A stretch of DNA of 64,000 bases from the NCBI GenBank assembly GCA_046075565.1, contig JBJTQJ010000082.1:32001-96000 (forward strand), written 5' to 3'. The notes beneath the pieces were generated by a model. The model was not told the origin of the DNA, searched no databases, and saw nothing but the letters and a program-made list of their open reading frames with translations. The first letter of the stretch is position 1; each line of letters begins with the position of its first letter. A program made the position numbers and the translations under genes. Source of the DNA: Verrucomicrobiales bacterium (lineage in GTDB: Bacteria; Verrucomicrobiota; Verrucomicrobiia; Verrucomicrobiales; SLCJ01). Of the stretch, positions 1 through 64,000 are shown piece by piece.

Positions 1-2
1 TC

Positions 3-530
3 ACGCGATGGAGCCGTGAGATCGCGTATCTGCCCCAGCGCGAGGATGTGGACTGGAGTTTCCCCATCACGGTCGAAGGTGTGGTGCGCATGGGCCGGTA
101 TCCCCAACTCGGCTGGTGGAAACCTTTCCGCGCCAGCGATGATGAAGCGGTGGAAAAAGCGCTCGCCACCATGGATCTGCTGGATCTGCGGCGACGGCAG
201 ATCCGCGCGCTCAGCGGCGGTCAACAACAACGTGTCTTCCTCGCACGCGCCCTCTCCCAAGAGGCACATGTTCTCTTGTTAGACGAACCATTCACCGGTC
301 TCGATCGGCCTTCGCGCCAGGCGCTCGCCGGACAATTGCGGCAACTCGCTTCCGAAGGTCGCCTAATCATGGCCTCCCATCACGATCTGGCTTCAGTGGG
401 TGATATTTTCGATGAGGTGTTGTTCGTCCGCCGACAACCGGTGGCTTTTGGTGAAGTCGAAACCACCTTCACTCAGGCGAATATCGAAGCCACCTTCGGA
501 CCCGGCGGTGGAGGAAAGGAGGTCGCCTGA
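3..530 (+). CDS. Metal (Zn/Mn) ABC transporter ATP-binding subunit, 5'-truncated by window edge
   Basis: Frame is open from base 3 (AYLPQREDVDWSFP). Contains LSGGQQQR signature, LLLDEP Walker B and H-loop (SHHDL); stop overlaps permease start. Confidence 0.92.
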   Translation, partial: TRWSREIAYLPQREDVDWSFPITVEGVVRMGRYPQLGWWKPFRASDDEAVEKALATMDLLDLRRRQIRALSGGQQQRVFLARALSQEAHVLLLDEPFTGLDRPSRQALAGQLRQLASEGRLIMASHHDLASVGDIFDEVLFVRRQPVAFGEVETTFTQANIEATFGPGGGGKEVA

Positions 531-1375
531 TGGACTGGTTGAATGAAGCGCTCGCCTTCCCGCCGAACCAGCGCGCCCTGCTCGCCGCGCTCCTGATCGG
601 CGGCACCAATGGATACGCCAGCGCGTTTGTCGTGCTGCGCAAGTCCGCCCTCAAAATCGGCTCTCTCTCGCATGCGCTCTTGCCCGGCATCGCGGTCGCC
701 ATCCTCATCGCCGGCCTTGGGGACGGTGTCACTTTCCTTGGCGCCCTGTTCGCGGCCCTCATCATCGGGCTTGGTTCCCTCGCGGTCTCACGCGGCTCGC
801 GCCTCGACCAGGATTCCGCCCTCGCCATCCTCTACACCGCCGCGTTCAGCGGTGGCATCATCCTACTCCGCCGCCTGGGCGTGACCCAAGAAATGGACGC
901 ATGGCTTTTCGGCAACATCATGGGCCTGCGCGACACCGACCTCTGGACAAACTGGGGCATCTCTCTCGTCGCCCTTGGCCTGCTCACCGCTTTGCACCGT
1001 CCTTTGCTCATGACCATGTTTGATCCCGACGTGGCCGCGACGCTCGGGGTCCCGGTGCGCGCGTTGAATTACCTGCTCTTCGCGGTTCTCATCGTCGTGC
1101 TCGTTTCATCGTTGCAGGCGGTCGGCTGCATGCTCGCGCTCGGCCTCATGGTCACGCCCGCCGCCATCGTTTATCTGCTCACTGATTCCACCAATGCCCT
1201 CTTCTGGGGCGGTGCATTGATTGGCGCCCTCGGATCCGCCGCCGCCGTCCTGATCGGTTGGTGGCTCAACATCGAACAAGGCCCGGCCATCGTGCTGCTG
1301 CTCGGGTTGCTCTTTGTCACCGCCTTAATCTTCAGCCCGCGTTACGGACTCCTCCGCACCCGCGCTGCCCAATAA
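530..1375 (+). CDS. Metal ABC transporter permease (ZnuB/MntC, ABC-3 family)
   Basis: Multi-TM protein with SHALLPG, LFGNI and FDPDVA motifs typical of ABC-3 permeases. Confidence 0.92.
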   Translation: MDWLNEALAFPPNQRALLAALLIGGTNGYASAFVVLRKSALKIGSLSHALLPGIAVAILIAGLGDGVTFLGALFAALIIGLGSLAVSRGSRLDQDSALAILYTAAFSGGIILLRRLGVTQEMDAWLFGNIMGLRDTDLWTNWGISLVALGLLTALHRPLLMTMFDPDVAATLGVPVRALNYLLFAVLIVVLVSSLQAVGCMLALGLMVTPAAIVYLLTDSTNALFWGGALIGALGSAAAVLIGWWLNIEQGPAIVLLLGLLFVTALIFSPRYGLLRTRAAQ

Positions 1376-1434
1376 AAAACACCCATGAACCATCGTCCCT
1401 CCTGAAATTCACCACTATCACAAACAAACAAACC

Positions 1435-2757
1435 ATGAAACACCGCCCATCCCTGTTCCTTGCTGCTCTGGCCGCACTCACGCCCGCGATTTCGATCGCC
1501 GGAACCCAACCCGCTCCAGCAGCCCCTGCCGAACCGCCCATATCGGATTGGGAAAAATTCAACAATTGGAATATCGGAGGAGTGCTCTTTCCGAACGTCC
1601 ACATGCACGGCATCGGCGGATGGTCGACCGACGAACCGGAAGATCTTGCCACCGGCGGCCATGATCCCCGCCGCGAAGCCTTCTCCGCCCAAGCCATCGA
1701 ACCGGGGATTTCCCTGCGCACCAAATACCTCGAAGGATTCGTCAACGGCATCTTTTTCCAAGATGGCGAAGGGGAATGGGACAGCGAGTTGGAAGAAGCA
1801 TTTGGAAAGATCACCAATCTGCCCGGTGGATTCGAAATCAAAGGCGGCCAGTTCCTTTCCCGCTTCGGCATCCAGAATGCCACCCACCTCCATGCGTGGG
1901 ATTTCGTGGATTCGGAAATCGTGAACAGCCGGTTCCTCGGTGAACACGGTATCCTCCTGCGTGGAGCCGAGGTCTCCTGGACTTTGCCTCTGGGCACGGA
2001 TCCCGGGTTTGTCTCCATCGCCAGCGTCGGTTACGGCGAGGCCCGGCCGCATGAGCATGATCACGACCACGGTGGTCACGACCATGAACACGAGGAAGAA
2101 GCACCCTTTGAAGGCGAGGAAGCGACCCTCGATCAAAACATCTGGACGGCCCGACTGATGGGACGCTACCGCCCGTCCGATTTCCACCAGTTCACTGGTG
2201 GTGTGTCGTGGGCCGGCGGAGACAACTCCTTCGGACGTTCCACCGATGTGGCCGGAGTCGATTTCGAATATCTCTGGCGTGAAAATGGTCTGGAAGCCGG
2301 AGGTCGCGCCCTGCGCTGGCGCAACGAGGTCCTTTGGCGTCGGGTCGGCGCGTTCTCATCCGGAGAACACGATCACGGCCACGAAGAGGAACATCATGAT
2401 CACGATGAAGAAGATCACGGTCATGAAGAGGACCACCATGATCACGGGGAAGAAGACCACGGCTCTGAATCCATGTCCGGCACCTACGAGGAACTCGGAC
2501 TTTATTCCACCCTCGTTTACACATGGAATCCCCGCCTCGACACCGGGCTGCGTGTTGGTTGGGTGGAGGGTATCGAAGACTTCGGCGAAGACGAGCGCCT
2601 GCGCATCTCCCCGAATATTTCCTATTGGTTCGACGATGGCCGCCGCATCGGTGCCCGCGTCCAATACAACTACGATAACATTTCCGGAGCTGAGGACGAA
2701 CACTCCGTCTGGTTCCAACTCAATATCGCCCTCGGTTCGATTAACGAGGTGCGTTGA
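1435..2757 (+). CDS. His-rich outer-membrane beta-barrel protein, putative Zn/metal uptake porin/receptor
   Basis: ATG at 1435 gives a signal peptide (MKHRPSLFLAALAAL). Amphipathic beta-strands, an HLHAWDF motif and two H/D/E-rich loops; follows metal ABC genes. Confidence 0.75.
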   Translation: MKHRPSLFLAALAALTPAISIAGTQPAPAAPAEPPISDWEKFNNWNIGGVLFPNVHMHGIGGWSTDEPEDLATGGHDPRREAFSAQAIEPGISLRTKYLEGFVNGIFFQDGEGEWDSELEEAFGKITNLPGGFEIKGGQFLSRFGIQNATHLHAWDFVDSEIVNSRFLGEHGILLRGAEVSWTLPLGTDPGFVSIASVGYGEARPHEHDHDHGGHDHEHEEEAPFEGEEATLDQNIWTARLMGRYRPSDFHQFTGGVSWAGGDNSFGRSTDVAGVDFEYLWRENGLEAGGRALRWRNEVLWRRVGAFSSGEHDHGHEEEHHDHDEEDHGHEEDHHDHGEEDHGSESMSGTYEELGLYSTLVYTWNPRLDTGLRVGWVEGIEDFGEDERLRISPNISYWFDDGRRIGARVQYNYDNISGAEDEHSVWFQLNIALGSINEVR

Positions 2758-2782
2758 GACCGCAAGCGCTTGAGACCGAACC

Positions 2783-2810
2783 CGGAGCAAGATCGTCCGA
2801 TCTTGCTCCG
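2783..2810. repeat. Perfect palindrome CGGAGCAAGATCG-TC-CGATCTTGCTCCG (GGAG-type REP; possible terminator between convergent genes)
   Basis: 13-bp perfect stem; resembles the GTAGCAAGACCG..CGGTCTTGC REP at 20297. Confidence 0.7.
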
Positions 2811-2903
2811 TAAAGGATCAATGTCCCGACACGGATCCAACCATCCATCTGACCCTCCCGGACAAACTGCCCAAAAAGACTTTTCCGAGCCGATCGCTTC
2901 GCT

Positions 2904-4145
2904 TCAAGACCCGCTTCGCACCACATCTTCCGAAACACCTCTTAAGGCGAAGACGCGCAAGATGGTGGCTTCGATGAGGTTGTTCGGGCAAGAGGCTCCG
3001 GCGGTGATGCCGACGGCGATCGGCCCATCACCGAGCAACTTCTCGCTGTAGCTGGTTTTTTCGCTCTTGGAGTGCAGATCGAAGTGGATGATTTCCTCCA
3101 GCGAGCGCAGGCAGGTGGCGTCGTGGATGAAGAAGGTCGGCAGGTGTTCCTCGGCGATTTCGACGAGGTGGGTGGTGTTCGAGCTGTTGTAGCCGCCGAC
3201 GACCAGCATGACCTCCATGGGCTCCTTGAGCATGCCGAAGAGAGCATCCTGGCGCTCCTGGGTCGCCCCGCAGATGGTGTCGAACATGCGGAAATTCTCC
3301 GCGTTGCCTTGGTCGCGATCCGCGATGGCGGCTTCAACCCGGCGCTGCAGTTCTTCGGTTTCCGACTTCAGCATGGTGGTCTGGTTGGCCACACCGACTC
3401 GTTTGAGATGCAGATCCGGATCGAAGCCCTCGGAGATGGCGTGCTGGAAACGCTTGAGGAAAGCCTCCCGATCGCCGCCATGACGGATGTAATCACATAC
3501 GGCATCACATTCGGCCAGGTTGAGTGCGATGATGTAGTGCCCATCCCCTTTTTCGCCGAGGGCGCGGGAAGCGGTAGCGCGGGTTTCCTCGTGCCCGGCC
3601 TTGCCATGAATGATGGAAGTGAATCCTTCCTTGGCGTAGCCGCGCACGCGCCGCCATACGCTCATCACGTCGCCGCAGGTTGTATCCACGACTTTGCACC
3701 CGCGTTCCTCGATCTTCGACATGTATTCGACCGGCGCTCCGAAGGCCGGCACGATCACCACATCGTCTTCGGTTAGATCGTCGTATTCGGCGGTCAGCTC
3801 GCGCCATTCGAGGCGGCGGATGCCCATACTCTCAATCTGGCGGTTCACTTCCGGGTTATGGATGATTTCCCCGATGAGAAAGATCCGGTTTTCCCGAAAG
3901 ACGCGCCGGGAGGCATAAGCGAGATCGATGGCGCGTTCGACGCCGTAACAAAAGCCGAATTGCTGGGCGAGCAGAATGGTCGTGTTGCCGATGGTCAGCC
4001 GGCCACCGGAGGAACGGATCTTTTCCACCACCGAGCTGCGATAGTGGTTTTCCACTTCGGCCGTAACCAACGACATCACTTCCGGTCGGCGGACATTGAC
4101 TTTCCGCGACTTGGGAGCGGGCGTGGCGGGGGCGGGAGAATCCAT
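2904..4145 (-). CDS. ispH: 4-hydroxy-3-methylbut-2-enyl diphosphate reductase
   Basis: FGFCYGVERA, IIHNPEV, DTTC, HEET, NQTT, DTICGATQERQ, SSNT and TAGASCP motifs. Confidence 0.97.
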   Translation of the reverse strand: MDSPAPATPAPKSRKVNVRRPEVMSLVTAEVENHYRSSVVEKIRSSGGRLTIGNTTILLAQQFGFCYGVERAIDLAYASRRVFRENRIFLIGEIIHNPEVNRQIESMGIRRLEWRELTAEYDDLTEDDVVIVPAFGAPVEYMSKIEERGCKVVDTTCGDVMSVWRRVRGYAKEGFTSIIHGKAGHEETRATASRALGEKGDGHYIIALNLAECDAVCDYIRHGGDREAFLKRFQHAISEGFDPDLHLKRVGVANQTTMLKSETEELQRRVEAAIADRDQGNAENFRMFDTICGATQERQDALFGMLKEPMEVMLVVGGYNSSNTTHLVEIAEEHLPTFFIHDATCLRSLEEIIHFDLHSKSEKTSYSEKLLGDGPIAVGITAGASCPNNLIEATILRVFALRGVSEDVVRSGS

Positions 4146-4165
4146 GACGGGGCACGATACGTCGC

Positions 4166-4831
4166 TCAATCGACAAACAGCGGGCCTTCCGTGCCCAGAT
4201 TGAACATCTTGTCGGTCAGCAGGATGTTCGGCGGGAACTCGGGGTCGTTGTAATCCTGCGGACGCGGGAGGTTTTTCCCGATGGTGGCATCTTCCGGTTG
4301 GGTGCGGGCGACGTTAAGAGGCGTGCCCTCCCTTACCAAGGCGAAGAAACTCGGCGCGACATTGAAGTGGATGCGGACGCAACCATGGCTCTTCGGATAG
4401 GGCCAGACCCAGCCGGCATGGATTCCATAGGCGGGTTTGAATTCGCACCAATACCCCATCGGATAACCGACGTAGCGTTCGCCCGCGGTGCGACTGCCGG
4501 GGGCTCCGCCCCGGACGGAGCCGGTCTTGTCATTCACGAGGAAGCCCTGGGTGAATTTACGGCGCTGTTTCTGCTTCGAGTAAATGGTGAAATTCCCCAT
4601 GGGCGTCGGCGTCGAGGGCGGGCCGACCGTGCAGGCGGTGACAAGGAGCGGCTTGTCGCCCTCCATCACGTAGATGGCCTGGTTCGAGGTGCTGATTTTG
4701 ACGCGCACGGCCGAGGGGTTGGTCGGGCGTTTGGCCGGACTGTCGAAATTCCCGCGCGGACCGGTGGTCTGGCAGGAAACAAGGAGCAGGCCGCCAACGG
4801 CCGCCATCAGGATTCGAAGGGGGAAATTCAT
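4166..4831 (-). CDS. L,D-transpeptidase family lipoprotein (YkuD domain)
   Basis: Lipobox LLVSC, TPMGNF, and YGIHAG...SHGCVR catalytic motif. Confidence 0.9.
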   Translation of the reverse strand: MNFPLRILMAAVGGLLLVSCQTTGPRGNFDSPAKRPTNPSAVRVKISTSNQAIYVMEGDKPLLVTACTVGPPSTPTPMGNFTIYSKQKQRRKFTQGFLVNDKTGSVRGGAPGSRTAGERYVGYPMGYWCEFKPAYGIHAGWVWPYPKSHGCVRIHFNVAPSFFALVREGTPLNVARTQPEDATIGKNLPRPQDYNDPEFPPNILLTDKMFNLGTEGPLFVD

Positions 4832-5001
4832 GGCCGCCACTATTACCATGGTCCCGCCGTCCGGTCAGGCAAAATTTTCTTTTTCCCGTGCCCGCAGGGT
4901 GTTCCTCATCGGATGAGGAAATTCACGGCAAATTCTTGAGACGAGGTGCGCCGTTGTGGCCAAAGCTCCGGCAGCCGGATGCGACGGTGATGCTAAATCC
5001 C

Positions 5002-5095
5002 AAAAAGCGCCGTCGCTGCCGGCGCAGTCCAAAACAGCCACTGCTCAAGCTCAAGTGTGGAGTGCGGTGGCACGCGAAGCACGACACCGCTTTGG
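5002..5095. repeat. REP-like pair (AAAGCG..CGCAGTCCAAA / TGGAGTGCGGTG..CACCGCTTTGG)
   Basis: Two related hairpins in opposite orientation; a third copy CAAAGCGGTGG-AGGAA-CCACCGCAGTCCA lies at 15683-15711. Confidence 0.65.
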
Positions 5096-5273
5096 CGGAG
5101 GACGCCCCATCCCAGAAAGCGCGATCTCAGCCGGGGAAGTCCAACACCGCCAAGGCCCAAGCGCAGGTGGGGGAGCACGAAAATTCCCGGTTTCCGGGTG
5201 CCTGCCGAAAATTTTCGTCACATTTGGCACTGGCAAAGTCAACGACATTCTGGAATAACTGGGAAACACTGCC

Positions 5274-8200
5274 ATGAAACTTATCCGCCGCCTCCGCGCG
5301 TTGCTCCTGCCCGTCGTCATTTTTGCCGTCATGACCACTCCAAATTCGCCCGCCGCCCCCCGCGATGCCGATTGGAAAAAAGTCGAGGAGGCCATGTCGA
5401 ATGACCAACCGAAAACCGTCATTGAACTGCTAGGTGGCATCGAAGCCGCCGCCATTGCTGACAAGTCCTGGGGCGAAACCGCCAAGTCCATCGTCATGCG
5501 GATCGGCCTCGGCGGGCGCGTCGAAGGCGGCCCGCAGGCCGCGCTCAAGACCATGGACGCCGAACTCGCCAAGGCCCCCGAGGAGGTGAAGCCCATCCTC
5601 AAGGTCATCCAGGCCCATTGGTATCATTCCTACTTCATGCAGAACCGCTGGCGTTTCGCGCAACGTAGCGCCACCTCCCAGCCTCCCGGCGACGACATCG
5701 AAACCTGGGATCTGCCGCGTATCCTCGGCGAAGTGGACAACCGATTCCAGGCCGCCCTCGAAGGAAAAGACGCCATCCGCTCCCAGCCCATCGGCTTGTT
5801 CAAAGAGGTCCTTTCCGCCGCCGCCCTCGGCGATACCGTTCGCCCGACGCTTTATGATTTCATCGCGCACCAGGCCATTGAATTCTATTCCATGGAAGAG
5901 GTCGCGGCTTCCCGCCCGCAGGATGCCTTTCGCATCGCGGCCACGGATCCGGTTTTCGGCTCGGTCGATGAATTCCTCGCTTGGAAACCGGAAACGAAGG
6001 ACACGACCGCGCCAGCCTACCGCGCGTTGATGATTTACAAGGAGTTGTTAGAATGGCACCGGAACGACGCCGAACGCGCCGCCTTCTTCCACTGTGACCT
6101 CGAGCGCATCCGCTGGGCGAGTGAAGCAGCGATCGGTCAGGAAAAAGCCGCCCGCCGCGAGGCTGCCATGCGCGCCTTCATCGAAACAGCCGCCAAAGAT
6201 CCATCAAGCGCCGACGCGCGCTTCGATCTGGCGACGCTCCTCGCCGAAGCCGTAAAATACAAGGACGCCCGCGACATCGCCAAAGCCGGAGCGGACGCAT
6301 TTCCAAAACATCTCTTCGGCCAACGCCTCGCCAGCTTCGTGGCCGAAACCGAGGCGCCATCGCTCGATCTGCAGCTTGAATCCACCTGGACCCCGGCAGG
6401 TTCGCCCATCAAGGTCGACTACCGCAATCTCTCCCGCGTTTACTTCCGCGCTTACCCGCGCAAATGGAGCTTGGGCAAGAACACCATCGACAGCGATCCC
6501 GGACCAGAGGAGCAAAAGGAAGTCGCTGCTCTGGTCAAAGAAAAACCGGTGATTTCCTGGGATGTTCCCTTGCCCGATGCTGGGGATTTCCGCCCGCGGG
6601 TGGCGAATCTCGTCGCGCCTGAAAGCCTCAGGCCCGGGTTCTACTGGATTGTCGCAAGCGGCCGTGAAAATTTTGCCACCAACCAAAACCATCTCTCCGT
6701 CGCGACCGTGCATGTGACCGACCTCGCGATGATCGTTCGTTATGCGCACGGATCCAAGATCATTGAAGGTGTCCTGACCAATGCGGTCACCGGAGATCCG
6801 GTTTCCGGCGTCGAAGTGACCATGGACTACGAACGCAACCGCCTGCCGGGCGTGAGCAAAGAGGCGACCCGCACCGGCGAGGATGGTGTCTTCAGTTTCA
6901 AAGTCGGGAAGGAACACAGCAAGAGAATCTTTCTTGCCGAACGCGAGGGCAACCGCGCCATCGTCCGCCAATACGCCGGATCCGATGAAGGGCGCGAGCC
7001 GCCGGACACCCGCGACGCCATCGTCTTTTTCACCGATCGCGCGATCTATCGTCCCGGCCAAACGATTCAATTCAAAGGCATCTGGTGCCGCACGAACACG
7101 AAGACCAATGAATATTCGACCGTCGCCCGTGCCAACACGACCGTGAGCTTCATGGACATGAACGGACGCGAGGTGGAAAAACTCGAGGTCACCGCCAATG
7201 AAAATGGATCGTTCGCCGGATCATTCACCGCGCCCTCCGGAGCTGTGCTCGGGCATTTCACCATCCGAACCCCGCACGGCGCGACCGGAGTGCGCGTCGA
7301 GGAATACAAACGCCCGAAGTTCGCTTCGGAAATCCTCCCGCCCGAACAGCAGGCCTCCCTCGGCCAGAAGGTCACGGTCAAAGCCAAGGCCACCGCTTAC
7401 ACCGGGGCCGCGGTTGATGGCGCGAAAGTCGTCTGGCGGGTGAGCCGCCAGCCCCGTTGGCCCGGTTGGATTGGCTGCTGCTGGTGGTTCCGCATGCCCG
7501 CGGATACAGGGGCGCAGGAAATCGCCAATGGCGAAGGCGTGACCGCCGCCGATGGCACATTCGCCATTCCCTTTGATGCCCTGCCCGACAAGAGCATCGA
7601 TCCCGCCTCCGAACCGATCTTCGATTTCTCGATCACCGCCGACATCACCGACCAAGCCGGTGAAACCCGCTCGGCCACCTACTCGCTCTCCCTCGCCTAT
7701 ACCGCGCTCACAGCCGACATTGTCCCGCCACAATGGATCGAAGCCGGAAAAGAATTCCCGCTCGAAGTGATGACCTCATCCCACAACGGCCAACCATTGC
7801 CCGCCGATGGTGTGCTGCGTGTGCATCGTCTCAAAGAGCCGTCCGTCACCCCGCGGCCAAATCCCTTTGCCGATGACGGTGCCCCTGAACCGCTGCCCAT
7901 TGATGGAGCGCAACCCGCCGGCGACGAAGATGCCCAACCCGAATCGGCCAATCCCGATCGCTGGGAACTCGGCGATATCGTGGCCGACGCCAAGGTGACC
8001 ACCGCCGCCGAAGGCGACAACAAGGGCTCGGGCGAAGCCAAGTTCACTCTCCAGCCCGGATACTACCGCGCCATTTTCCAAACGAAGGATGCCAATGGCC
8101 GCGACGTGCAGGCCATGTCCGGATTCCAGATCGTCGCTCTCGATGCCACCAACTTCCCGACCAACATTCCCTTCCACACCGACTCGCTCTCTGAACAACT

Positions 8201-11200
8201 CGAACCCGGTGAAACCTTCACCTTCGTCTGGGGCAGCGGCTTTGAAAAGGCCCGCGCCCTCATCGAGTGGTATAAGGATGGGAAGCTGCTCCAGCGCGAG
8301 TGGTCCGCGCCCGGCCGCACCCAGCAAAGCTTCTCGCGTAAGGTCACCGAAGAAGACCGCGGCGGTTTCAGCGTACGGGTGACGCAAATGACCATGAACA
8401 GTCTGCAAACGAGGGTCATCCGCGCCTCGGTGCCCTGGACAACCAAGGAACTCAAGCTGCGCTGGGAACACATTACCGACAAACTCCAGCCCGGAGCCAA
8501 AGATACCTGGACCGCTATCATCACCGGAGCCGATGGCGAAGCCGCCGTTGCCGAGATGGTCGCCACCCTCTACGACGCCTCTCTCGAGGCTTTTGCCCCC
8601 CATTCTTTTTCGAGCATCTCCGGCATGTTCCGTATCGATCCGTGGATTTACGATCAAAGCCGGTTCTCCTCCGATACCGGTTCGTTCACGGACTTCTTCG
8701 GATGGGACGTGGAGACGCATGACGAGCCGGATGACCCCCTCTACCGCGAGTTCTCCGATGAAATCGAGATCTTCGGCCGGCAGTTCGCTTATGGCGGCGC
8801 AGGGGGCATGAGGATGGATAAAAGCAGAAACGGAGGCCGCGGCATGGCCCTTGGCGGCGGTGTCGCGGAAATGGACGGATTCGCCGCTCCCACTCCCGCT
8901 GCCGCCATGATGGCTGATGCCAGCGTCGAGCCCCTTGGAGGAGGCGAGAGCAGAAGCGCCGAAGCGAAGGCGGAAAACGAGCCCGCCGACGCCTTCGCTG
9001 GCGGCGGTGGTGCGCCGAAGGCCGACACCTCCAAGGTCGCCGCCCGCAAGAACCTCCAGGAGACCGCTTTCTTCTTCCCGCAGCTCACCAGCAACGACAA
9101 AGGCGAAGTGCGCATGAGCTTCACCATGCCCGAGGCGTTGACGGAATGGAAGTTCCTCGGCTTCGCCCATGATGCCCGCATGCGCTCCGGCTGGCTCGAA
9201 GGAAAAACCGTGACCGCCAAAGACCTCATGGTCCAACCAAACCCGCCGCGTTTCCTGCGCGAGGGCGACGAAATCGAATTCAGCGTGCGCATCACGAACC
9301 TCAGCGACAAGCCCCAGTCGGGCACCGCCACCTTCACGCTGGCCGACGGCGCCACCCTCGCTGATGCCACTGCCCGCCTCGGCATCACCTCGCCGGATCA
9401 AAACTTCGAAGTCCCGGCCAAGGAATCGCGCGCCCTTTCCTGGAAAATCACCGTGCCCGATGGGGCCGGGTTCCTCCAATACAAGGCCGTGGCCACCACG
9501 GGCGATCTCTACGACGGAGAACAAGGATGGTTGCCGATCATCCCGCGCCGCATCCTCGTCACCGAATCGCTCGCCCTGCCGGTGCGCGGAGCCGGGGAAA
9601 AGAAATTCTCCTTCGACAAACTGCGCGCGAGCGGACAATCCGACTCGCTGCAAACGCAGTTCCTCCATGTGCAGGCAGTTTCCCAGCCGGCTTGGTATGC
9701 CGTGCTTTCGTTGCCCTACCTCATGGAGTTTCCCCACGAGTGCGCGGAACAAACCTTCCATCGTTACTACGCGAATGCCCTCGCCCGCCATATCGCGCTC
9801 TCTGATCCGAAGATCCGCACCATCTTCGAACAGTGGAAAGGCACCGAGGCCCTCGATAGTCCGCTGCTGAAAAACGAAGATCTCAAAGGCATCCTCATCG
9901 AAGAAACACCGTGGTTGCGCGAAGCCAAGGATCAATCGGCCGCCCGCCGCCGCATCGCCCTGCTCTTCGACGAAAACCACATGGCCGACCAGCTCGGGCG
10001 CGCCCTCGAACGCCTCAACCAGATGCAGTATCACAACGGGCTATTCCCGTGGTTCGACGGAGGACGCGGCAACGAGTTCATCACCCTGAATATCGTGACC
10101 GGCTTCGCCCGCCTGCGCGCCCTCGGCGTGGAAACCGACATCACCCCCGCGCTCAAGGCCTTGGGTGCCCTCGACAACGCCCTCACCGAGCGCTACCGCG
10201 AGCTGAAGAAGGCAAAAGCGCTGGACGGCAACAACCTCGACCCCTGGATTGCCCACCACCTCTACACCCGCACCTTCTTCCTCAAGGACGTCGCCTTGCA
10301 ACCCGGCAACAAGGAAGCCTTCGATTATTTCAAAGGCCAAGCCGTCAAACATTGGGCCAGCCTCAACAGCCGTATGGCGCGCGCCCACGTCGGCCTCGGG
10401 CTGCACCGTCTCGGCGAAACCACCACCGCCAAACTCATCACCCGCTCGTTCCGCGAGAATGCCGTCAGCAACGAGGAGATGGGCATGTGGTGGAAAGACA
10501 ACGAAGGCGAAGGCTGGTGGTGGTGGAATGCCCCCATCGAAACCCAGGCCATGATGGTCGAGGCCTTCCGCGAAATCGACGCCGACGACAAAGCCGTCGA
10601 AGACTGCCAAGTCTGGTTGATCAAACAGAAACAAGTGCAGGACTGGAAAACGACCAAGGCAACCTCCGATGCGGTCTATGCCTTGTTGTTAGGCGGAAAG
10701 AACCTGCTCGGCTCCGATGCCCTCATCCAAATCAGCCTCGGCACCCTCGAAGTGAAACCCGGCAAAGTCGAACCCGGCACCGGCATGTTTGAAGTCCGCT
10801 TCCCCGGACCGGAGGTGAAACCCGAATTCGGCGACATCACCGTGCGCAAAAAAGACGAAGGCGTATCCTGGGCCAGCGTGCACTGGCAATACCTCGAAGA
10901 CATGGCCAAGGTGACCGCCCACAATGCCACCCCGCTCAAACTGGAGAAGGCGCTCTTCCTCAAGAAAAACACCGCCCGCGGACAAGAACTCGTCCCGCTC
11001 GACGGACCGGTGAAAGTCGGCGACGAACTCGTCACCCGTCTCGTGCTGAAAAATGATCGCGCCATGGAATTCCTCCATCTCAAGGACTACCGCGGCAGCG
11101 GCACCGAGCCGGTGAATGTGCTCAGCGGCTACCGCTGGCAGGATGGCTTCGGGTATTACGAAGTCACCCGCGACACGGCCAGCCATTTCTTCATCGACTA

Positions 11201-11348
11201 CCTGCCGCCCGGCACGCATGTCTTTGAATCGAGCGTGCGCGTCCAGCACGCCGGTCGTTATCAAACCGGCATCGCGGAAATCCGCTCGATGTATGCCCCG
11301 GAATTCAACGCCCACTCCGCCAGCATCCGCCTCGAAGCAGCGAAGTAA
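5274..11348 (+). CDS. Bacterial alpha-2-macroglobulin family protein
   Basis: FTDRAIYRPGQ (MG2), VEEYKRPKF, RKNLQETAFFFP, PRFLREGD, thioester ECAEQ and C-terminal SMYAPEF. Confidence 0.95.
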   Translation: MKLIRRLRALLLPVVIFAVMTTPNSPAAPRDADWKKVEEAMSNDQPKTVIELLGGIEAAAIADKSWGETAKSIVMRIGLGGRVEGGPQAALKTMDAELAKAPEEVKPILKVIQAHWYHSYFMQNRWRFAQRSATSQPPGDDIETWDLPRILGEVDNRFQAALEGKDAIRSQPIGLFKEVLSAAALGDTVRPTLYDFIAHQAIEFYSMEEVAASRPQDAFRIAATDPVFGSVDEFLAWKPETKDTTAPAYRALMIYKELLEWHRNDAERAAFFHCDLERIRWASEAAIGQEKAARREAAMRAFIETAAKDPSSADARFDLATLLAEAVKYKDARDIAKAGADAFPKHLFGQRLASFVAETEAPSLDLQLESTWTPAGSPIKVDYRNLSRVYFRAYPRKWSLGKNTIDSDPGPEEQKEVAALVKEKPVISWDVPLPDAGDFRPRVANLVAPESLRPGFYWIVASGRENFATNQNHLSVATVHVTDLAMIVRYAHGSKIIEGVLTNAVTGDPVSGVEVTMDYERNRLPGVSKEATRTGEDGVFSFKVGKEHSKRIFLAEREGNRAIVRQYAGSDEGREPPDTRDAIVFFTDRAIYRPGQTIQFKGIWCRTNTKTNEYSTVARANTTVSFMDMNGREVEKLEVTANENGSFAGSFTAPSGAVLGHFTIRTPHGATGVRVEEYKRPKFASEILPPEQQASLGQKVTVKAKATAYTGAAVDGAKVVWRVSRQPRWPGWIGCCWWFRMPADTGAQEIANGEGVTAADGTFAIPFDALPDKSIDPASEPIFDFSITADITDQAGETRSATYSLSLAYTALTADIVPPQWIEAGKEFPLEVMTSSHNGQPLPADGVLRVHRLKEPSVTPRPNPFADDGAPEPLPIDGAQPAGDEDAQPESANPDRWELGDIVADAKVTTAAEGDNKGSGEAKFTLQPGYYRAIFQTKDANGRDVQAMSGFQIVALDATNFPTNIPFHTDSLSEQLEPGETFTFVWGSGFEKARALIEWYKDGKLLQREWSAPGRTQQSFSRKVTEEDRGGFSVRVTQMTMNSLQTRVIRASVPWTTKELKLRWEHITDKLQPGAKDTWTAIITGADGEAAVAEMVATLYDASLEAFAPHSFSSISGMFRIDPWIYDQSRFSSDTGSFTDFFGWDVETHDEPDDPLYREFSDEIEIFGRQFAYGGAGGMRMDKSRNGGRGMALGGGVAEMDGFAAPTPAAAMMADASVEPLGGGESRSAEAKAENEPADAFAGGGGAPKADTSKVAARKNLQETAFFFPQLTSNDKGEVRMSFTMPEALTEWKFLGFAHDARMRSGWLEGKTVTAKDLMVQPNPPRFLREGDEIEFSVRITNLSDKPQSGTATFTLADGATLADATARLGITSPDQNFEVPAKESRALSWKITVPDGAGFLQYKAVATTGDLYDGEQGWLPIIPRRILVTESLALPVRGAGEKKFSFDKLRASGQSDSLQTQFLHVQAVSQPAWYAVLSLPYLMEFPHECAEQTFHRYYANALARHIALSDPKIRTIFEQWKGTEALDSPLLKNEDLKGILIEETPWLREAKDQSAARRRIALLFDENHMADQLGRALERLNQMQYHNGLFPWFDGGRGNEFITLNIVTGFARLRALGVETDITPALKALGALDNALTERYRELKKAKALDGNNLDPWIAHHLYTRTFFLKDVALQPGNKEAFDYFKGQAVKHWASLNSRMARAHVGLGLHRLGETTTAKLITRSFRENAVSNEEMGMWWKDNEGEGWWWWNAPIETQAMMVEAFREIDADDKAVEDCQVWLIKQKQVQDWKTTKATSDAVYALLLGGKNLLGSDALIQISLGTLEVKPGKVEPGTGMFEVRFPGPEVKPEFGDITVRKKDEGVSWASVHWQYLEDMAKVTAHNATPLKLEKALFLKKNTARGQELVPLDGPVKVGDELVTRLVLKNDRAMEFLHLKDYRGSGTEPVNVLSGYRWQDGFGYYEVTRDTASHFFIDYLPPGTHVFESSVRVQHAGRYQTGIAEIRSMYAPEFNAHSASIRLEAAK

Positions 11349-11395
11349 CGCGGCCGAACAGAAGCAGCATTGCCCGCTTCGCGGGCTTGAGCGAC

Positions 11396-11570
11396 GATTG
11401 AAGATCGAAGATTGATGATTTCCGATTTCCTGAAGACCTTGAGACGCCAAGGAGAAGCGCGAAAAGTCGTCAATCCTCCGCGCGGAGCGTGTCCTTGCAT
11501 CGCTCGGCGGTGGCTTGCCCGTTGGAGTTCGGGCTTCAGCCCGTCGTGTGGCTTCAGTGACGACTGACTA
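11396..11570. repeat. Composite dispersed repeat: heptamer-ended element + linker + GTTGGAGTTCGGGCTTCAGCCCG REP
   Basis: Aligns colinearly with 41293-41460; heptamer module also at 15331-15443. Confidence 0.8.
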
Positions 11571-11594
11571 TTGTTGATCCTTGGAACAAAAATG

Positions 11595-11753
11595 AACCAC
11601 AGATTTCACCCTACGCCGCCCTACGGGCTATGAAGGGCAAACGGATAGGCACGGATTTAATGAATTGCGCGGCTGGCACCGCTCATCTTCTGGATGCCCA
11701 ATTCCTCTTTCATATCATCCTCAGTATCTGTGCTTTCCGTGTAATCCGTGGTT
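11595..11753. mobile_element. Gene-less copy of the CACGGAT tandem-ended inverted-repeat element (MITE-like)
   Basis: Left AACCACAGATTTC..ACGGATAGGCACGGAT and right ATCTGTGCTTTCCGTGTAATCCGTGGTT match the ends flanking the GxxExxY gene. Confidence 0.65.
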
Positions 11754-11874
11754 TTTGTTTCTGAACTCCCGATCAAACGGAAGATGTCCGACCGCGCCTC
11801 TGGCCGGTCATCGGGGAACTCCGGGCGAGGATCCACTTGGCAAAGCGCCCGGACAATGGCTTGGTTAGGATGAA

Positions 11875-13206
11875 ATGCCCGGCCTGACCCTGCACAGCAC
11901 CCGTTCACCCGAGATTTCCGTTTCCCTGGAGGAAGCGGTCATGAGCGCCCTTGCGCCCGATGGTGGGCTTTACATGCCCGATGTCATTCCCGTGCTGCCG
12001 GACTCATTCTGGAAGTCGTGGCGGGAACTTTCCTTCCCCGAGATGGCGGCGGAGGTAGCGGGCACCTTGTTCAAAAGCGCGATTGACCAAGCGACCTTGT
12101 CGTCCATGTGCCGGGAGGCTCTGGATTTTCCGGTGCCGGTGGTGGAACCCTCTCCGGGCTTGCGGGTGCTCGAGCTATTCCACGGCCCCACCCTCGCCTT
12201 CAAGGATTTCGGGGCTCGTTTGATGTCGCGTCTGATGGGTCATTTCGCAAAACAACGCGGAAAAGAACTGGTCATCCTCGCGGCAACTTCGGGCGACACC
12301 GGTGGCGCGGTCGCCAGCGCCTTCCATCATGTGCCCGGCACCCATGTGATCATTCTTTACCCCTCCGGCCGGGTCAGCCCGTTGCAGGAGAAACAACTGA
12401 CCACCCTCGGCGGCAATGTCACGGCCGTGGAGGTGGCTGGTTCGTTCGACGATTGCCAGCACATGGTGAAGTCGGCCTTTCTCGACAAGGCATTGTCGGA
12501 GCGGCGCGGCTTGACCTCGGCGAACTCGATCAACATCGCCCGCCTCGTGCCCCAGATGTTCTATTACTTCGAGGCGGCGCGTGCTCTGCCCGAAGGCGAG
12601 GAGCCGGTCTTCGTGGTGCCGAGCGGAAACTTCGGAAATCTAACCGCCGGATTGTTCGCCCAAGCGATGGGACTGCCGGTCAAAGCTTTCGTCGCGGCAA
12701 CCAATATCAACGACACGGTCCCGCTTTTCCTGGGCGGAGAGGCCTACGCGCCCAAACCATCGGTGGCCACCCTCTCGAATGCCATGGACGTCGGCGCACC
12801 GAGCAACTTCGAACGCATGTTCGCCCTCTGCGGCAGCGACGAGGAAAAATTGCGCGGGCTGGTGTTCGGCCAGGTGGTCAGTGATTCCGTGGCCTTGGCC
12901 GTGATGGAGCAAGTGTGGCGCGAGCATCGTTACCAACTCGACCCGCACACGGCGGTGGGTTGGCAGGCCGCCACCGATTGGCTCCGCGCCCATCCCGGCG
13001 ACCATCCCGTCGTGCTCTCGACCGCCCATCCGTCGAAGTTCCTCGAAACCGCCGCCCGCGCCTACGGCGGCGACCCGGTCGAGATCCCGGAACGCCTCGC
13101 CCGCCTCGCCAATCTGCCCAAACTTTCCGTGTCCATGGCCGCCGACCCCGAGGCATTCAAGGACTGGCTGGCCAAGGGAGGCGGCGCCTCCGAAGCCTAT
13201 TCTTAA
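11875..13206 (+). CDS. thrC: Threonine synthase
   Basis: LAPDGGLY, LELFHGPTLAFKDFG (PLP lysine), ATSGDTG, SANSINIARL, VPSGNFG, STAHPSKF. Confidence 0.97.
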   Translation: MPGLTLHSTRSPEISVSLEEAVMSALAPDGGLYMPDVIPVLPDSFWKSWRELSFPEMAAEVAGTLFKSAIDQATLSSMCREALDFPVPVVEPSPGLRVLELFHGPTLAFKDFGARLMSRLMGHFAKQRGKELVILAATSGDTGGAVASAFHHVPGTHVIILYPSGRVSPLQEKQLTTLGGNVTAVEVAGSFDDCQHMVKSAFLDKALSERRGLTSANSINIARLVPQMFYYFEAARALPEGEEPVFVVPSGNFGNLTAGLFAQAMGLPVKAFVAATNINDTVPLFLGGEAYAPKPSVATLSNAMDVGAPSNFERMFALCGSDEEKLRGLVFGQVVSDSVALAVMEQVWREHRYQLDPHTAVGWQAATDWLRAHPGDHPVVLSTAHPSKFLETAARAYGGDPVEIPERLARLANLPKLSVSMAADPEAFKDWLAKGGGASEAYS

Positions 13207-13273
13207 GGGCTGTGAGAGCGGCCTCTGCCTCTTGAAACCACCGGCCAAGAGGTCAACCGCCGGAGGCGGGGGC

Positions 13274-13301
13274 TTGCCGAGAGGCGGTTTCCTGCTATGG
13301 T
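13274..13301 (+). promoter_or_regulatory. Putative sigma70 promoter (TTGCCG-N16-TATGGT, extended -10)
   Basis: Consensus-like boxes 30 nt upstream of ATG 13331. Confidence 0.4.
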
Positions 13302-13330
13302 TCCCGCTGCCCCTACCCCCGAATTCAACC

Positions 13331-14029
13331 ATGCCTGCCCTCCCGCGTTACCTTCTGGCCACCTTTTCCGCCGCGTTGCTGGTGCTGCCGTCGTGCAACA
13401 CCATCCCGAGCGCGGAGAAAAAGCAATCCGCCGCCTGGCAATTGCAGCATGACACCTTCCGCCAAGGCGAGAAGTGGAAAAAGGATTCTTTCGTGAATGA
13501 GGAGGTCGTCGCCAAACTCACGCCGGAGAATACCACCATGCGCGTGCAGTTGTGGGAACAACGCGGCCTTTTGCTCCATGCCGACAATGATATCGCGATC
13601 GATTTCCCCATTTCGAGCGGACGCCGCGCCTTCCCGACCAAACCCGGCAGCTACAAGGTTATCGACAAGAAGCTGAAGCACTCGTCCAACCTCTACGGCA
13701 AATACGTGGAACTCGAAACGGGCAAGGTGCTCAACTCCGACGTGGATACGACGGTGGACAAAATGCCGGAGAACGCGCGTTATGTCGGCTCGTCCATGCC
13801 GTATTTCCTGCGCCTGACCAACACCGGCCTCGGCCTGCATGTCGGCATCGTGCCGGGCTACCCGGCATCCCACGGTTGCGTGCGGGTGCCTGGCAAGATC
13901 ATGCCGAAAGTCTTTTCTCTTGTTCCGAAGGGCACTCCGGTCGAGATCGTGAAAGACAATCCCTCTCCCGCCACCGAGGAGAAGCCGGCTTCGAAAAAGA
14001 AATCGGGCGCTCAGGTCGCGCGAAATTGA
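13331..14029 (+). CDS. L,D-transpeptidase family lipoprotein (YkuD domain)
   Basis: Lipobox LPSC; ISSGR..PT.PGSY; MPYFLRL...GLHVG...PASHGCVR. Confidence 0.9.
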   Translation: MPALPRYLLATFSAALLVLPSCNTIPSAEKKQSAAWQLQHDTFRQGEKWKKDSFVNEEVVAKLTPENTTMRVQLWEQRGLLLHADNDIAIDFPISSGRRAFPTKPGSYKVIDKKLKHSSNLYGKYVELETGKVLNSDVDTTVDKMPENARYVGSSMPYFLRLTNTGLGLHVGIVPGYPASHGCVRVPGKIMPKVFSLVPKGTPVEIVKDNPSPATEEKPASKKKSGAQVARN

Positions 14030-14055
14030 TCCAGAATCAAAAACAGATTCATCGC

Positions 14056-14508
14056 ATGTCCGCACCCTTCGCATCAAGGGCCGACCGCAAGGCCGTCGAG
14101 AACGCCCTCGCCTTCGCGCCCAAGTTTGACGCCAATGGCCTCATCGTCGCCATCGCCACCGATTGGAAAACCAATGAGGTGTTGATGGTCGCCTACATGA
14201 ACGAGGAGGCCTTGCGCCGGACACTCGAGATCGGCGAGGCGGTATATTACAGCCGCAGCCGCAAGGAACAATGGCACAAGGGCGCGACCAGCGGTCACGT
14301 GCAGGTCGTGCATGAGATCCTCACCGACTGCGATCAGGACGCACTCGTGCTCAAGGTCGAACAGAAAGGCCCCGGCTGCTGCCACAACGGCTACAGCTCG
14401 TGTTTCTACCGCAGCGTGCCCATGGGCATCGCCGATGCCGGAGATTATCCATTGGAAAAAGCCGCCGAGCCGGTCTTCGATGCCGGCAAGGTCTACGGCA
14501 AAAGCTAA
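14056..14508 (+). CDS. hisI: Phosphoribosyl-AMP cyclohydrolase
   Basis: YYSRSR..W.KGATSGH, DCDQDAL, CCHNGYSSCFYR. Confidence 0.96.
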   Translation: MSAPFASRADRKAVENALAFAPKFDANGLIVAIATDWKTNEVLMVAYMNEEALRRTLEIGEAVYYSRSRKEQWHKGATSGHVQVVHEILTDCDQDALVLKVEQKGPGCCHNGYSSCFYRSVPMGIADAGDYPLEKAAEPVFDAGKVYGKS

Positions 14509-14565
14509 GCCATGGCTGCAGTCTCCTCGCGCAGAAGATCAACGGGCAGCCCTCGTCTCCCGACG

Positions 14566-15249
14566 ATGCGTCCGGTGGCATGGGTGTTTGTCATCGTGCT
14601 CGTGGCCGGGCTTTACGCGTGGGATCGGTGGAACGAAAACAACTCCCCGGACAAGAAACCAACACCAGCGGCGAAGGCCGAGCCGGGCAAAGCTCACGAC
14701 TCGAAACACTCCGAGAAGTCGAAGCCAAAGACCACCGCGGCCAGCGCGAACGGAAGCTGGCGCACGCTCGACAAAGCCCGCCTCGTCGAAAACGGCGGCA
14801 ATGATGGCGACAGCTTCTCCATCACCGACAAAAGCGGAGAACAGCGATACCGGCTCTATTTCGTGGACACGCCGGAAACCTCGCGGCGATTCCCCGACCG
14901 TCTCGGTCATCAGGCCCGCTACTTCGATGGCATCTCCTTCGATCAGTTGATCTCCGGTGGCAAGGAAGCAAAGGAGTATTCACTCGACCTGCTCCGCCGT
15001 CACGAATTGGAAATCTGGACAAAAGACGAACGTGTGGTGGACTCGGATCGCCTGCACGCACTCGTGCGTTTCCCTGACATGCCCGGCAAGCCGTGGTTGC
15101 ACGAGGAACTCGTGAAGGCCGGTCTCGCCCGGATCTATACCATGCCGACCGATCTGCCCGACGGCACCCCGAAGGAACAACACCTTAAGCATCTCAAGGA
15201 TCTGGAAGCCGGTGCCCGCCGCAACAAACATGGGTTGTGGGGTGAGTGA
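14566..15249 (+). CDS. Thermonuclease (SNase-like) family protein, membrane-anchored
   Basis: N-terminal TM, DGDSF, RLYFVDTPE, LVKAGLAR, and a C-terminal AR...GLW motif. Confidence 0.85.
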   Translation: MRPVAWVFVIVLVAGLYAWDRWNENNSPDKKPTPAAKAEPGKAHDSKHSEKSKPKTTAASANGSWRTLDKARLVENGGNDGDSFSITDKSGEQRYRLYFVDTPETSRRFPDRLGHQARYFDGISFDQLISGGKEAKEYSLDLLRRHELEIWTKDERVVDSDRLHALVRFPDMPGKPWLHEELVKAGLARIYTMPTDLPDGTPKEQHLKHLKDLEAGARRNKHGLWGE

Positions 15250-15330
15250 ATTTCGGAATGATCCGAATGGATCGTCGTAAACGGAAAACGGGGAATTGCC
15301 ATGGCCTGCTCGGACGCCTCACGGCTTCAT

Positions 15331-15443
15331 TGACGAATGACGAGAGCTGATTGTTGATTTCGGATGTTCTTGAAAACCTTGAGGCGCCTAGGAGAGGCGC
15401 GACAAATCAAAATTCCAAAATCGTCAATCACCACTCATCAATC
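15331..15443. mobile_element. Heptamer tandem-ended inverted-repeat element
   Basis: Left (TGACGAA/GATTGTT/GATTTCG) and right (AATCAAA-ATTCCAA-AATCGTC-AATCACC-ACTCATC-AATC) 7-nt arrays around a conserved core TTCTTGAAAACCTTGAGGCGCCTAGGAGAGGCGCGA. Confidence 0.65.
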
Positions 15444-15459
15444 TTACGTGCGCAGCGGT

Positions 15460-15563
15460 GGGTTGGAGTTCGGGCTTTAGCCCGTCTCTTGCCGCGGTGA
15501 CAATGGTCCGACGGGCTAAAGCCCGAACTCCAACAAATTGCCCGCCATCATCACCGACAGGCG
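15460..15563. repeat. REPIN copy 1 (104 bp; 25-bp perfect inverted repeat, 23-nt spacer)
   Basis: GTTGGAGTTCGGGCTTTAGCCCGTC ... GACGGGCTAAAGCCCGAACTCCAAC; identical to 15931-16034. Confidence 0.92.
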
Positions 15564-15930
15564 CGCCGCTCGAATCGAAGCCTGGTCTGGCATCCGCGCG
15601 CCTCATCTGACACCTCCTGCCCATTGGCCGTCGGCAAGTCAACTACACATTCCTGCTCTTGGGGACAATGTGGATACACCCTCAAAGCGGTGGAGGAACC
15701 ACCGCAGTCCAGAGCCTCCGGCGGATGATGGGTGGCTCGATTCAAAATCGAAAGCGAGAGTATTCATGACGACTCTGCTGCGTAAGCGCCGCAGGCTCTC
15801 GGACCACTGGGATTCTTCCCAACTCTTGGGAGGACGAGTTGGACCGGCGATCATGCGCTATCCCGCGACAATCAAGGATTCGTGACGAGAGGCGGGGAAT
15901 AGCCATGGTCTGCGCGAAGACTCCGGTTCA

Positions 15931-16034
15931 GGGTTGGAGTTCGGGCTTTAGCCCGTCTCTTGCCGCGGTGACAATGGTCCGACGGGCTAAAGCCCGAACT
16001 CCAACAAATTGCCCGCCATCATCACCGACAGGCG
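15931..16034. repeat. REPIN copy 2 (identical 104-bp direct repeat)
   Basis: Base-for-base identical to 15460-15563. Confidence 0.92.
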
Positions 16035-16039
16035 TGCCC

Positions 16040-16744
16040 TCAATCCTTCTTCGGCTGATCTTTCCACACGATCTTCGATGCGTTGTCGGCACGGCCGATC
16101 TGTTTCACGTCGCGGAAGTCGATGCCCTCGATTTCCCCGCGTGAGCCTTTGCTGGTTAATTTCAGGAGACAGTCGCCGTCTTTGCAGCCGATATTCTTCA
16201 AGGTGACGCGAAAGGCGGTGTCGCGGTATTTCTCGGTGCCATTGCCGCGCACGGCGGTTCCGAAATCCTCGAAGCGGAGATTCTCGCCATGGAAAGGCCC
16301 CTTATGATTCATCTGCACGACCTTGTCGGCGGCATCGCGGGCACCGCCGCCGATCCATTTCACGTTCCCTCCATCGATCGTGACGGCATCTTCACCGACA
16401 TCCTCGAACCACACGTCGAGCAGCAGATTATTCCCCCGGCAATGGATGCCATCGGCGCCGGGTTTACCGATGATGACACGTTTCACGTTCGCGCCTTTCA
16501 TCAACGAGATGACCGGGCGCTGCGCTTCGCGCTGGCTGCCGTCGCCGAGTTTGCGGGAAGGAACGAATCGGGTGTAATTGAAATCGACCGTCTGGCCGGC
16601 CGGAATGATGATCGGGCTGTCCACCACGACCGTGCGGGTGGGTTCCGGCATTGCCCAGCGCAAGGGCGGGCCGTCGGCGCGGGCCGTTGCCGCCGCGGTC
16701 AACAGCAGCGCGGAAGCAATAAGAATTCGGGAAGAGGACGGCAT
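16040..16744 (-). CDS. Pectate lyase, polysaccharide lyase family 3
   Basis: Signal peptide; LGDGSQRE.Q.PV, GADGIHC, VWFEDVGEDA and DKVVQ.N motifs. Confidence 0.88.
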   Translation of the reverse strand: MPSSSRILIASALLLTAAATARADGPPLRWAMPEPTRTVVVDSPIIIPAGQTVDFNYTRFVPSRKLGDGSQREAQRPVISLMKGANVKRVIIGKPGADGIHCRGNNLLLDVWFEDVGEDAVTIDGGNVKWIGGGARDAADKVVQMNHKGPFHGENLRFEDFGTAVRGNGTEKYRDTAFRVTLKNIGCKDGDCLLKLTSKGSRGEIEGIDFRDVKQIGRADNASKIVWKDQPKKD

Positions 16745-16782
16745 GGCGGATTTTCTAACAAGCGAGCCGAACCCACGCTTGT

Positions 16783-17511
16783 TCACACGACGGCGGGGCG
16801 GAGGGACTCGGCGAGGCCGCGGAAGAAATGGTAGCCCCAACCCCATTGGTCGTCGCCGGACCAGTCAGGATCGTAGTGGTGGCGTTTGTAGATGAAACGC
16901 TCGGGGTGGGGCATGAGCCCGAAGACACGTCCATTTTCGCTCTGCACGGCGGCGATAGCATGCGTCGAGCCGTTGATGTCGCTGGTGTAAGTGAGGGCGG
17001 CAAGACCACTTTCGAGGTATTCGGCGGCGCGGTCGCCCGGGGCCACGAACCGGCCTTCCGCATGAGCGACAGGCAGTTCGAATTCATCGGGCAAGCACGC
17101 GAGGAAGGGGCTGCGTCGATCGACGACCTTGAGACCGGCCCAGCGGCACATGAAGCGTCCGCTGGTGTTGTCGATAAGGCTTCCTTCGGGAAGGAGCCCG
17201 AGTTTCACGAGGATCTGGAAACCATTGCAGACACCGAGCACATGGCCACCGGCAGCGGCGAAATCCTTGAGGGCGGAGCCCAAACGCGCTTCCATCTGGA
17301 GCTGGGCGATGCGCCCGGCCATGACGTAGTCGCCGTAGGAAAATCCACCGGAGAGCAGGACGAGGTCCACATTTTCCAGCGATGCCGGGGAAACGAGGCT
17401 GATGGGCAGGATGGTCGTGCGGAAACCGACGGTTTCGAGGGCGCGGGCGGACTCGGCGTCGCAGTTCGTGCCGGGAAACTTGAGGAGCAGGGCGTGGGGC
17501 TGACAATCCAT
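16783..17511 (-). CDS. purQ: Phosphoribosylformylglycinamidine synthase, glutaminase subunit
   Basis: FPGTNCD, GGFSYGD, GVCNGFQ, AHAEGRF, GLMPHPER. Confidence 0.96.
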   Translation of the reverse strand: MDCQPHALLLKFPGTNCDAESARALETVGFRTTILPISLVSPASLENVDLVLLSGGFSYGDYVMAGRIAQLQMEARLGSALKDFAAAGGHVLGVCNGFQILVKLGLLPEGSLIDNTSGRFMCRWAGLKVVDRRSPFLACLPDEFELPVAHAEGRFVAPGDRAAEYLESGLAALTYTSDINGSTHAIAAVQSENGRVFGLMPHPERFIYKRHHYDPDWSGDDQWGWGYHFFRGLAESLRPAVV

Positions 17512-17542
17512 TCTACTTCGAACATGCCATGGGCGATGCCGC

Positions 17543-17570
17543 TTGGCAAGCGGCCCGACCCGGGTATGAT
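17543..17570 (+). promoter_or_regulatory. Putative promoter for leaderless trpD (TTGGCA-N16-TATGAT-N6-ATG)
   Basis: -10 box ends 6 nt before ATG 17577; no SD sequence. Confidence 0.5.
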
Positions 17571-17576
17571 GCCCGG

Positions 17577-18614
17577 ATGAACGACCTGATCGATATCCTG
17601 AATGCCGGCGGCGACCTCTCGGCCGAACAAACCGCGGCCGCGGCGCACGCCCTGCTGGATCCAGAGCGCACGGATGCAGGGCGGGCCGATTTCCTGCGGG
17701 CGCTTTCCCGCAAAGGGGAAACCCCGGTTGAGATCGAGGCCTTCGCGAGGGTTTTTCTCGATCACGCGGTGAATCCCGATCTGCGGGAAGAGGACTTGCC
17801 TGGCCCGATGCTTGATATCGTGGGCACGGGTGGCGATCGGCTGAATCTTTTCAATGTGAGCACGACAAGCATGTTCGTCCTCGCAGGAGGCGGAGTCTGT
17901 GTGGTGAAACATGGCAACCGCGCCATCACTTCGAAAAGCGGCGGTGCCGATGTGCTGGAAGCACTCGGGGTGAAGATCGATCTGCCACCCGAGCGCCTGG
18001 CCGAAGGTGTGAAATCCGCCGGACTGGGTTTCCTTTTCGCCCCGCTCTATCACCCTGCTTTTAAAATGGTCGGACCGGCCAGAAAGATGCTCGCCGAAGA
18101 AGGAACGCGGACAATTTTCAACTTGCTCGGTCCCTTGTTGAATCCGGCGCGCCCGCCCCGCCAACTCATCGGTGTGGCCGAAGCCTGGTTGGGACCGATT
18201 TTCGCCAATCAAATGGAGCGGCTCGGGCGGGAATCGGCGTGGATTGTCCATGGCCGCACCAATGATGATTGCGGGATGGATGAGGTTTCGCTGGTCGGCC
18301 CGACGCAGGTCTGGCAATGGAATGGCCGCGCTCATTCCGAAGCGACGATCTATCCATGGCAGTTCGAACTCGACGGTTGCGCGCTTGAGGAATTGCGCGG
18401 AGCGGATGCCGCCACGAATGCCGGCATCACTCGCGGGATTCTTGATGGTTCCATCCGTGATGGTCGCCGGCGAATGGTTGTTTTCAATTCCGCTGCCGGG
18501 TTTGTCGCCGCCGGATTGGCCAAAGATATTTCGGCCGGGCTCGCGCTGGCCCGCAAGTCCATCGACTCGGGCGCCGCCGAGAAGAAACTCGCCGCGCTGG
18601 TTGCTCTATCTTGA
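17577..18614 (+). CDS. trpD: Anthranilate phosphoribosyltransferase
   Basis: DIVGTGGD..FNVST, KHGNRA.TSKSGGADVLE, FLFAP.YHPA, RTIFNLLGPL.NP. Confidence 0.97.
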   Translation: MNDLIDILNAGGDLSAEQTAAAAHALLDPERTDAGRADFLRALSRKGETPVEIEAFARVFLDHAVNPDLREEDLPGPMLDIVGTGGDRLNLFNVSTTSMFVLAGGGVCVVKHGNRAITSKSGGADVLEALGVKIDLPPERLAEGVKSAGLGFLFAPLYHPAFKMVGPARKMLAEEGTRTIFNLLGPLLNPARPPRQLIGVAEAWLGPIFANQMERLGRESAWIVHGRTNDDCGMDEVSLVGPTQVWQWNGRAHSEATIYPWQFELDGCALEELRGADAATNAGITRGILDGSIRDGRRRMVVFNSAAGFVAAGLAKDISAGLALARKSIDSGAAEKKLAALVALS

Positions 18615-18651
18615 ATTTCCTCGATTCTCCACGAAATTGTCTCTCCACGAT

Positions 18652-19743
18652 ATGCAAAGTCCTAAAGAAACGCCTTTGAAAGAAGCCCACGTGGCCGCAG
18701 GAGCCCGCCTCATTGATTTCGCCGGATGGCTCATGCCGGTCCAATACACGGGCATCCGCGAGGAACACCTCGCCGTGCGTTCGAAGTCCGGTATCTTCGA
18801 CATCTCGCACATGGGTCAGTTTTTTGTCGAAGGCCCGGGCGCGCGCGACTTTCTCAACCGTCTCCTAACAAACGATCTTACCACACTTGATCCCGGCCAG
18901 GGACAATACACTCTCATGCTGAATGAAAAGGGCGGGGTGATTGATGATCTCATCGCCTATCGTCTCGGCGAGGAAAATTGGTTCCTCGTGGTCAATGCCT
19001 CGATGATCGATGTGGATGCCGCGTGGATGAAATCGCATCTTTCCGGTGATGGTGTGGTTTTCCGCAACGAAAGTGATGCGTGGGCGGGATTGGCCGTGCA
19101 AGGCCCGGAAGCGGTCGCCGCTTTTGAGGCGGTGGTCGCCGGCCAGCTCGCCTTGCCTCCGCGCAATGGCATTGCCCGCGGGGATGTCGGCGGGGACAAT
19201 GTGGTCGTATGCCGCACCGGCTACACCGGCGAGGACGGGTTCGAATTTTTCTGCCCGGCCGCCCATGCTCGCCGTTGGTGGGATGCCTTCCTTGCCGCCG
19301 GTGTCGCGCCCTGCGGACTCGGTGCCCGCGACACGCTGCGTCTCGAGATGGGCTTCCCGCTCAATGGCAATGATCTTTCGCCCGACCGCACGCCGCTCGA
19401 AGCGGGATTGAAAATTTTCGTCAAGATGGACAAACCGTCATTCATCGGACGTGACGTGCTGTCCGGGCAATTGGAGAACGGCCTGCCGACACGTTTGGCG
19501 GCAATCAAGGTTGTCGAAAAGGCCCCGCCGCCGCGCCCGCATTACCCCGTGCTGCACGAGGGTGTGGTTGTGGGCGAACTCGCCAGCGGCGGACTCGCCC
19601 CGAGCCTCGATGGGGTCGGCATCGGCATGGCCTATTTGCCTCCCGAACTCGCCACCCCCGGCACCAAACTCGCCATCGACGTGCGCGGCCGCGCCATCGC
19701 CATCGAAGTGGTGAAGAAACCATTTTACAAACGCCCCGCCTGA
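18652..19743 (+). CDS. gcvT: Glycine cleavage system aminomethyltransferase T
   Basis: FAGW.MPVQY, GIFDISHMG, RTGYTGEDGFE, GLGARDTLRLE. Confidence 0.97.
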   Translation: MQSPKETPLKEAHVAAGARLIDFAGWLMPVQYTGIREEHLAVRSKSGIFDISHMGQFFVEGPGARDFLNRLLTNDLTTLDPGQGQYTLMLNEKGGVIDDLIAYRLGEENWFLVVNASMIDVDAAWMKSHLSGDGVVFRNESDAWAGLAVQGPEAVAAFEAVVAGQLALPPRNGIARGDVGGDNVVVCRTGYTGEDGFEFFCPAAHARRWWDAFLAAGVAPCGLGARDTLRLEMGFPLNGNDLSPDRTPLEAGLKIFVKMDKPSFIGRDVLSGQLENGLPTRLAAIKVVEKAPPPRPHYPVLHEGVVVGELASGGLAPSLDGVGIGMAYLPPELATPGTKLAIDVRGRAIAIEVVKKPFYKRPA

Positions 19744-19763
19744 TCGTGTAGTTTCCGACCATC

Positions 19764-20138
19764 ATGAGCATCCCGACCGATCTCCGCTACGCCAAATCGC
19801 ACGAATGGGTCCGCCTCGAAGGCGACACTGCCACTGTCGGCATCACCGATCACGCCCAGGCGGAATTGACCGATGTCGTTTTCGTCGAATTGCCCGACGT
19901 CGGGCGTGCCGTCGAAGCCGGTGATCCCTCGGCGGTCGTCGAGTCGGTCAAAGCCGCCAGCGATATTTATTCGCCCGTGGCTGGCGAGATCATCGAGGTG
20001 AATACAGCCCTCGAAAGCAATCCCGCCCTCCTCAATACCGACCCACACGGCGAAGGCTGGATCTACAAATTGCGCGTCAGCGGCGATGTGCCCGCCGACC
20101 TCATGGATGCCGCCGGCTACGAGGCGTTCATCGGCTAA
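19764..20138 (+). CDS. gcvH: Glycine cleavage system H protein
   Basis: [21 protein letters not shown] (lipoyl lysine), P..GWI. Confidence 0.97.
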
Positions 20139-20210
20139 GCCGTGGTGCCTCAACGCTGGTCACTTGGCACAAAGATCGAGATCGCTGACCGTCTTTAGCT
20201 TCTTCGAATC

Positions 20211-20345
20211 ATCCCTGCGGGGCAAGAGCGAGACGCTCTTGCTACGATGGACATGGCCGATCAAGGGGATTTCGTCTGCGAGCATCCACTGGCACAGTAG
20301 CAAGACCGTCCCGGTCTTGCCCTGAATATTGGTCTTCATTCGTTG
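20211..20345. repeat. GTAG-family REPIN doublet (GCAAGAGCGAGACGCTCTTGCTAC ... GTAGCAAGACCGTCCCGGTCTTGCCC)
   Basis: The 24-mer is identical at 20222, 26012, 30681 (reverse) and 54140; spacers are homologous. Confidence 0.88.
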
Positions 20346-20374
20346 AATCTGGCGCGAGACATGCCAGACAGGGT

Positions 20375-20776
20375 TCAATCCTCCCCGGGCCGCCTGCGCC
20401 CGGCTTTGGTTTGCGAGCGGTGTTGCTTGGCCTCGCGGCGACGGCGTTTTTCGCCGGGCGAGGGTCTTCGGGTTTCCACCCGTTTGAGGGCGCGCAGGCG
20501 TTGACGTTCGAGGCGGGCGGCCTCGGCGATTTCCTCGAAGCGCTGGCAGAGGATTTCCCTCGCCCGGATGCGGTTCGCTTCCCGGAAACGCGATTCCTGG
20601 CATCGCGATTCCTGACCGCTCGGCCGGTGCAAAATGCGCACGCACACACTGGTCTTGTTGATCTTTTGCCCGCCCGGCCCGCTGCCCAGGGTGAATTGTT
20701 CCTCCAAGTCCTCCTCGCGCAGACCGACGGCAGCCATACGCTTCAACAAGGCGGAAGGTGGAAATGCTTCGGGCAT
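20375..20776 (-). CDS. RF-1 (GGQ) domain peptidyl-tRNA hydrolase / ribosome-rescue factor-like protein
   Basis: LEEQF..GSGPGGQKINKT motif and a basic C-terminal tail; no codon-recognition domains. Confidence 0.88.
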   Translation of the reverse strand: MPEAFPPSALLKRMAAVGLREEDLEEQFTLGSGPGGQKINKTSVCVRILHRPSGQESRCQESRFREANRIRAREILCQRFEEIAEAARLERQRLRALKRVETRRPSPGEKRRRREAKQHRSQTKAGRRRPGED

Positions 20777-20946
20777 GACAAAGGGAGGAGGAACCACTCC
20801 ATGCCATGGAATCAGACCGGGTGCAATGGCGGAGTTGGATCAGGGTTTTCACGATGACGATGCGCGCTTGAAGAAATCACCAAAATCGCAACCCTCCCGG
20901 AAGATTTTTCTCGCCATGAGGTGGCCAATCATCATAGAATCGCACC

Positions 20947-21117
20947 ATGGAAACCGTGCAAGTGCAATGTCCGAGTTGCTACGAGTTCTTCGAGGTGGTG
21001 GTTCCACCGCCGGAAGAACAACCGTGTGAGCTCGACTACGACTGCGAGGTCTGCTGTCATCCCATGGTCCTGCGGATTTCCGCCGACCTGGCCGAGGCAC
21101 ACGGGCTCGCGGAATGA
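20947..21117 (+). CDS. Small cysteine-rich CPXCG-family zinc-ribbon protein (56 aa, absent from ORF track)
   Basis: METVQVQCPSCYEFFEV...YDCEVCCHPM: CPxC and DCxVCC.P pattern. Confidence 0.8.
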   Translation: METVQVQCPSCYEFFEVVVPPPEEQPCELDYDCEVCCHPMVLRISADLAEAHGLAE

Positions 21118-21196
21118 CGTTCTCTATCGTTTCCCGCCCGACTCCCGGTCGAAATGACCGGACTTGCTGGACGGTTGATACGGTTTAGATTGGGGC

Positions 21197-21793
21197 ATGC
21201 CCAAGCTCAAGCTTCTGCTGGAAAACAACCGTCAATGGTCGGAGAAGGTCCGGAGGGAGGATCCGGAATTCTTCCCCACCCTCTCCGCCCAGCAGAGCCC
21301 GCGTTACCTCTGGATCGGTTGCGCCGACAGCCGCGTGCCCGCCAACGAGATCGTCGGGCTCAAGCCCGGCGAGTTGTTCGTGCACCGCAACGTCGCCAAT
21401 ATCGTCGTGCACACCGACTTGAACTGCCTCAGCGTCCTCCAATACGCCGTCGATGTCTTGAAGGTCGAGTGTGTGCTGGTGACCGGCCACTACGGCTGCG
21501 GGGGTGTCAAAGCCGCCCTCGAGAACGCGCAGCTTGGGCTGATCGACAACTGGCTGCGGCACATCCAGGATATCGCGCAAAAACACGCTGCCGAGCTTGA
21601 TGCTCTGGAAGGCGGTAAAAAAGTGGATCGTCTGTGCGAACTGAACGTGCTCGAACAAGTGGACAATCTCGCGCGCACAACCATCCTGCGCGATGCCTGG
21701 GCCCGCGGACAGGACATCACGGTGGCCGGTTGCATTTACAGTCTCAAGGATGGCTTGCTGCGCGATCTCGGCGTGCGGCGGAATGCGATTTGA
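21197..21793 (+). CDS. can: Beta-class carbonic anhydrase
   Basis: [38 protein letters not shown]. Confidence 0.95.
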
Positions 21794-21838
21794 TCCGGAT
21801 TCCCGTGACAGATGGGGATTTCGTAGCATTTTATCCCC

Positions 21839-23041
21839 ATGCGTGCTCGTTTGCTTTCCCTGACCCTCCTGCTTTTTTGGGGTTGCCTGCCGCTGTGGGC
21901 CAATCCTCCGGCGAATTTCCCCCCGGTGCCTGAATCACAGGCAGCTCCGGCCGTGCACCCCGGTGTCAAAATGGCGGAGGCCGTCAGCGCGACCACCGGC
22001 CTGGCCATTTCCCCATTGTTCGGGATGGGCGCGGTCGGCGCGTGGCAATACGCACACTGTGCCAAAGAAGCCCGTGCCGCCTTGCCATGGCACGCGCATC
22101 CATGGTTCTGGGTCACCGCACTGGTCATCGTCGGAGTGCTGGCGCTCAAAGAACCCGTGCTCTACTTTTTGCCCGGGGCCAAGAAGCCTCTCGATCTGCT
22201 GGAGGTTTTGGAAAACAAAGCCAGCATGCTCGTGGCCGCGCCCATCGTCTTGCATCTGGCCGAAAAGAGCTTCCGTGAAGCAGCGGCCGCACCCACCGGA
22301 GTGGTCGCGGCCGGATTCGATGCGGGACCCGTCGCACTGACCGTGCTGGGTTCAATCGGGTTGCTCTGCATTTTCTTTTGCGTCTGGATGGCCGCCCATG
22401 CCGTGAACATGCTCATCCTGCTCAGTCCTTCGGCCACCCTCGACATGATGTTGCGCGGCTTCCGCACCAGCATCCTCGGCGGTGTCGCCGTTTCGGCCTG
22501 GGTCAATCCATGGCTCGGCCTCATCGTCGCCATTTTGGTCATCCTGCTGGCCATCCGGCTTTCCGGTTGGTCGTTCCGGCTCATGGTCTATGGCAGCACG
22601 GTGGCGTGGGATTTCACCAGCGGCCGCCGCGTGAAAGAACCCGATGCCAAAGGCCGGATGCGTGCCTTCCTCAACCGCGCCAGCAAAGACTTGCCGCGCC
22701 GCAGCCGCGGATGGCTCCATCTCGGCACCACCGGCGAAGTCACCTTCACCGGGCGCGCTTTGCCGTGGATGCCTGCGCGAATCATCACCATTCCCGCCAG
22801 CGAAGCGAGGATCGTGGAAACCCTCACGGGTCCCGATCTCGTCGTCGCGCAACCGATGCCGGCAACCTTGCTCGTCCTTCCGCCGCGTTACCGCGGAGCG
22901 GAAGAATCAATCGCCCGTGCCCTCGGAATCAGCGTGGGTGAAGCGGGGGCGTTCGCACGCGCCTGGCAATCCGCCACCGGATGGTTGCGCCTTACCCTCG
23001 GCTCCGCCCCGGCACCGCGAGGTCCGGAGCCGATCACGTGA
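21839..23041 (+). CDS. Hypothetical integral membrane protein with soluble C-terminal domain
   Basis: Long ORF with host-like codon usage, signal peptide and several TM segments. Confidence 0.7.
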   Translation: MRARLLSLTLLLFWGCLPLWANPPANFPPVPESQAAPAVHPGVKMAEAVSATTGLAISPLFGMGAVGAWQYAHCAKEARAALPWHAHPWFWVTALVIVGVLALKEPVLYFLPGAKKPLDLLEVLENKASMLVAAPIVLHLAEKSFREAAAAPTGVVAAGFDAGPVALTVLGSIGLLCIFFCVWMAAHAVNMLILLSPSATLDMMLRGFRTSILGGVAVSAWVNPWLGLIVAILVILLAIRLSGWSFRLMVYGSTVAWDFTSGRRVKEPDAKGRMRAFLNRASKDLPRRSRGWLHLGTTGEVTFTGRALPWMPARIITIPASEARIVETLTGPDLVVAQPMPATLLVLPPRYRGAEESIARALGISVGEAGAFARAWQSATGWLRLTLGSAPAPRGPEPIT

Positions 23042-23142
23042 TCCATGCGCCCATGCCATCTCTTTTGTAAACGGATTTCCAGCGATCCGCCACTCCATAG
23101 CTCAAGGCAAGCCCGACCAAGATTCAGCACCCATTGATAGCC

Positions 23143-24519
23143 ATGAACCAAAACCTGATTACCACCACGACAAGGCGCTCCTTTCTCAGGCAAAGTGCCG
23201 CCGCCCTCACTGTTCCCTTCGCGGCGCCGCTCATCCTGGCCGAGCCTGTCACCGGAGCGAATGCGAAACTCAACCTCGCATGGGTCGGTATCGGCAATCA
23301 GGGAGGGGGCGATCTCAGGAGTTGCGCCGATGGCAACAACATCGTCGCACTTTGCGACTGCGACCCGAGCACGTGGCCTAAAATGCAGGAGAAATTCCCG
23401 CAGTCGAAGTTCTACAAGGACTTCCGCATCATGCTCGCGGAAATGGGCGACAAGATCGACGCGGTGGGCGTCGGCACACCAGACCACACCCACTTTGCCG
23501 TTGCCTACATGGCCATGAGCATGGGCAAACACGTCTTCGTCCAGAAGCCACTGGTGCATTCGTTATGGCAAGCCCGCACGTTGCAAAAACTCGCCGCTGA
23601 GAAGAACCTCATCACCCAGATGGGTAACCAGGGCCACGCCTCCGAAGGCGCGCGGCTGATCAAAGAATGGTATCAGGCCGGCCTCGTTGGAGAGGTCCGC
23701 GAGGTCATTGCATGGACCAATCGTCCGAAAGGCGGATGGGGCTTCAATGGCACTTTAAAGACCGAATTTCCCGCCGAAGAACCTCTTCCCGAAGGCTTGG
23801 ACTGGGACATATGGCTCGGTCCGGTTGAGAAGAAGGTCCACTTCAGCAAGTTCCTTCATCCGACCACGTGGCGTCCTTGGTGGGATTTCGGCTGCGGCGG
23901 ACTCGGCGACATCGGTTGCCACACCATCGACACCGCCTACTGGGCGCTCGATCTCGGTGCTCCCGAAAGTGTGGATGTCGAGATGCATGGCGAGGTCAAC
24001 CCCATCCACACCGCGTTTGGCTCGATCGTCACCTTCAATTTCCCGGCGCGCGGCAACAAGCCTCCGGTGAAGGTCAAATGGTATGAAGGACCCAGCGCTC
24101 CCCAAGCGCCTGCTGGTTATGATGGCCCCATGGGTGGCGAAGGTGGCATGATCATGATCGGTGAAAACGGCGGCATCTGCCACGCGGGCATGCGCCCCGA
24201 CCGTCCGCAACTCTATCCCAACCAGAAGTGGGAAGAATACCGCGCCAACGCTGACAAACGTGTGCCCAAAACCATTCCTCGGGTCAAGGGCATTCACCGG
24301 GATTGGATTGAATCGGTGCGCAACGGCACGCCAGCTTGTTCGGATTTCAGCTACTCCGGCCCGATGACCGAAGCCATTCTGCTCGGCGCACTCGCCATCC
24401 GCACCGGCAAACCCCTCAAGTGGAATGCCGAAACCATGGAAATCACGGGAAATCCCGAGGCAGCAAATCTCATCAACCCCCAAGCCCGCAAAGGCTGGCG
24501 TCCAGAAGATCTGGTGTAG
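23143..24519 (+). CDS. Gfo/Idh/MocA family oxidoreductase, Tat-exported
   Basis: TRRSFL twin-arginine signal, GIGNQG, TPDHTH, HVFVQKP, GLGDIGCH. Confidence 0.92.
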   Translation: MNQNLITTTTRRSFLRQSAAALTVPFAAPLILAEPVTGANAKLNLAWVGIGNQGGGDLRSCADGNNIVALCDCDPSTWPKMQEKFPQSKFYKDFRIMLAEMGDKIDAVGVGTPDHTHFAVAYMAMSMGKHVFVQKPLVHSLWQARTLQKLAAEKNLITQMGNQGHASEGARLIKEWYQAGLVGEVREVIAWTNRPKGGWGFNGTLKTEFPAEEPLPEGLDWDIWLGPVEKKVHFSKFLHPTTWRPWWDFGCGGLGDIGCHTIDTAYWALDLGAPESVDVEMHGEVNPIHTAFGSIVTFNFPARGNKPPVKVKWYEGPSAPQAPAGYDGPMGGEGGMIMIGENGGICHAGMRPDRPQLYPNQKWEEYRANADKRVPKTIPRVKGIHRDWIESVRNGTPACSDFSYSGPMTEAILLGALAIRTGKPLKWNAETMEITGNPEAANLINPQARKGWRPEDLV

Positions 24520-24701
24520 GGCGATCTACACCGGTAAACGATGGGTGGCCATTCCAAACATGCGACTGCTCGTTTGGCCTGAGAATTTGCAGCGTTGATG
24601 GTGCTACGGGAAGGTTATATGACTTTAATGGCGAGCTTTTTACTTCGAGCTTGCAGCTCGAGCCGGAGTGACAGAAAAGCAAACGAAGAAAATTCTGCCG
24701 T

Positions 24702-24841
24702 GTCCGAAAGGTCCGAATCGTCCGAAGAGGTGGCGAGCCGCAATCCGCTGAGAGAACCGGAGGAGTTTTGGCAGAAAGATGTGGGGCAAAAAGATGGATA
24801 GAATGGCGGAAAAGTTGCCACCGGCAAGATGCCGCTGGTAC
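24702..24841. repeat. Cluster of repeat fragments: 9-mer array, 15-mer array and a GTAC-type hairpin
   Basis: GTCCGAAAG-GTCCGAATC-GTCCGAA; TGGCAGAAAGATGTGGGGCAAAAAGATGG (cf. 54968); CCACCGGCAAGATGCCGCTGGTAC. Confidence 0.6.
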
Positions 24842-25008
24842 ACTCCCGAAGGGGAGAACGGGCGCGGTGTTACGACAACTCCGGTTGTAGATCAAAGGGT
24901 GAAAGGGCGAAATCGAGCCGCTTGCCTTGGAAATCTTTTACTTCCGATCCGAAAGATCCATCTGTGCGGGCGGGCGGCACGTTTCCTGTCTGTCAACCCC
25001 CGCAGATC

Positions 25009-25944
25009 ATGAATCTTCCTACGACCGAACCGCATCCCTCCGCCGAGGCTCTGCTCGCGATTTGTCATTTTGCCGCCTTCGCCGATGGCGAGAAGTCGGA
25101 GAGCGAACGCGCGCGTCTCGATGCCCTTGCCCGCGAGCTGGGTGAATCGGATGTATCCTCGATCTCCAGGCGAATTCTGATGGGGCGCTTATCACTCGAG
25201 AGCGCCGTGGCCGGATTGGCGAGCCAGGATGATCGTTTGTTGGGCTACGAAATGGCGCGGGTGATTTGCGAGAGCGGCGGCGACCTCGGGAGCGCCGAAA
25301 AGGAATTTCTCTCCGAACTCCGCGTTCGTCTTAGCCTCGGCGAAGCGCAGACTCAAACCATCGACACGGAGGTGGACGCGGTGGCATTGGCTCCGGTGGA
25401 ATCAGCCTGGCCGCCTCCCGCCGTCGCCGATCAGAGCGGCATGATTCTCCGTTACTCCGTTCTCAATGGCGCGCTTGAACTCCTGCCGCAGACCATGGCC
25501 ACCATGGCCATTCTTCCTCTGCAGATGAAAATGGTCTGGCGCATTGGCAAGGCGTTTGGCCATGAACTGGATCGTTCGAGCATCAAGGAATTCATCGCCG
25601 CCGCCGGCATTGGCATCGGTTCACAGGTCATCGAAGGATTCGCCCGCAAGCTCATCGGCGGATTCGGGAAAAAACTCGGTGGCAAACTCGTGGGCCGCAT
25701 CGCCAACGAAGCGACGGGTTCCGCTTTCTCCTTCGCCTCTACCTATGCCATTGGTCATCTGGCAGTGAAATACTATTCCGGCGGACGCAAACTCGGCGGA
25801 TCCGAATTGAAAGCGCTCTACACGCCCTTGGCGAGCGAAGCCAAACAGCTCCATGCCCGCTACGCGCCGGAAATCCAGCAACGCGCCCGCACCCTCGATG
25901 CCACCAGCATCATGAACCTCGTCCGCGGCAAGGACGCGGTTTAA
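25009..25944 (+). CDS. TerB-like/DUF533 N-terminal domain fused to DUF697-like C-terminal domain
   Basis: AAFADG..SE.ER and E..FL.EL...L TerB-like motifs; PLQMKMV.RIG and SFASTYAIG typical of DUF697-like domains. Confidence 0.7.
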   Translation: MNLPTTEPHPSAEALLAICHFAAFADGEKSESERARLDALARELGESDVSSISRRILMGRLSLESAVAGLASQDDRLLGYEMARVICESGGDLGSAEKEFLSELRVRLSLGEAQTQTIDTEVDAVALAPVESAWPPPAVADQSGMILRYSVLNGALELLPQTMATMAILPLQMKMVWRIGKAFGHELDRSSIKEFIAAAGIGIGSQVIEGFARKLIGGFGKKLGGKLVGRIANEATGSAFSFASTYAIGHLAVKYYSGGRKLGGSELKALYTPLASEAKQLHARYAPEIQQRARTLDATSIMNLVRGKDAV

Positions 25945-26000
25945 GCACAACGCTCTTTACTCGGTAAACTATCAATGATTGTCTCCTGCTCCATCGCCTT

Positions 26001-26165
26001 ATCCCTGCGGGGCAAGAGCGAGACGCTCTTGCTACGGCGGGCATAGCAAATCAAGGGGATTTCGCCTGCGGGCATCCTCCGGAGCCGTAGCAAGACCGTT
26101 GGAGCCTTCGAAGCCTTGGCGAAGTAGGCCCGGTCTTGCCCAGAAAACTGGTCTCCATTCATTGA
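26001..26165. repeat. GTAG REPIN doublet with a 29-nt insertion in the second hairpin loop
   Basis: Homologous to 20211-20345 except for TGGAGCCTTCGAAGCCTTGGCGAAGTAGG at 26100-26128. Confidence 0.85.
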
Positions 26166-26274
26166 ATTTTGTCCGGCATAAAGAACCTTAGGTTAGATGG
26201 TCTTCAACCAGAAAGAGAAGCGGATGGTTTGACCCGCCCTCGCATTTCTCCGGCAGCCGTGCCATGTTCGGAGG

Positions 26275-27255
26275 ATGACGCCCATTCACCGCCGCTCGTT
26301 GATCGCCCTCGTGGGCGCGACAGCGCTGTGGGGATTGAGTTTTCCTCTCGTAAAATGCCTTTTGTTAGAACAACAGGCGCTCGCACCCGCTGCCGGAAGC
26401 TGGTTTCTCTCCGCATGGGGACTCGCCACACGTTTCCTCCTCGCCGCGCTCGTGCTGCTCCCATGGATTCTCAAATCAGGTGTCCGGCCGGATGAGTGGA
26501 AGCAAGGGGCGAAACTCGCATTCTGGTGCGGTATTGGCATGTGGTTCCAAGCGGATGGTCTCGCCCACACCGCCGCCTCGACATCTGCTTTCCTCACCCA
26601 GGGATACTGTCTTTTGTTGCCGCTGTGGGCGGCTTTCCGGCAGAAAAGGAATCCCGGACTGCGCGCATGGGTTGCCGTGGCCATGGTGATCATCGGCGGC
26701 GCATGGATCTCGGGCGTGAGCCCAGGAAACCTCCGGCTCGGCCGCGGCGAGATCGAAACCCTGCTGGCCGCGCTCTTTTTCACCTTCCAGATCCTCGGGC
26801 TGGAGGATCCGAAATACCATCACAACCGCGGACTCCAAGTGGCGTTTGTCATGTTCGCCGCCGTGGGCGCTCTCTTCGTGCCGATCTCCATGGCCACCGC
26901 TCCGGCCCTTTCCGATGTGCTCGCGGTGGGTGCGAATACCGATGTGCTCCTTCTCCTCGTCGCGATCACGCTATTCTCGACCGTAGGAGCCTACAGCCTC
27001 ATGATCGGATTCCAACGCGGCGTAACGGCCACCGAAGCCGGCCTCATTTATTGTGGGGAACCGATCTTCACCGCCCTCAATGTTTTATTCCTGCCCGCGA
27101 TGCTCGCCGCATGGACGGGCAATGTTTACCCGAATGAGACGTGGACCACCGCGATGATTGGCGGGGGATTGCTGATCACCATCGCCAATGTGCTCGTGCA
27201 GCTCCGGCCACCAAACGGGAAAGACGGGAGCGAGAAAACCCACCCGCCCGTTTGA
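26275..27255 (+). CDS. DMT/EamA family transporter
   Basis: About 10 TM segments, LWGLSF, RF..A, STSAFLT, EP.F motifs. Confidence 0.88.
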   Translation: MTPIHRRSLIALVGATALWGLSFPLVKCLLLEQQALAPAAGSWFLSAWGLATRFLLAALVLLPWILKSGVRPDEWKQGAKLAFWCGIGMWFQADGLAHTAASTSAFLTQGYCLLLPLWAAFRQKRNPGLRAWVAVAMVIIGGAWISGVSPGNLRLGRGEIETLLAALFFTFQILGLEDPKYHHNRGLQVAFVMFAAVGALFVPISMATAPALSDVLAVGANTDVLLLLVAITLFSTVGAYSLMIGFQRGVTATEAGLIYCGEPIFTALNVLFLPAMLAAWTGNVYPNETWTTAMIGGGLLITIANVLVQLRPPNGKDGSEKTHPPV

Positions 27256-27299
27256 TCCGGATGAGTGGCTAAATCGCCCAGCGCGGTCGAATGACCGCT

Positions 27300-28673
27300 T
27301 CAGACCAGTCCGTGGTAGAACCGGTAGTCACCGCCGGCTGCAAGACGGCCGACGAGCAGGGCCAGTTCGCGGGCGTGGTAATCGCCCCATTGCGATGATT
27401 CGCCTTGCGGGATCTTCTTGCCCGCTGGCACATAATCCCAGCCGTTGGGACGGTGGTAAATGGAATGCAGGAGCAACCCCTGGTGAGCCGGGTCGCGGGA
27501 AAGATACGGGTCGGCCAGCAGCGAACGAGTGACCGTCAGTCCGGCCTGGAAATAGCGTTTTCCGTCTTCGGTATCCAGTCCGAGGTAACGGCCGAGGCGC
27601 AACAATCCCTGGGCGCCGATGGCCGCCGCCGAGGAATCGATCGGCTCGTGATCATTGTCGGGTTCGGACGGACGATCGAGATAGTCGCCCAGATGCACCA
27701 GACCGGGCGCACCGGTGTCCCAATAAGGAATACCATCAGGCGGAGTATTGGCGATGAAGAAGTCGCAGGTCGAACGCGCGGCCTTCTCGAAAACAGCGAA
27801 GATGTCCTTCCCACCATAAGGTGCGAGTTTTTCCGGTGGCAGGTCACGCAGGAATTCCAGCTCCTCCGCGAAGCCGACCATGGCCCAAGCCAGGCCGCGG
27901 GTCCAGGTGGTGAAACCGGTGTAGCCTTGTTGTGAATTCGGGCAACGGAATTTGCCATCATTCGTGTTGAAGACACATTCGTGGGCGGTGCGTCCCCACA
28001 GGTCGTAGCTATCGCGACCTTCGCCATAGAAAACCGAATACTTTGCGGTCGCGCGTCCGTGGTCGATCAGACGGCCGAGCATGTCGGTCTCGACATCGCC
28101 TTCATCCATGGCCTTGTGGCCTAACAACCAACTGACACCCAAGGCCCGGCACGAGCGGATGGTATCGACAAATAGGGAATGCGGGCCGTTGAAGGAATAG
28201 ATGAACCCGCCGCCGCCGTGGGTTCGTGTCCAGCGCCGGGCCTGGGCCGCTCCGGTGAGCTTGAGCGCGAGCTGATGGAAGCGCACTTGCCATTCATCGA
28301 GCGGGGCTTTGCCTTCGCGCATGAGGCGCAGCAGGTTGCCGTAGGTCGAGACGTTGTTGAACCCATGGTCGTGCACGCCGAAATGGCTCACGTGCGGTGC
28401 CATCAGTTCGAGCGTGTTGCGGAGCGCGTATTCGTGATGCCAGGTCTCGCCAGTGGTGTCGAATTGGAGTGCGGCCGATCCGAACTGGAAGCCTTGTGTC
28501 CACTCCGTCCAACCCCGGGTCGTGTATTTTCCCGCTACCGTGAAGACCGGCGAGCCTTTCGCGGTATCGTATTCCTTGTCGATGAGCCGGATTTTTTGTC
28601 CGGACAATTCCCAAAATTCCGCGAGGGCGGAACTAAGGTCGGCGGGCGCGAGTTTTTGATCGATTTTCAGCAT
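27300..28673 (-). CDS. Glycoside hydrolase GH88-like (unsaturated glucuronyl hydrolase fold)
   Basis: WT.GF..G, HDHGF, W.RGLAW, PYWD, DSSAAAI, WGDY motifs. Confidence 0.8.
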   Translation of the reverse strand: MLKIDQKLAPADLSSALAEFWELSGQKIRLIDKEYDTAKGSPVFTVAGKYTTRGWTEWTQGFQFGSAALQFDTTGETWHHEYALRNTLELMAPHVSHFGVHDHGFNNVSTYGNLLRLMREGKAPLDEWQVRFHQLALKLTGAAQARRWTRTHGGGGFIYSFNGPHSLFVDTIRSCRALGVSWLLGHKAMDEGDVETDMLGRLIDHGRATAKYSVFYGEGRDSYDLWGRTAHECVFNTNDGKFRCPNSQQGYTGFTTWTRGLAWAMVGFAEELEFLRDLPPEKLAPYGGKDIFAVFEKAARSTCDFFIANTPPDGIPYWDTGAPGLVHLGDYLDRPSEPDNDHEPIDSSAAAIGAQGLLRLGRYLGLDTEDGKRYFQAGLTVTRSLLADPYLSRDPAHQGLLLHSIYHRPNGWDYVPAGKKIPQGESSQWGDYHARELALLVGRLAAGGDYRFYHGLV

Positions 28674-28709
28674 GGTGCTTCGGAATGGGTTGGATGGAAG
28701 AATGGGAAA

Positions 28710-29528
28710 TCAGAGCTTCGGCAGATGGAATCCTCCATCGAGATAAACAACATCGCCGGTGGTGAACGGCCAGTCGCCGGAGACGAAGGAGCGAACGGCG
28801 CGGCCCACATCTTCAGGCTGGCCCCAGCGTTTCATCGGCACGGTCTGGCCGCCCGCGATGATCGCATCGTATTTTTCCTTCACGCCACTGGTCATATCGG
28901 TTTCCATGATGCCGGGTCGCAATTCGATCACCTGACCGACATCAGCCAGTCGCAACGCCCACAGTCGTGCGGCCATGGCGAGACCGGCCTTCGAGATGCA
29001 ATACTCGCCACGGTTCAACGACGCGGTGTCGGCGGAGATCGAGGAAACAAAAACAAACTTGTAGCCACCGGCGAGCGGACAATCACCCGGGTGCGCGAGC
29101 CAATGCTTGGCCGCCTGTTGGGCGAGGAAATAGGGACCCTTGAGGTTCACTTCCATGACCCGGTCGTAACTCGCTTCGGTGGCCTCCGAAATATCCTTCC
29201 GTTCCGGTGGAGCGATGCCGGCATTGCTGACGACCGCGTCCACCCGGCCAAGGGCAGTCAATGCCGCTTCGAACAATCCGGCGCGGGCCACCGCATCGCC
29301 CATGTCGGCCTGCAAGACCGGAAACACTTGCTCCGGGCGCTGGGCCTGATTGCGACAATCTTCCGCCGTCCGCGCAGCCGCCTCGCGGTTGCCCGCACAA
29401 TGAATGGCCACGCTGAAGCCCGCCGCCGCCAGCTCGAGGGCGATGCCCCGGCCAAGCCCCCGGCTCGCTCCCGTGACCAATACCGCAGGGATCGTTCCGG
29501 CCTTGCCGGTATCATTTTCCACTTTCAT
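28710..29528 (-). CDS. Short-chain dehydrogenase/reductase (3-ketoacyl-ACP reductase-like)
   Basis: TGASRGLG, SNAG, YCISK, PG...TDM, DGG. Confidence 0.92.
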   Translation of the reverse strand: MKVENDTGKAGTIPAVLVTGASRGLGRGIALELAAAGFSVAIHCAGNREAAARTAEDCRNQAQRPEQVFPVLQADMGDAVARAGLFEAALTALGRVDAVVSNAGIAPPERKDISEATEASYDRVMEVNLKGPYFLAQQAAKHWLAHPGDCPLAGGYKFVFVSSISADTASLNRGEYCISKAGLAMAARLWALRLADVGQVIELRPGIMETDMTSGVKEKYDAIIAGGQTVPMKRWGQPEDVGRAVRSFVSGDWPFTTGDVVYLDGGFHLPKL

Positions 29529-29633
29529 TGCATGCAACTTTAACGGGCCACCCGCCCCGTGCAAGTTGCGTTTTGTGCGCCCAAAGGTGGCAGCCATGGT
29601 CCGGCGCCGACAGCCTGGCAAGTGGCTTCGGAC

Positions 29634-29846
29634 TCAATCCTTGAAGATGAACAAGCTGATGGTGAACGCGGCACCGATGATATAGATGAGGATCAGGTTT
29701 GACACAAAATAAGGAAAAAACATCAAGGCACCACCGATCAGCTTCGGCTTGAGCGTATCCTTCACTTTGCCATAACCGAAGCCGATCATCCCGACCAGAC
29801 CGAAGAGGAATCCGGCCACAAGTCTGGGAACAAAGTCGGGATCCAT
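29634..29846 (-). CDS. Small membrane protein (70 aa)
   Basis: Three hydrophobic segments, F.YGK and LMFFPYFV; fits the operon with the neighbouring minus-strand genes. Confidence 0.65.
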   Translation of the reverse strand: MDPDFVPRLVAGFLFGLVGMIGFGYGKVKDTLKPKLIGGALMFFPYFVSNLILIYIIGAAFTISLFIFKD

Positions 29847-29865
29847 GGGAAAATCGGTTGGAAAC

Positions 29866-30339
29866 TCAGGATTTACAGGTGCGGGGGCGCACGATGATGC
29901 GTTTCAGGCGCTCTTTGGATTCCTCGCTGATCGACTCGACATGCGGATTTTCCTTGAGCGTGTTGTGGACGATGCGGCGGTAGTAGGAGTTGAGCGGATT
30001 GAGGCGCACGGCTTTCCCGGTATCGCGCACGCGCTCGGCGAGGGCGGTGATCTTTTCGATCATTTCGGTCTCACGCTGGTTGCGGTAGTGGCCGACATCG
30101 ACTCGGAAGCGCGGGGCATCGGGATGGCGCTGCAGCAAGAGACGGTTGAGAAGAAATTGGATATCGTCCAGCCGATCCCCATGACGGCCGATGAGCAGAC
30201 GGGAGTCGTCGGTGAGGATTTGCAGACCGGGACCCTCGGCGGTTTCCTCGTCTTCGATGGTGGTGTAAAAACCAAGATGACCGAGCATGGTATCGAGGAT
30301 GCGGCGTGCGTCTTCGCGGATGGTATCGGGAGAACTCAT
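29866..30339 (-). CDS. Jag/KhpB-like KH + R3H RNA-binding protein
   Basis: LIGRHGDRLDDIQFL (KH), DVGHYR, PLNSYYRRIVH (R3H). Confidence 0.88.
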   Translation of the reverse strand: MSSPDTIREDARRILDTMLGHLGFYTTIEDEETAEGPGLQILTDDSRLLIGRHGDRLDDIQFLLNRLLLQRHPDAPRFRVDVGHYRNQRETEMIEKITALAERVRDTGKAVRLNPLNSYYRRIVHNTLKENPHVESISEESKERLKRIIVRPRTCKS

Positions 30340-30502
30340 ATACTTCCGTGAGGTTGCAGGATTCCAGCGCTGGCGTCAACCGCAATTCTCGGGCTCTGAA
30401 AAGGGGCGGGTGCAGCACAAAAGAGGCGGCTCTTCTGGAAATCGAGTGGAGTTTTGTTGTCTTCGGTTCGGAGCCACGACACTCGTTCTTTTCTCGACAA
30501 AA

Positions 30503-30790
30503 TGGGAGTCCGGGCGTCCCGCCCGGAACTTGTCCCGTTCACGGGCAGGATGCCCAATATTGTCGGTCTAGCACTAGAATTGGCAAAGAGCGATCTGATC
30601 TCAGGGCAAGACCGGGAAGGTCTTGCTACGACTCCGATGGGTCCTCAAAGGCCATATTCCCCTGATCGGCCACGTCGGCCGTAGCAAGAGCGTCTCGCTC
30701 TTGCCTTACAAGGATGTGAAAAACAAGAACCCGGAAGACCAAGATTCCTAGCGCTAAACTCACAGTATTGGGCAGGATGCCCGTGCTCCC
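30503..30790. mobile_element. Nested REP locus: GGAG-REP doublet split by a 214-bp IR-ended insert that itself holds a GTAG REPIN
   Basis: GGGCAGGATGCCC directly repeated at 30543-30555 and 30770-30782; 22-nt imperfect IR at the insert ends; REPIN at 30604-30705. Confidence 0.7.
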
Positions 30791-30847
30791 TTTTCGGCAA
30801 ATGAGGCCGCAACTCCTCCGCCATGGCCCATCGCTCCAGCAAGCTAC

Positions 30848-30877
30848 GGACACGACCCTACGGGATCGTGTCCCTCC
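30848..30877. repeat. REP-like hairpin GGACACGACCCTACGGGATCGTGTCCCTCC
   Basis: GGACACGA/TCGTGTCC stem with a GGAG end on the minus strand. Confidence 0.55.
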
Positions 30878-30920
30878 GTGGATGGAAAGGCGGGGATCCG
30901 CGTCAAGTTAAGGGTTATCC

Positions 30921-31541
30921 TTATTGCGGTGGCAGCGCTCGGGTCGGTTGGGTGATATGCGGAGCGCGGAGGTAGATCGGTTCGATCGCTCCGCTTGCCG
31001 GGGCGGCACATGCAGCGCTGCGGGCGAGCCGCACGGCGGAGGGTGGACGTCTGTGCAGGCGCGAATCGAGTGGCCGCGCGTCGGTGGTGAAGATGGGATC
31101 CGTTAGACCGGATAAACGTTCGGTCAATTCCGCCATGGGAAAAATCTCCGCGGGAACCACCAATTGCCCGTCGCGGATGGTCGCGAGATAGAATCCGTCG
31201 CGCCGCGCGTCGCCGACAACATGATAAGCACTTTCATCGGACAAGGTCGAAAGGGAATCGTGCCCGCTCCAGGGCAAGCCCAGTCCGGTGGCGAGTCCGT
31301 GCGCGGCGGCGATGCCGATGCGGATGCCGGTGTAGGAACCGGGACCGGTGCCGACGACAATGTGGTTCGGCGCCGGGCCATCACGCAGGATGCGGGCGAG
31401 GGGATCGAAGACGAGGGAATTGTGCGAGCGCTCGCTCTCGAAGGTATATTCCACGAGCGTCTCGGGCACTTGATCGGCATTGAACCGGACCAGTGCAACT
31501 TCGCCACGCGGCGTGGATGTATCGAGGGCGAGGATGATCAT
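30921..31541 (-). CDS. tsaB: tRNA t6A biosynthesis protein TsaB
   Basis: ILALDTS, H, VG.GPGSYTGIRIG, DARR, P.YLR; ATGA overlap with tsaE. Confidence 0.93.
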   Translation of the reverse strand: MIILALDTSTPRGEVALVRFNADQVPETLVEYTFESERSHNSLVFDPLARILRDGPAPNHIVVGTGPGSYTGIRIGIAAAHGLATGLGLPWSGHDSLSTLSDESAYHVVGDARRDGFYLATIRDGQLVVPAEIFPMAELTERLSGLTDPIFTTDARPLDSRLHRRPPSAVRLARSAACAAPASGAIEPIYLRAPHITQPTRALPPQ

Positions 31542-31993
31542 GTTGATGATCCGGACCTCCAGGTTTGCCAGTCCGATCGGGTTCCCATTTTCGCCGAGCG
31601 AATGCCATGGGTCGGCGCATCGATTTCGATCCAAAGGGAATCGCCGGGCAGCGCGTCGGGAAAACGATCCGCCCATTCGACGAGGATCAGACCATTTGCG
31701 TCCAGCAGGTCGTCCCAACCGAGGCCGACCAGTTCATGCTCCGATTCGAGTCGGTAGAAGTCGAGATGGAAGACCGGCAAATGCCCGCCCCGGTATTCAT
31801 GCACGAGCGTGAAGGTCGGGCTGGTGACCAGATCATCTGATCCCGCTCCGGCGGTGATGGCAGCAGCGAGGGTGGTTTTGCCCGCCCCGAGGGTGCCAAC
31901 AAGTGCGATGACCTGCCCGGCGCGAGCGGCCGCTCCCAACTCGCGGCCAAAGGCCCGGGTCGCGGATTGATCAGGTAGAAGCCGGGTGATCAT
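31538..31993 (-). CDS. tsaE: tRNA t6A biosynthesis ATPase TsaE
   Basis: G.LGAGKTT, VTSPTFTLV..Y, HLDFYRL, VEWAD. Confidence 0.96.
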   Translation of the reverse strand: MITRLLPDQSATRAFGRELGAAARAGQVIALVGTLGAGKTTLAAAITAGAGSDDLVTSPTFTLVHEYRGGHLPVFHLDFYRLESEHELVGLGWDDLLDANGLILVEWADRFPDALPGDSLWIEIDAPTHGIRSAKMGTRSDWQTWRSGSST

Positions 31994-32061
31994 AGGGTTC
32001 TTGTCGCGAGCTGTTCTCGCCCAAGCGGTGAATTTGGCCTAATTTCCCCGGCCTGCCAATC

Positions 32062-33105
32062 TCAACCATGGAGGCGGGCTTTGATTTGCCAGATGGCCCA
32101 GAGGGCGTGTTCGGAGACGAGCGGGTCGGGATCGTCGGCCGCGTTTTCCAGAGCCGGCAAGTCGTCCGCTCCACCGGTGTTTCCGAGCGCGACGCAGACA
32201 TTGCGGAGAAAGCGCGGCCTTTTGATGCGCTTGATGGGCGAGCGACGGAAGAGCGAGCGGAAACTTTCGTCATCGAGCGCGAGGTAATCCCGCAGACCGA
32301 GAGCAAAAATACCCTGCCGCGCGTGGTAGGCGGCTTCGGCGGATACGCGCGCGAAGCGGTTCCACGGGCAAGCGGACAGGCAATCGTCGCATCCGTAGAT
32401 CCGGTTTCCGAGCAACGGGCGGAGCGATTCGGGAATGGGGCCTTTGTGTTCGATGGTCAGATACGAAATACAGCGCCGGGCATCAACGCGGTGAGGTGCG
32501 GTAATGGCACCAGTCGGACAGGAGTCGATACAACGAACACATTTTCCGCAATGATCACGCGCGGGCTCATCGGGTTCGACCTCGAGGGTGGTCAGGATGA
32601 CGGCGAGAAAAAACCAGGTGCCGAGCTCGCGGTGGATCTGCACGGTCGATTTTCCATTCCAGCCAAGTCCGGCGGAACTCGCGTGGTCGCGTTCGAGCAC
32701 CGGTCCGGTATCAACATAACATCTCTGGGATCCCCCCAAGTCGGTTAGCCGCGCATCAAGCTCGCGCAAACGCGGTAAGATGAGATCATGGTAGTCATCA
32801 TTCCATGCGTACCGGGCGATGCGGCCGGTGGCGCGTCCGTCGGCGGGCGAGGGCGGGTATTCACCGGGAAAGTAATTCACTGCGAGCACGAGTGTGCTAC
32901 AGCAACCGGGCAGCACGACTCGCGGGTCGGCGCGGCGCTCGGGCTCTCTCTCCATCCAGGCCATTTCACCATGGCAACCATCACGCAACCATGTGAGGAA
33001 CTCATCGGCATGCGGCGCGCGTTCGGCCCGGGCCACGCGGCAATCATCGAACCCGCTGGCGGCGGCCAGAGATTTGATCTCGCGGGAGAGGGCGCCGGGA
33101 TCCAT
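32062..33105 (-). CDS. queG: Epoxyqueuosine reductase
   Basis: ARYA...DYH, VDTGPVLER, CGKC.RC...CPT.A, RCISYLTIE, GCDDC...CPWN. Confidence 0.96.
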   Translation of the reverse strand: MDPGALSREIKSLAAASGFDDCRVARAERAPHADEFLTWLRDGCHGEMAWMEREPERRADPRVVLPGCCSTLVLAVNYFPGEYPPSPADGRATGRIARYAWNDDYHDLILPRLRELDARLTDLGGSQRCYVDTGPVLERDHASSAGLGWNGKSTVQIHRELGTWFFLAVILTTLEVEPDEPARDHCGKCVRCIDSCPTGAITAPHRVDARRCISYLTIEHKGPIPESLRPLLGNRIYGCDDCLSACPWNRFARVSAEAAYHARQGIFALGLRDYLALDDESFRSLFRRSPIKRIKRPRFLRNVCVALGNTGGADDLPALENAADDPDPLVSEHALWAIWQIKARLHG

Positions 33106-33120
33106 TTTCGGAATCGGTAA

Positions 33121-33702
33121 TCATTCAGCCTTTCGAATCACCGGGCGATAATGTCCGGTGAGCGGAAAATCAAAAAGCCGGTCTTCCTCGCGTGCGCCAG
33201 CCCCGATATTATGGATGATGAGCGGGCGGCTTCCATCATCCGAGCGCCGATCGGACACGATCATCACATGGGGCAAATGGGGAGGCACGGTGCAGGTCAC
33301 GATGTCGCCGGGAAGGAATTCGGCGGCCTCTTGTTTCACCGGCCGGCTCCAGCCCTGGCGGGTGAACCAGACACGAAGATTGGGAACGCGCCGATGATCG
33401 ATATTGCGGTCCGTCCTCGAGAGTCCCCAGATTTTCGGATAGAGGCCGAAGTTCGCCTTCATGTCTTCGTGCACGAGTTTCTGCAAGTCCATGGCATGGG
33501 CGCGGCGGAACGCGCGGATCACGACATCGGTGCACACCCCGCGCTCGGCAGGCACGTCGCCATTCGGGTAGGCGAGTTTGACGTAGGCGGGATCATACGA
33601 TGTGGTCACGCCGACTTGCTCGCGGCCCGCTTCATGCAGGCTGCCTGCAGTTGGGGTCACGGCTAGGCCAACAAGAGAAAGAAGCCGGAAAATCATTTGC
33701 AT
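33121..33702 (-). CDS. DUF1287 (YijF-like) domain protein
   Basis: YDPAY..L.YP.GDVP...GVCTDV, D.NIDHRRVPNL, HNIG.G. Confidence 0.9.
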   Translation of the reverse strand: MQMIFRLLSLVGLAVTPTAGSLHEAGREQVGVTTSYDPAYVKLAYPNGDVPAERGVCTDVVIRAFRRAHAMDLQKLVHEDMKANFGLYPKIWGLSRTDRNIDHRRVPNLRVWFTRQGWSRPVKQEAAEFLPGDIVTCTVPPHLPHVMIVSDRRSDDGSRPLIIHNIGAGAREEDRLFDFPLTGHYRPVIRKAE

Positions 33703-35276
33703 CAGAAGGTAAGTCTCCCGCCGCCCTCGGAGCGCAGGAGGGCATCGGCGATAATGCGATCGATTGGATTGCGGGTATCGGTGAAGGGTTTGGCGGCGGC
33801 GATGACGGGCGAAAGAATGACTTCCGGTACACGTGTCTGCACGAGCTGGCGGCCGAATCCGAATCCGCCGCCGAGATTCTGGGAGATAAATCGGTCGAGT
33901 GGTTCTTTCGAAGCCATGAGGATGATATTCTGCCGGGCTTCCGGGTTGGCGCGGTGCACGGTGAAGATGGCGATATGGGGGAAATGCGCCTTGAGTCCGC
34001 CAAGCACGCCGGAGGTCAGTTCACCGGCCGGACCGCGCACGGCGCCGATCACATTCATCATGTAGACACCGCGGGGACGAAGTCGTTCAGCAACCAAGCC
34101 GAAAAATTCTTCCGTGACGAGATGCGGCGGAATGTAACTGAGCCCGTTGTAAGCATCGCCGAAGATAAAATCATAGGTGGCGGCGGGCTGGCGAATGAGG
34201 AATCCCCGGCCATCGGCGGCGTGGGGTTTGACGCGCGGGGCGCTATCGAGCCGGAAGAATTTCCTTCCGACTTCGATCACCTCGGGATCAATCTCCGCCA
34301 CATCGACTTCGGTTTTTTCCCAGCGTGCGGCGAAATGACGTGGCATGCCGAAAGCACCGGCACCGATGAAGAGGGCGCGCTGGGGCTGGAAGCCGGGATC
34401 GTTGGTCAGGACTTCCCAATAGCGCTGGTAGGGAAGAGAGAGGCTGTCATCGGAGAGATTGACCGCGCCCTCGTCGGTGGAATCGAGCATGAGCACACGG
34501 TGACGGGCGCCGTTGACCTCGCGTTCGACCACGCGGATGAGGTGGTAGTAAGTATTGCGGGCGTAAATGGTTCCCGGCACGGAAGAGAGAGGAATGGCCA
34601 GCGAGATGGCACCGCCTCCGATGGCCGCGATGAGAATGGAAATGGCCGCCTTGCGCGAACCGCCACCGAACCAGAACGGAAGGGCGAGCAGGCAAAGCGC
34701 GATGCCGGTCGCGATGATGATGTGGCGAATGTCGAAATTCGATAACAGGTAGAAGCCCGTGGCGAAGGTGCCGATGAAACTGCCGAGCGCTCCCATCATG
34801 GAGATGAGACCGGCCGAACGCCCCACGGCATGATCGGCGCGCAGCACGCTGAGCAACTTTACTGAATACGGACTGACCGCCCCGAGCAGGACTCCCGGAA
34901 TGAGGAACATGACTGAACTGAGAAAAAGCGGTCCAGCGATCATACGTTGTGGCTCCACCCAACCGGAAACCGTATTGGCGAGCGCGGGCATGAGGGTGGT
35001 GGCTAGTCCGGCCGTGCCTAACAACACTCCGATCATCGATGGGCGCGGGTTCTTGTCGGCGAGGCGGCCACCGAAATATCCGCCGGCGGACATGGCCACG
35101 AGCACCACGCCGATGAGAGCGGTCCACGTATAGATGGTATTTCCATAAACGGGAGCGATGAGGCGGTTGCCACTGATCTCGACGATCATGATGGCGGCAC
35201 CGGCTAAGAAAGCCGCGGTGGGAAACCACGCCGTGGGCAGGGCGCGGACGGGAGCTGATTCGGGAGTGGTGCTCAT
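33702..35276 (-). CDS. Fused MFS-like membrane domain / spermidine synthase-like SAM-fold protein
   Basis: Six to seven N-terminal TMs, then LFIGAGA, EIDPEV, DGRGF, YDFIFGDAY, PPHL.T.EFF. Confidence 0.88.
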   Translation of the reverse strand: MSTTPESAPVRALPTAWFPTAAFLAGAAIMIVEISGNRLIAPVYGNTIYTWTALIGVVLVAMSAGGYFGGRLADKNPRPSMIGVLLGTAGLATTLMPALANTVSGWVEPQRMIAGPLFLSSVMFLIPGVLLGAVSPYSVKLLSVLRADHAVGRSAGLISMMGALGSFIGTFATGFYLLSNFDIRHIIIATGIALCLLALPFWFGGGSRKAAISILIAAIGGGAISLAIPLSSVPGTIYARNTYYHLIRVVEREVNGARHRVLMLDSTDEGAVNLSDDSLSLPYQRYWEVLTNDPGFQPQRALFIGAGAFGMPRHFAARWEKTEVDVAEIDPEVIEVGRKFFRLDSAPRVKPHAADGRGFLIRQPAATYDFIFGDAYNGLSYIPPHLVTEEFFGLVAERLRPRGVYMMNVIGAVRGPAGELTSGVLGGLKAHFPHIAIFTVHRANPEARQNIILMASKEPLDRFISQNLGGGFGFGRQLVQTRVPEVILSPVIAAAKPFTDTRNPIDRIIADALLRSEGGGRLTF

Positions 35277-35743
35277 TCCTTGTAAAAGACGAGATTGAGG
35301 ATGAACCAGCGGTTGTCGCGGCGCAAGAGGGTGAAGTGGTCCCAACCGATGGTAACCTTGTCGCCCTCGACGAGTTTCCATTTTACCGCGGCTTGGGCGG
35401 CACGGCTGTCGGGGCTGATGTGGATTTCCATCCGCTCGGCCGTTTCGACCATGGGAGCAACGGCAGCCGCGTGGGCCTGGCGTTGCGATTCAATGAATGG
35501 CGGCAGCGGCCACGCCACCACACGCCCGCTCTCATCCACAAAATGCACGACCGCTCCTTTTTCAAAGAGATCCTGGTAGGCGTCGATTCGTTTCTCCGAC
35601 CAGACTTGGAAATATTTCGTGAGGAAAGCCCGCACATCCTCGATGGCAGGATCGGGTGGAGGCGGCGGGGCATTCTTCTCACCGCAGGAAATCATCAGGG
35701 CGGCGGCGCACAAGACAAGGAGGCGGACGACGATCTGGATCAT
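35273..35743 (-). CDS. NTF2/SnoaL-like lipoprotein
   Basis: Lipobox LMISC; alpha+beta pattern ending in D.F.L.R.D.RW.I. Confidence 0.7.
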   Translation of the reverse strand: MIQIVVRLLVLCAAALMISCGEKNAPPPPPDPAIEDVRAFLTKYFQVWSEKRIDAYQDLFEKGAVVHFVDESGRVVAWPLPPFIESQRQAHAAAVAPMVETAERMEIHISPDSRAAQAAVKWKLVEGDKVTIGWDHFTLLRRDNRWFILNLVFYKE

Positions 35744-35787
35744 GTGAGGAACAATTGCCCCGGATGATCGTCCGGGCAAAGCGGGAT

Positions 35788-36660
35788 TTACCGGAAGTCG
35801 GCGAGGCGGCGGTTGAATTCGATGGATTTGCCCAAGATCTTGGCCTGCTGGATGATCGGGGAGAAGCGTTCGATTACTTCCCGGTAGGCTCCCGAGCCGG
35901 CTTCGTGGCCGACCCGCAGTAGCCGGCCGATCACGCAGAAAATCTCGCTCTTCTCGCTCTCGAGGATTGCAAGGCGGGAGTTGATTTCCATGAGCCGGCG
36001 ACCGGCGTCGGAGACCTCGCGGGTGAGGTTGCGTTCGCGGAGGCTGATACGTCCGCGCAGGTTGTCCATCTCCAATTCGATCGCCTTGATTTTTCGTTCG
36101 TTCAACCTGGCCTCGCCGCGGAGGTTTTCGACCTCGCGCGCCATGTCCCCGTACTTGTTCTTGGTTTCCTGGAGATCCTGCCGCACGCCCTCCAGTGTTT
36201 GCTCATCGGCATCTTCCCCCTTGAGCACGCTCAACTTGAGTTTCAGACCGTTGAACTTTTTCCTCACCATCTCCGCCGCATGGATCAATTCCTGGGTGAC
36301 CTTGAGCTTTTCTGTCAGCCTTTCCCTTTCCAATTCGAGAAGCGCATCGACACGGTTCAACTGCGTGCCGAATTGAGTTTCGGGCTCCGCGGCGGCTTCT
36401 TGCGCGCGTTTCAACTCCTCGGTGGCGGCCTCGAGTTCCTGCTCGAGTTTCGTTTGTTCCGCGTCGAGTTGTCGGATGCGCCAGTATTCGTTGGTCAGTT
36501 CCTCGACATGCTCGAGTTCTCGCCAAGCCATTTTGCCGATCAGCGTCTCGGCTTCCTTGAGCAGGATGCTCTCTTCGGTCGCATTACGCAGGTAGAGGCG
36601 CGGCGCCACCACCCCCAGACGGGCGGCGATTTTTCGGGCGAAATATTCCAGACCTTTCAT
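35788..36660 (-). CDS. Hypothetical long coiled-coil protein
   Basis: E/K/L/R-rich heptad pattern over most of its length. Confidence 0.7.
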   Translation of the reverse strand: MKGLEYFARKIAARLGVVAPRLYLRNATEESILLKEAETLIGKMAWRELEHVEELTNEYWRIRQLDAEQTKLEQELEAATEELKRAQEAAAEPETQFGTQLNRVDALLELERERLTEKLKVTQELIHAAEMVRKKFNGLKLKLSVLKGEDADEQTLEGVRQDLQETKNKYGDMAREVENLRGEARLNERKIKAIELEMDNLRGRISLRERNLTREVSDAGRRLMEINSRLAILESEKSEIFCVIGRLLRVGHEAGSGAYREVIERFSPIIQQAKILGKSIEFNRRLADFR

Positions 36661-36717
36661 GCGTCGGGGCAAGTTGCACCGGACTGGCGGCGCGTCAATC
36701 GATGGATTGTCATGACA

Positions 36718-38667
36718 TCAGCCTTCCGGATTCTGCTGTAGGGCGGCAATCGCTCCGAAATCCTCCAAGGTCGTGGTGTCTCCGGATACCGATCCGGTGG
36801 CACAGATTTCCTTGAGCAGGCGGCGCATGATTTTACCCGAGCGGGTTTTCGGCAAGGCACCGGCGAAACGGATGTCGTCCGGTTTGGCGATGGCGCCGAT
36901 GGCTTTGCCAACATGGCTCTTCAGTTCGGCGGCCAGCGCGTCGGAAGATTCGAACCCACCCTTGAGGGTGACAAATGCGACCACTCCCTGACCTTTGATC
37001 TCATCCGGGCGACCAACCACCGCGGCTTCGGCCACGGCCGGGTGGGAAACAAGGGCGCTTTCCACCTCCGCCGTGCCCAAACGATGCCCGGCGACATTGA
37101 GCACGTCGTCCAGACGCCCGACGATCCAGAAATTGCCGAACTCGTCACGGCGCGCACCATCACCGGCGAGATAGATGCCGGGATATTCCGACCAATAGGC
37201 ATCGCGGAAACGTTGCGGATCCCCATGGATACCGCGCAACATGGACGGCCACGGGCGGCGGATGACCAGCTTGCCTCCTTCGTTTGGCGCGCATTCGCGT
37301 CCGGTCTCATCGACGATGGCGGCATCCACACCGAAGAATGGCAAGGTCGCGGTGCCGGGTTTGATCGGTGTCGCGCCGGGCAGCGGGGTGATCATGATTG
37401 CTCCCGTCTCGGTCTGCCACCACGTATCGACGATCGGGCAACGTCCGCCGCCGATCTTGCGGTGGTACCACATCCATGCTTCCGGGTTGATCGGTTCGCC
37501 GACGGAGCCGAGCAATCGTAGCGAACTGAGATCGTGTTTGTCCACGAATTCATCGCCCGCTTTGATGAAGGCACGGATGGCGGTCGGGGCGGTGTAGAAA
37601 ATGGTTGCCTTGTATTTCTCGATGATCTGCCAGAACCGGGAGAAGTCGGGATGGTTCGGCGCGCCCTCGTAAATGATCTGAGTCACTCCATTGGCGAGCG
37701 GACCGTAGACGATATAACTATGTCCGGTGATCCATCCGATATCAGCCGTGCACCAATAGACATCATTCTCGCGCATATCGAAGACATACTTGCAGGTCGT
37801 GTAGGTGCCGACCATGTAGCCGCCCGTCGTGTGCATGATGCCCTTTGGTTTGCCGGTCGAACCTGAAGTGTAGAGAATGAACAGCGGGTGTTCGGCGTCG
37901 AATCCCTCGGCCGGGCAGACATCCGGTTGCGCCGCCATTTCTTCTTCCAGCCAATGGTCTCGGCCTTCCACCATGGTCACGTTGTTCCCGCAACGTTTGC
38001 TCACGAAAACATTGGCCACGCCCGGATGTTTCGCCAGGGCTTCATCCACATTCGCCTTCAGTTCAACCACTTTCCCACGCCGCCATCCGCCATCCGCTGT
38101 GATCACCGCGACAGCCTGCGAATCCTCCAGGCGATCCTTGATCGAATCGGAGGAGAACCCGCCGAAGACCACCGAATGCACCGCGCCAATGCGCGCACAC
38201 GCCAACATCGCGGCCACCGCCTCCGGCACCATCGGCATGTAAATCAAAACCCTCTCGCCGGAGCGGATGCCGCGCGCCTTGAGAGCATTTGCCAGACGGC
38301 ACGTCATGGCCAGCAACTCGCGATAGGTCACCTCGCGGGTATCACCTGGTTCACCTTCCCAAAGCAAGGCGACCTTGTCTCCGCGGCCGGCCTCGACATG
38401 GCGGTCCAGGCAGCTCTGGGTGATATTGACCTTCGCGCCGGTGAACCATTTCGCGTCCGGGGCACTCCATTCGCAGACATTTTCCCACGGCTGCTGCCAA
38501 TAAAGTTCCGAGGCCTCCCGCTTCCAGAAAGCATCGGGATTTTCCAACGACTCGCGGTGCATCTCACGGTATTGCTCGATGCTTCCGATCCGGGCGCGGG
38601 CGCTGAAATCGGCGGGCGGGGCAAAGACGCGGTCTTCCTGAAGGTGGGATTGGATGGATTGGCTCAT
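36718..38667 (-). CDS. acs: Acetyl-CoA synthetase
   Basis: [53 protein letters not shown]. Confidence 0.97.
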
Positions 38668-38798
38668 GGTGGTATCCGGGGAATCGAAGGGGGCCGGGTG
38701 GCGAGAGCGGAGACGCTACCAAGGACCCGGGGGGGCAGGCAATACGAATTTTCGGTCGTCGAAAAATCCCCGCGGCTCCGGATTTTCTCCGGTGACCC

Positions 38799-41225
38799 TC
38801 ACGATTTCGCCGGTTCCGGCACCGCGTCTCCGGAAGGTCGGCGATGGGCAAGGGCCCACCAGGCCGGGAGGACGAGCAGGGCGGTGGAAAGGGCGATGAG
38901 AATACCGATACAGGAAATGCGCCCGAAGGAAGCGAGCCCCGGGTCGGCCGCCTGGGTAAGTGTGCCGAATCCGACGGCGGTGGTTACCCCGCAGAAGACG
39001 AGGGCCTTGCCGGTGCCTATCCAGAGGCGGTGGCGGTCGCCGTTGTAACGCCGCAGGGCCAGCAGCACATGGATGGCGTAGTCAATCCCGGTCCCCAACA
39101 AAACGGGCAGGGCGGCGAGGTTCTGGAAAGTCCATGGCTGGTCGATGGCCACCATCACCGCTCCGAGCACCAGACCGCAGAAAAGAAGATAGCCAAGGGA
39201 TAGGAGTAAGTCCCTGCGGTTGCGGAACATCACCGCCAACATCGCCAAGAGAATCGCCACCGTGGGCAGCACCACGACCCGCACATCGCGCAGCATGAGG
39301 GGTTTGATGCTCGATTGCAGGGTCTGCCAGGCGGCGAGATAGACGCCCGGCTGGTTGATCGGAGCCAAATCCTCGAAATCGCGATCCTTCATCGCCTCGT
39401 AGTCGGCGGGCAGGAGGCTGCCAGCCAGCACATGCGAGTCCTCGTCGCGGGCGAGGAAACGACCGAGCAGCGCCTTGGCCGCCTCGGATTCGGGGAAAGC
39501 CGTTCCGCCTTTGTTGATTTCTCCCGCGAAGCGGGACCAGGCATCGCAAATCGCTCCTGTCAGGGCCGAGCCTTCTTCGCTGAACCCGGCCTCCGAGGCC
39601 GCGGCGAGCAGGGAATCCTTGCGGGCGGCCACGGCGGCGAGCGAGGTTGCGGCGGCGCGCTGGTAATCGGGCTGCGGCCAGAGGGCAGCCGGCACGGTGG
39701 CGGCTTCGAGTTTCCCTTCGGCCTGGAGCTGGCGGATGGCCGATTCGGCACGGCCGAGCGCGGCCCGCAGCTCTTCGTCATTTTTTCCCTCGACCAGCAC
39801 GGGGAAATTGCCCTCGCCCCAGGCAGGCAACGACGACTGGATGTCGCGGAACACCTTCATGGCATTCAAGCGCGATTCCGGCAACTGGCTGAGGTGGTAA
39901 GAAAGCTTCGGAAGCCCGGAAATGGCAAAAATGGCCAGGCTGGCCACCGCTCCCGCCACGGTGAGTTTGCCCCCGTGCAACATCCACCACGGCGCGGGTT
40001 TGCCGTCGTCCACCCGCAAGTCGGGTTTGGTATGGCCGGCAGCCAGCAGCGGGACGAAAACAAAAAGCGTAACCAGGGCAGCCACGGCGATGCCAATCGC
40101 CACGAGATTCCCGAGCTGGGCGATGCCCGGGAAGGCGGAAAGATTCAACACGAGGAAAACCGACGCGGTCGTGGCGGCCGCCCACAGGATCGAAGCACCA
40201 ATACGCCGCCGCAAGGATCGGGCATCTCCTCCAAAGGACGCATGGTATTGGGCGGCCAAGACGCCGTAATCGGCCGCCAGCCCCATTAGAATGGCCGCAA
40301 AGCCGATGCTCATGATGCTCAACTCGTCGAAAACCGTCCCGCCAATGGCCAGCGTGGTCGCGAATGTCAGCGTCAAGCAAACCACAAGAAATAATAAATG
40401 CCGGAAATTCCGCTGGATGGCCCAGAACAACAAAGCGATGACAATGCCCGTCAGAATGGTGCTGCCGCCCAGATCCTTCTCCATGACCGCAGCCACTTCC
40501 GACTTATAAGGAGCCTCGCCCGTGATCCCGTGGCGTATCGCGGCGCGCTCCGGGGCGGCGGCTTTCCATTTTGTCACATAAGCCTCCAGTTCGGCAATCC
40601 ACGCCGCGTCTTCCTTGTAGCTCGTATGCACTTTCGGCGCGACGAGGAACACCAACCGCATGGTCCCGTCCGGCGATGAGAATTCATCCCCCTGCGGGGC
40701 ATTGCGCATCAGGGTCTCCAGAAAAGGATGGGAGAAAAATCCAAAGGGATCGTATTGCTCCTGCATCGCGCCGGCCCCGGTGAATTCGCCACCGCTGATC
40801 CGCTCGATGGCTTCCGCGAGGGTCGTCGGAGCCTGCTCCGGGGTCATCTTTTCCAGCAGCGGCTTGGTGATCTCCGGCGGACTATTCATCCACAAGTAAG
40901 CCAGGGTCTCGGAAAGAGCGGCCGGATCTTCGAAGGCATCACTGCGCCACTCGACCTTGGACGCCAGCCCATCCCTCTTCAGGTCGGTAGCCAGAGCCTC
41001 GATCTGCTTCTTGAGCGCCGCCGGGTCGGAGTGCCTGAGCGCGATCACCAGGTCCCTCCGCTGATTGAAATGCTCGCGGTAAAGGCTCAGCGCCTTCACG
41101 TTCGGCAACTCGGCCGGCAACACATCCAGGATATCAACATTGAATGAAATCCGCGAAACCCCGAAGACCGCGAGCAGCACGGCCGCGATGATGATGAGCA
41201 GGAGTCGGGGCAGGGATTGTTTCAC
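38799..41225 (-). CDS. MMPL/RND-family lipid exporter
   Basis: Two TM clusters separated by large periplasmic domains; GL..DY and G.GIDY motifs; GTG start. Confidence 0.85.
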   Translation of the reverse strand: MKQSLPRLLLIIIAAVLLAVFGVSRISFNVDILDVLPAELPNVKALSLYREHFNQRRDLVIALRHSDPAALKKQIEALATDLKRDGLASKVEWRSDAFEDPAALSETLAYLWMNSPPEITKPLLEKMTPEQAPTTLAEAIERISGGEFTGAGAMQEQYDPFGFFSHPFLETLMRNAPQGDEFSSPDGTMRLVFLVAPKVHTSYKEDAAWIAELEAYVTKWKAAAPERAAIRHGITGEAPYKSEVAAVMEKDLGGSTILTGIVIALLFWAIQRNFRHLLFLVVCLTLTFATTLAIGGTVFDELSIMSIGFAAILMGLAADYGVLAAQYHASFGGDARSLRRRIGASILWAAATTASVFLVLNLSAFPGIAQLGNLVAIGIAVAALVTLFVFVPLLAAGHTKPDLRVDDGKPAPWWMLHGGKLTVAGAVASLAIFAISGLPKLSYHLSQLPESRLNAMKVFRDIQSSLPAWGEGNFPVLVEGKNDEELRAALGRAESAIRQLQAEGKLEAATVPAALWPQPDYQRAAATSLAAVAARKDSLLAAASEAGFSEEGSALTGAICDAWSRFAGEINKGGTAFPESEAAKALLGRFLARDEDSHVLAGSLLPADYEAMKDRDFEDLAPINQPGVYLAAWQTLQSSIKPLMLRDVRVVVLPTVAILLAMLAVMFRNRRDLLLSLGYLLFCGLVLGAVMVAIDQPWTFQNLAALPVLLGTGIDYAIHVLLALRRYNGDRHRLWIGTGKALVFCGVTTAVGFGTLTQAADPGLASFGRISCIGILIALSTALLVLPAWWALAHRRPSGDAVPEPAKS

Positions 41226-41292
41226 GGGTCCTTGGGGGCGGCAAACTGTGGGACCGGCGAGAGATGTTCACAAGCCGAAACGTCTTGGGATT

Positions 41293-41525
41293 GGATTGAA
41301 GATTGACGATTGCCGATTTCTTGAAAAACCGGAGGTGCCAAGGAGAAACACGCAGAAATTCGTCAATCCTCCGTGCGGAGCATGACCCTGCATCGCTCGG
41401 CGATGTCTTCCCCGTTGGAGTTCGGGCTTCAGCCCGCAATGCAGTTTCACTGACCATTGAAGACTGCAAATTGCAGATTTTCGATTTCCTGAAGCCACTG
41501 AATAGCCGAGGAGCAACTCACAGAA
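41293..41525. repeat. Second copy of the composite heptamer-element + REP repeat, followed by a partial further heptamer module
   Basis: Colinear with 11396-11570 (GCATCGCTCGGCG..CCCGTTGGAGTTCGGGCTTCAGCCCG shared). Confidence 0.8.
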
Positions 41526-41548
41526 AATAATAACCTTGAAGGAAAATG

Positions 41549-41679
41549 AACCACGGATAGGCACGGATAAAACACGGATACTCAGAGACCTCGGTGGACT
41601 TGGAGTTCTCACCCGGCGGGCAGGAATCAACTTCTTCATAATCCATTCATAATCCGTGGATTCCGTGTCATCCGTGGTT
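41549..41679. mobile_element. Gene-less CACGGAT tandem-ended inverted-repeat element
   Basis: Left AACCACGGATAGGCACGGATAAAACACGGAT; right ATCCGTGGATTCCGTGTCATCCGTGGTT. Confidence 0.7.
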
Positions 41680-41935
41680 ACCCATTTCCGAGTCCAGCTA
41701 TGCACCCCGCCAAACCCCACCGCGGAGAGCCGGCTGGGACGCCGCTGGCTGGTCGAACGAGTGATATCAGCCACGCACTTCCAACCAAGGCGTCAACTAG
41801 AAATCGGCTGATATAAGCACGACCTAGATGAAATCTCTTTGATTTCCAACGTGTTTTTGTATTCAATGCCGGGAGAATCCCCGCTGGATAGCATTCGGTG
41901 GGATACTACGAATAAATACTGTTCACCTTCTAGCC

Positions 41936-42289
41936 ATGGAACCCGCTTTCATCATCGGATTCATCATTCTTGCAATCGTTATTCGTCTTTTCGCAGGGTC
42001 GTTTGATGGCGAGCGCGTTGAGCGGTATGTCCGGGAGATGGGCTGCGAACTTATCGACAAGAGTTGGGATCCCTTTGGTCCCGGATGGTTTGGAGAGCAG
42101 GACTCACGGATTTATGAGATTGTCTATCGGGATCGCGATGGAAGAGTCCACCGGGCACATGTGAAGACAGCCCTACTGAGCGGCGCATACCTGACGAATG
42201 ATAGAATTGTGGAGGATAGACCCAGGCGATCCGTGGAGGAAGAAAAAGCAGATCTTCGGAGGCGTTTGGCCGAACTCGAGAACAAATAA
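41936..42289 (+). CDS. Hypothetical protein (N-terminal TM, C-terminal short coiled coil)
   Basis: Clean ATG-TAA ORF in a lower-GC stretch. Confidence 0.7.
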   Translation: MEPAFIIGFIILAIVIRLFAGSFDGERVERYVREMGCELIDKSWDPFGPGWFGEQDSRIYEIVYRDRDGRVHRAHVKTALLSGAYLTNDRIVEDRPRRSVEEEKADLRRRLAELENK

Positions 42290-42436
42290 CAAAGGCCAGG
42301 TTCAAGCGCGAAGTGCAACAGAGTGAAGTTTACTAGAAGAGCCCTTTCGGCAGCCGTCGCCAACACCCGACGAGACCCGCGACATTCCACCCTGTGGGTG
42401 ATTCGACGATATCATAACCCAACAGAACCAAAAATC

Positions 42437-43162
42437 ATGCCCAAGCCAACTCCACCAACGGCAAGTGCATCCGAAGTGCTCGCCCTGCTGGAGGCCGAGA
42501 GCGATGAGCGTGGCGTGAGGCACTGGGAAAAGCTGGGCATAGAAACCGCCGGGATGAGGAGCTATGGGATCGGGCTCACGCGTCTGCGCGAGCTGGCGAA
42601 GCGGATTGGCCGGAACAGGGATCTGGCAATCGCGCTGTGGAAGACCGACGTCTATGACGCAAAGGTCATCTCATTGCAGATCGACGACCCCGCCCTAATC
42701 ACACGCGAGCAGGCAGAGAGGCAGGTCGATCAACTGGCTGGTGGCATGCTGGCCCATGTTTTTGCCTCCTGCGACGCAACACTGGCGAAGACGTCGTTCG
42801 TAGTGGAGCTCGCCGGCCTGTGGATAAGAAGCGCCGACCCGATTCGACGGGCATGCGGTTACGGCCTGCTCTACGAAGCTTCGAAGTTCTCCGGGAAAAA
42901 GGCGCCTAACGAAGAGTTTTTCCTCGCCCAAATCAAGCATATGGAGGAGAAGATTCATGGCGAGCCGGAGAATGTCCGCCTCGCAATGGGGGCGGCGCTG
43001 ATGGGCATGGGGAAACGCAGTGCCACGTTAAACAAGGCCGCCTTGAAGCTTGCGTTGGAGGTGGGACCGATCGAGTTCTCTTCCGCAAGCGGCAAGTGTG
43101 AGCCGTTCGACGTCGCGAAGCATTTGACCACGGATCGACTGAAGGAGAAGCTGGGGCTGTAG
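42437..43162 (+). CDS. DNA alkylation repair protein (AlkD-like HEAT-repeat family)
   Basis: YGIGLT.LR.LAK.IG.N..LA..LW....YDA pattern; W....D...R..GY. Confidence 0.8.
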   Translation: MPKPTPPTASASEVLALLEAESDERGVRHWEKLGIETAGMRSYGIGLTRLRELAKRIGRNRDLAIALWKTDVYDAKVISLQIDDPALITREQAERQVDQLAGGMLAHVFASCDATLAKTSFVVELAGLWIRSADPIRRACGYGLLYEASKFSGKKAPNEEFFLAQIKHMEEKIHGEPENVRLAMGAALMGMGKRSATLNKAALKLALEVGPIEFSSASGKCEPFDVAKHLTTDRLKEKLGL

Positions 43163-43298
43163 CGATGATGCTAAGCTTGGGTTCCTTTGTGTCCATTGGT
43201 GGTTTTTGAACGATGCGGGAAGCTTCCCGGCGGGTTCCCAGGTTGTTGGCGCTTGCAACCGTGGACCCTGAAGACGACGGTGCGGATATCGCCACCCG

Positions 43299-43685
43299 AT
43301 GTCCGAAACCACCTCCAGCCTTGATTTCCTTTACAGCCGCATGGGTGCGGAAAAGATTGCGGCCATGGTGGCGGCATTCTACCGGCGCGTGCCCGGTGAT
43401 GATTTGCTCGGGCCGATGTATCCCGGTGACGACCTCGATGGAGCGGAGAAACGTTTGCGTGATTTCCTCGTCTTCAGGTTGGGTGGTCCGCAAACGTACC
43501 TCGAGGAACGTGGTCACCCGCGGTTGCGGATGCGCCATGCGCCGTTTTCGATTGGCGAGCCGGAACGGGATCGCTGGCTGGAGTTGATGGACGCGGCCAT
43601 GGCGGAAGCGGGAGTTGATCCCGCACACGTGGCCGTGCTGCGCCCGTTTTTCGCGCAGATCGCCGATTTCATGAGGAACCGGTGA
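43299..43685 (+). CDS. Group II truncated hemoglobin (trHbO-like globin)
   Basis: FY.RV..D..L.PMY, F....LGGP..Y...RGHPRLRMRH, ERDRWL..M. Confidence 0.93.
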   Translation: MSETTSSLDFLYSRMGAEKIAAMVAAFYRRVPGDDLLGPMYPGDDLDGAEKRLRDFLVFRLGGPQTYLEERGHPRLRMRHAPFSIGEPERDRWLELMDAAMAEAGVDPAHVAVLRPFFAQIADFMRNR

Positions 43686-43697
43686 TCTCGCGGCCTT

Positions 43698-44231
43698 TCA
43701 CTCGGTTTTCACCGTGAACCTCACGCCGCGGCCGGTCATCCAAGAGCGGTTCACACTTTGGAAGAGGGCTTCGAGATTCTCCTTATTGTTGAGGCGGAAC
43801 TCGATGGTATGGGCGTGAGTGGAGTGCGGGTAATTTTTGACCACGAGGCGATCGGTTTGGTTGGCCCCGGTGCGTTCCTTGACCGTATCAATGGTATCCT
43901 GGATGCGGCGGTTGACCGTCTGTCCAGTGGCACTTGGCACATCGGGGCGATAGGGTTCGCCGTAGTAAAAGCGGGCGATGGCCGTTCCGACCGTATCCAC
44001 GGTCACTTCCGTGACGACGAATCCGCCATCGACGAGGTATTCGTGTTTGCCGACCGAGGTGATGCGGTCGAGGGCGACGACGTAGGCGCCGCCGGGTAGC
44101 TCGGCCTGCCAGAAGCGGCGGTTGTTGTCGGATTCGGAGGATTGGTTGTTTGGGGCTCCGCCTTCATCCTGGGCCAAGGCGGCCATTGGACTGAGGCAAA
44201 GCAAAAGGGCGAAGAGGTGGCTTGTTTTCAT
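43698..44231 (-). CDS. Hypothetical secreted protein
   Basis: Signal peptide ending ALA-Q; host-like codon usage. Confidence 0.75.
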   Translation of the reverse strand: MKTSHLFALLLCLSPMAALAQDEGGAPNNQSSESDNNRRFWQAELPGGAYVVALDRITSVGKHEYLVDGGFVVTEVTVDTVGTAIARFYYGEPYRPDVPSATGQTVNRRIQDTIDTVKERTGANQTDRLVVKNYPHSTHAHTIEFRLNNKENLEALFQSVNRSWMTGRGVRFTVKTE

Positions 44232-44414
44232 AATGGTGAGTATGCGCTAAAGCTACGGGGGTCGCCAAGGCCGAAATTTCGTCTTCTTTTCCGTGGAATC
44301 CTCCCCGGAAAGAGACGGACAGACGGACGAACCGGTCTCCGGCGCTTGTGAATGAACCCCGATGCGGGCCGGGAGTTGTCATTTTTCCCGTCCGGCATTA
44401 GGATAGATTTCCCT

Positions 44415-45380
44415 ATGGACTCCCGACTCCACGCCATTCTTTGCGCCGCCGCCCTCAGTGGGGCGGGAATCCTTCGTGCCCAAGAAGCGGCGGAAGAACC
44501 CCAAGACCCTCCTGCTGAACAGGTGGAAATCGAGATCGTGCCGATTCCAGACCCGGAAAAGATGGAAAAGGCCGAGCCGCCCGCCGAGGCTCCCGAAGCC
44601 GGGAAAAAAAAGGACGATAAGAAGGAGGAACCTGCGGAAAAGGAACCCGATCCGGAGGTGAAAAAGGACGCGCCGAAGCCGGTGCCGGAAGCTCCCGCGA
44701 AAAAGCCGAATCCGCGGGAAGAGGCGCGCGCCAAAACGAAGGCCGCCGCCGAAGCCGATCTGGCGATGGTCGATGGCGCGCCTCTGGCCGAGCTCGTTCC
44801 GTTGCTCGGTCACGAGCGCTTCCGCGTGCGCGAGCGCGCCCAAAAACGCCTTGTCGAGCAACTCGGCGACCAAGCCGATGCCATCGGCGATCTCTGCTAC
44901 GGGGCATACTCGTCCGGGCGCGACCCCGAGATCCGCATGCGCTCCCGGGCCGTCCTGCTCGACCTCGTGCAACGCTCCTCCGGCACGGGCAAACGTGGCT
45001 TCGTCGGCATCGGACTTTTGCTGCACGCGTTCTTCGACAAAAATGGCGAGGTGAATTTCGCCATCCGCGTTTCCGAAGTTCGTCCCGACACTCCGGCGCA
45101 GAAGGCCGGTTTGAAAGTCGATGATATCATCACGGGTATCGACAATACCGTGCTGGCGGACAAAGATGCGACACAACGGTTCATGGATATCGTCGGTGGC
45201 ATGCCGCCGGGTCGCGAGGTGACGATTAAATACCGCCGCGATGGCAAGGATGCGGAGGTAAAACTGAATCTGATGGCCCGTCCGGATCTTCCGGAAGACA
45301 TGAATCGACCAAAAACCGATCCCGAGAAGTTGCTACGCGAGTGGCTCGACGCGCGGAAAAAACCGGCGAGCGAACCGTGA
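44415..45380 (+). CDS. Secreted PDZ-domain protein with P/E/K-rich linker and HEAT-like repeat
   Basis: GFVGI...V.PDTPA.KAGL.V.DII..ID (PDZ); F.VRE.A and DPEIR.R helical repeat. Confidence 0.82.
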   Translation: MDSRLHAILCAAALSGAGILRAQEAAEEPQDPPAEQVEIEIVPIPDPEKMEKAEPPAEAPEAGKKKDDKKEEPAEKEPDPEVKKDAPKPVPEAPAKKPNPREEARAKTKAAAEADLAMVDGAPLAELVPLLGHERFRVRERAQKRLVEQLGDQADAIGDLCYGAYSSGRDPEIRMRSRAVLLDLVQRSSGTGKRGFVGIGLLLHAFFDKNGEVNFAIRVSEVRPDTPAQKAGLKVDDIITGIDNTVLADKDATQRFMDIVGGMPPGREVTIKYRRDGKDAEVKLNLMARPDLPEDMNRPKTDPEKLLREWLDARKKPASEP

Positions 45381-45389
45381 GGGGACCCA

Positions 45390-47924
45390 TCAATTCCCGT
45401 CCCGCCCGGGCAAGGGAAGCTTCGGCAGCGGAATCTTGGGGATGGGCAGCTTCGGGATGCGGAGCGGTTTCCACTCCGGTTTCCCCAATGTGCCTTCGCA
45501 TTTGTATTCGAAGATGTAGCTAAAGATCACGGTGGCGACCTCGGCGATCCCGCGGGCATTGAAGCGCGCGAAAAACTCGACGCCATTCGTGGGCAAATGG
45601 ATGGTGCCGCGACCATCCATCTTGAAGGCGGGTGTCATGGCGGTGAAGTCTTCCGTCGTCAGGACTCCTTGGCGCACGGTGGCGGTGGCGGTGGCGGTGC
45701 TGGCCACACTGTAGCCGATGCCGCGCTCGGGCAAGACGGCTTCGATCAGTGGTGAAAGCGGTCCGAAGAGAGGAATGGAAAACAGGTCGCCATTGACCAG
45801 CTTCATCGATCCCTCGGCATCCAGTGTGTTCAGGGTCGCATCGGCGCAGGTGAATGTGGCGATCACATCGAGCGTGCCTTTGGCGTCGTCGGGACGATCG
45901 CTGAAAAGGCGCATGAGCTGTTGGTAGCCGATATCTTTGAGCATGATTTTGCCACTCGATGAAATCTTCTCCGAACCGAGGTTGTCGAAGCGGAGATTGC
46001 CGGATACGCGGCCGCCATAACAAGAGGCCTCCACCACGGGAAGGATCGCGGAACGATCTTTCAGAGTGAGCATGGCCGAAGGAGACTGCAATGGCAGTTC
46101 TTTTCCGAAGGCGGGATAGAGCAACATCCCACGGCTGGCCATGGTCATGCGCAGATCGGATTTCGGGCCGGTGCGCCCGCCGAGCACGCCATCCACGGCG
46201 AGGTCGCCCGGATCAGAGAGTTTGAACTTCGGCACGGCACGGAGCGTTTGTGGGACGACAGCGGCGATGACGGTATGCGGCCAACCCTGGCAGCGCACTC
46301 CGTTGAATTCCGTTTGACCGAAGGGTGGGTGCAAGGTGATCGATTGCGCCGAGGCGACCGTCTCCGAGGTCGTGCGCGCGTCGGTGCCAATGCCGGTTGT
46401 CGCGCCGGCGGGGATTTTCACCAGCGCGTTTTCGAAGACTTGCTTTGTCTCGCGGATGGCCCATTTGCCCGTGGCCGAAGTGATGGGCACACCGTGGAAG
46501 CGGATGTCCCGTGCTTCGATATTCGTTTCCACCGCCCACGATTCCCGAACCTTGAAATTCCCGAGCACGGTGAAGCCCATCGCGCTCGTGCCATTGCCGC
46601 AATCGAACGCGGCCAGCAGGTCGCGAACAAAACCACGCGGCACCAGGGGCGCGACGGTTTCCGGATGCACGGTGCTTTGCCCGCGCGCGCGCAGCTCGTC
46701 ACCGTCGAGGAGAATGTCCGCCCGCAAGTCACCGCCTTCTTTTTGCCGGACGCGGAGGTCGCGCAGGAAAACCCGTTTGCCATCGGAAGCGATGTTGGCG
46801 GAGGCGAATTCGAAATGGTCGTCGCCCACTTGGCTGCGGCCGAGGGCGAACGAGCCGGTGAGCACGCCAATCGGACGCGCCAGTTCCTTGGAAAACGCCA
46901 GGCTCCCGCCCGCGGTCACGCGCGGTGGATCGACCAGACGAAAGAGCGGCCAATCGTTAGGCCACAAACGCTGCCGGGCCAGCTCCGGCAGCATGGCGGT
47001 CGATTCCACATTGAATCGCAACACTCCGGTCGAGCGGATGAAGTCCGCCTCCGCGCGGAACGCTCCACCCTCATCGCGGAATCGGATATCCTCCATCTGC
47101 AGCAGCCCATTGTCCCAATGACCGGACAAACGGATCTCGCGGGCTTCCATTTCTTCCCACGCGAGCTGCGGGGCCAGGAACGTGAATTCGAATCTGCCTT
47201 CTTCGAGCCGGCCGAGGTCGGCCATCGCGCGCACGCGCAGCTCGGCGGGTGCACCTTTGGGGACACGCAAGGGCGCGAGTCCCCGCAGGGCCTGCCGCAC
47301 GGCCAGCCGTTGGTCGTGGCGGACTCCCTGCCAGGTCTTCGGTTTGCCATCGGCTAGTTTTTTCGGATGGCGCACCAGCTCGCCGTTCAAGTTGACGCGG
47401 ACGCCGAGCAGCCGCCCGTTCAGTTCCTGGATTTCCACACTGTCCGCGGAGAACAACACCCGCGCGTTGCATTCGGATACCTCGAGGCGTTCGCCATCCG
47501 GTATTTCCGGATCCACCGGCAACGAAACCTTGGCGTCGCGCACCTTCAGGCTATTCAAATAGATCTCCTTCTGCATCAGGCGCGTCAAACTCACATCCAA
47601 ATCGATACGTGATATGTCCGCCAAGATGGTAGGCTCTCGCCGCGCCGTCACACCATCCGACCCGGGCCCGCCGTCGGGTGGGCGCGACGGATCCTGCGGC
47701 TCGTAAACGCGCACGTCCCTCGCCACCAGACCATGCAAGGGATCGATGGTCAATTTCCCGATGGAAATGTCGATTCCCTGCCGCGCGAATTCTTTCCGCA
47801 CCGCTTCTTTCCAGTGTTCCGCCAGTCCCGCGCTGGAAACGTGGATGCCAAGCCAGAGCCCCAGCCCGACAACGAGCAGGGCCGACCACATGGCGAGACG
47901 GCGGATGAAAAAAGAGAAAAGCAC
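45390..47924 (-). CDS. AsmA-like (bridge-like lipid transfer) protein
   Basis: Single N-terminal TM, long beta-rich body, and AsmA-like C-terminus (G.G.I.L...G.L..P.W). Start uncertain (GTG 47924 or ATG 47891). Confidence 0.75.
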   Translation of the reverse strand: MLFSFFIRRLAMWSALLVVGLGLWLGIHVSSAGLAEHWKEAVRKEFARQGIDISIGKLTIDPLHGLVARDVRVYEPQDPSRPPDGGPGSDGVTARREPTILADISRIDLDVSLTRLMQKEIYLNSLKVRDAKVSLPVDPEIPDGERLEVSECNARVLFSADSVEIQELNGRLLGVRVNLNGELVRHPKKLADGKPKTWQGVRHDQRLAVRQALRGLAPLRVPKGAPAELRVRAMADLGRLEEGRFEFTFLAPQLAWEEMEAREIRLSGHWDNGLLQMEDIRFRDEGGAFRAEADFIRSTGVLRFNVESTAMLPELARQRLWPNDWPLFRLVDPPRVTAGGSLAFSKELARPIGVLTGSFALGRSQVGDDHFEFASANIASDGKRVFLRDLRVRQKEGGDLRADILLDGDELRARGQSTVHPETVAPLVPRGFVRDLLAAFDCGNGTSAMGFTVLGNFKVRESWAVETNIEARDIRFHGVPITSATGKWAIRETKQVFENALVKIPAGATTGIGTDARTTSETVASAQSITLHPPFGQTEFNGVRCQGWPHTVIAAVVPQTLRAVPKFKLSDPGDLAVDGVLGGRTGPKSDLRMTMASRGMLLYPAFGKELPLQSPSAMLTLKDRSAILPVVEASCYGGRVSGNLRFDNLGSEKISSSGKIMLKDIGYQQLMRLFSDRPDDAKGTLDVIATFTCADATLNTLDAEGSMKLVNGDLFSIPLFGPLSPLIEAVLPERGIGYSVASTATATATVRQGVLTTEDFTAMTPAFKMDGRGTIHLPTNGVEFFARFNARGIAEVATVIFSYIFEYKCEGTLGKPEWKPLRIPKLPIPKIPLPKLPLPGRDGN

Positions 47925-47992
47925 GGACTCCGGGCAGTGTTCCCCGGCCCGGGCACTTGTCAAGCGCGCTCCTCGGGGCCATCGTAGCCGCC

Positions 47993-48820
47993 ATGTTGGG
48001 GGTCACGGTCTTGGGAAGCGGCAGCGCGGGCAACGCGGTGGTCATCACCACCCCGGATACCCGCGTGCTCGTCGATGCCGGACTCAGCGCCCGGCAGCTG
48101 GAAAGCCGGATCGTCGCGCTGGGACTGGAGCCCGATTCCTTCGACGCCATCGTGCTCACCCACGAACACGGCGACCACACACGCGGCCTCGGGGTATTCT
48201 GCCGCCGCCGCCCGATTCCCATTTACTGCAACCGCCACACCCAGCGGGTTGTTGCCGAATCCCTGCGCGATCCGCCACCGTGGAAATTGATCGAATCCGG
48301 CCAACGATTCCGCATCCGCTCCTTGGAAATTGATGCTTTCTCCGTGCCCCACGACGCGGTGGACCCGATGGGCTACACGTTCGGCTGGCAAGGTGGCAAA
48401 ATCGCCGTGCTCACCGATCTCGGTCATGCCTCCACTTTGGTTTTGGAAAAAGCCCGCGGCGCCCACACCATCGTGCTGGAAGCCAATTACGACGACGAAC
48501 TACTCGCCCACGACACCAAACGCCCCTGGGCCACCAAACACCGCATCTCGTCCCGCCACGGCCATCTGTCGAATGCCCAGGCCGCCGAATTCGCCGCCCA
48601 ACTCGTGCCCGACGGACTTCGCCGCGTCGTGCTCGCCCACCTGAGCCGCGATTGCAATTCACCCGACGCCGCCCGGCGCGCTTTCGCCCATTTGCCGGAT
48701 CTGGAAATCCACTGCGCGTGCCAGGATAACCCGACCGCATTCTGCACCATCCCGACCGCCCCGCCGCCACCGGTCGCGCCAACTGCCGGCGGCCCGCTGG
48801 TGCAAGGGCAGTTGTTTTGA
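47993..48820 (+). CDS. MBL-fold metallohydrolase (YycJ/WalJ-like)
   Basis: LGSGS.GN, DAG, THEHGDH, HDA.DP, TDLG, LEANYD, GHLSN, LAHLS..CN. Confidence 0.92.
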   Translation: MLGVTVLGSGSAGNAVVITTPDTRVLVDAGLSARQLESRIVALGLEPDSFDAIVLTHEHGDHTRGLGVFCRRRPIPIYCNRHTQRVVAESLRDPPPWKLIESGQRFRIRSLEIDAFSVPHDAVDPMGYTFGWQGGKIAVLTDLGHASTLVLEKARGAHTIVLEANYDDELLAHDTKRPWATKHRISSRHGHLSNAQAAEFAAQLVPDGLRRVVLAHLSRDCNSPDAARRAFAHLPDLEIHCACQDNPTAFCTIPTAPPPPVAPTAGGPLVQGQLF

Positions 48821-48910
48821 GAGGGACAAATATCGCGTTCAACCCACCATGTTTCTCATTTCTTGACATCCACATCGCCAGGCACTAAAAATGCCGGAAA
48901 TCAAAAAGCC

Positions 48911-49882
48911 ATGCCATTGACCATCGATTTCTTTCCTCTTCGTGTATCCCTTTTTGCCGGAGCATTTCTCATGAACCAGGCCGTGGTCTTAGCCGGTTCT
49001 TCCCCGACCGTTGAATCGACCCCCAAGAGCACGGCCAAGTTTTGGCAATCCACTCTTTCCGCCGCTTCCGGCTACCAGAGCGGGAAATTCGATTGGAATA
49101 TCCCGAATGGCAACGAATCGCCGAATATCGTCTCCGAGTTGACTTGGGATGACCTTGATATCTGGACCAACGCTCTCCAATTCGAGGCGCTTGGAAACGA
49201 GAAATGGATGATTCAGCTTGGCTTCTCGTATGGGGAGATTCTCGACGGGCGAAACCGCGACTCCGACTACTTGTTCGACGATCGCGGCGGCGAATTCAGC
49301 CGTAGTTATGCCGATGTCGATGGCCATACCCTCTCGGCGCGGGCCATGCTGGGCTACCGGTTCAACTTATTGGACGGACGGCTTTCCCTGACTCCCGCCC
49401 TCGGTTACGCCTTCGACCAACAGCAATTTGAAGACAGCAACGGCTACCAAGCCATCAATCGCATCGATGGATACACAGGCTCGTTTCCTGGGCTCGACTC
49501 CAGCTATGAAACCGAGTGGCACGCCGGGGTCGTGGACCTAGGCCTGGCCTTCCGCCTGACCAAGCGGGTCGAGTTGCTCGGCGGGGGGTCCTTTGCCATG
49601 GGCAGTTATGATGCCGATGCCGTCTGGAACCTGCGGGATGATTTGCGGCAGAACCCGAGTTTCCGCCACAGCGCCGACGGATATGGCGCTTCCGCCCGCC
49701 TCGGACTTCGCTACCAACTGGCCGACGCATGGTTCATCCATGGCATGGCCACCTACCAGACCCAATGGACCGACGGCGGTCAGGAGACCATTTACTTCCG
49801 CGAGGGCTCGCAATCCAACGGCTTCAACGAAGCAACTTGGGAATCCCTCGGCTTCGCCATCGGCGTCGATTTCCGTTTCTGA
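48911..49882 (+). CDS. Outer-membrane beta-barrel protein, omptin-like
   Basis: Signal peptide, IVSELTW and DSDY motifs, C-terminal Phe (DFRF). Confidence 0.7.
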   Translation: MPLTIDFFPLRVSLFAGAFLMNQAVVLAGSSPTVESTPKSTAKFWQSTLSAASGYQSGKFDWNIPNGNESPNIVSELTWDDLDIWTNALQFEALGNEKWMIQLGFSYGEILDGRNRDSDYLFDDRGGEFSRSYADVDGHTLSARAMLGYRFNLLDGRLSLTPALGYAFDQQQFEDSNGYQAINRIDGYTGSFPGLDSSYETEWHAGVVDLGLAFRLTKRVELLGGGSFAMGSYDADAVWNLRDDLRQNPSFRHSADGYGASARLGLRYQLADAWFIHGMATYQTQWTDGGQETIYFREGSQSNGFNEATWESLGFAIGVDFRF

Positions 49883-49947
49883 TGCCCCGGGCGCAGGGCC
49901 CCTCCCCCCTTGCGCGGGCAAGGCGGCGGGCTTAAGTTTGCCGCGCC

Positions 49948-51264
49948 ATGGCTTCCGCTGAAAAACAACGCACCCTCGCCCAGCCCTCAAGTCTCACCGG
50001 CACCTCCCTGCACACCGGGGAAAAGGTCACGCTCACCCTGCGGCCGGCGCTCCCGAACCACGGCTTGAAATTCCGCCGGGTGGATTTGCCCGACCAGCCG
50101 TTTATCGCCGCCGATGTCTCGAAGGTCCAGACCGTCGAGCGCGCCACCACCTTGGCCGAGGGCTCGGTGAAGGTCCATACGGTCGAGCATGTGCTCTCCG
50201 CCCTCACCGCCATGGGCGTGGACAATGCCATCATCGAAATGGACGCCAATGAGCCTCCCATCGGCGACGGCAGCGCCCTTCCCTACGTCGAATGCATCAA
50301 AAAAGCCGGCCTGGTCGAACAGGACGAACCGCGATCCGTCTGGGACATCCGCGAACCCATCCACCTCGAGACGAAAACCGACAGCTTGATCACCATCGTG
50401 CCCGACAGCCAATTGCGGGTTTCCTGCACCAATGTCGGCCCCGACGGGCGCATGACCCAATTTTACTCGACGGTGATCACTCCCGAGGTCTACGAGAAGG
50501 AAATCGCGCCCGCGCGGACTTTTGTTTTCTACGAGGATGTAAAGCCGCTTCTCGACAAGGGACTCATCCGCGGCGGCAGCCTAGAAAATGCCGTGGTCGT
50601 GAAAGATGACGCCGTGATGAGCCGCGAGCCCATGCGTTTCAAGGAAGAATTCGCCCGCCACAAGATCCTCGACATCATCGGTGACCTCACCCTCTGCGGA
50701 AAAAGGTTCACCGGTCACGTGATCGCCATCAAACCCGGCCACGGACCCAATACCCAGATGGCCACGACTCTGGCCAAGGAATACGCGCGGATGCGCAGCA
50801 TGATCCCGCCCGTGCGTATCCCGAAAGGCGATGCCGTGCTGGACATCAAGGACATCCTCAAGATTCTGCCGCACCGTTACCCCTTCCTGCTCGTCGATCG
50901 GGTGATCCGTTTCGAAGGAGATACCAAATGTGTCGGCGTGAAGAACGTGACCATGAACGAGCCGTTTTTCCCCGGCCACTTCCCCGGCCATCCGGTCATG
51001 CCGGGTGTGCTCCAGGTCGAGGCCATGGCGCAGGTCGGCAGCATCCTCATGCTCCGCAAACCGGAGAACCAAGGCAAGATCGGTTACTTCATGAGCGCGG
51101 ACAGCGTGAAATTCCGCAAACCCGTTCTGCCCGGCGATACCCTTTTCATCGAAGCCGAGGTTTTGAAAATCCGCGGCAACATCGGTGTCACCATGTGCCG
51201 ATGCCTGGTCAACGATGAAGTCGTTTCCGAGGGTGAATTGAAATTCAGCCTCTTCCAACCGTGA
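49948..51264 (+). CDS. lpxC-fabZ: Bifunctional UDP-3-O-acyl-GlcNAc deacetylase / 3-hydroxyacyl-ACP dehydratase
   Basis: TVEHVLSA, DGSA, ARTF, RHKILD.IGDL (LpxC); LPHRYPFLLVD, GHFP..PVMPGVL.VEAMAQ (FabZ). Confidence 0.97.
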   Translation: MASAEKQRTLAQPSSLTGTSLHTGEKVTLTLRPALPNHGLKFRRVDLPDQPFIAADVSKVQTVERATTLAEGSVKVHTVEHVLSALTAMGVDNAIIEMDANEPPIGDGSALPYVECIKKAGLVEQDEPRSVWDIREPIHLETKTDSLITIVPDSQLRVSCTNVGPDGRMTQFYSTVITPEVYEKEIAPARTFVFYEDVKPLLDKGLIRGGSLENAVVVKDDAVMSREPMRFKEEFARHKILDIIGDLTLCGKRFTGHVIAIKPGHGPNTQMATTLAKEYARMRSMIPPVRIPKGDAVLDIKDILKILPHRYPFLLVDRVIRFEGDTKCVGVKNVTMNEPFFPGHFPGHPVMPGVLQVEAMAQVGSILMLRKPENQGKIGYFMSADSVKFRKPVLPGDTLFIEAEVLKIRGNIGVTMCRCLVNDEVVSEGELKFSLFQP

Positions 51265-52043
51265 GCACCACCATCCACCCGAGCGCCGTCATCCATCCCT
51301 CGGCCGAAATCGGGGAGGATTGTGAGATCGGACCGTATTGCATCATCGGCCCGTCCGTTCAGCTCGGAAACCGCTGCCGACTTGCTTCGCACGTCGTCAT
51401 CGAAGGACCCTGCATCATCGGCGAAAACAACGACTTTTTTCCCAACGCCTGCATCGGCCAACGCACCCAGGACCTCAAATACTCCGGTGAACCAACCGGC
51501 TTGGAAATCGGACACAATAATGTCTTCCGTGAATTTGTGACCGTGCATCGCGCCACCGGAGTCGGTGACCGCACGATCATCGGGAATCATGGCCACTTTC
51601 TCGCCTACGTGCACATCGCCCATGATTGTGTGGTCGGCGACCATGTCATCTTCTCGAACAACGGAACCCTCGCCGGACACGTGATTGTTGAAGACCATGC
51701 CATTCTCGGCGGCTTGACCGCCGTGCACCAGTTTTGCCGCATCGGAAAATTCGCCATCACCGGGGGTTGCTCGAAGATTGTCCAGGACATCCCTCCGTTC
51801 ATCATCGCCGATGGCAACCCTGCTGTTCCACGAGGCGTGAACAAGGTCGGACTCGAACGCCACGGCTTCTCGGCGGATGAACAAAAAACACTCCGCGACG
51901 CATACAAGACGATCTACAGGCGGGACCTTCTGCTTGAAGCCGCCCTCAATGAACTCGAAGGCCGGGAAGATGCCCCCGGCGCCGAACATCTCCGGCACTT
52001 CACCCGCTTCATCCGCGCCAGCCAACGGGGAATTATCCGATAG
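51261..52043 (+). CDS. lpxA: UDP-N-acetylglucosamine acyltransferase
   Basis: Hexapeptide repeats, QDLKY.GE, HIAHDC, LAGHV, VHQFCRIG. Confidence 0.97.
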   Translation: MSTTIHPSAVIHPSAEIGEDCEIGPYCIIGPSVQLGNRCRLASHVVIEGPCIIGENNDFFPNACIGQRTQDLKYSGEPTGLEIGHNNVFREFVTVHRATGVGDRTIIGNHGHFLAYVHIAHDCVVGDHVIFSNNGTLAGHVIVEDHAILGGLTAVHQFCRIGKFAITGGCSKIVQDIPPFIIADGNPAVPRGVNKVGLERHGFSADEQKTLRDAYKTIYRRDLLLEAALNELEGREDAPGAEHLRHFTRFIRASQRGIIR

Positions 52044-52067
52044 CGGAAATCTCCGTGAAGAAAAAGA

Positions 52068-52679
52068 AACCACGGATAGACACGGATTCTTGAGATTTAC
52101 CTTTAGATCTTCTTCGCTCTCTCTTTCGTCCAAGGTTTCGAGCCTGAATCTCACGTTGCAAGACTTCTGACATGCTAGCCAACGACGAACAACTCACGGA
52201 AGTCATTATCGGAGCCGCGATGAAGGTGCTCAACACCCTAAAGCCCGGACTCGACGAGAAGCTCTATGAACGCGCCTTGGTCATCGAACTCACCAAGAAC
52301 GGATACATCTGCGAGGCGCAGCGGGAGTTTAACGTCCGTTATGAAGGCCAACACATCGGCTCGCTCATTCCCGACCTTCTGGTCAACGGCTCGGTTATCG
52401 TGGACACCAAGGTTGTAAGCTGCTTCACGGAAACGCCCTTGGCCCAGATGCTCGGATATCTGAATATCACAGGCCTGAGAACCGCACTTCTTCTGAACTT
52501 CAAACACGCCAAACTTGGCATCAAACGCGTCTCCAACTGAACCCAGAACACCAACCGCCGACATGAATGACCGCGCATCAACCATGAACTCTGGAAGGCG
52601 ATACCGCGGTGTCTCAACCCCCTGCACGCTGCTGACTCCTCCTCTCTTCATCCGTGCCTATCCTTGCCCATCCGTGGTT
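52068..52679. mobile_element. Putative GxxExxY cassette bounded by inverted CACGGAT tandem arrays
   Basis: AACCACGGATAGACACGGAT at 52068 and ATCCGTGCCTATCCTTGCCCATCCGTGGTT at 52650-52679. Confidence 0.65.
52172..52540 (+). CDS. GxxExxY protein (PD-(D/E)XK nuclease-like)
   Basis: IIGAAM.V...L.PGLDEKLYE.AL..EL, PDLLV...VIVDTK, AQ...YL, LLLNF. Confidence 0.93.
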   Translation: MLANDEQLTEVIIGAAMKVLNTLKPGLDEKLYERALVIELTKNGYICEAQREFNVRYEGQHIGSLIPDLLVNGSVIVDTKVVSCFTETPLAQMLGYLNITGLRTALLLNFKHAKLGIKRVSN

Positions 52680-52750
52680 CTTTCCGTTCTGGACATCCTC
52701 ACTTTACCCCGGTAGATCTTCAGCAAGCCCTGATGCATCCTTCTCCTCCC

Positions 52751-54130
52751 ATGCGATTTCCACGGCGCCAACCCTCAGGGCAGGGAAAGTTTTTCCTGAT
52801 AGTTGGGCTAGCCGCCTTGGCGGTCACCGCCGCTATCTTTCTGGGTTATGCCTGGCCAAAATGGTTTCAGAAACCAACTGTGCCGCCGAGCGTCGCCGTG
52901 GCCGCCCCGACCCCTTTGCCAGCGCCGATTGCGGATGATTCCAAGCCAACCCCGACAAATCCAAGCCAACCCGTTGGTTTGGATCCGAAGCCTTCGCCCA
53001 CACCACCCTCCGTTCCTCCGGTGGTCGGACCCGTTCAGCCATCGGTGGCCATGGAAAAACTCGCGGCGGCCTTCCTCGCTGAAGATCCCGCCGCCGTGCG
53101 AGCCGCCCTAGGCACGCGCGTTGTTCCTGAAACAATCATCACAGACCTCGCCAAGCTGTTTTCGACCCACGATCTCGACACTGCCAATGCCGTGAGCCAG
53201 CTGGGTAGTCAGCCAGCCCTCCAGCGTTGGGCCATCTACCTGAAAGAAAACCGTCCGGTCGGTCTTGAGGGTGGGGTTCCGGTGGCAGTCGAGCTGGATT
53301 TCGTCCGTGACGACCGCGGGCAATGGTGGCCGGGGGCGATTAGCCTGCCCGAAGAAACGGCCACCAAGCCACCTGCTGCACCAGAAGCACCTCCCGAGGC
53401 CATCGCGGCCGCTAGCACCGCAGCCAATGCCCTGATTGGCGGAGCCATGGCGGACCTCGTAGCCATGGTTGACCCGGCCCGGTTTCTTCCCGCTCAGGCT
53501 ACCGGCCTCGCCGCCATGCTGCAGGAAGGAGCTTTTGTCCTCAAACCCGACGCCGCCCCCGTGGTCACCCTGGCCGCTCCGGCCCAAGTCTGGCTCACGG
53601 TGCCCGTGGTCAGCACCCAATGGCAGACGGAATCCCGTTTTGGAATCATCCTCAGGAAGACAAGCGAGGGTGACCCTTGGCTGGTCGCCGCCTTGAATGC
53701 CGACAGCCTGCTCGCTGTTACCTCCAACCGGCTCGCCGCCGGCGATTCTGCCACTTCCCTGATCCGCAATCCCGGCCAACCCGACGCCCTCTGCCTCTAT
53801 TTCTCCCCGAATTCCTCCGAGACCGACGAACGCGCCCGGCGGGTCGTTTCCCTCTCCGCCGCCATGCTCAATGCCGATCCCGCGCTGCGCGTAAGCCTGC
53901 TCGGCCACACCGATGCCACGGAGAAAGATGGATTCGAAAAAAAACTCTCCCTAGCACGGGTGGAGTCGGTCGCCAAACTGTTGCTCGAGGCGGGCATCCC
54001 CACCGAGATCATCGAACGCGAAACCCATGGTTCCCAACGTCCGCGCCGCGCCAATTTCCTGCCCGACGGCCAACCGGACCCCCGAGCGCTTTTGCTCAAC
54101 CGGCGCGTGGAATTGATTTTGCGGCGGTAG
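52751..54130 (+). CDS. OmpA-like peptidoglycan-binding domain protein, membrane-anchored
   Basis: N-terminal TM and Pro-rich linker; C-terminal YF..NS, GHTD, LS..R...V, NRRVE. Confidence 0.88.
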   Translation: MRFPRRQPSGQGKFFLIVGLAALAVTAAIFLGYAWPKWFQKPTVPPSVAVAAPTPLPAPIADDSKPTPTNPSQPVGLDPKPSPTPPSVPPVVGPVQPSVAMEKLAAAFLAEDPAAVRAALGTRVVPETIITDLAKLFSTHDLDTANAVSQLGSQPALQRWAIYLKENRPVGLEGGVPVAVELDFVRDDRGQWWPGAISLPEETATKPPAAPEAPPEAIAAASTAANALIGGAMADLVAMVDPARFLPAQATGLAAMLQEGAFVLKPDAAPVVTLAAPAQVWLTVPVVSTQWQTESRFGIILRKTSEGDPWLVAALNADSLLAVTSNRLAAGDSATSLIRNPGQPDALCLYFSPNSSETDERARRVVSLSAAMLNADPALRVSLLGHTDATEKDGFEKKLSLARVESVAKLLLEAGIPTEIIERETHGSQRPRRANFLPDGQPDPRALLLNRRVELILRR

Positions 54131-54138
54131 TGGTTGAG

Positions 54139-54200
54139 GGCAAGAGCGAGACGCTCTTGCTACGGTGGACACGGCAGAGCAGGGGAATTTCGCCTGCTCG
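54139..54200. repeat. Partial GTAG REPIN (first REP plus spacer)
   Basis: GCAAGAGCGAGACGCTCTTGCTAC identical to other copies, followed by a homologous spacer. Confidence 0.8.
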
Positions 54201-54309
54201 GCAAAGACGCCACCTTGGACAATATCCGCTCGTGGTGACCGCCGCCTTCTAGCCTTGGCGCTGACAAGCCCGCTCTTGCCCATCACAGATTTCCGCGCCA
54301 AACTATCGT

Positions 54310-54966
54310 GTGTTCCCCGTGCTCATCGCCCCCTCGCTGCTGGCGGCCGATTTCGGCAGCATCACTGCGGAAATCCAACGCGCCGAAGCCGCGGGCATGG
54401 ACTGGCTGCATCTCGATGTGATGGATGGTCACTTTGTGGACAACATTTCCTTCGGACCGGCCATGGTGGCGGCTTCGAGGAAGGCGTCCTCCTGCTACCT
54501 TGATGTCCATCTCATGATCTCGCGTCCGGATCATTATTTGGAACGCTTCATCGAAGCGGGCTCCGACGGAATCACGGTGCATGTTGAAGCGGATCATGAT
54601 GTGGCAGAAACCCTGCGCCGCATCCGCGCGGCCGGACTCAAGCCCGGACTTGCCCTCAATCCCGCTACACCTCTGGAAGCGGCGGAACCCTATTTGGCCA
54701 GCATTGATTTGTTATTGATCATGACGGTGGTGCCGGGATTCGGCGGCCAGTCCTTTATGCCCGAAACCATGCCGAAACTCGCTGCCGCAGCCAAGGCGCG
54801 GGCAAGCGGAAACCATAGCTTCCGCCTTGAAGTGGACGGCGGCATCCATGAAGGCACGGCTCCCATTGCCCTCGAAAACGGCGCCGACGTGCTCGTCGCC
54901 GGTTCCTCAACCTTCCGCGCCGCCGACATGGCCGCGGTGATCGCTAGGATGCGGACCATGAAATAA
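54310..54966 (+). CDS. rpe: Ribulose-phosphate 3-epimerase
   Basis: IAPSLL.ADF, LHLDVMDGHFV.N, DVHLM, MTV.PGFGGQ, VDGGI, VAGS. Confidence 0.97.
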   Translation: MFPVLIAPSLLAADFGSITAEIQRAEAAGMDWLHLDVMDGHFVDNISFGPAMVAASRKASSCYLDVHLMISRPDHYLERFIEAGSDGITVHVEADHDVAETLRRIRAAGLKPGLALNPATPLEAAEPYLASIDLLLIMTVVPGFGGQSFMPETMPKLAAAAKARASGNHSFRLEVDGGIHEGTAPIALENGADVLVAGSSTFRAADMAAVIARMRTMK

Positions 54967-54967
54967 T

Positions 54968-55058
54968 TGGCAAAAAGATGTGGGGCAGAAAGATGGAGAG
55001 GAGGAAACGATCCCGCTCTTATCTCAAGTCAATCTTTATGCCCTCCATCTTTCTGCCA
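54968..55058. mobile_element. 15-mer tandem-ended inverted-repeat element
   Basis: TGGCAAAAAGATGTGGGGCAGAAAGATGG ... ATCTTTATGCCCTCCATCTTTCTGCCA; solo left end at 24769. Confidence 0.6.
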
Positions 55059-55097
55059 TCATATTCAGGGGCAGGCTCAATGACTTCACTCCCTCAC

Positions 55098-55289
55098 GGA
55101 CCGCTGGGACAGCGGTCCCTGCCGGTTGATTGGCCGGGGTCGTGTATGGGCGCGAGCATCGCATGTTGATGGATCGCGGGCTCCCAAATGCTCGTTTTGC
55201 TCTTGCCTCTCGCTCCGCGTGCCGCTTGACACAGGCGGCCTACAGGCCATGCGCATGAGAAGATCTGTAGGGCGGTTGTGTCAACCGCC
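55098..55289. repeat. GTAG-like REP hairpins
   Basis: GGACCGCTGGGACAGCGGTCCCT; GCCGCTTGACACAGGCGGCCTAC; GTAGGGCGGTTGTGTCAACCGCC. Confidence 0.65.
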
Positions 55290-55330
55290 AAGCGAATGCG
55301 ATTCTCTATAGCCCACAAGAGAATCCCGGA

Positions 55331-57211
55331 TCACTCCAACCGGCGTTCCTTGATCTCCGTGAGCAGTGATTCGACGAAGGCTTCGACATCTTGGGCTCCG
55401 AGGTCGCCGCGTTTGGCGTGGCGCACGGAAAGCTGATTCGCTTCGGCTTCGCGTTGGCCGACCACGAGCATGTAAGCGGCTTTTTCGAGTTGGGCATTCC
55501 GGATCTTCGCTCCGACCTTGTCGGCGCTCGCGTCGAGAGTCGCGCGCACTCCGGCATCGAGCAATTTCTGGTGCAGGGCGCGGGCGAAGTCCTCGGTTTT
55601 TTCGGAAATCGGCAGCACCCGCACTTGTTCGGGGGCAAGCCAGGTCGGGAAGTGTCCGCCGAAATGTTCGATGAGCAATCCGGTGAAGCGTTCCATGGAG
55701 CCGAAGGGCGCGCGGTGGATCATCACTGGCCGGTGCGACTGGTTGTCGGCTCCGGTGTAGCTGAGGTTGAAGCGTTTCGGCAAGTTGTAATCCACTTGAA
55801 CAGTGCCGAGTTGCCAGTCGCGTCCGATCACATCCTTGACCACGAAATCGATCTTGGGTCCATAGAAAGCGGCTTCGCCCGGTTCCTCGTTGTAAGGCAC
55901 ACCGAGATCCTTGACGGCGGCACGCAGGGCGTCCTCCGCTTTGTCCCAGTCGGCCGGGTCGCCGACGTATTTGTCGCTGGCCGGATCGCGCAGGGAAAGG
56001 CGCACGCGGTAGTCATTCATGCCGAGCGTGCCGAGCACTTTCTTCACCAGACCGAGGCAACCTTCGACTTCGGCGGCAACTTGGTCGGGCGAGCAGAAGA
56101 GGTGGGCGTCGTCCTGCGTGAAGCCGCGCACGCGGGTCATGCCACCGAGTTCGCCGCTTTGTTCCCAACGGTAAACCGTGCCGAATTCGGCGAGGCGCAC
56201 CGGAAGGTCGCGGTAGGAATGCGGCTCGCTATCGAAGATCTTGATGTGATGCGGGCAATTCATCGGCTTGAGCAAGAAGCCGTCGACATCGCCATCGGCG
56301 AGGCGGTTGTGGAGATCCGCACAGGAACATCCTTCATCGGCCAACGCCTTCAGCGAGTCGCGTTCGATGACCGGTGGATATTGGCTTTCCGCGTAGTAAG
56401 GGAAATGCCCGCTGGTGCGGTAGAGATCGAGTTTCCCGATGTGCGGGGTAAAGACCTGCGAGTATCCCTGGCGATCGAGCTCCTCGGTGATGAAGTCCTG
56501 GAGCTGGCGGCGGATGACCGCGCCCTTGGGTTTCCAGAGGATGAGGCCTTGGCCGACCGCCTCGTCGATGTGGAAGAGTCCAAGTTCGCGACCGACACGG
56601 CGGTGGTCGCGTTTGCGCGCTTCTTCCAGACGGGCGAGATAGTCTTCCAGTTCTTCCTTGGCCGGGAAGGCCGTGCCGTAAAGACGCTGCAGTTGCGGCT
56701 TGGTCTCGTCGCCCATGTAGAAGGCCGAGGCAATGGACATTAGTTTGACGTTCTTGCACTTCGCCGTGTAGCCGACGTGGGGCCCGGCACAGAGATCGAT
56801 GAAGTCGCCATTCTTGTAGAGGGAGATTTCCTCTCCTTCGGGGATTTTGGCGAGCAGGTCGATTTTGAATTGGCTCGGCTTACCGGGGCGGTCGGCGAGA
56901 GCGCCGAGGCGACCGGATTCCGCGAGCGCGAGTGCTTCTGCGCGGCTGATCGCCAGCTTCTCGAACTTCTGGTTTTCCTTCGCGATCTTTTTCATTTCCT
57001 CCTCGATGCGGGGGAAATCCTCGGGCGTGATGCGGTAATCGAGATCGAAGTCGTAGTAGAATCCATTTTCGACGGGCGGACCGTAGGCGAACTGGGCTCC
57101 CGGCCAAATGCGCAGGATGGCGGTGGCCATGACGTGCGCGCAGGAGTGGCGGAGCTTCTCGAGGTCGCTCATTTGTTCGCGTTCTTCCAAGGTCTTGCGG
57201 GCGTCGGACAT
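55331..57211 (-). CDS. thrS: Threonyl-tRNA synthetase
   Basis: RHSCAHVMA, DLCAGPH, RDHR, KPMNCPHH, RVRGFTQDDAH, AFYGPKID, IHRA.FGS.ERF. Confidence 0.98.
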   Translation of the reverse strand: MSDARKTLEEREQMSDLEKLRHSCAHVMATAILRIWPGAQFAYGPPVENGFYYDFDLDYRITPEDFPRIEEEMKKIAKENQKFEKLAISRAEALALAESGRLGALADRPGKPSQFKIDLLAKIPEGEEISLYKNGDFIDLCAGPHVGYTAKCKNVKLMSIASAFYMGDETKPQLQRLYGTAFPAKEELEDYLARLEEARKRDHRRVGRELGLFHIDEAVGQGLILWKPKGAVIRRQLQDFITEELDRQGYSQVFTPHIGKLDLYRTSGHFPYYAESQYPPVIERDSLKALADEGCSCADLHNRLADGDVDGFLLKPMNCPHHIKIFDSEPHSYRDLPVRLAEFGTVYRWEQSGELGGMTRVRGFTQDDAHLFCSPDQVAAEVEGCLGLVKKVLGTLGMNDYRVRLSLRDPASDKYVGDPADWDKAEDALRAAVKDLGVPYNEEPGEAAFYGPKIDFVVKDVIGRDWQLGTVQVDYNLPKRFNLSYTGADNQSHRPVMIHRAPFGSMERFTGLLIEHFGGHFPTWLAPEQVRVLPISEKTEDFARALHQKLLDAGVRATLDASADKVGAKIRNAQLEKAAYMLVVGQREAEANQLSVRHAKRGDLGAQDVEAFVESLLTEIKERRLE

Positions 57212-57333
57212 GGGTGTGTGCTGTGGTTTGAGGGCGGCAAAGTTCGCCCCGATCCGGGCGAGCGTCAACGCGGGCCGCGGATTTCGCGAATTTCCCTTTT
57301 CCATTGCGAGGGTTTTCCGTGTATCTGGTGGGG

Positions 57334-58092
57334 ATGCTACTGGTGGTCGACAACTCGAATCACACGACAAAGCTGGCCATCGCCGGGGAGGGCGGCTGGA
57401 TCGAGGGTTCGCGTCGCAGCCTGCCCAGCGCCGGACTAACGCCCCGGGACATTCGCAAAGCGCTACCCACCTCACCCGGTATCCGCGCCGTGGCTTGGGC
57501 CTCGGTCACTCGAGAAGGGCCCGAGGTTCTGCAAGCTCTCGCCCGCGAGCTGGGGATGGAGTCTATTGCGGTGTCGCCCGCATCGGCTCCTTTGGATTTT
57601 TCCGGCTACCCCGCTCCGGAGTCCATCGGGCCAGACCGCCTGGCCAATACCTTGGCGGCGGCGGCACGTTTCCCCGGGCAAGCCGTCATCGCCATTGATG
57701 CAGGCACGGCCATCACTTTCAGTGTCGCCCGACCCGGAAAAACAGACCGACCGGTTTTTCTTGGTGGAGCGATTGCGCCGGGCCTCGGTGTAATGGCCGC
57801 ATGGACCGCCGGACGCACCGCCCGATTGCCGGTGATCGACTTCCCGGCGACCGCTCCGGAGCCCATCGGAGCCGGGACCAACGAGGCCTTGGCGGCAGCT
57901 TCGTGGTTCGGAGCGAAAGGGATGGTTCGGGAGATTCTCTCCAAACAAATGCAGAGACTCGGCGGCACGGCGAAGGTCATCGTGACCGGCTCGGACGGAG
58001 AACGGGTTTGCGGCTGGCTGGGCGCATCGGCGGTTTTTGATCCCTGGCTCACGCTTGAAGGCATACGGATTTGTGGATCGATCGGTCATTGA
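57334..58092 (+). CDS. coaX: Type III pantothenate kinase
   Basis: LVVD..N..TK, ASV, IGPDR, IDAGTA.T, FLGGAIAPG, TG.D, LTLEG. Confidence 0.9.
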   Translation: MLLVVDNSNHTTKLAIAGEGGWIEGSRRSLPSAGLTPRDIRKALPTSPGIRAVAWASVTREGPEVLQALARELGMESIAVSPASAPLDFSGYPAPESIGPDRLANTLAAAARFPGQAVIAIDAGTAITFSVARPGKTDRPVFLGGAIAPGLGVMAAWTAGRTARLPVIDFPATAPEPIGAGTNEALAAASWFGAKGMVREILSKQMQRLGGTAKVIVTGSDGERVCGWLGASAVFDPWLTLEGIRICGSIGH

Positions 58093-58154
58093 GCCGCCAA
58101 CCTGTCGCATCTTCTTCTTGAAGCTCTGGCTGGTCCGGCGCACGCTAGTCAACT

Positions 58155-59108
58155 ATGAAAGCAATCGGCGTAGATTTCGGTGGAACCACCGTAAAAATCG
58201 GACTTTGTGTAGATGACCAGCTCTTGGACAAGCCGGGCATTATTCCCACCCATGAGCACGAGACCGCCGAAGAGTTGATCGATGCCATCTCCAGTCATGC
58301 CGACAGCCTCCGTGCGGCACACCCCGACATCACGGCCCTCGGGGTTGGGGTGCCTGGATTTGTGGATTTCGCAAAAGGTTACACCCACAAACTCACCAAT
58401 GTTCACGGCTGGGACGGCGTGCCGTTGCGCGATCTCCTCGCCGAACGCCTTGGCCTCATCGTTGCCGTGGACAATGATGCCAACTGCATGGCCTACGCCG
58501 AATGGCGGGCGGGGGCCGGACAAGGCTCCACGAATATGCTCGCCATCACGCTTGGGACCGGCGTGGGCGGTGGTTTGATCCTGAATGGCCGCATGCACCG
58601 CGGGGCATCCTCCGGTGCCGGCGAAGTCGGGCAAATGTCCATCCATTGGGAAGGACGCACGGGCGTCTATAACAACCGGGGCTGCCTCGAACAATACATC
58701 GGCCATCGCCAGATCACCCAACACGCGCACGAAATCTACAAGGCGGCTGGCATCGATCGCGATCGTGAAGAATGTGACCCTGCCAAATTAGCCCAAGCCG
58801 CCCACTCCGGCGACAGGGTTGCTCTCGGGGTGTGGGATGATGTCGCGCGTATGCTTGCCTGCGAACTCTGCAATGTCTGCTGGCTGGTCAGCCCCGACAC
58901 GATTGTTATCGGCGGCGGTATCGCCGGGGCAGAAGACGTGCTTTTTGATCCGCTCCGCAAACACATGCAGGGTCAGCTTCATCCCGTCTTCTGGGAAAGC
59001 TTGCGCCTTGTGCCGGCTCATTTCGGGAACGAAGCCGGAATCATCGGTGCGGCACGCCTTGCCCTAGATCAAGTTGACCAAACGCCTCCGACCGCCGCGC
59101 AGGGTTGA
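58155..59108 (+). CDS. ROK family sugar kinase (glucokinase-like)
   Basis: GVDFGGT, GVPG, DNDAN...AE, TLGTGVGGG, GE.G, GCLEQY, IGGG, GN.AG.IGAA. Confidence 0.92.
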   Translation: MKAIGVDFGGTTVKIGLCVDDQLLDKPGIIPTHEHETAEELIDAISSHADSLRAAHPDITALGVGVPGFVDFAKGYTHKLTNVHGWDGVPLRDLLAERLGLIVAVDNDANCMAYAEWRAGAGQGSTNMLAITLGTGVGGGLILNGRMHRGASSGAGEVGQMSIHWEGRTGVYNNRGCLEQYIGHRQITQHAHEIYKAAGIDRDREECDPAKLAQAAHSGDRVALGVWDDVARMLACELCNVCWLVSPDTIVIGGGIAGAEDVLFDPLRKHMQGQLHPVFWESLRLVPAHFGNEAGIIGAARLALDQVDQTPPTAAQG

Positions 59109-59137
59109 AGAGCGAATCGATAGCAGATGCCACGGCC

Positions 59138-59509
59138 ATGACTCCGAATCCCGAAAATGCCAGCACGCAAATCCCCGCCTCCGTGAAACGGGTGGGAATG
59201 GTCGTCGAACTTCGACCCGAACACATGGCCGAGTATCGCCGTTTGCACGCGGACGGTCATCCAGGTGTGCGCGACCTCTTATCAAAATACCATCTGCGCA
59301 ACTTCTCCATTTTTCTGCACCAAGTCGCAGGGCACTGGCTGGAGTTCGGCTACTACGAATACCACGGGGAAGATTTCGACGCCGACATGGCCGCGTTGGC
59401 GGCAGAACCACGCAATCAGGAATGGCTCGTGCGTTGCAACCCGATGCAGGCTCCCCTCGAAGGCGAAACCGGCTGGGCGACCATGGAGCAGATGTATTTC
59501 AATCCGTGA
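59138..59509 (+). CDS. rhaM: L-rhamnose mutarotase family protein
   Basis: EY.RLH, RNFSIF, FGYYEY, W...C...Q, W..ME. Confidence 0.8.
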   Translation: MTPNPENASTQIPASVKRVGMVVELRPEHMAEYRRLHADGHPGVRDLLSKYHLRNFSIFLHQVAGHWLEFGYYEYHGEDFDADMAALAAEPRNQEWLVRCNPMQAPLEGETGWATMEQMYFNP

Positions 59510-59658
59510 GAGTTGGATTAGGGATTGGCGCAAAAGCGTTGGAAAGAAACGCAATCGCGTAGGCGCTTTTTGAAAGAAGCGCCCGTCCTATTGGCTTAAA
59601 AATGGACGGTTGCCCGTTCCCCCTCCCGATGATGTCTAACATGCTTCTCTCTCGCCCC

Positions 59659-61845
59659 ATGAAGTCCTTGCCGCTCCTTGCCGCGTTGGCGCTCTTTCCT
59701 GCCTGCCTAGGCGCCGCCAACCACATCCATGTCTCGCCCGCTGGCAAAGACACCCATTCGGGTGCCGAGGATAGTCCGCTGGCCAGTCCGCACGCCGCCC
59801 GCGAAATGGCACGGAAAATCATTGCCAAAGGGCTCACGGAACCGGTGGAAATTGTTTTCGCGGCGGGCACCTACAGGCTGGATTCGCCTCTCGAACTCCG
59901 CCCCGAAGACTCGGGCACGGAGACATTCCCGGTCACTTGGAAGGCCGCGCCCGGCACAAAGGTGTTGTGGACCGGAGGGATAGAAATCCCGGCGAAGTGG
60001 AGCAAGGGCGAGAACGGCCTCTGGCAGGTCGATCTCAAGGGCGTTGGTCCGGCCGATTGGAATTTCCGCCAATTGTTCGTGGATGGGAAACGGATGAACC
60101 GCGCGCGTTTTCCGAATGCCGATGCACAGAACCCCTTCCTCTATGCGACCGGCGGCGACCTTGAACATGCCATCATCGCCCCCAAGTTGGTCAAAGAAAG
60201 TTGGGGCAAGGCCAAAGACGCGCAGATCAATATTGTGCCCCAATGGAGGTTCTTCAATCAATGGAATACGGTGACCAAAGTTGATCCGGCAACCGGCCGC
60301 ATCGACATCGCCGACAGCGAACGCCACGCCAAGGTTATTCCTGGCAACTGGTTCTGGATTGAAGGCGTGAAGGAGGAATTGGATCAAGCGGGCGAATGGT
60401 TTTTCGATGCGGAGAAACGCGTCCTCCACTTCATGCCACCCCCGGGTGTGGATCCGAACACGCTGAAGATTGTCGCGCCTGTCCTCAACCGTCTGGTCCA
60501 TGCCCAAGGCGATGTGAATGCCGGAACCCATGTCCAGCACGTGCACTTCGATGGCATCGAATTCCGCCACACGTCCTTCACCCTCGGCCACATCGAGGCC
60601 CGGGTCCACACCGACACCGTCCTCTTCTTCGAGAACACGCTCGATTGTTCCGTGCGCAACTGCCATTTCGAAAACATCGGCGGTTACGCGCTCTGGTTGC
60701 ATCTCGACAGCCGTCGTAACAAGTTTGATCGCAACACGGTGCGTGATTCGGGTGGCGGCGGTGTGCTCTTGACCGGAGCCCGCTTGTCCTACATGGACGA
60801 CACGAAGATCTACACGCCCGGCGAGGCGGCCGCCAAGGTGGCGCCCATTCTCAATGAGATCACCCGCAATGCCGTTGAACATTGCGGCAAGATTCGCTAC
60901 TACGGCGGCGGCGTGCATCTCGATTCGAGACCGTTCTCCATGTCGATGGAGCCCGGAAATCTGATTTCCCACAACTATTTCAACGACCTTTCCCGCAATG
61001 GTGTGTTCGCCTTCCGCAACCAGGGGGGCAACGTGGTCGAATACAACCACATCCACAACGCAATGCAGACAACCATCGATGGAGCTTGCATCCACTTCGC
61101 CACCATGAACCATCTCAACGCGCCGAATTTCATCCTCAACAACTGGCTCTACGATGCCTGGGGCTACGAGCAGAAACCGGACGGCAAGCCGATTCGCAAA
61201 CTTGGCAACGGTATCTTCCTCGACTGGGACACCAGCAACACAACCGTGCGTGACAACTGGGTCTACAACTCCGTCGGCGGCGCCATCAAGCCAATCTGGA
61301 ACAACCAGAACCTGGTCATTGAGAACAACCGCGAATCGGACGTGCGCATCGTGCCACCCTTCGAAAAGGATCTGGGACAGGATGGCAAGCTGACCAATGG
61401 GATCGACCTCGAATCCAACCGCCTTACCGGAAGCGTGATCCACTACAAGGACGACAAATACGTGAAGACGACCGGGAACTGGGAGCCAAAGAATGTCCAA
61501 GGCATGTGGGGGCTCTTCTCCTTCAACTATCTGGTGGGCACGGCGAACCCGCCATCCGAAGCCATTTATACCCTCCCGATTCCCGAAGATGGAGTCTATC
61601 AGATTTCCTTGCTCTATGCGGCTGGCAAAGGCCTGGCCACGAATGTGCCCATCACCATCCAACGCGCCGAAGGCAAAGCGGAAGTGAAGTGGGATATGAC
61701 CAAAGGTTCCCGCCACGGCTTTTCCGTGGAGATTGGAAGACACCGCTTCGAGAAGGGCAAACCGAGCACTGTGACCATTTCTACCCGCGGAACCAAAGGC
61801 AATGTCATCGCCGATGGCGTGGCTTTCGTGAAAGTAAGCGAGTGA
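59659..61845 (+). CDS. Secreted right-handed beta-helix glycoside hydrolase (GH141-like) with C-terminal Golvesin/xanthan-lyase-like module
   Basis: VSP.G.D...G...P.A, GTY.L..PL.L...DSG, RQLFVDG....ARFPN, LDQ.GEWF, beta-helix repeats, terminal VIADGV.F. Confidence 0.8.
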   Translation: MKSLPLLAALALFPACLGAANHIHVSPAGKDTHSGAEDSPLASPHAAREMARKIIAKGLTEPVEIVFAAGTYRLDSPLELRPEDSGTETFPVTWKAAPGTKVLWTGGIEIPAKWSKGENGLWQVDLKGVGPADWNFRQLFVDGKRMNRARFPNADAQNPFLYATGGDLEHAIIAPKLVKESWGKAKDAQINIVPQWRFFNQWNTVTKVDPATGRIDIADSERHAKVIPGNWFWIEGVKEELDQAGEWFFDAEKRVLHFMPPPGVDPNTLKIVAPVLNRLVHAQGDVNAGTHVQHVHFDGIEFRHTSFTLGHIEARVHTDTVLFFENTLDCSVRNCHFENIGGYALWLHLDSRRNKFDRNTVRDSGGGGVLLTGARLSYMDDTKIYTPGEAAAKVAPILNEITRNAVEHCGKIRYYGGGVHLDSRPFSMSMEPGNLISHNYFNDLSRNGVFAFRNQGGNVVEYNHIHNAMQTTIDGACIHFATMNHLNAPNFILNNWLYDAWGYEQKPDGKPIRKLGNGIFLDWDTSNTTVRDNWVYNSVGGAIKPIWNNQNLVIENNRESDVRIVPPFEKDLGQDGKLTNGIDLESNRLTGSVIHYKDDKYVKTTGNWEPKNVQGMWGLFSFNYLVGTANPPSEAIYTLPIPEDGVYQISLLYAAGKGLATNVPITIQRAEGKAEVKWDMTKGSRHGFSVEIGRHRFEKGKPSTVTISTRGTKGNVIADGVAFVKVSE

Positions 61846-61919
61846 GGGTGAGGCGAGCCTGAGGCCGGCGGGATTTGGTGAATAGCCGGGGGCCTTTCCG
61901 CCGTAGAATCAGCAATCCG

Positions 61920-64000
61920 TTGTTGATCCATGTTTTCCGCCCCATTCTCCCGCTTGTCTGCTGCTTACAACTCATTCTTCCGGTTTTCGCATCCGCGGCT
62001 TCCGCTCAATCGCCCGCGCCTGTCGCCCTTCGCTGCGAATACCTGCCCGAACCGCTGGGAGTAGAAACGAAGGCCCCGCGCTTTTCCTGGAAACTCCAGA
62101 GCCCGGACGGTGTGCGGGGACACAAACAGACGGCATGGCAGATACTCGTGGCCAGTGATCGCGCCAAGCTCGATCGCTACGAAGGGGATCTGTGGGACAG
62201 CGGGAAAATCGAATCCGATCAATCGGTCCTGATTCCCTACCAAAGCAAACCTTTGCTCTCGAGTATGGAATGCCACTGGAAGGTCAAGATCCACGATGAG
62301 AACAAGGCGGCAACGTAGTGGAGCAAGCCGGCGCGTTTTTCCATGGGAGTGTTGAAGAAGGATGACTGGCGTGGATCATGGATCCAGCACCCTGACGCAG
62401 CCAAGGACAAACATATCTGGTTTCGCAAATCACTGACATTGGAGCAGGAGGTGAAATCCGCTTTTCTTCATGTGGCCAGTTTGGGCTACCATGAGGTTTA
62501 TCTGAACGGCACAAAGGTGGACGACCGCCTGCTCGCACCGGCTGCGTCACGCCTCGACAAGCGGGTGTTATATGTCACTTACGACATCGGGCCTTTGCTC
62601 AAGAACGGCGAGAATGCCGTCGCGATCTGGCAAGGTCCGGGCCGGGCTCGGCTTCCGGAATTCAAAACCACTTCGGCAGTGCGAGTTCAAATGGAGGCGC
62701 TTACCAAAGACGGAAAACCTATTTCCCTGTCTTCGGATCAAACATGGCGCAGCCAGATCAGCTCGTGTGAAACCATCGGCGGCGCCAAATACAAAGACTT
62801 CGGGGGAGAACGCATCGATGCCCGCCAATTCATCGCGGATTGGGCTGCGGCGGGATTCGACGATTCGGCATGGCCGCAGGCAAAAGAAGTAGACATCAAT
62901 GTGAGCTTGTCGGCCCAGATGATCGAACCAACCCGGATTATCAAAAACCTTCCGGCCAAAAAAATCTCCAAGCGGGAAAATGGATATCGGGTCGATCTGG
63001 GGGGAAACTTCTCCGGTTGGGTTGAGGTCAAAATGCACAATCTCTCTTCCGGAGACCGCGTGATTATCCAAACCTCCGATGACCAAAAGACCTTACAAGA
63101 CTTCGGTCAAAAGAGCGAATACATCGCACGCGGGGAAAAGGTGGAAACCTTCCGCCATCGCTTCAATTATATGTGCGGGCGATACCTGCACATCCAAGGT
63201 CTCAATAAAGAGCCCGCGCTCGCCGACATCACGGGCTATGCCCTGAGCACCGATGTCCCGAAAACAGGTGGGTTCTCCTCCTCCAGCGATTTGTTCAACC
63301 GCATCCATGCCGTCGACTTGTGGACATGGCGGGCCAATCTTGTCGAGGGCTTTACGATGGATTGCCCGCACCGCGAGCGTCTAGGTTATGGGGAAGTCGC
63401 TCTGGCCTGCGGCTGGGGCATTGCGCTGCCGTTCTACGAAACCGGGGCCTATCATACCAAACTCGTGCGCGACTGGGTGGATGTGCAGAATAAGGACGGA
63501 TTTTTTCCCTTTGTCGCGCCCCAGGTCAAAGACACCTACGGCGGCCCCTTGTGGAGTAGCGCCGGCTTGAACATGGCGTGGGAGCTATACATCAACACCG
63601 GGGACACCCGTGTGCTCGAGGTCATCTACGAACCCGCGAAAAATGGCTCGGTTTCCTTCACTCGAAAACTTCCGACGGGCTCCTACAACCCACCCACAGT
63701 CATTGGGGAAAATTCCTAGGGGATTGGGCGGCACCGGGCGGCCGGAAGGAGCGGGGCGATTCGCCGGAAGCGAAGTTCTTCAACAATTGCGTTTATGCCC
63801 TCAATCTGGAAGAAGTGATCGAAATCGCCAAGGTGCTCGGCAAACCAGAGGATGCCGCATCTTATGCAACGCGTTTGCAGGAGCTGCGGAAGAACATCCA
63901 CACCGCCTATTTTGATGCCGCGAAAAATTTCTATGCCAACGGAACCCATGTCCAGCTTGCCTTTGCCCTGCTCACTGGCGTGGTCCCCGCGGAGCTGCGC
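61920..64000 (+). pseudogene. Alpha-L-rhamnosidase (GH78), interrupted by a nonsense codon and a frameshift; 3' end beyond window
   Basis: LRCEY..PLG....PRFSW, LWDSGK, DCPHRERLGY, FLGDW motifs; in-frame TAG at 62316-62318; frameshift at A5 run 63639-63643. Confidence 0.85.

What the first reader, a model, noticed from the sequence alone, without database searches (positions are those of the whole stretch)
52068..52679. Candidate new mobile system: GxxExxY nuclease-fold gene enclosed by inverted tandem-repeat arrays, with gene-less derivatives
Seen: a 612-bp unit 24 bp after the lpxA stop, bounded by AACCACGGAT-AGACACGGAT and the inverse ATCCGTG-CCT-ATCCTTG-CCC-ATCCGTGGTT, carrying only a GxxExxY gene. 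The same AACCAC..GTGGTT ends with 9-11-nt CACGGAT periodicity bound 159-bp (11595) and 131-bp (41549) units with unrelated non-coding interiors; no TSD is evident. Established: GxxExxY is a PD-(D/E)XK-like family of unknown function. Inference: an autonomous/non-autonomous pair in which the small nuclease recognises its arrays. In RNA or ssDNA the arms would pair and loop out the ORF, reminiscent of intervening sequences.
Basis: partly seen in the sequence, partly recalled or inferred. Interest (0 to 1): 0.75.

Follow-up and report, generated by a model that had tools for sequence, protein, structure and literature searches.

The report
Nuclease gene inside tandem-heptad hairpin repeats
A small, intact nuclease gene of unknown function sits between two mirror-image runs of a repeated 7-base word, and about a hundred gene-less runs of the same words are scattered through this genome, which points to an apparently undescribed selfish partnership between a nuclease and its own DNA repeats.

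Summary
Window 52068-52679 is a 612-bp unit 24 bp after lpxA. It holds one intact GxxExxY (PF13366) gene between AACCACGGAT-AGACACGGAT and its inverse. Gene-less units lie at 11595-11753 and 41549-41679.

In the whole genome I found 104 such arrays and 31 paired units. Three of the five GxxExxY genes sit inside one, each with its own word (CACGGAT, CACAGAT, CACGAAT).

In the order, 27 of 34 tested GxxExxY loci have inverted tandem arrays, against 1 of 150 random sites. Words differ between protein clades. 67 of 80 close homologues from six phyla keep CRC-RGA-N words. Triple-heptad arrays occur in 30 of 44 genomes with the gene and 1 of 17 without.

Heptads are conserved between arms, but spacers are not complementary, and there is no G-U bias. 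This favours a word-reading factor over a selected RNA stem.

Four-helix-bundle (23S-IVS-type) genes carry a parallel 7-nt array design.

Mobility was not shown: no empty site, no target duplication, no recent copies, no RNA data.

My best reading (0.5) is a REPIN/RAYT-like selfish pair built on a PD-(D/E)XK nuclease. This scan found the same phenomenon before on other DNA (83 notes). I found no paper describing it.

The parts
52068..52679 (+). Whole 612-bp gene-bearing unit between the lpxA stop (52043) and the OmpA-like gene
   Evidence: sequence; listed as paired unit C82:84068-84679, 612 bp
52068..52087 (+). Left arm: AACC terminus plus two CACGGAT heptads at 10-nt spacing
52172..52540 (+). 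GxxExxY / PDDEXK_3 gene, 122 aa. Motifs intact: GLDEKLY (E29 in the numbering), IPD (D68), DTK (K80), QMLGY (Q92, Y96)
   Evidence: Conservation. Model pLDDT 94.2. PD-(D/E)XK fold matches
52650..52679 (-). Right arm: three heptads (CACGGAT, CAAGGAT, CACGGAT when read on the minus strand) ending in the AACC terminus
41549..41679 (.). Gene-less 131-bp unit: three CACGGAT heptads, about 70 nt, then three inverse heptads. Folds as one long hairpin
   Evidence: DNA fold z -3.3 (plus strand) and -3.0 (minus strand)
11595..11753 (.). Gene-less 159-bp unit with CACAGAT/CACGGAT heptads. Its left array is interrupted by a nested GTAG-type REP-like insert at about 11610-11641
41534..41548 (+). Outer flank CCTTGAAGGAAAATG (looks like a ribosome-binding site plus ATG), shared by most gene-less units of all three word types in this genome

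Best explanation
The 612-bp unit is a selfish cassette. It holds a minimal PD-(D/E)XK nuclease gene (GxxExxY family) enclosed by inverted arrays of its own cognate word: heptads of the form C-R-C-N4, repeated every 8-10 nt and ending in AACC. The dispersed gene-less units are non-autonomous partners carrying the same arms.

Inferred mechanism: the protein reads the tandem heptads on both arms, in duplex DNA or in an extruded hairpin or cruciform. It nicks or cuts at or near them, and the host's break repair or replication then copies or maintains the arms, with or without the gene. This resembles the way RAYT transposases maintain REPIN populations.

Shown here: the association, the tracking of words with protein clades, the co-occurrence across genomes, and selective conservation of the words.

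Inferred only: binding, cleavage and mobility.
For: 1. Association. 3 of the 5 PF13366 genes in this genome lie inside paired arrays. In the order sample, 27 of 34 tested loci score 6 or more in my flank-array test and 21 of 34 score 7 or more. Among 150 random pseudo-genes, 1 scores 6 or more and none scores 7 or more. A word-free inverted-repeat score of 34 or more is reached by 23 of 34 loci against 1 of 150 random sites.

2. Word follows protein. The three array-flanked genes of this genome have CACGGAT, CACAGAT and CACGAAT arms. The first two proteins are 72% identical to each other; the third is 43% identical to the window's protein. Other clades in the order use CACGAAA, CGCTGAT, CACGGAGG, CGCAGAG, GACAGGAT and others. 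Of 80 homologues at 65-78% identity, from Verrucomicrobiota, Planctomycetota, Acidobacteriota, Ignavibacteriota, Hydrogenedentes and one Pseudomonadota MAG, 68 score 6 or more and 67 carry at least 3 heptads of type C[AG]C[AGT]G[AT][TAG]. Words cluster on the protein tree: 23 changes against a shuffled mean of 38, with 0 of 200 shuffles as low.

3. Co-occurrence. The pattern CACRRAT-N2-3-CACRRAT-N2-3-CACRRAT is found in 30 of 44 sampled genomes that have PF13366 and in 1 of 17 that lack it. The reversed control pattern gives 0 in all 61 genomes. Within genus g4, the only genome with the gene is the only one with arrays (1 of 1 against 0 of 12).

4. Selection acts on the words, not on pairing. 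Heptad positions are 80% identical between the two arms (958 of 1197). Spacer positions are 43.5% identical (74 of 170), against 37.7% between unrelated units. Spacers are strongly C-poor (19 C of 479 bases). Among 13 gene-less GAAT units, arms are 83-88% identical pairwise and interiors 55% (shuffled baseline 47%). Arm types agree within 28 of 31 paired units.

5. The protein looks like an active nuclease. E29, D68, K80, Q92 and Y96 are invariant or nearly so. The model is confident (pLDDT 94.2). Its best structural matches are Cas4 SSO0001 (Z 8.1), restriction enzymes and Hjc (Z 7.1).

6. The array grammar is specific to the gene family. Four-helix-bundle genes have their own inverted arrays with period 7 in 25 of 30 loci, while GxxExxY arrays have period 8-10. 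The Y1 transposase genes of this genome have none (0 of 3).
Against: - There is no direct evidence of binding, cleavage or movement.
- No empty lpxA-ompA site was found. Relatives are too distant and synteny is lost. A metagenome scan found nothing.
- In 4 DNA runs from one study, contigs bridge both junctions and none skips the unit.
- There is no target-site duplication.
- Gene-less interiors are old and diverged (highest pairwise identity 0.79) and share nothing with gene-bearing units. Recent transposition is therefore not visible.
- Co-inheritance of gene and arms as one unit would by itself make words track the protein tree, and related genomes are not independent samples.
- The mapping from word to clade is not one-to-one. 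Genomes such as G020, G058 and G040 have many CACRRAT arrays, yet their best homologue of this protein is only 29-34% identical.
- 2 of the 5 genes in this genome (C77, C68) and 7 of the 34 order loci lack clear paired arrays.
- A 122-aa nuclease core has little surface for sequence-specific reading.
- The dimer test could not be run.
Confidence: 0.5

Rival explanations
1. An RNA-level, IVS-like cassette. The arms pair in the transcript and form a stem that is cut by RNase III or protects the mRNA. The inserted gene is thereby expressed or released without harming the lpxA-ompA transcript. The tandem words are only the way such stems are built, and the nuclease's own activity is unrelated to the arms.
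For: - The unit lies between co-directional genes, 24 bp after lpxA.
- In the RNA fold of 52050-52700, the two ends pair in both the MFE and the centroid structure.
- The gene-less unit folds as one hairpin (z -3.3).
- The four-helix-bundle family, known from 23S rRNA intervening sequences (family name PF05635), has the same gene-in-inverted-array design (20 of 30 loci).
- Gene-less units sit mostly at 3' ends of genes: 11 convergent, 10 co-directional, 1 divergent.
Against: - Spacers between heptads are not complementary (43.5% against a 37.7% background).
- There is no excess of G-U-compatible mismatches on the sense strand (55 against 73 on the other strand; 141 transversion mismatches).
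- Gene-less units in co-directional gaps show no orientation preference (5 same, 4 opposite, by my reading).
- The whole-unit fold is no better than shuffles (z -0.26).
- This reading does not explain why words follow protein clades across phyla, or why arrays are missing from genomes without the gene.
- No Rfam family matches.
Confidence: 0.2
2. A host-useful nuclease gene with operator-like binding sites. The arrays are autoregulatory or architectural protein-binding sites (iteron-like). The gene-less copies are regulatory or structural sites in intergenic DNA (REP/BIME-like roles such as termination, mRNA stability or nucleoid binding), not mobile DNA.
For: - Words are conserved better than spacers and interiors, as expected for binding sites.
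- Units are strictly intergenic and prefer gene ends.
- The unit is fixed in the sampled population.
- No recent copies exist.
Against: - Homologues at 65-78% identity sit with their arms in six phyla at unrelated loci. This indicates transfer as a package, not a conserved host regulon.
- The gene is patchy within a genus (1 of 13 in g4).
- Neighbouring genes differ between relatives.
- The protein matches no defence or phage family.
Confidence: 0.12
3. A generic cassette vehicle. The inverted tandem arrays are recombination sites (comparable to integron attC hairpins) used by some other, unlinked enzyme. GxxExxY and four-helix-bundle genes are merely frequent cargo.
For: - Two unrelated small-gene families share the gene-in-inverted-array layout.
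- Mixed layouts exist: hairpin-gene-hairpin (L134, L026), and a second small ORF in its own array pair next to the nuclease gene (L057).
- 3 of 31 units in this genome are chimeric between word types.
Against: - Each gene family has its own array grammar: period 7 (RGT-N4-like) against period 8-10 (CRC-N4 plus spacer).
- Arrays of the CACRRAT type are nearly absent from genomes without GxxExxY (1 of 17).
- In this genome the only cargo found is GxxExxY, in 3 of the 3 genuine units longer than 200 bp.
- No recombinase is linked.
- The Y1 transposase genes are not array-flanked (0 of 3).
Confidence: 0.08

Closest known systems
REPIN populations with their RAYT gene (REPtron); Bertels and Rainey 2011, PMC3116915 (abstract read); Di Nocera et al. 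2013, PMC3733652 (abstract and passages read)
   Same: - Short extragenic inverted-repeat units that can form hairpins.
- Several sequence groups in one genome, each tied to its own single-copy enzyme gene, which is itself flanked by the repeats.
- Gene-less copies far outnumber the gene.
   Different: - The enzyme here is a 122-aa PD-(D/E)XK nuclease, not a Y1 HUH transposase.
- The arms are tandem arrays of a 7-nt word with free spacers, not a single palindrome tagged by GTAG or CGTC.
- The Y1 genes of this genome are not flanked by these arrays.
- The copies here are old and diverged in their interiors.
ORF-bearing intervening sequences of 23S rRNA and the four-helix-bundle (PF05635, 23S_rRNA_IVP) cassettes
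   Same: - A small ORF enclosed by inverted ends that can pair.
- Inserted into transcribed DNA.
- In this order, 20 of 30 PF05635 loci have inverted arrays, including G000 C118:16671-16976.
   Different: - This unit is not in rRNA.
- The cargo is a nuclease, not a four-helix bundle.
- The array period is 8-10 nt with CRC-N4 words instead of 7 nt.
- That IVSs are cut out by RNase III, and that they occur in Leptospira and Coxiella, is recalled and comes from no call.
STRR (short tandemly repeated repetitive) sequences of filamentous cyanobacteria
   Same: Tandem 7-bp repeats that form hairpins between genes, with function stated as unknown (passage in PMC2670836). A 1997 paper title places them inside an RNase P RNA gene (reference list of PMC2858038).
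   Different: - STRR are described as repeats only, with no protein partner in what I read.
- They are contiguous heptamers in cyanobacteria.
- Here the word is followed by a 1-3 nt spacer, the host is a verrucomicrobium, and a gene is attached.
- The 1997 paper itself is not held.
Transposon ends with multiple subterminal binding sites, and eukaryotic foldback elements (recalled, no call)
   Same: Several copies of a short word in inverted orientation at the two ends. In foldback elements the arms are built from tandem sub-repeats.
   Different: No transposase or integrase is encoded and no target duplication is seen. Foldback elements are eukaryotic and much longer.

Membership tests
GxxExxY protein / PDDEXK_3 (TIGR04256, PF13366) | Profile match above the curated cut-off | tested here: met
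   PF13366: 115 bits against a cut-off of 22. TIGR04256: 120.8 bits against a cut-off of 35.
GxxExxY protein / PDDEXK_3 (TIGR04256, PF13366) | PD-(D/E)XK catalytic set (E in helix 1, D, D/E-x-K) and fold | tested here: met
   GLDEKLY, IPD and DTK are present, and E29, D68 and K80 are conserved. Model pLDDT is 94.2. Fold matches include Cas4 at Z 8.1, restriction enzymes and Hjc.
REPIN/RAYT system | Associated enzyme is a Y1 (HUH) REP-associated tyrosine transposase | tested here: not met
   The enclosed gene is PF13366. The genome's three full-length PF01797 genes are not flanked by these arrays (scores 5, 3 and 3).
REPIN/RAYT system | Inverted doublets that form hairpins, dispersed in extragenic space, with the enzyme gene flanked by its own repeats | tested here: met
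   31 paired units, of which 26 small ones are all intergenic. Hairpin fold z -3.3. 3 genes lie inside their arrays.
REPIN/RAYT system | REP tagged by GTAG or CGTC at one end | tested here: not met
   The arms end in AACC-CAC. A separate GTAG-type REP family exists in the genome and is nested in some arrays.
23S rRNA intervening sequence (IVS) | Lies within a 23S rRNA helix | tested here: not met
   The unit lies between lpxA and an OmpA-family gene. No rRNA was found in the window.
23S rRNA intervening sequence (IVS) | Ends pair into a stem that is removed by RNase III | not testable with these tools
   The ends pair in the predicted fold. No RNA run is listed.
MITE / IS-type transposon | Terminal inverted repeats plus a target-site duplication and a transposase in the autonomous copy | tested here: not met
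   Inverted ends are present, but there is no direct repeat at the three window units and no transposase family in the unit. In 37 homologous units both ends are preceded by T-rich TTTT. That is compatible with, but does not show, a TTAA-type target.
STRR | Contiguous tandem heptamers forming hairpins in heterocyst-forming cyanobacteria | tested here: inconclusive
   Heptads are present, but with 1-3 nt spacers (period 8-10) and in a verrucomicrobial genome. The period-7 arrays around PF05635 genes look closer to STRR.
Homing endonuclease gene | The nuclease cuts the empty allele of its own insertion site | not testable with these tools
   No empty allele was found.

The most novel reading that the evidence does not exclude
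GxxExxY proteins are the enzymes of a previously unrecognised, phylum-spanning class of nuclease-driven foldback elements. Each protein clade reads its own tandem word and thereby maintains or spreads both its own cassette and a cloud of gene-less hairpins. Together with the four-helix-bundle cassettes (period-7 arrays), rRNA intervening sequences and cyanobacterial STRR repeats, they would form one super-class of 'word-array hairpin cassettes', giving a function to two very large families of unknown proteins.
Probability: 0.35. Interest if true: 0.85.

Novelty: new variant of a known kind. Interest (0 to 1): 0.72.

Why it matters
PF13366/TIGR04256 is a large, widely distributed protein family. 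In what I could search, the only functional note on it is 'Unknown' (PMC3424549 table passage; full-text searches for 'GxxExxY' and 'PDDEXK_3').

If each of these small nucleases works on the tandem words that bracket its gene, several things follow:
- The family gets a concrete, testable substrate.
- Many intergenic hairpin repeats, including STRR-like ones whose role is still called unknown, get a candidate protein partner.
- A second enzyme-plus-repeat partnership, independent of RAYT/REPIN, becomes available for studying how selfish repeats persist in bacterial genomes.
- The natural set of word and protein variants (three in this one genome) is a ready-made specificity panel, and could be a source of small programmable DNA-recognition modules.

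Tried and rejected
- **Empty-site search.** A DNA search of 40 relatives found only lpxA (about 70-78% identity), with other genes downstream. The ORF after lpxA in L009 is unrelated to the OmpA-like gene (after a frame slip). A metagenome scan with the OmpA-like protein found no relative. The test could therefore not be made.
- **Sequencing runs.** No RNA holder is listed. Laying the contigs of 4 DNA runs from 1 study, one of which may be the source, showed junction-bridging contigs and no joint across 52068-52679. The 10-nt 'left out' at 41552 in X3 matches the paralogous C68 copy and is not a clear strain variant.
- **Rfam.** No match at gathering score in the whole window, nor at E up to 5 in 51900-52900.
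- **Gene-less interiors against gene-bearing loci.** Only hits to this genome's own L005 appeared, so descent by internal deletion is not supported.
- **The two 'long' paired units.** C76, 1357 bp, is two separate gene-less units around an rsmH-like gene. C21, 1972 bp, is two unrelated half units. Neither is a cargo-bearing unit.
- **G-U wobble asymmetry.** None found.
- **PDB by sequence.** Nothing relevant.
- **Other family libraries.** PADLOC and PHROGs gave no family. Pfam on the extra small ORF in L057 gave none.
- **Promoter and terminator scan.** Only weak consensus hits.
- **Homodimer prediction.** It was not run and gives no verdict.
- **The search for related loci with alignment A1.** The single protein was used instead.
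- **Per-residue reading of the word by the protein.** Not attempted.
Full report
**What is in the window.** The lpxA ORF ends at 52043. At 52068 begins AACCACGGAT AGACACGGAT, and at 52650-52679 lies ATCCGTGCCT ATCCTTGCCC ATCCGTGGTT. The neighbouring genes, all on the plus strand, are:
- an LpxC-FabZ fusion (49948-51264);
- LpxA (51261-52043);
- an OmpA-family protein (from about 52733);
- a further ORF on the same strand (54310-54966), which I did not scan and take from recall to be ribulose-phosphate epimerase.

The only credible ORF in the unit is 52172-52540. It encodes 122 aa and matches PF13366 PDDEXK_3 (E 3.2e-33) and TIGR04256 GxxExxY (E 3.6e-35). The two gene-less units at 11595-11753 and 41549-41679 are also as described.

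The motifs exceed chance:
- AACCACGGAT with up to 1 mismatch occurs 14 times against 4.3 expected, reached by 0 of 100 shuffles.
- CACGGAT occurs 23 times against 11.7.

**The whole genome.** The window is contig C82 of a 3.9-Mb assembly of 129 contigs, GC 0.596. By its closest homologous loci it is a verrucomicrobium of the Luteolibacter/Akkermansiaceae kind.

Among all 7-mers that recur exactly at 9-11 nt spacing, CACGAAT (38) ranks first. CACGGAT (19) is the next once GC-rich runs and a shifted frame of the CACGAAT repeat are set aside, and CACAGAT (6) also appears.

A scan for chains of CACRRAT heptads gave 167 chains. Of these, 104 have the AACC-type start. They form 31 plus/minus pairs within 3 kb, leaving 42 unpaired arrays. 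The pairs break down as follows:
- 26 are small gene-less units of 121-162 bp.
- 3 contain a GxxExxY gene.
- 2 'long' pairs turned out to be separate gene-less units, or unrelated half units, on either side of ordinary genes.

The arrays split into 53 GAAT-type and 49 GGAT/AGAT-type, and the two arms agree in type in 28 of 31 pairs.

The genome has five PF13366 genes:
- The window's gene has CACGGAT arms.
- C124:34850-35191 has CACAGAT arms.
- C124:69226-69567 has CACGAAT arms.
- C77 has only a CACGAAA-like hairpin on one side, and C68 has none.

So three word types correspond to three array-flanked genes.

**Is the link to the gene family general?** I wrote a word-free test. It looks for a 7-mer repeated at least twice at 8-13 nt spacing within 400 nt upstream of the gene, whose reverse complement is repeated downstream.

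I applied it to 34 loci: the 30 that the genome search returned from 61 genomes of the order, plus this genome's other four genes. Of these, 27 score 6 or more and 21 score 7 or more. Of 150 random pseudo-genes in this genome, 1 scores 6 or more and none scores 7 or more.

The words differ from locus to locus: CACGAAA, CACGAAC, CACGGAA, CGCTGAT, CACGGAGG, CGCAGAG, CGCGGAG, CACAAAG, GACAGGAT, CCGCGAAA, CACTAAT and others. Most have the form C-R-C-N4 after an AACC-like terminus. Proteins that resemble each other share words. For example, L033 and L046 come from two different families of the order and both have CGCTGAT.

A scan of one genome per species found 463 relatives, of which the best 80 were kept. 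These are 65-78% identical and come from Verrucomicrobiota, Planctomycetota, Acidobacteriota, Ignavibacteriota, Hydrogenedentes and one Pseudomonadota MAG. Among them:
- 68 of 80 score 6 or more and 52 score 7 or more.
- 67 carry at least three heptads of the type C[AG]C[AGT]G[AT][TAG]. The commonest are CACGGAT (148), CACAGAT (79) and CACGGAA (49).

On a protein tree of 70 rows, the word label needs 23 changes against a shuffled mean of 38, and 0 of 200 shuffles are as low. Phyla are interleaved on this tree. This shows that gene and arms travel together. It does not by itself show recognition, because co-inheritance gives the same picture.

**Co-occurrence across genomes.** In the same 61 genomes, the pattern CACRRAT-N2-3-CACRRAT-N2-3-CACRRAT is found in 31, while the reversed control pattern is found in none. 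Crossing this with the PF13366 search gives 30 of 44 genomes with the gene against 1 of 17 without. The single exception has one match and comes from an 83%-complete assembly.

Within genus g4 (13 genomes), the only genome with GxxExxY genes (G047) is the only one with arrays. Several gene-bearing genomes without CACRRAT arrays have genes with other words (for example G030, G060, G026, G038). Related genomes are not independent, so I give these as counts, not as a test.

The mapping is not one-to-one. G020, G058 and G040 have many CACRRAT arrays although their closest homologue of this protein is only 29-34% identical.

**What is conserved in the arms.** I could parse 57 of 68 units. In these, heptad positions are identical between the left arm and the reverse complement of the right arm in 958 of 1197 cases (80%). 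Spacer positions agree in 74 of 170 (43.5%), against 37.7% for arms of unrelated units. Spacers contain 174 A, 164 G, 122 T and only 19 C.

Mismatches between arms show no excess of the G-U-compatible kind on the gene's sense strand: 55, against 73 on the other strand, with 141 transversion mismatches.

Among 13 gene-less GAAT-type units of this genome, arms are 88% and 83% identical pairwise and interiors 55% (shuffled baseline 47%, maximum 79%).

The units can fold:
- 41545-41684 folds as one long hairpin, with heptads paired and spacers as internal loops (z -3.3 and -3.0 on the two strands).
- In the RNA fold of 52050-52700 the two ends pair, though the whole is no better than shuffles (z -0.26).

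Taken together, selection acts on the words themselves rather than on arm-to-arm complementarity. This favours a sequence-reading factor. Because words change with the protein clade even within one genome, the encoded protein is the obvious candidate.

**Layouts.** Of the 80 homologous loci, 48 have the window's layout, with the AACC termini outward and the gene in the 'loop'. Another 18 have the opposite polarity and 14 are unclear. Inspection shows that the opposite polarity means the gene lies between two complete small hairpins (L134, L026, L125) or in more complex strings. L057, for example, has a second small ORF with no Pfam match in its own array pair next to the nuclease gene. In 37 units with clear termini, both ends are preceded by a T-rich run, consensus RRAWTTTT-AACCAC. 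In this genome the outer flank is different (see below).

**Where the gene-less units lie.** By a crude ORF call (length plus GC3), all 26 small units are intergenic:
- 11 between convergent genes;
- 10 between co-directional genes;
- 1 between divergent genes;
- 4 undetermined.

In co-directional gaps the polarity of the unit is split 5 to 4. This is the distribution known for REP-like repeats. It argues against a promoter role and, weakly, against a strand-specific RNA role.

**The protein.** Across 49 aligned sequences, G26, Y32 and D68 are invariant, and E29, K80, H89, Q92 and Y96 are nearly so. These correspond to the GxxExxY helix, the D and D/E-x-K of the PD-(D/E)XK site, and a QxxxY motif that I recall as typical of RecB/Cas4-type nucleases (recalled, no call).

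The AlphaFold model is confident (pLDDT 94.2, pTM 0.86). Structure searches gave:
- Foldseek: only weak matches. The best are an alkaline exonuclease (E 1.8e-3), Cas4 SSO0001 and lambda exonuclease.
- VIA-align: Cas4 SSO0001 Z 8.1 (rmsd 3.3 over 98 residues), BpuSI Z 7.8, SwaI Z 7.7 and Hjc Z 7.1.

By the tool's own caution, these values show the common PD-(D/E)XK core and no particular subfamily. No solved relative is found by sequence. The protein matches no defence or phage family. The dimer prediction could not be run.

**A second gene family with the same design.** This genome has four PF05635 (23S_rRNA_IVP, four-helix-bundle) genes. The one at C118:16671-16976 lies between GACAGAAG-type arrays and their inverse. 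A word-free inverted-repeat score between the two flanks reaches 34 or more in:
- 20 of 30 PF05635 loci of the order;
- 23 of 34 GxxExxY loci;
- 1 of 150 random sites.

The PF05635 arms have period 7 in 25 of 30 loci (AGTTGAT GGTTGAG..., AGTTCAA AGTTCAA..., AGTAATC AGTAGTC...). The GxxExxY arms have period 8-10. Each family therefore has its own array grammar. This speaks for protein-specific arrays and against a common vehicle served by one unlinked enzyme. The three full-length Y1 transposase genes of this genome have no such arrays.

**What was not shown.** I found no empty site. Relatives held are at most about 78% identical in lpxA and have other genes downstream, and a metagenome scan found nothing. 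Four DNA runs from one study, one possibly the source, hold contigs that bridge both junctions, and none joins across the unit. No RNA run is listed. Gene-less interiors share nothing with gene-bearing units elsewhere. Mobility is thus inferred from distribution (patchy within a genus, interleaved phyla, unrelated neighbourhoods), not observed.

**Comparison with what is known.**
- The closest system in logic is REPIN/RAYT. It has several repeat groups per genome, each tied to its own enzyme gene that is flanked by the repeats, and hairpin-forming doublets (abstract of PMC3116915). The enzyme class, the GTAG/CGTC tag (PMC3733652) and the single-palindrome arm are all different here.
- The closest in anatomy are ORF-bearing rRNA intervening sequences and cyanobacterial STRR heptamer hairpins. 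The function of STRR is still called unknown in the passage I read (PMC2670836).
- Full-text searches for 'GxxExxY' (3 papers, none on this), for 'PDDEXK_3' (1 paper, function 'Unknown'), and for tandem heptamer / inverted repeat / nuclease / Verrucomicrobia found no description of the association. Subscription journals are largely outside that library.
- This scan has noted the same phenomenon before on other DNA: 83 notes for GxxExxY and 518 notes that held my search words for four-helix-bundle cassettes. These were leads that I tested independently here.

**Verdict.** The association between nuclease gene and cognate arrays is strong and general, but the proposed recognition and mobility remain inferences.

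Noticed in passing
window 11610-11641; genome-wide 24 copies (e.g. C80:5299, C68:6542, C13:2862): A REP-like palindrome of about 32 nt (core GCCCTGCGGGCTATGAAGGGC, with GTAG on the opposite strand) occurs 24 times at up to 4 mismatches. In 13 cases it is nested inside a heptad array, right after a CAC and before CGGAT/CAGAT, at the 2nd or 3rd heptad position. The genome also has three full-length Y1 (RAYT/IS200-like) genes. Whether the heptad is a preferred target or the insert was inherited with the unit is open.
   Followed up: partly
window 11521-11543, 41414-41436, 15462-15534, 15933-16005; 40 arm matches genome-wide: A second repeat family: GTTGGAGTTCGGGCTTYAGCCCG, about 27 nt, then its inverse (units of about 73 bp). 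In six places a single arm plus a conserved stretch of about 100-130 nt directly precedes a heptad unit, so some gene-less units are part of larger composite intergenic repeats.
   Followed up: partly
outer flanks of gene-less units, e.g. window 41534-41548, 11579-11594; C50:3475-3494, C123:3996-4015: Most gene-less units of all three word types are preceded on one side by CCTTGAAAGGAAAATGG (it looks like a ribosome-binding site plus ATG) and followed by TTCAGGTT, which pairs with the AACCTTGAA part. In C124:69185 a GGAGGG-ATG upstream of the left array reads through the array in frame into the GxxExxY ORF (MKLEPRMDTNSHE...). Gene-less units would encode the same EPRMDTN-type peptide. The meaning is unknown.
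   Followed up: partly
G000 C118:16590-17040 (outside the window); loci L148-L176: Four-helix-bundle (PF05635) genes are bracketed by inverted arrays of period-7 words (20 of 30 loci with inverted-repeat score 34 or more). This parallels the GxxExxY design but uses a different word grammar.
   Followed up: yes
L057:968-1200 (Luteolibacter MAG contig): A 56-aa ORF with no Pfam match sits in its own CACGGAT array pair directly upstream of the GxxExxY gene, giving a string A-orfX-A'-GxxExxY-A'-A. It is a possible second cargo type.
   Followed up: partly
L106 (Akkermansiaceae MAG), G012:C119:111598-111685, G036:C46:46446-46531: Some arrays are expanded to 8-14 or more perfect tandem copies of the 9-10-nt unit (CACGGAATG, CACGGATGA, CACAGATGGT). 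This shows that array length can grow by slippage-like events.
   Followed up: no
G000 C36:3115-3255, C16:811-951, C21:51870-53841: Three pairs have a GAAT-type arm on one side and a GGAT/AGAT-type arm on the other. These may be chimeric units or adjacent half units.
   Followed up: no
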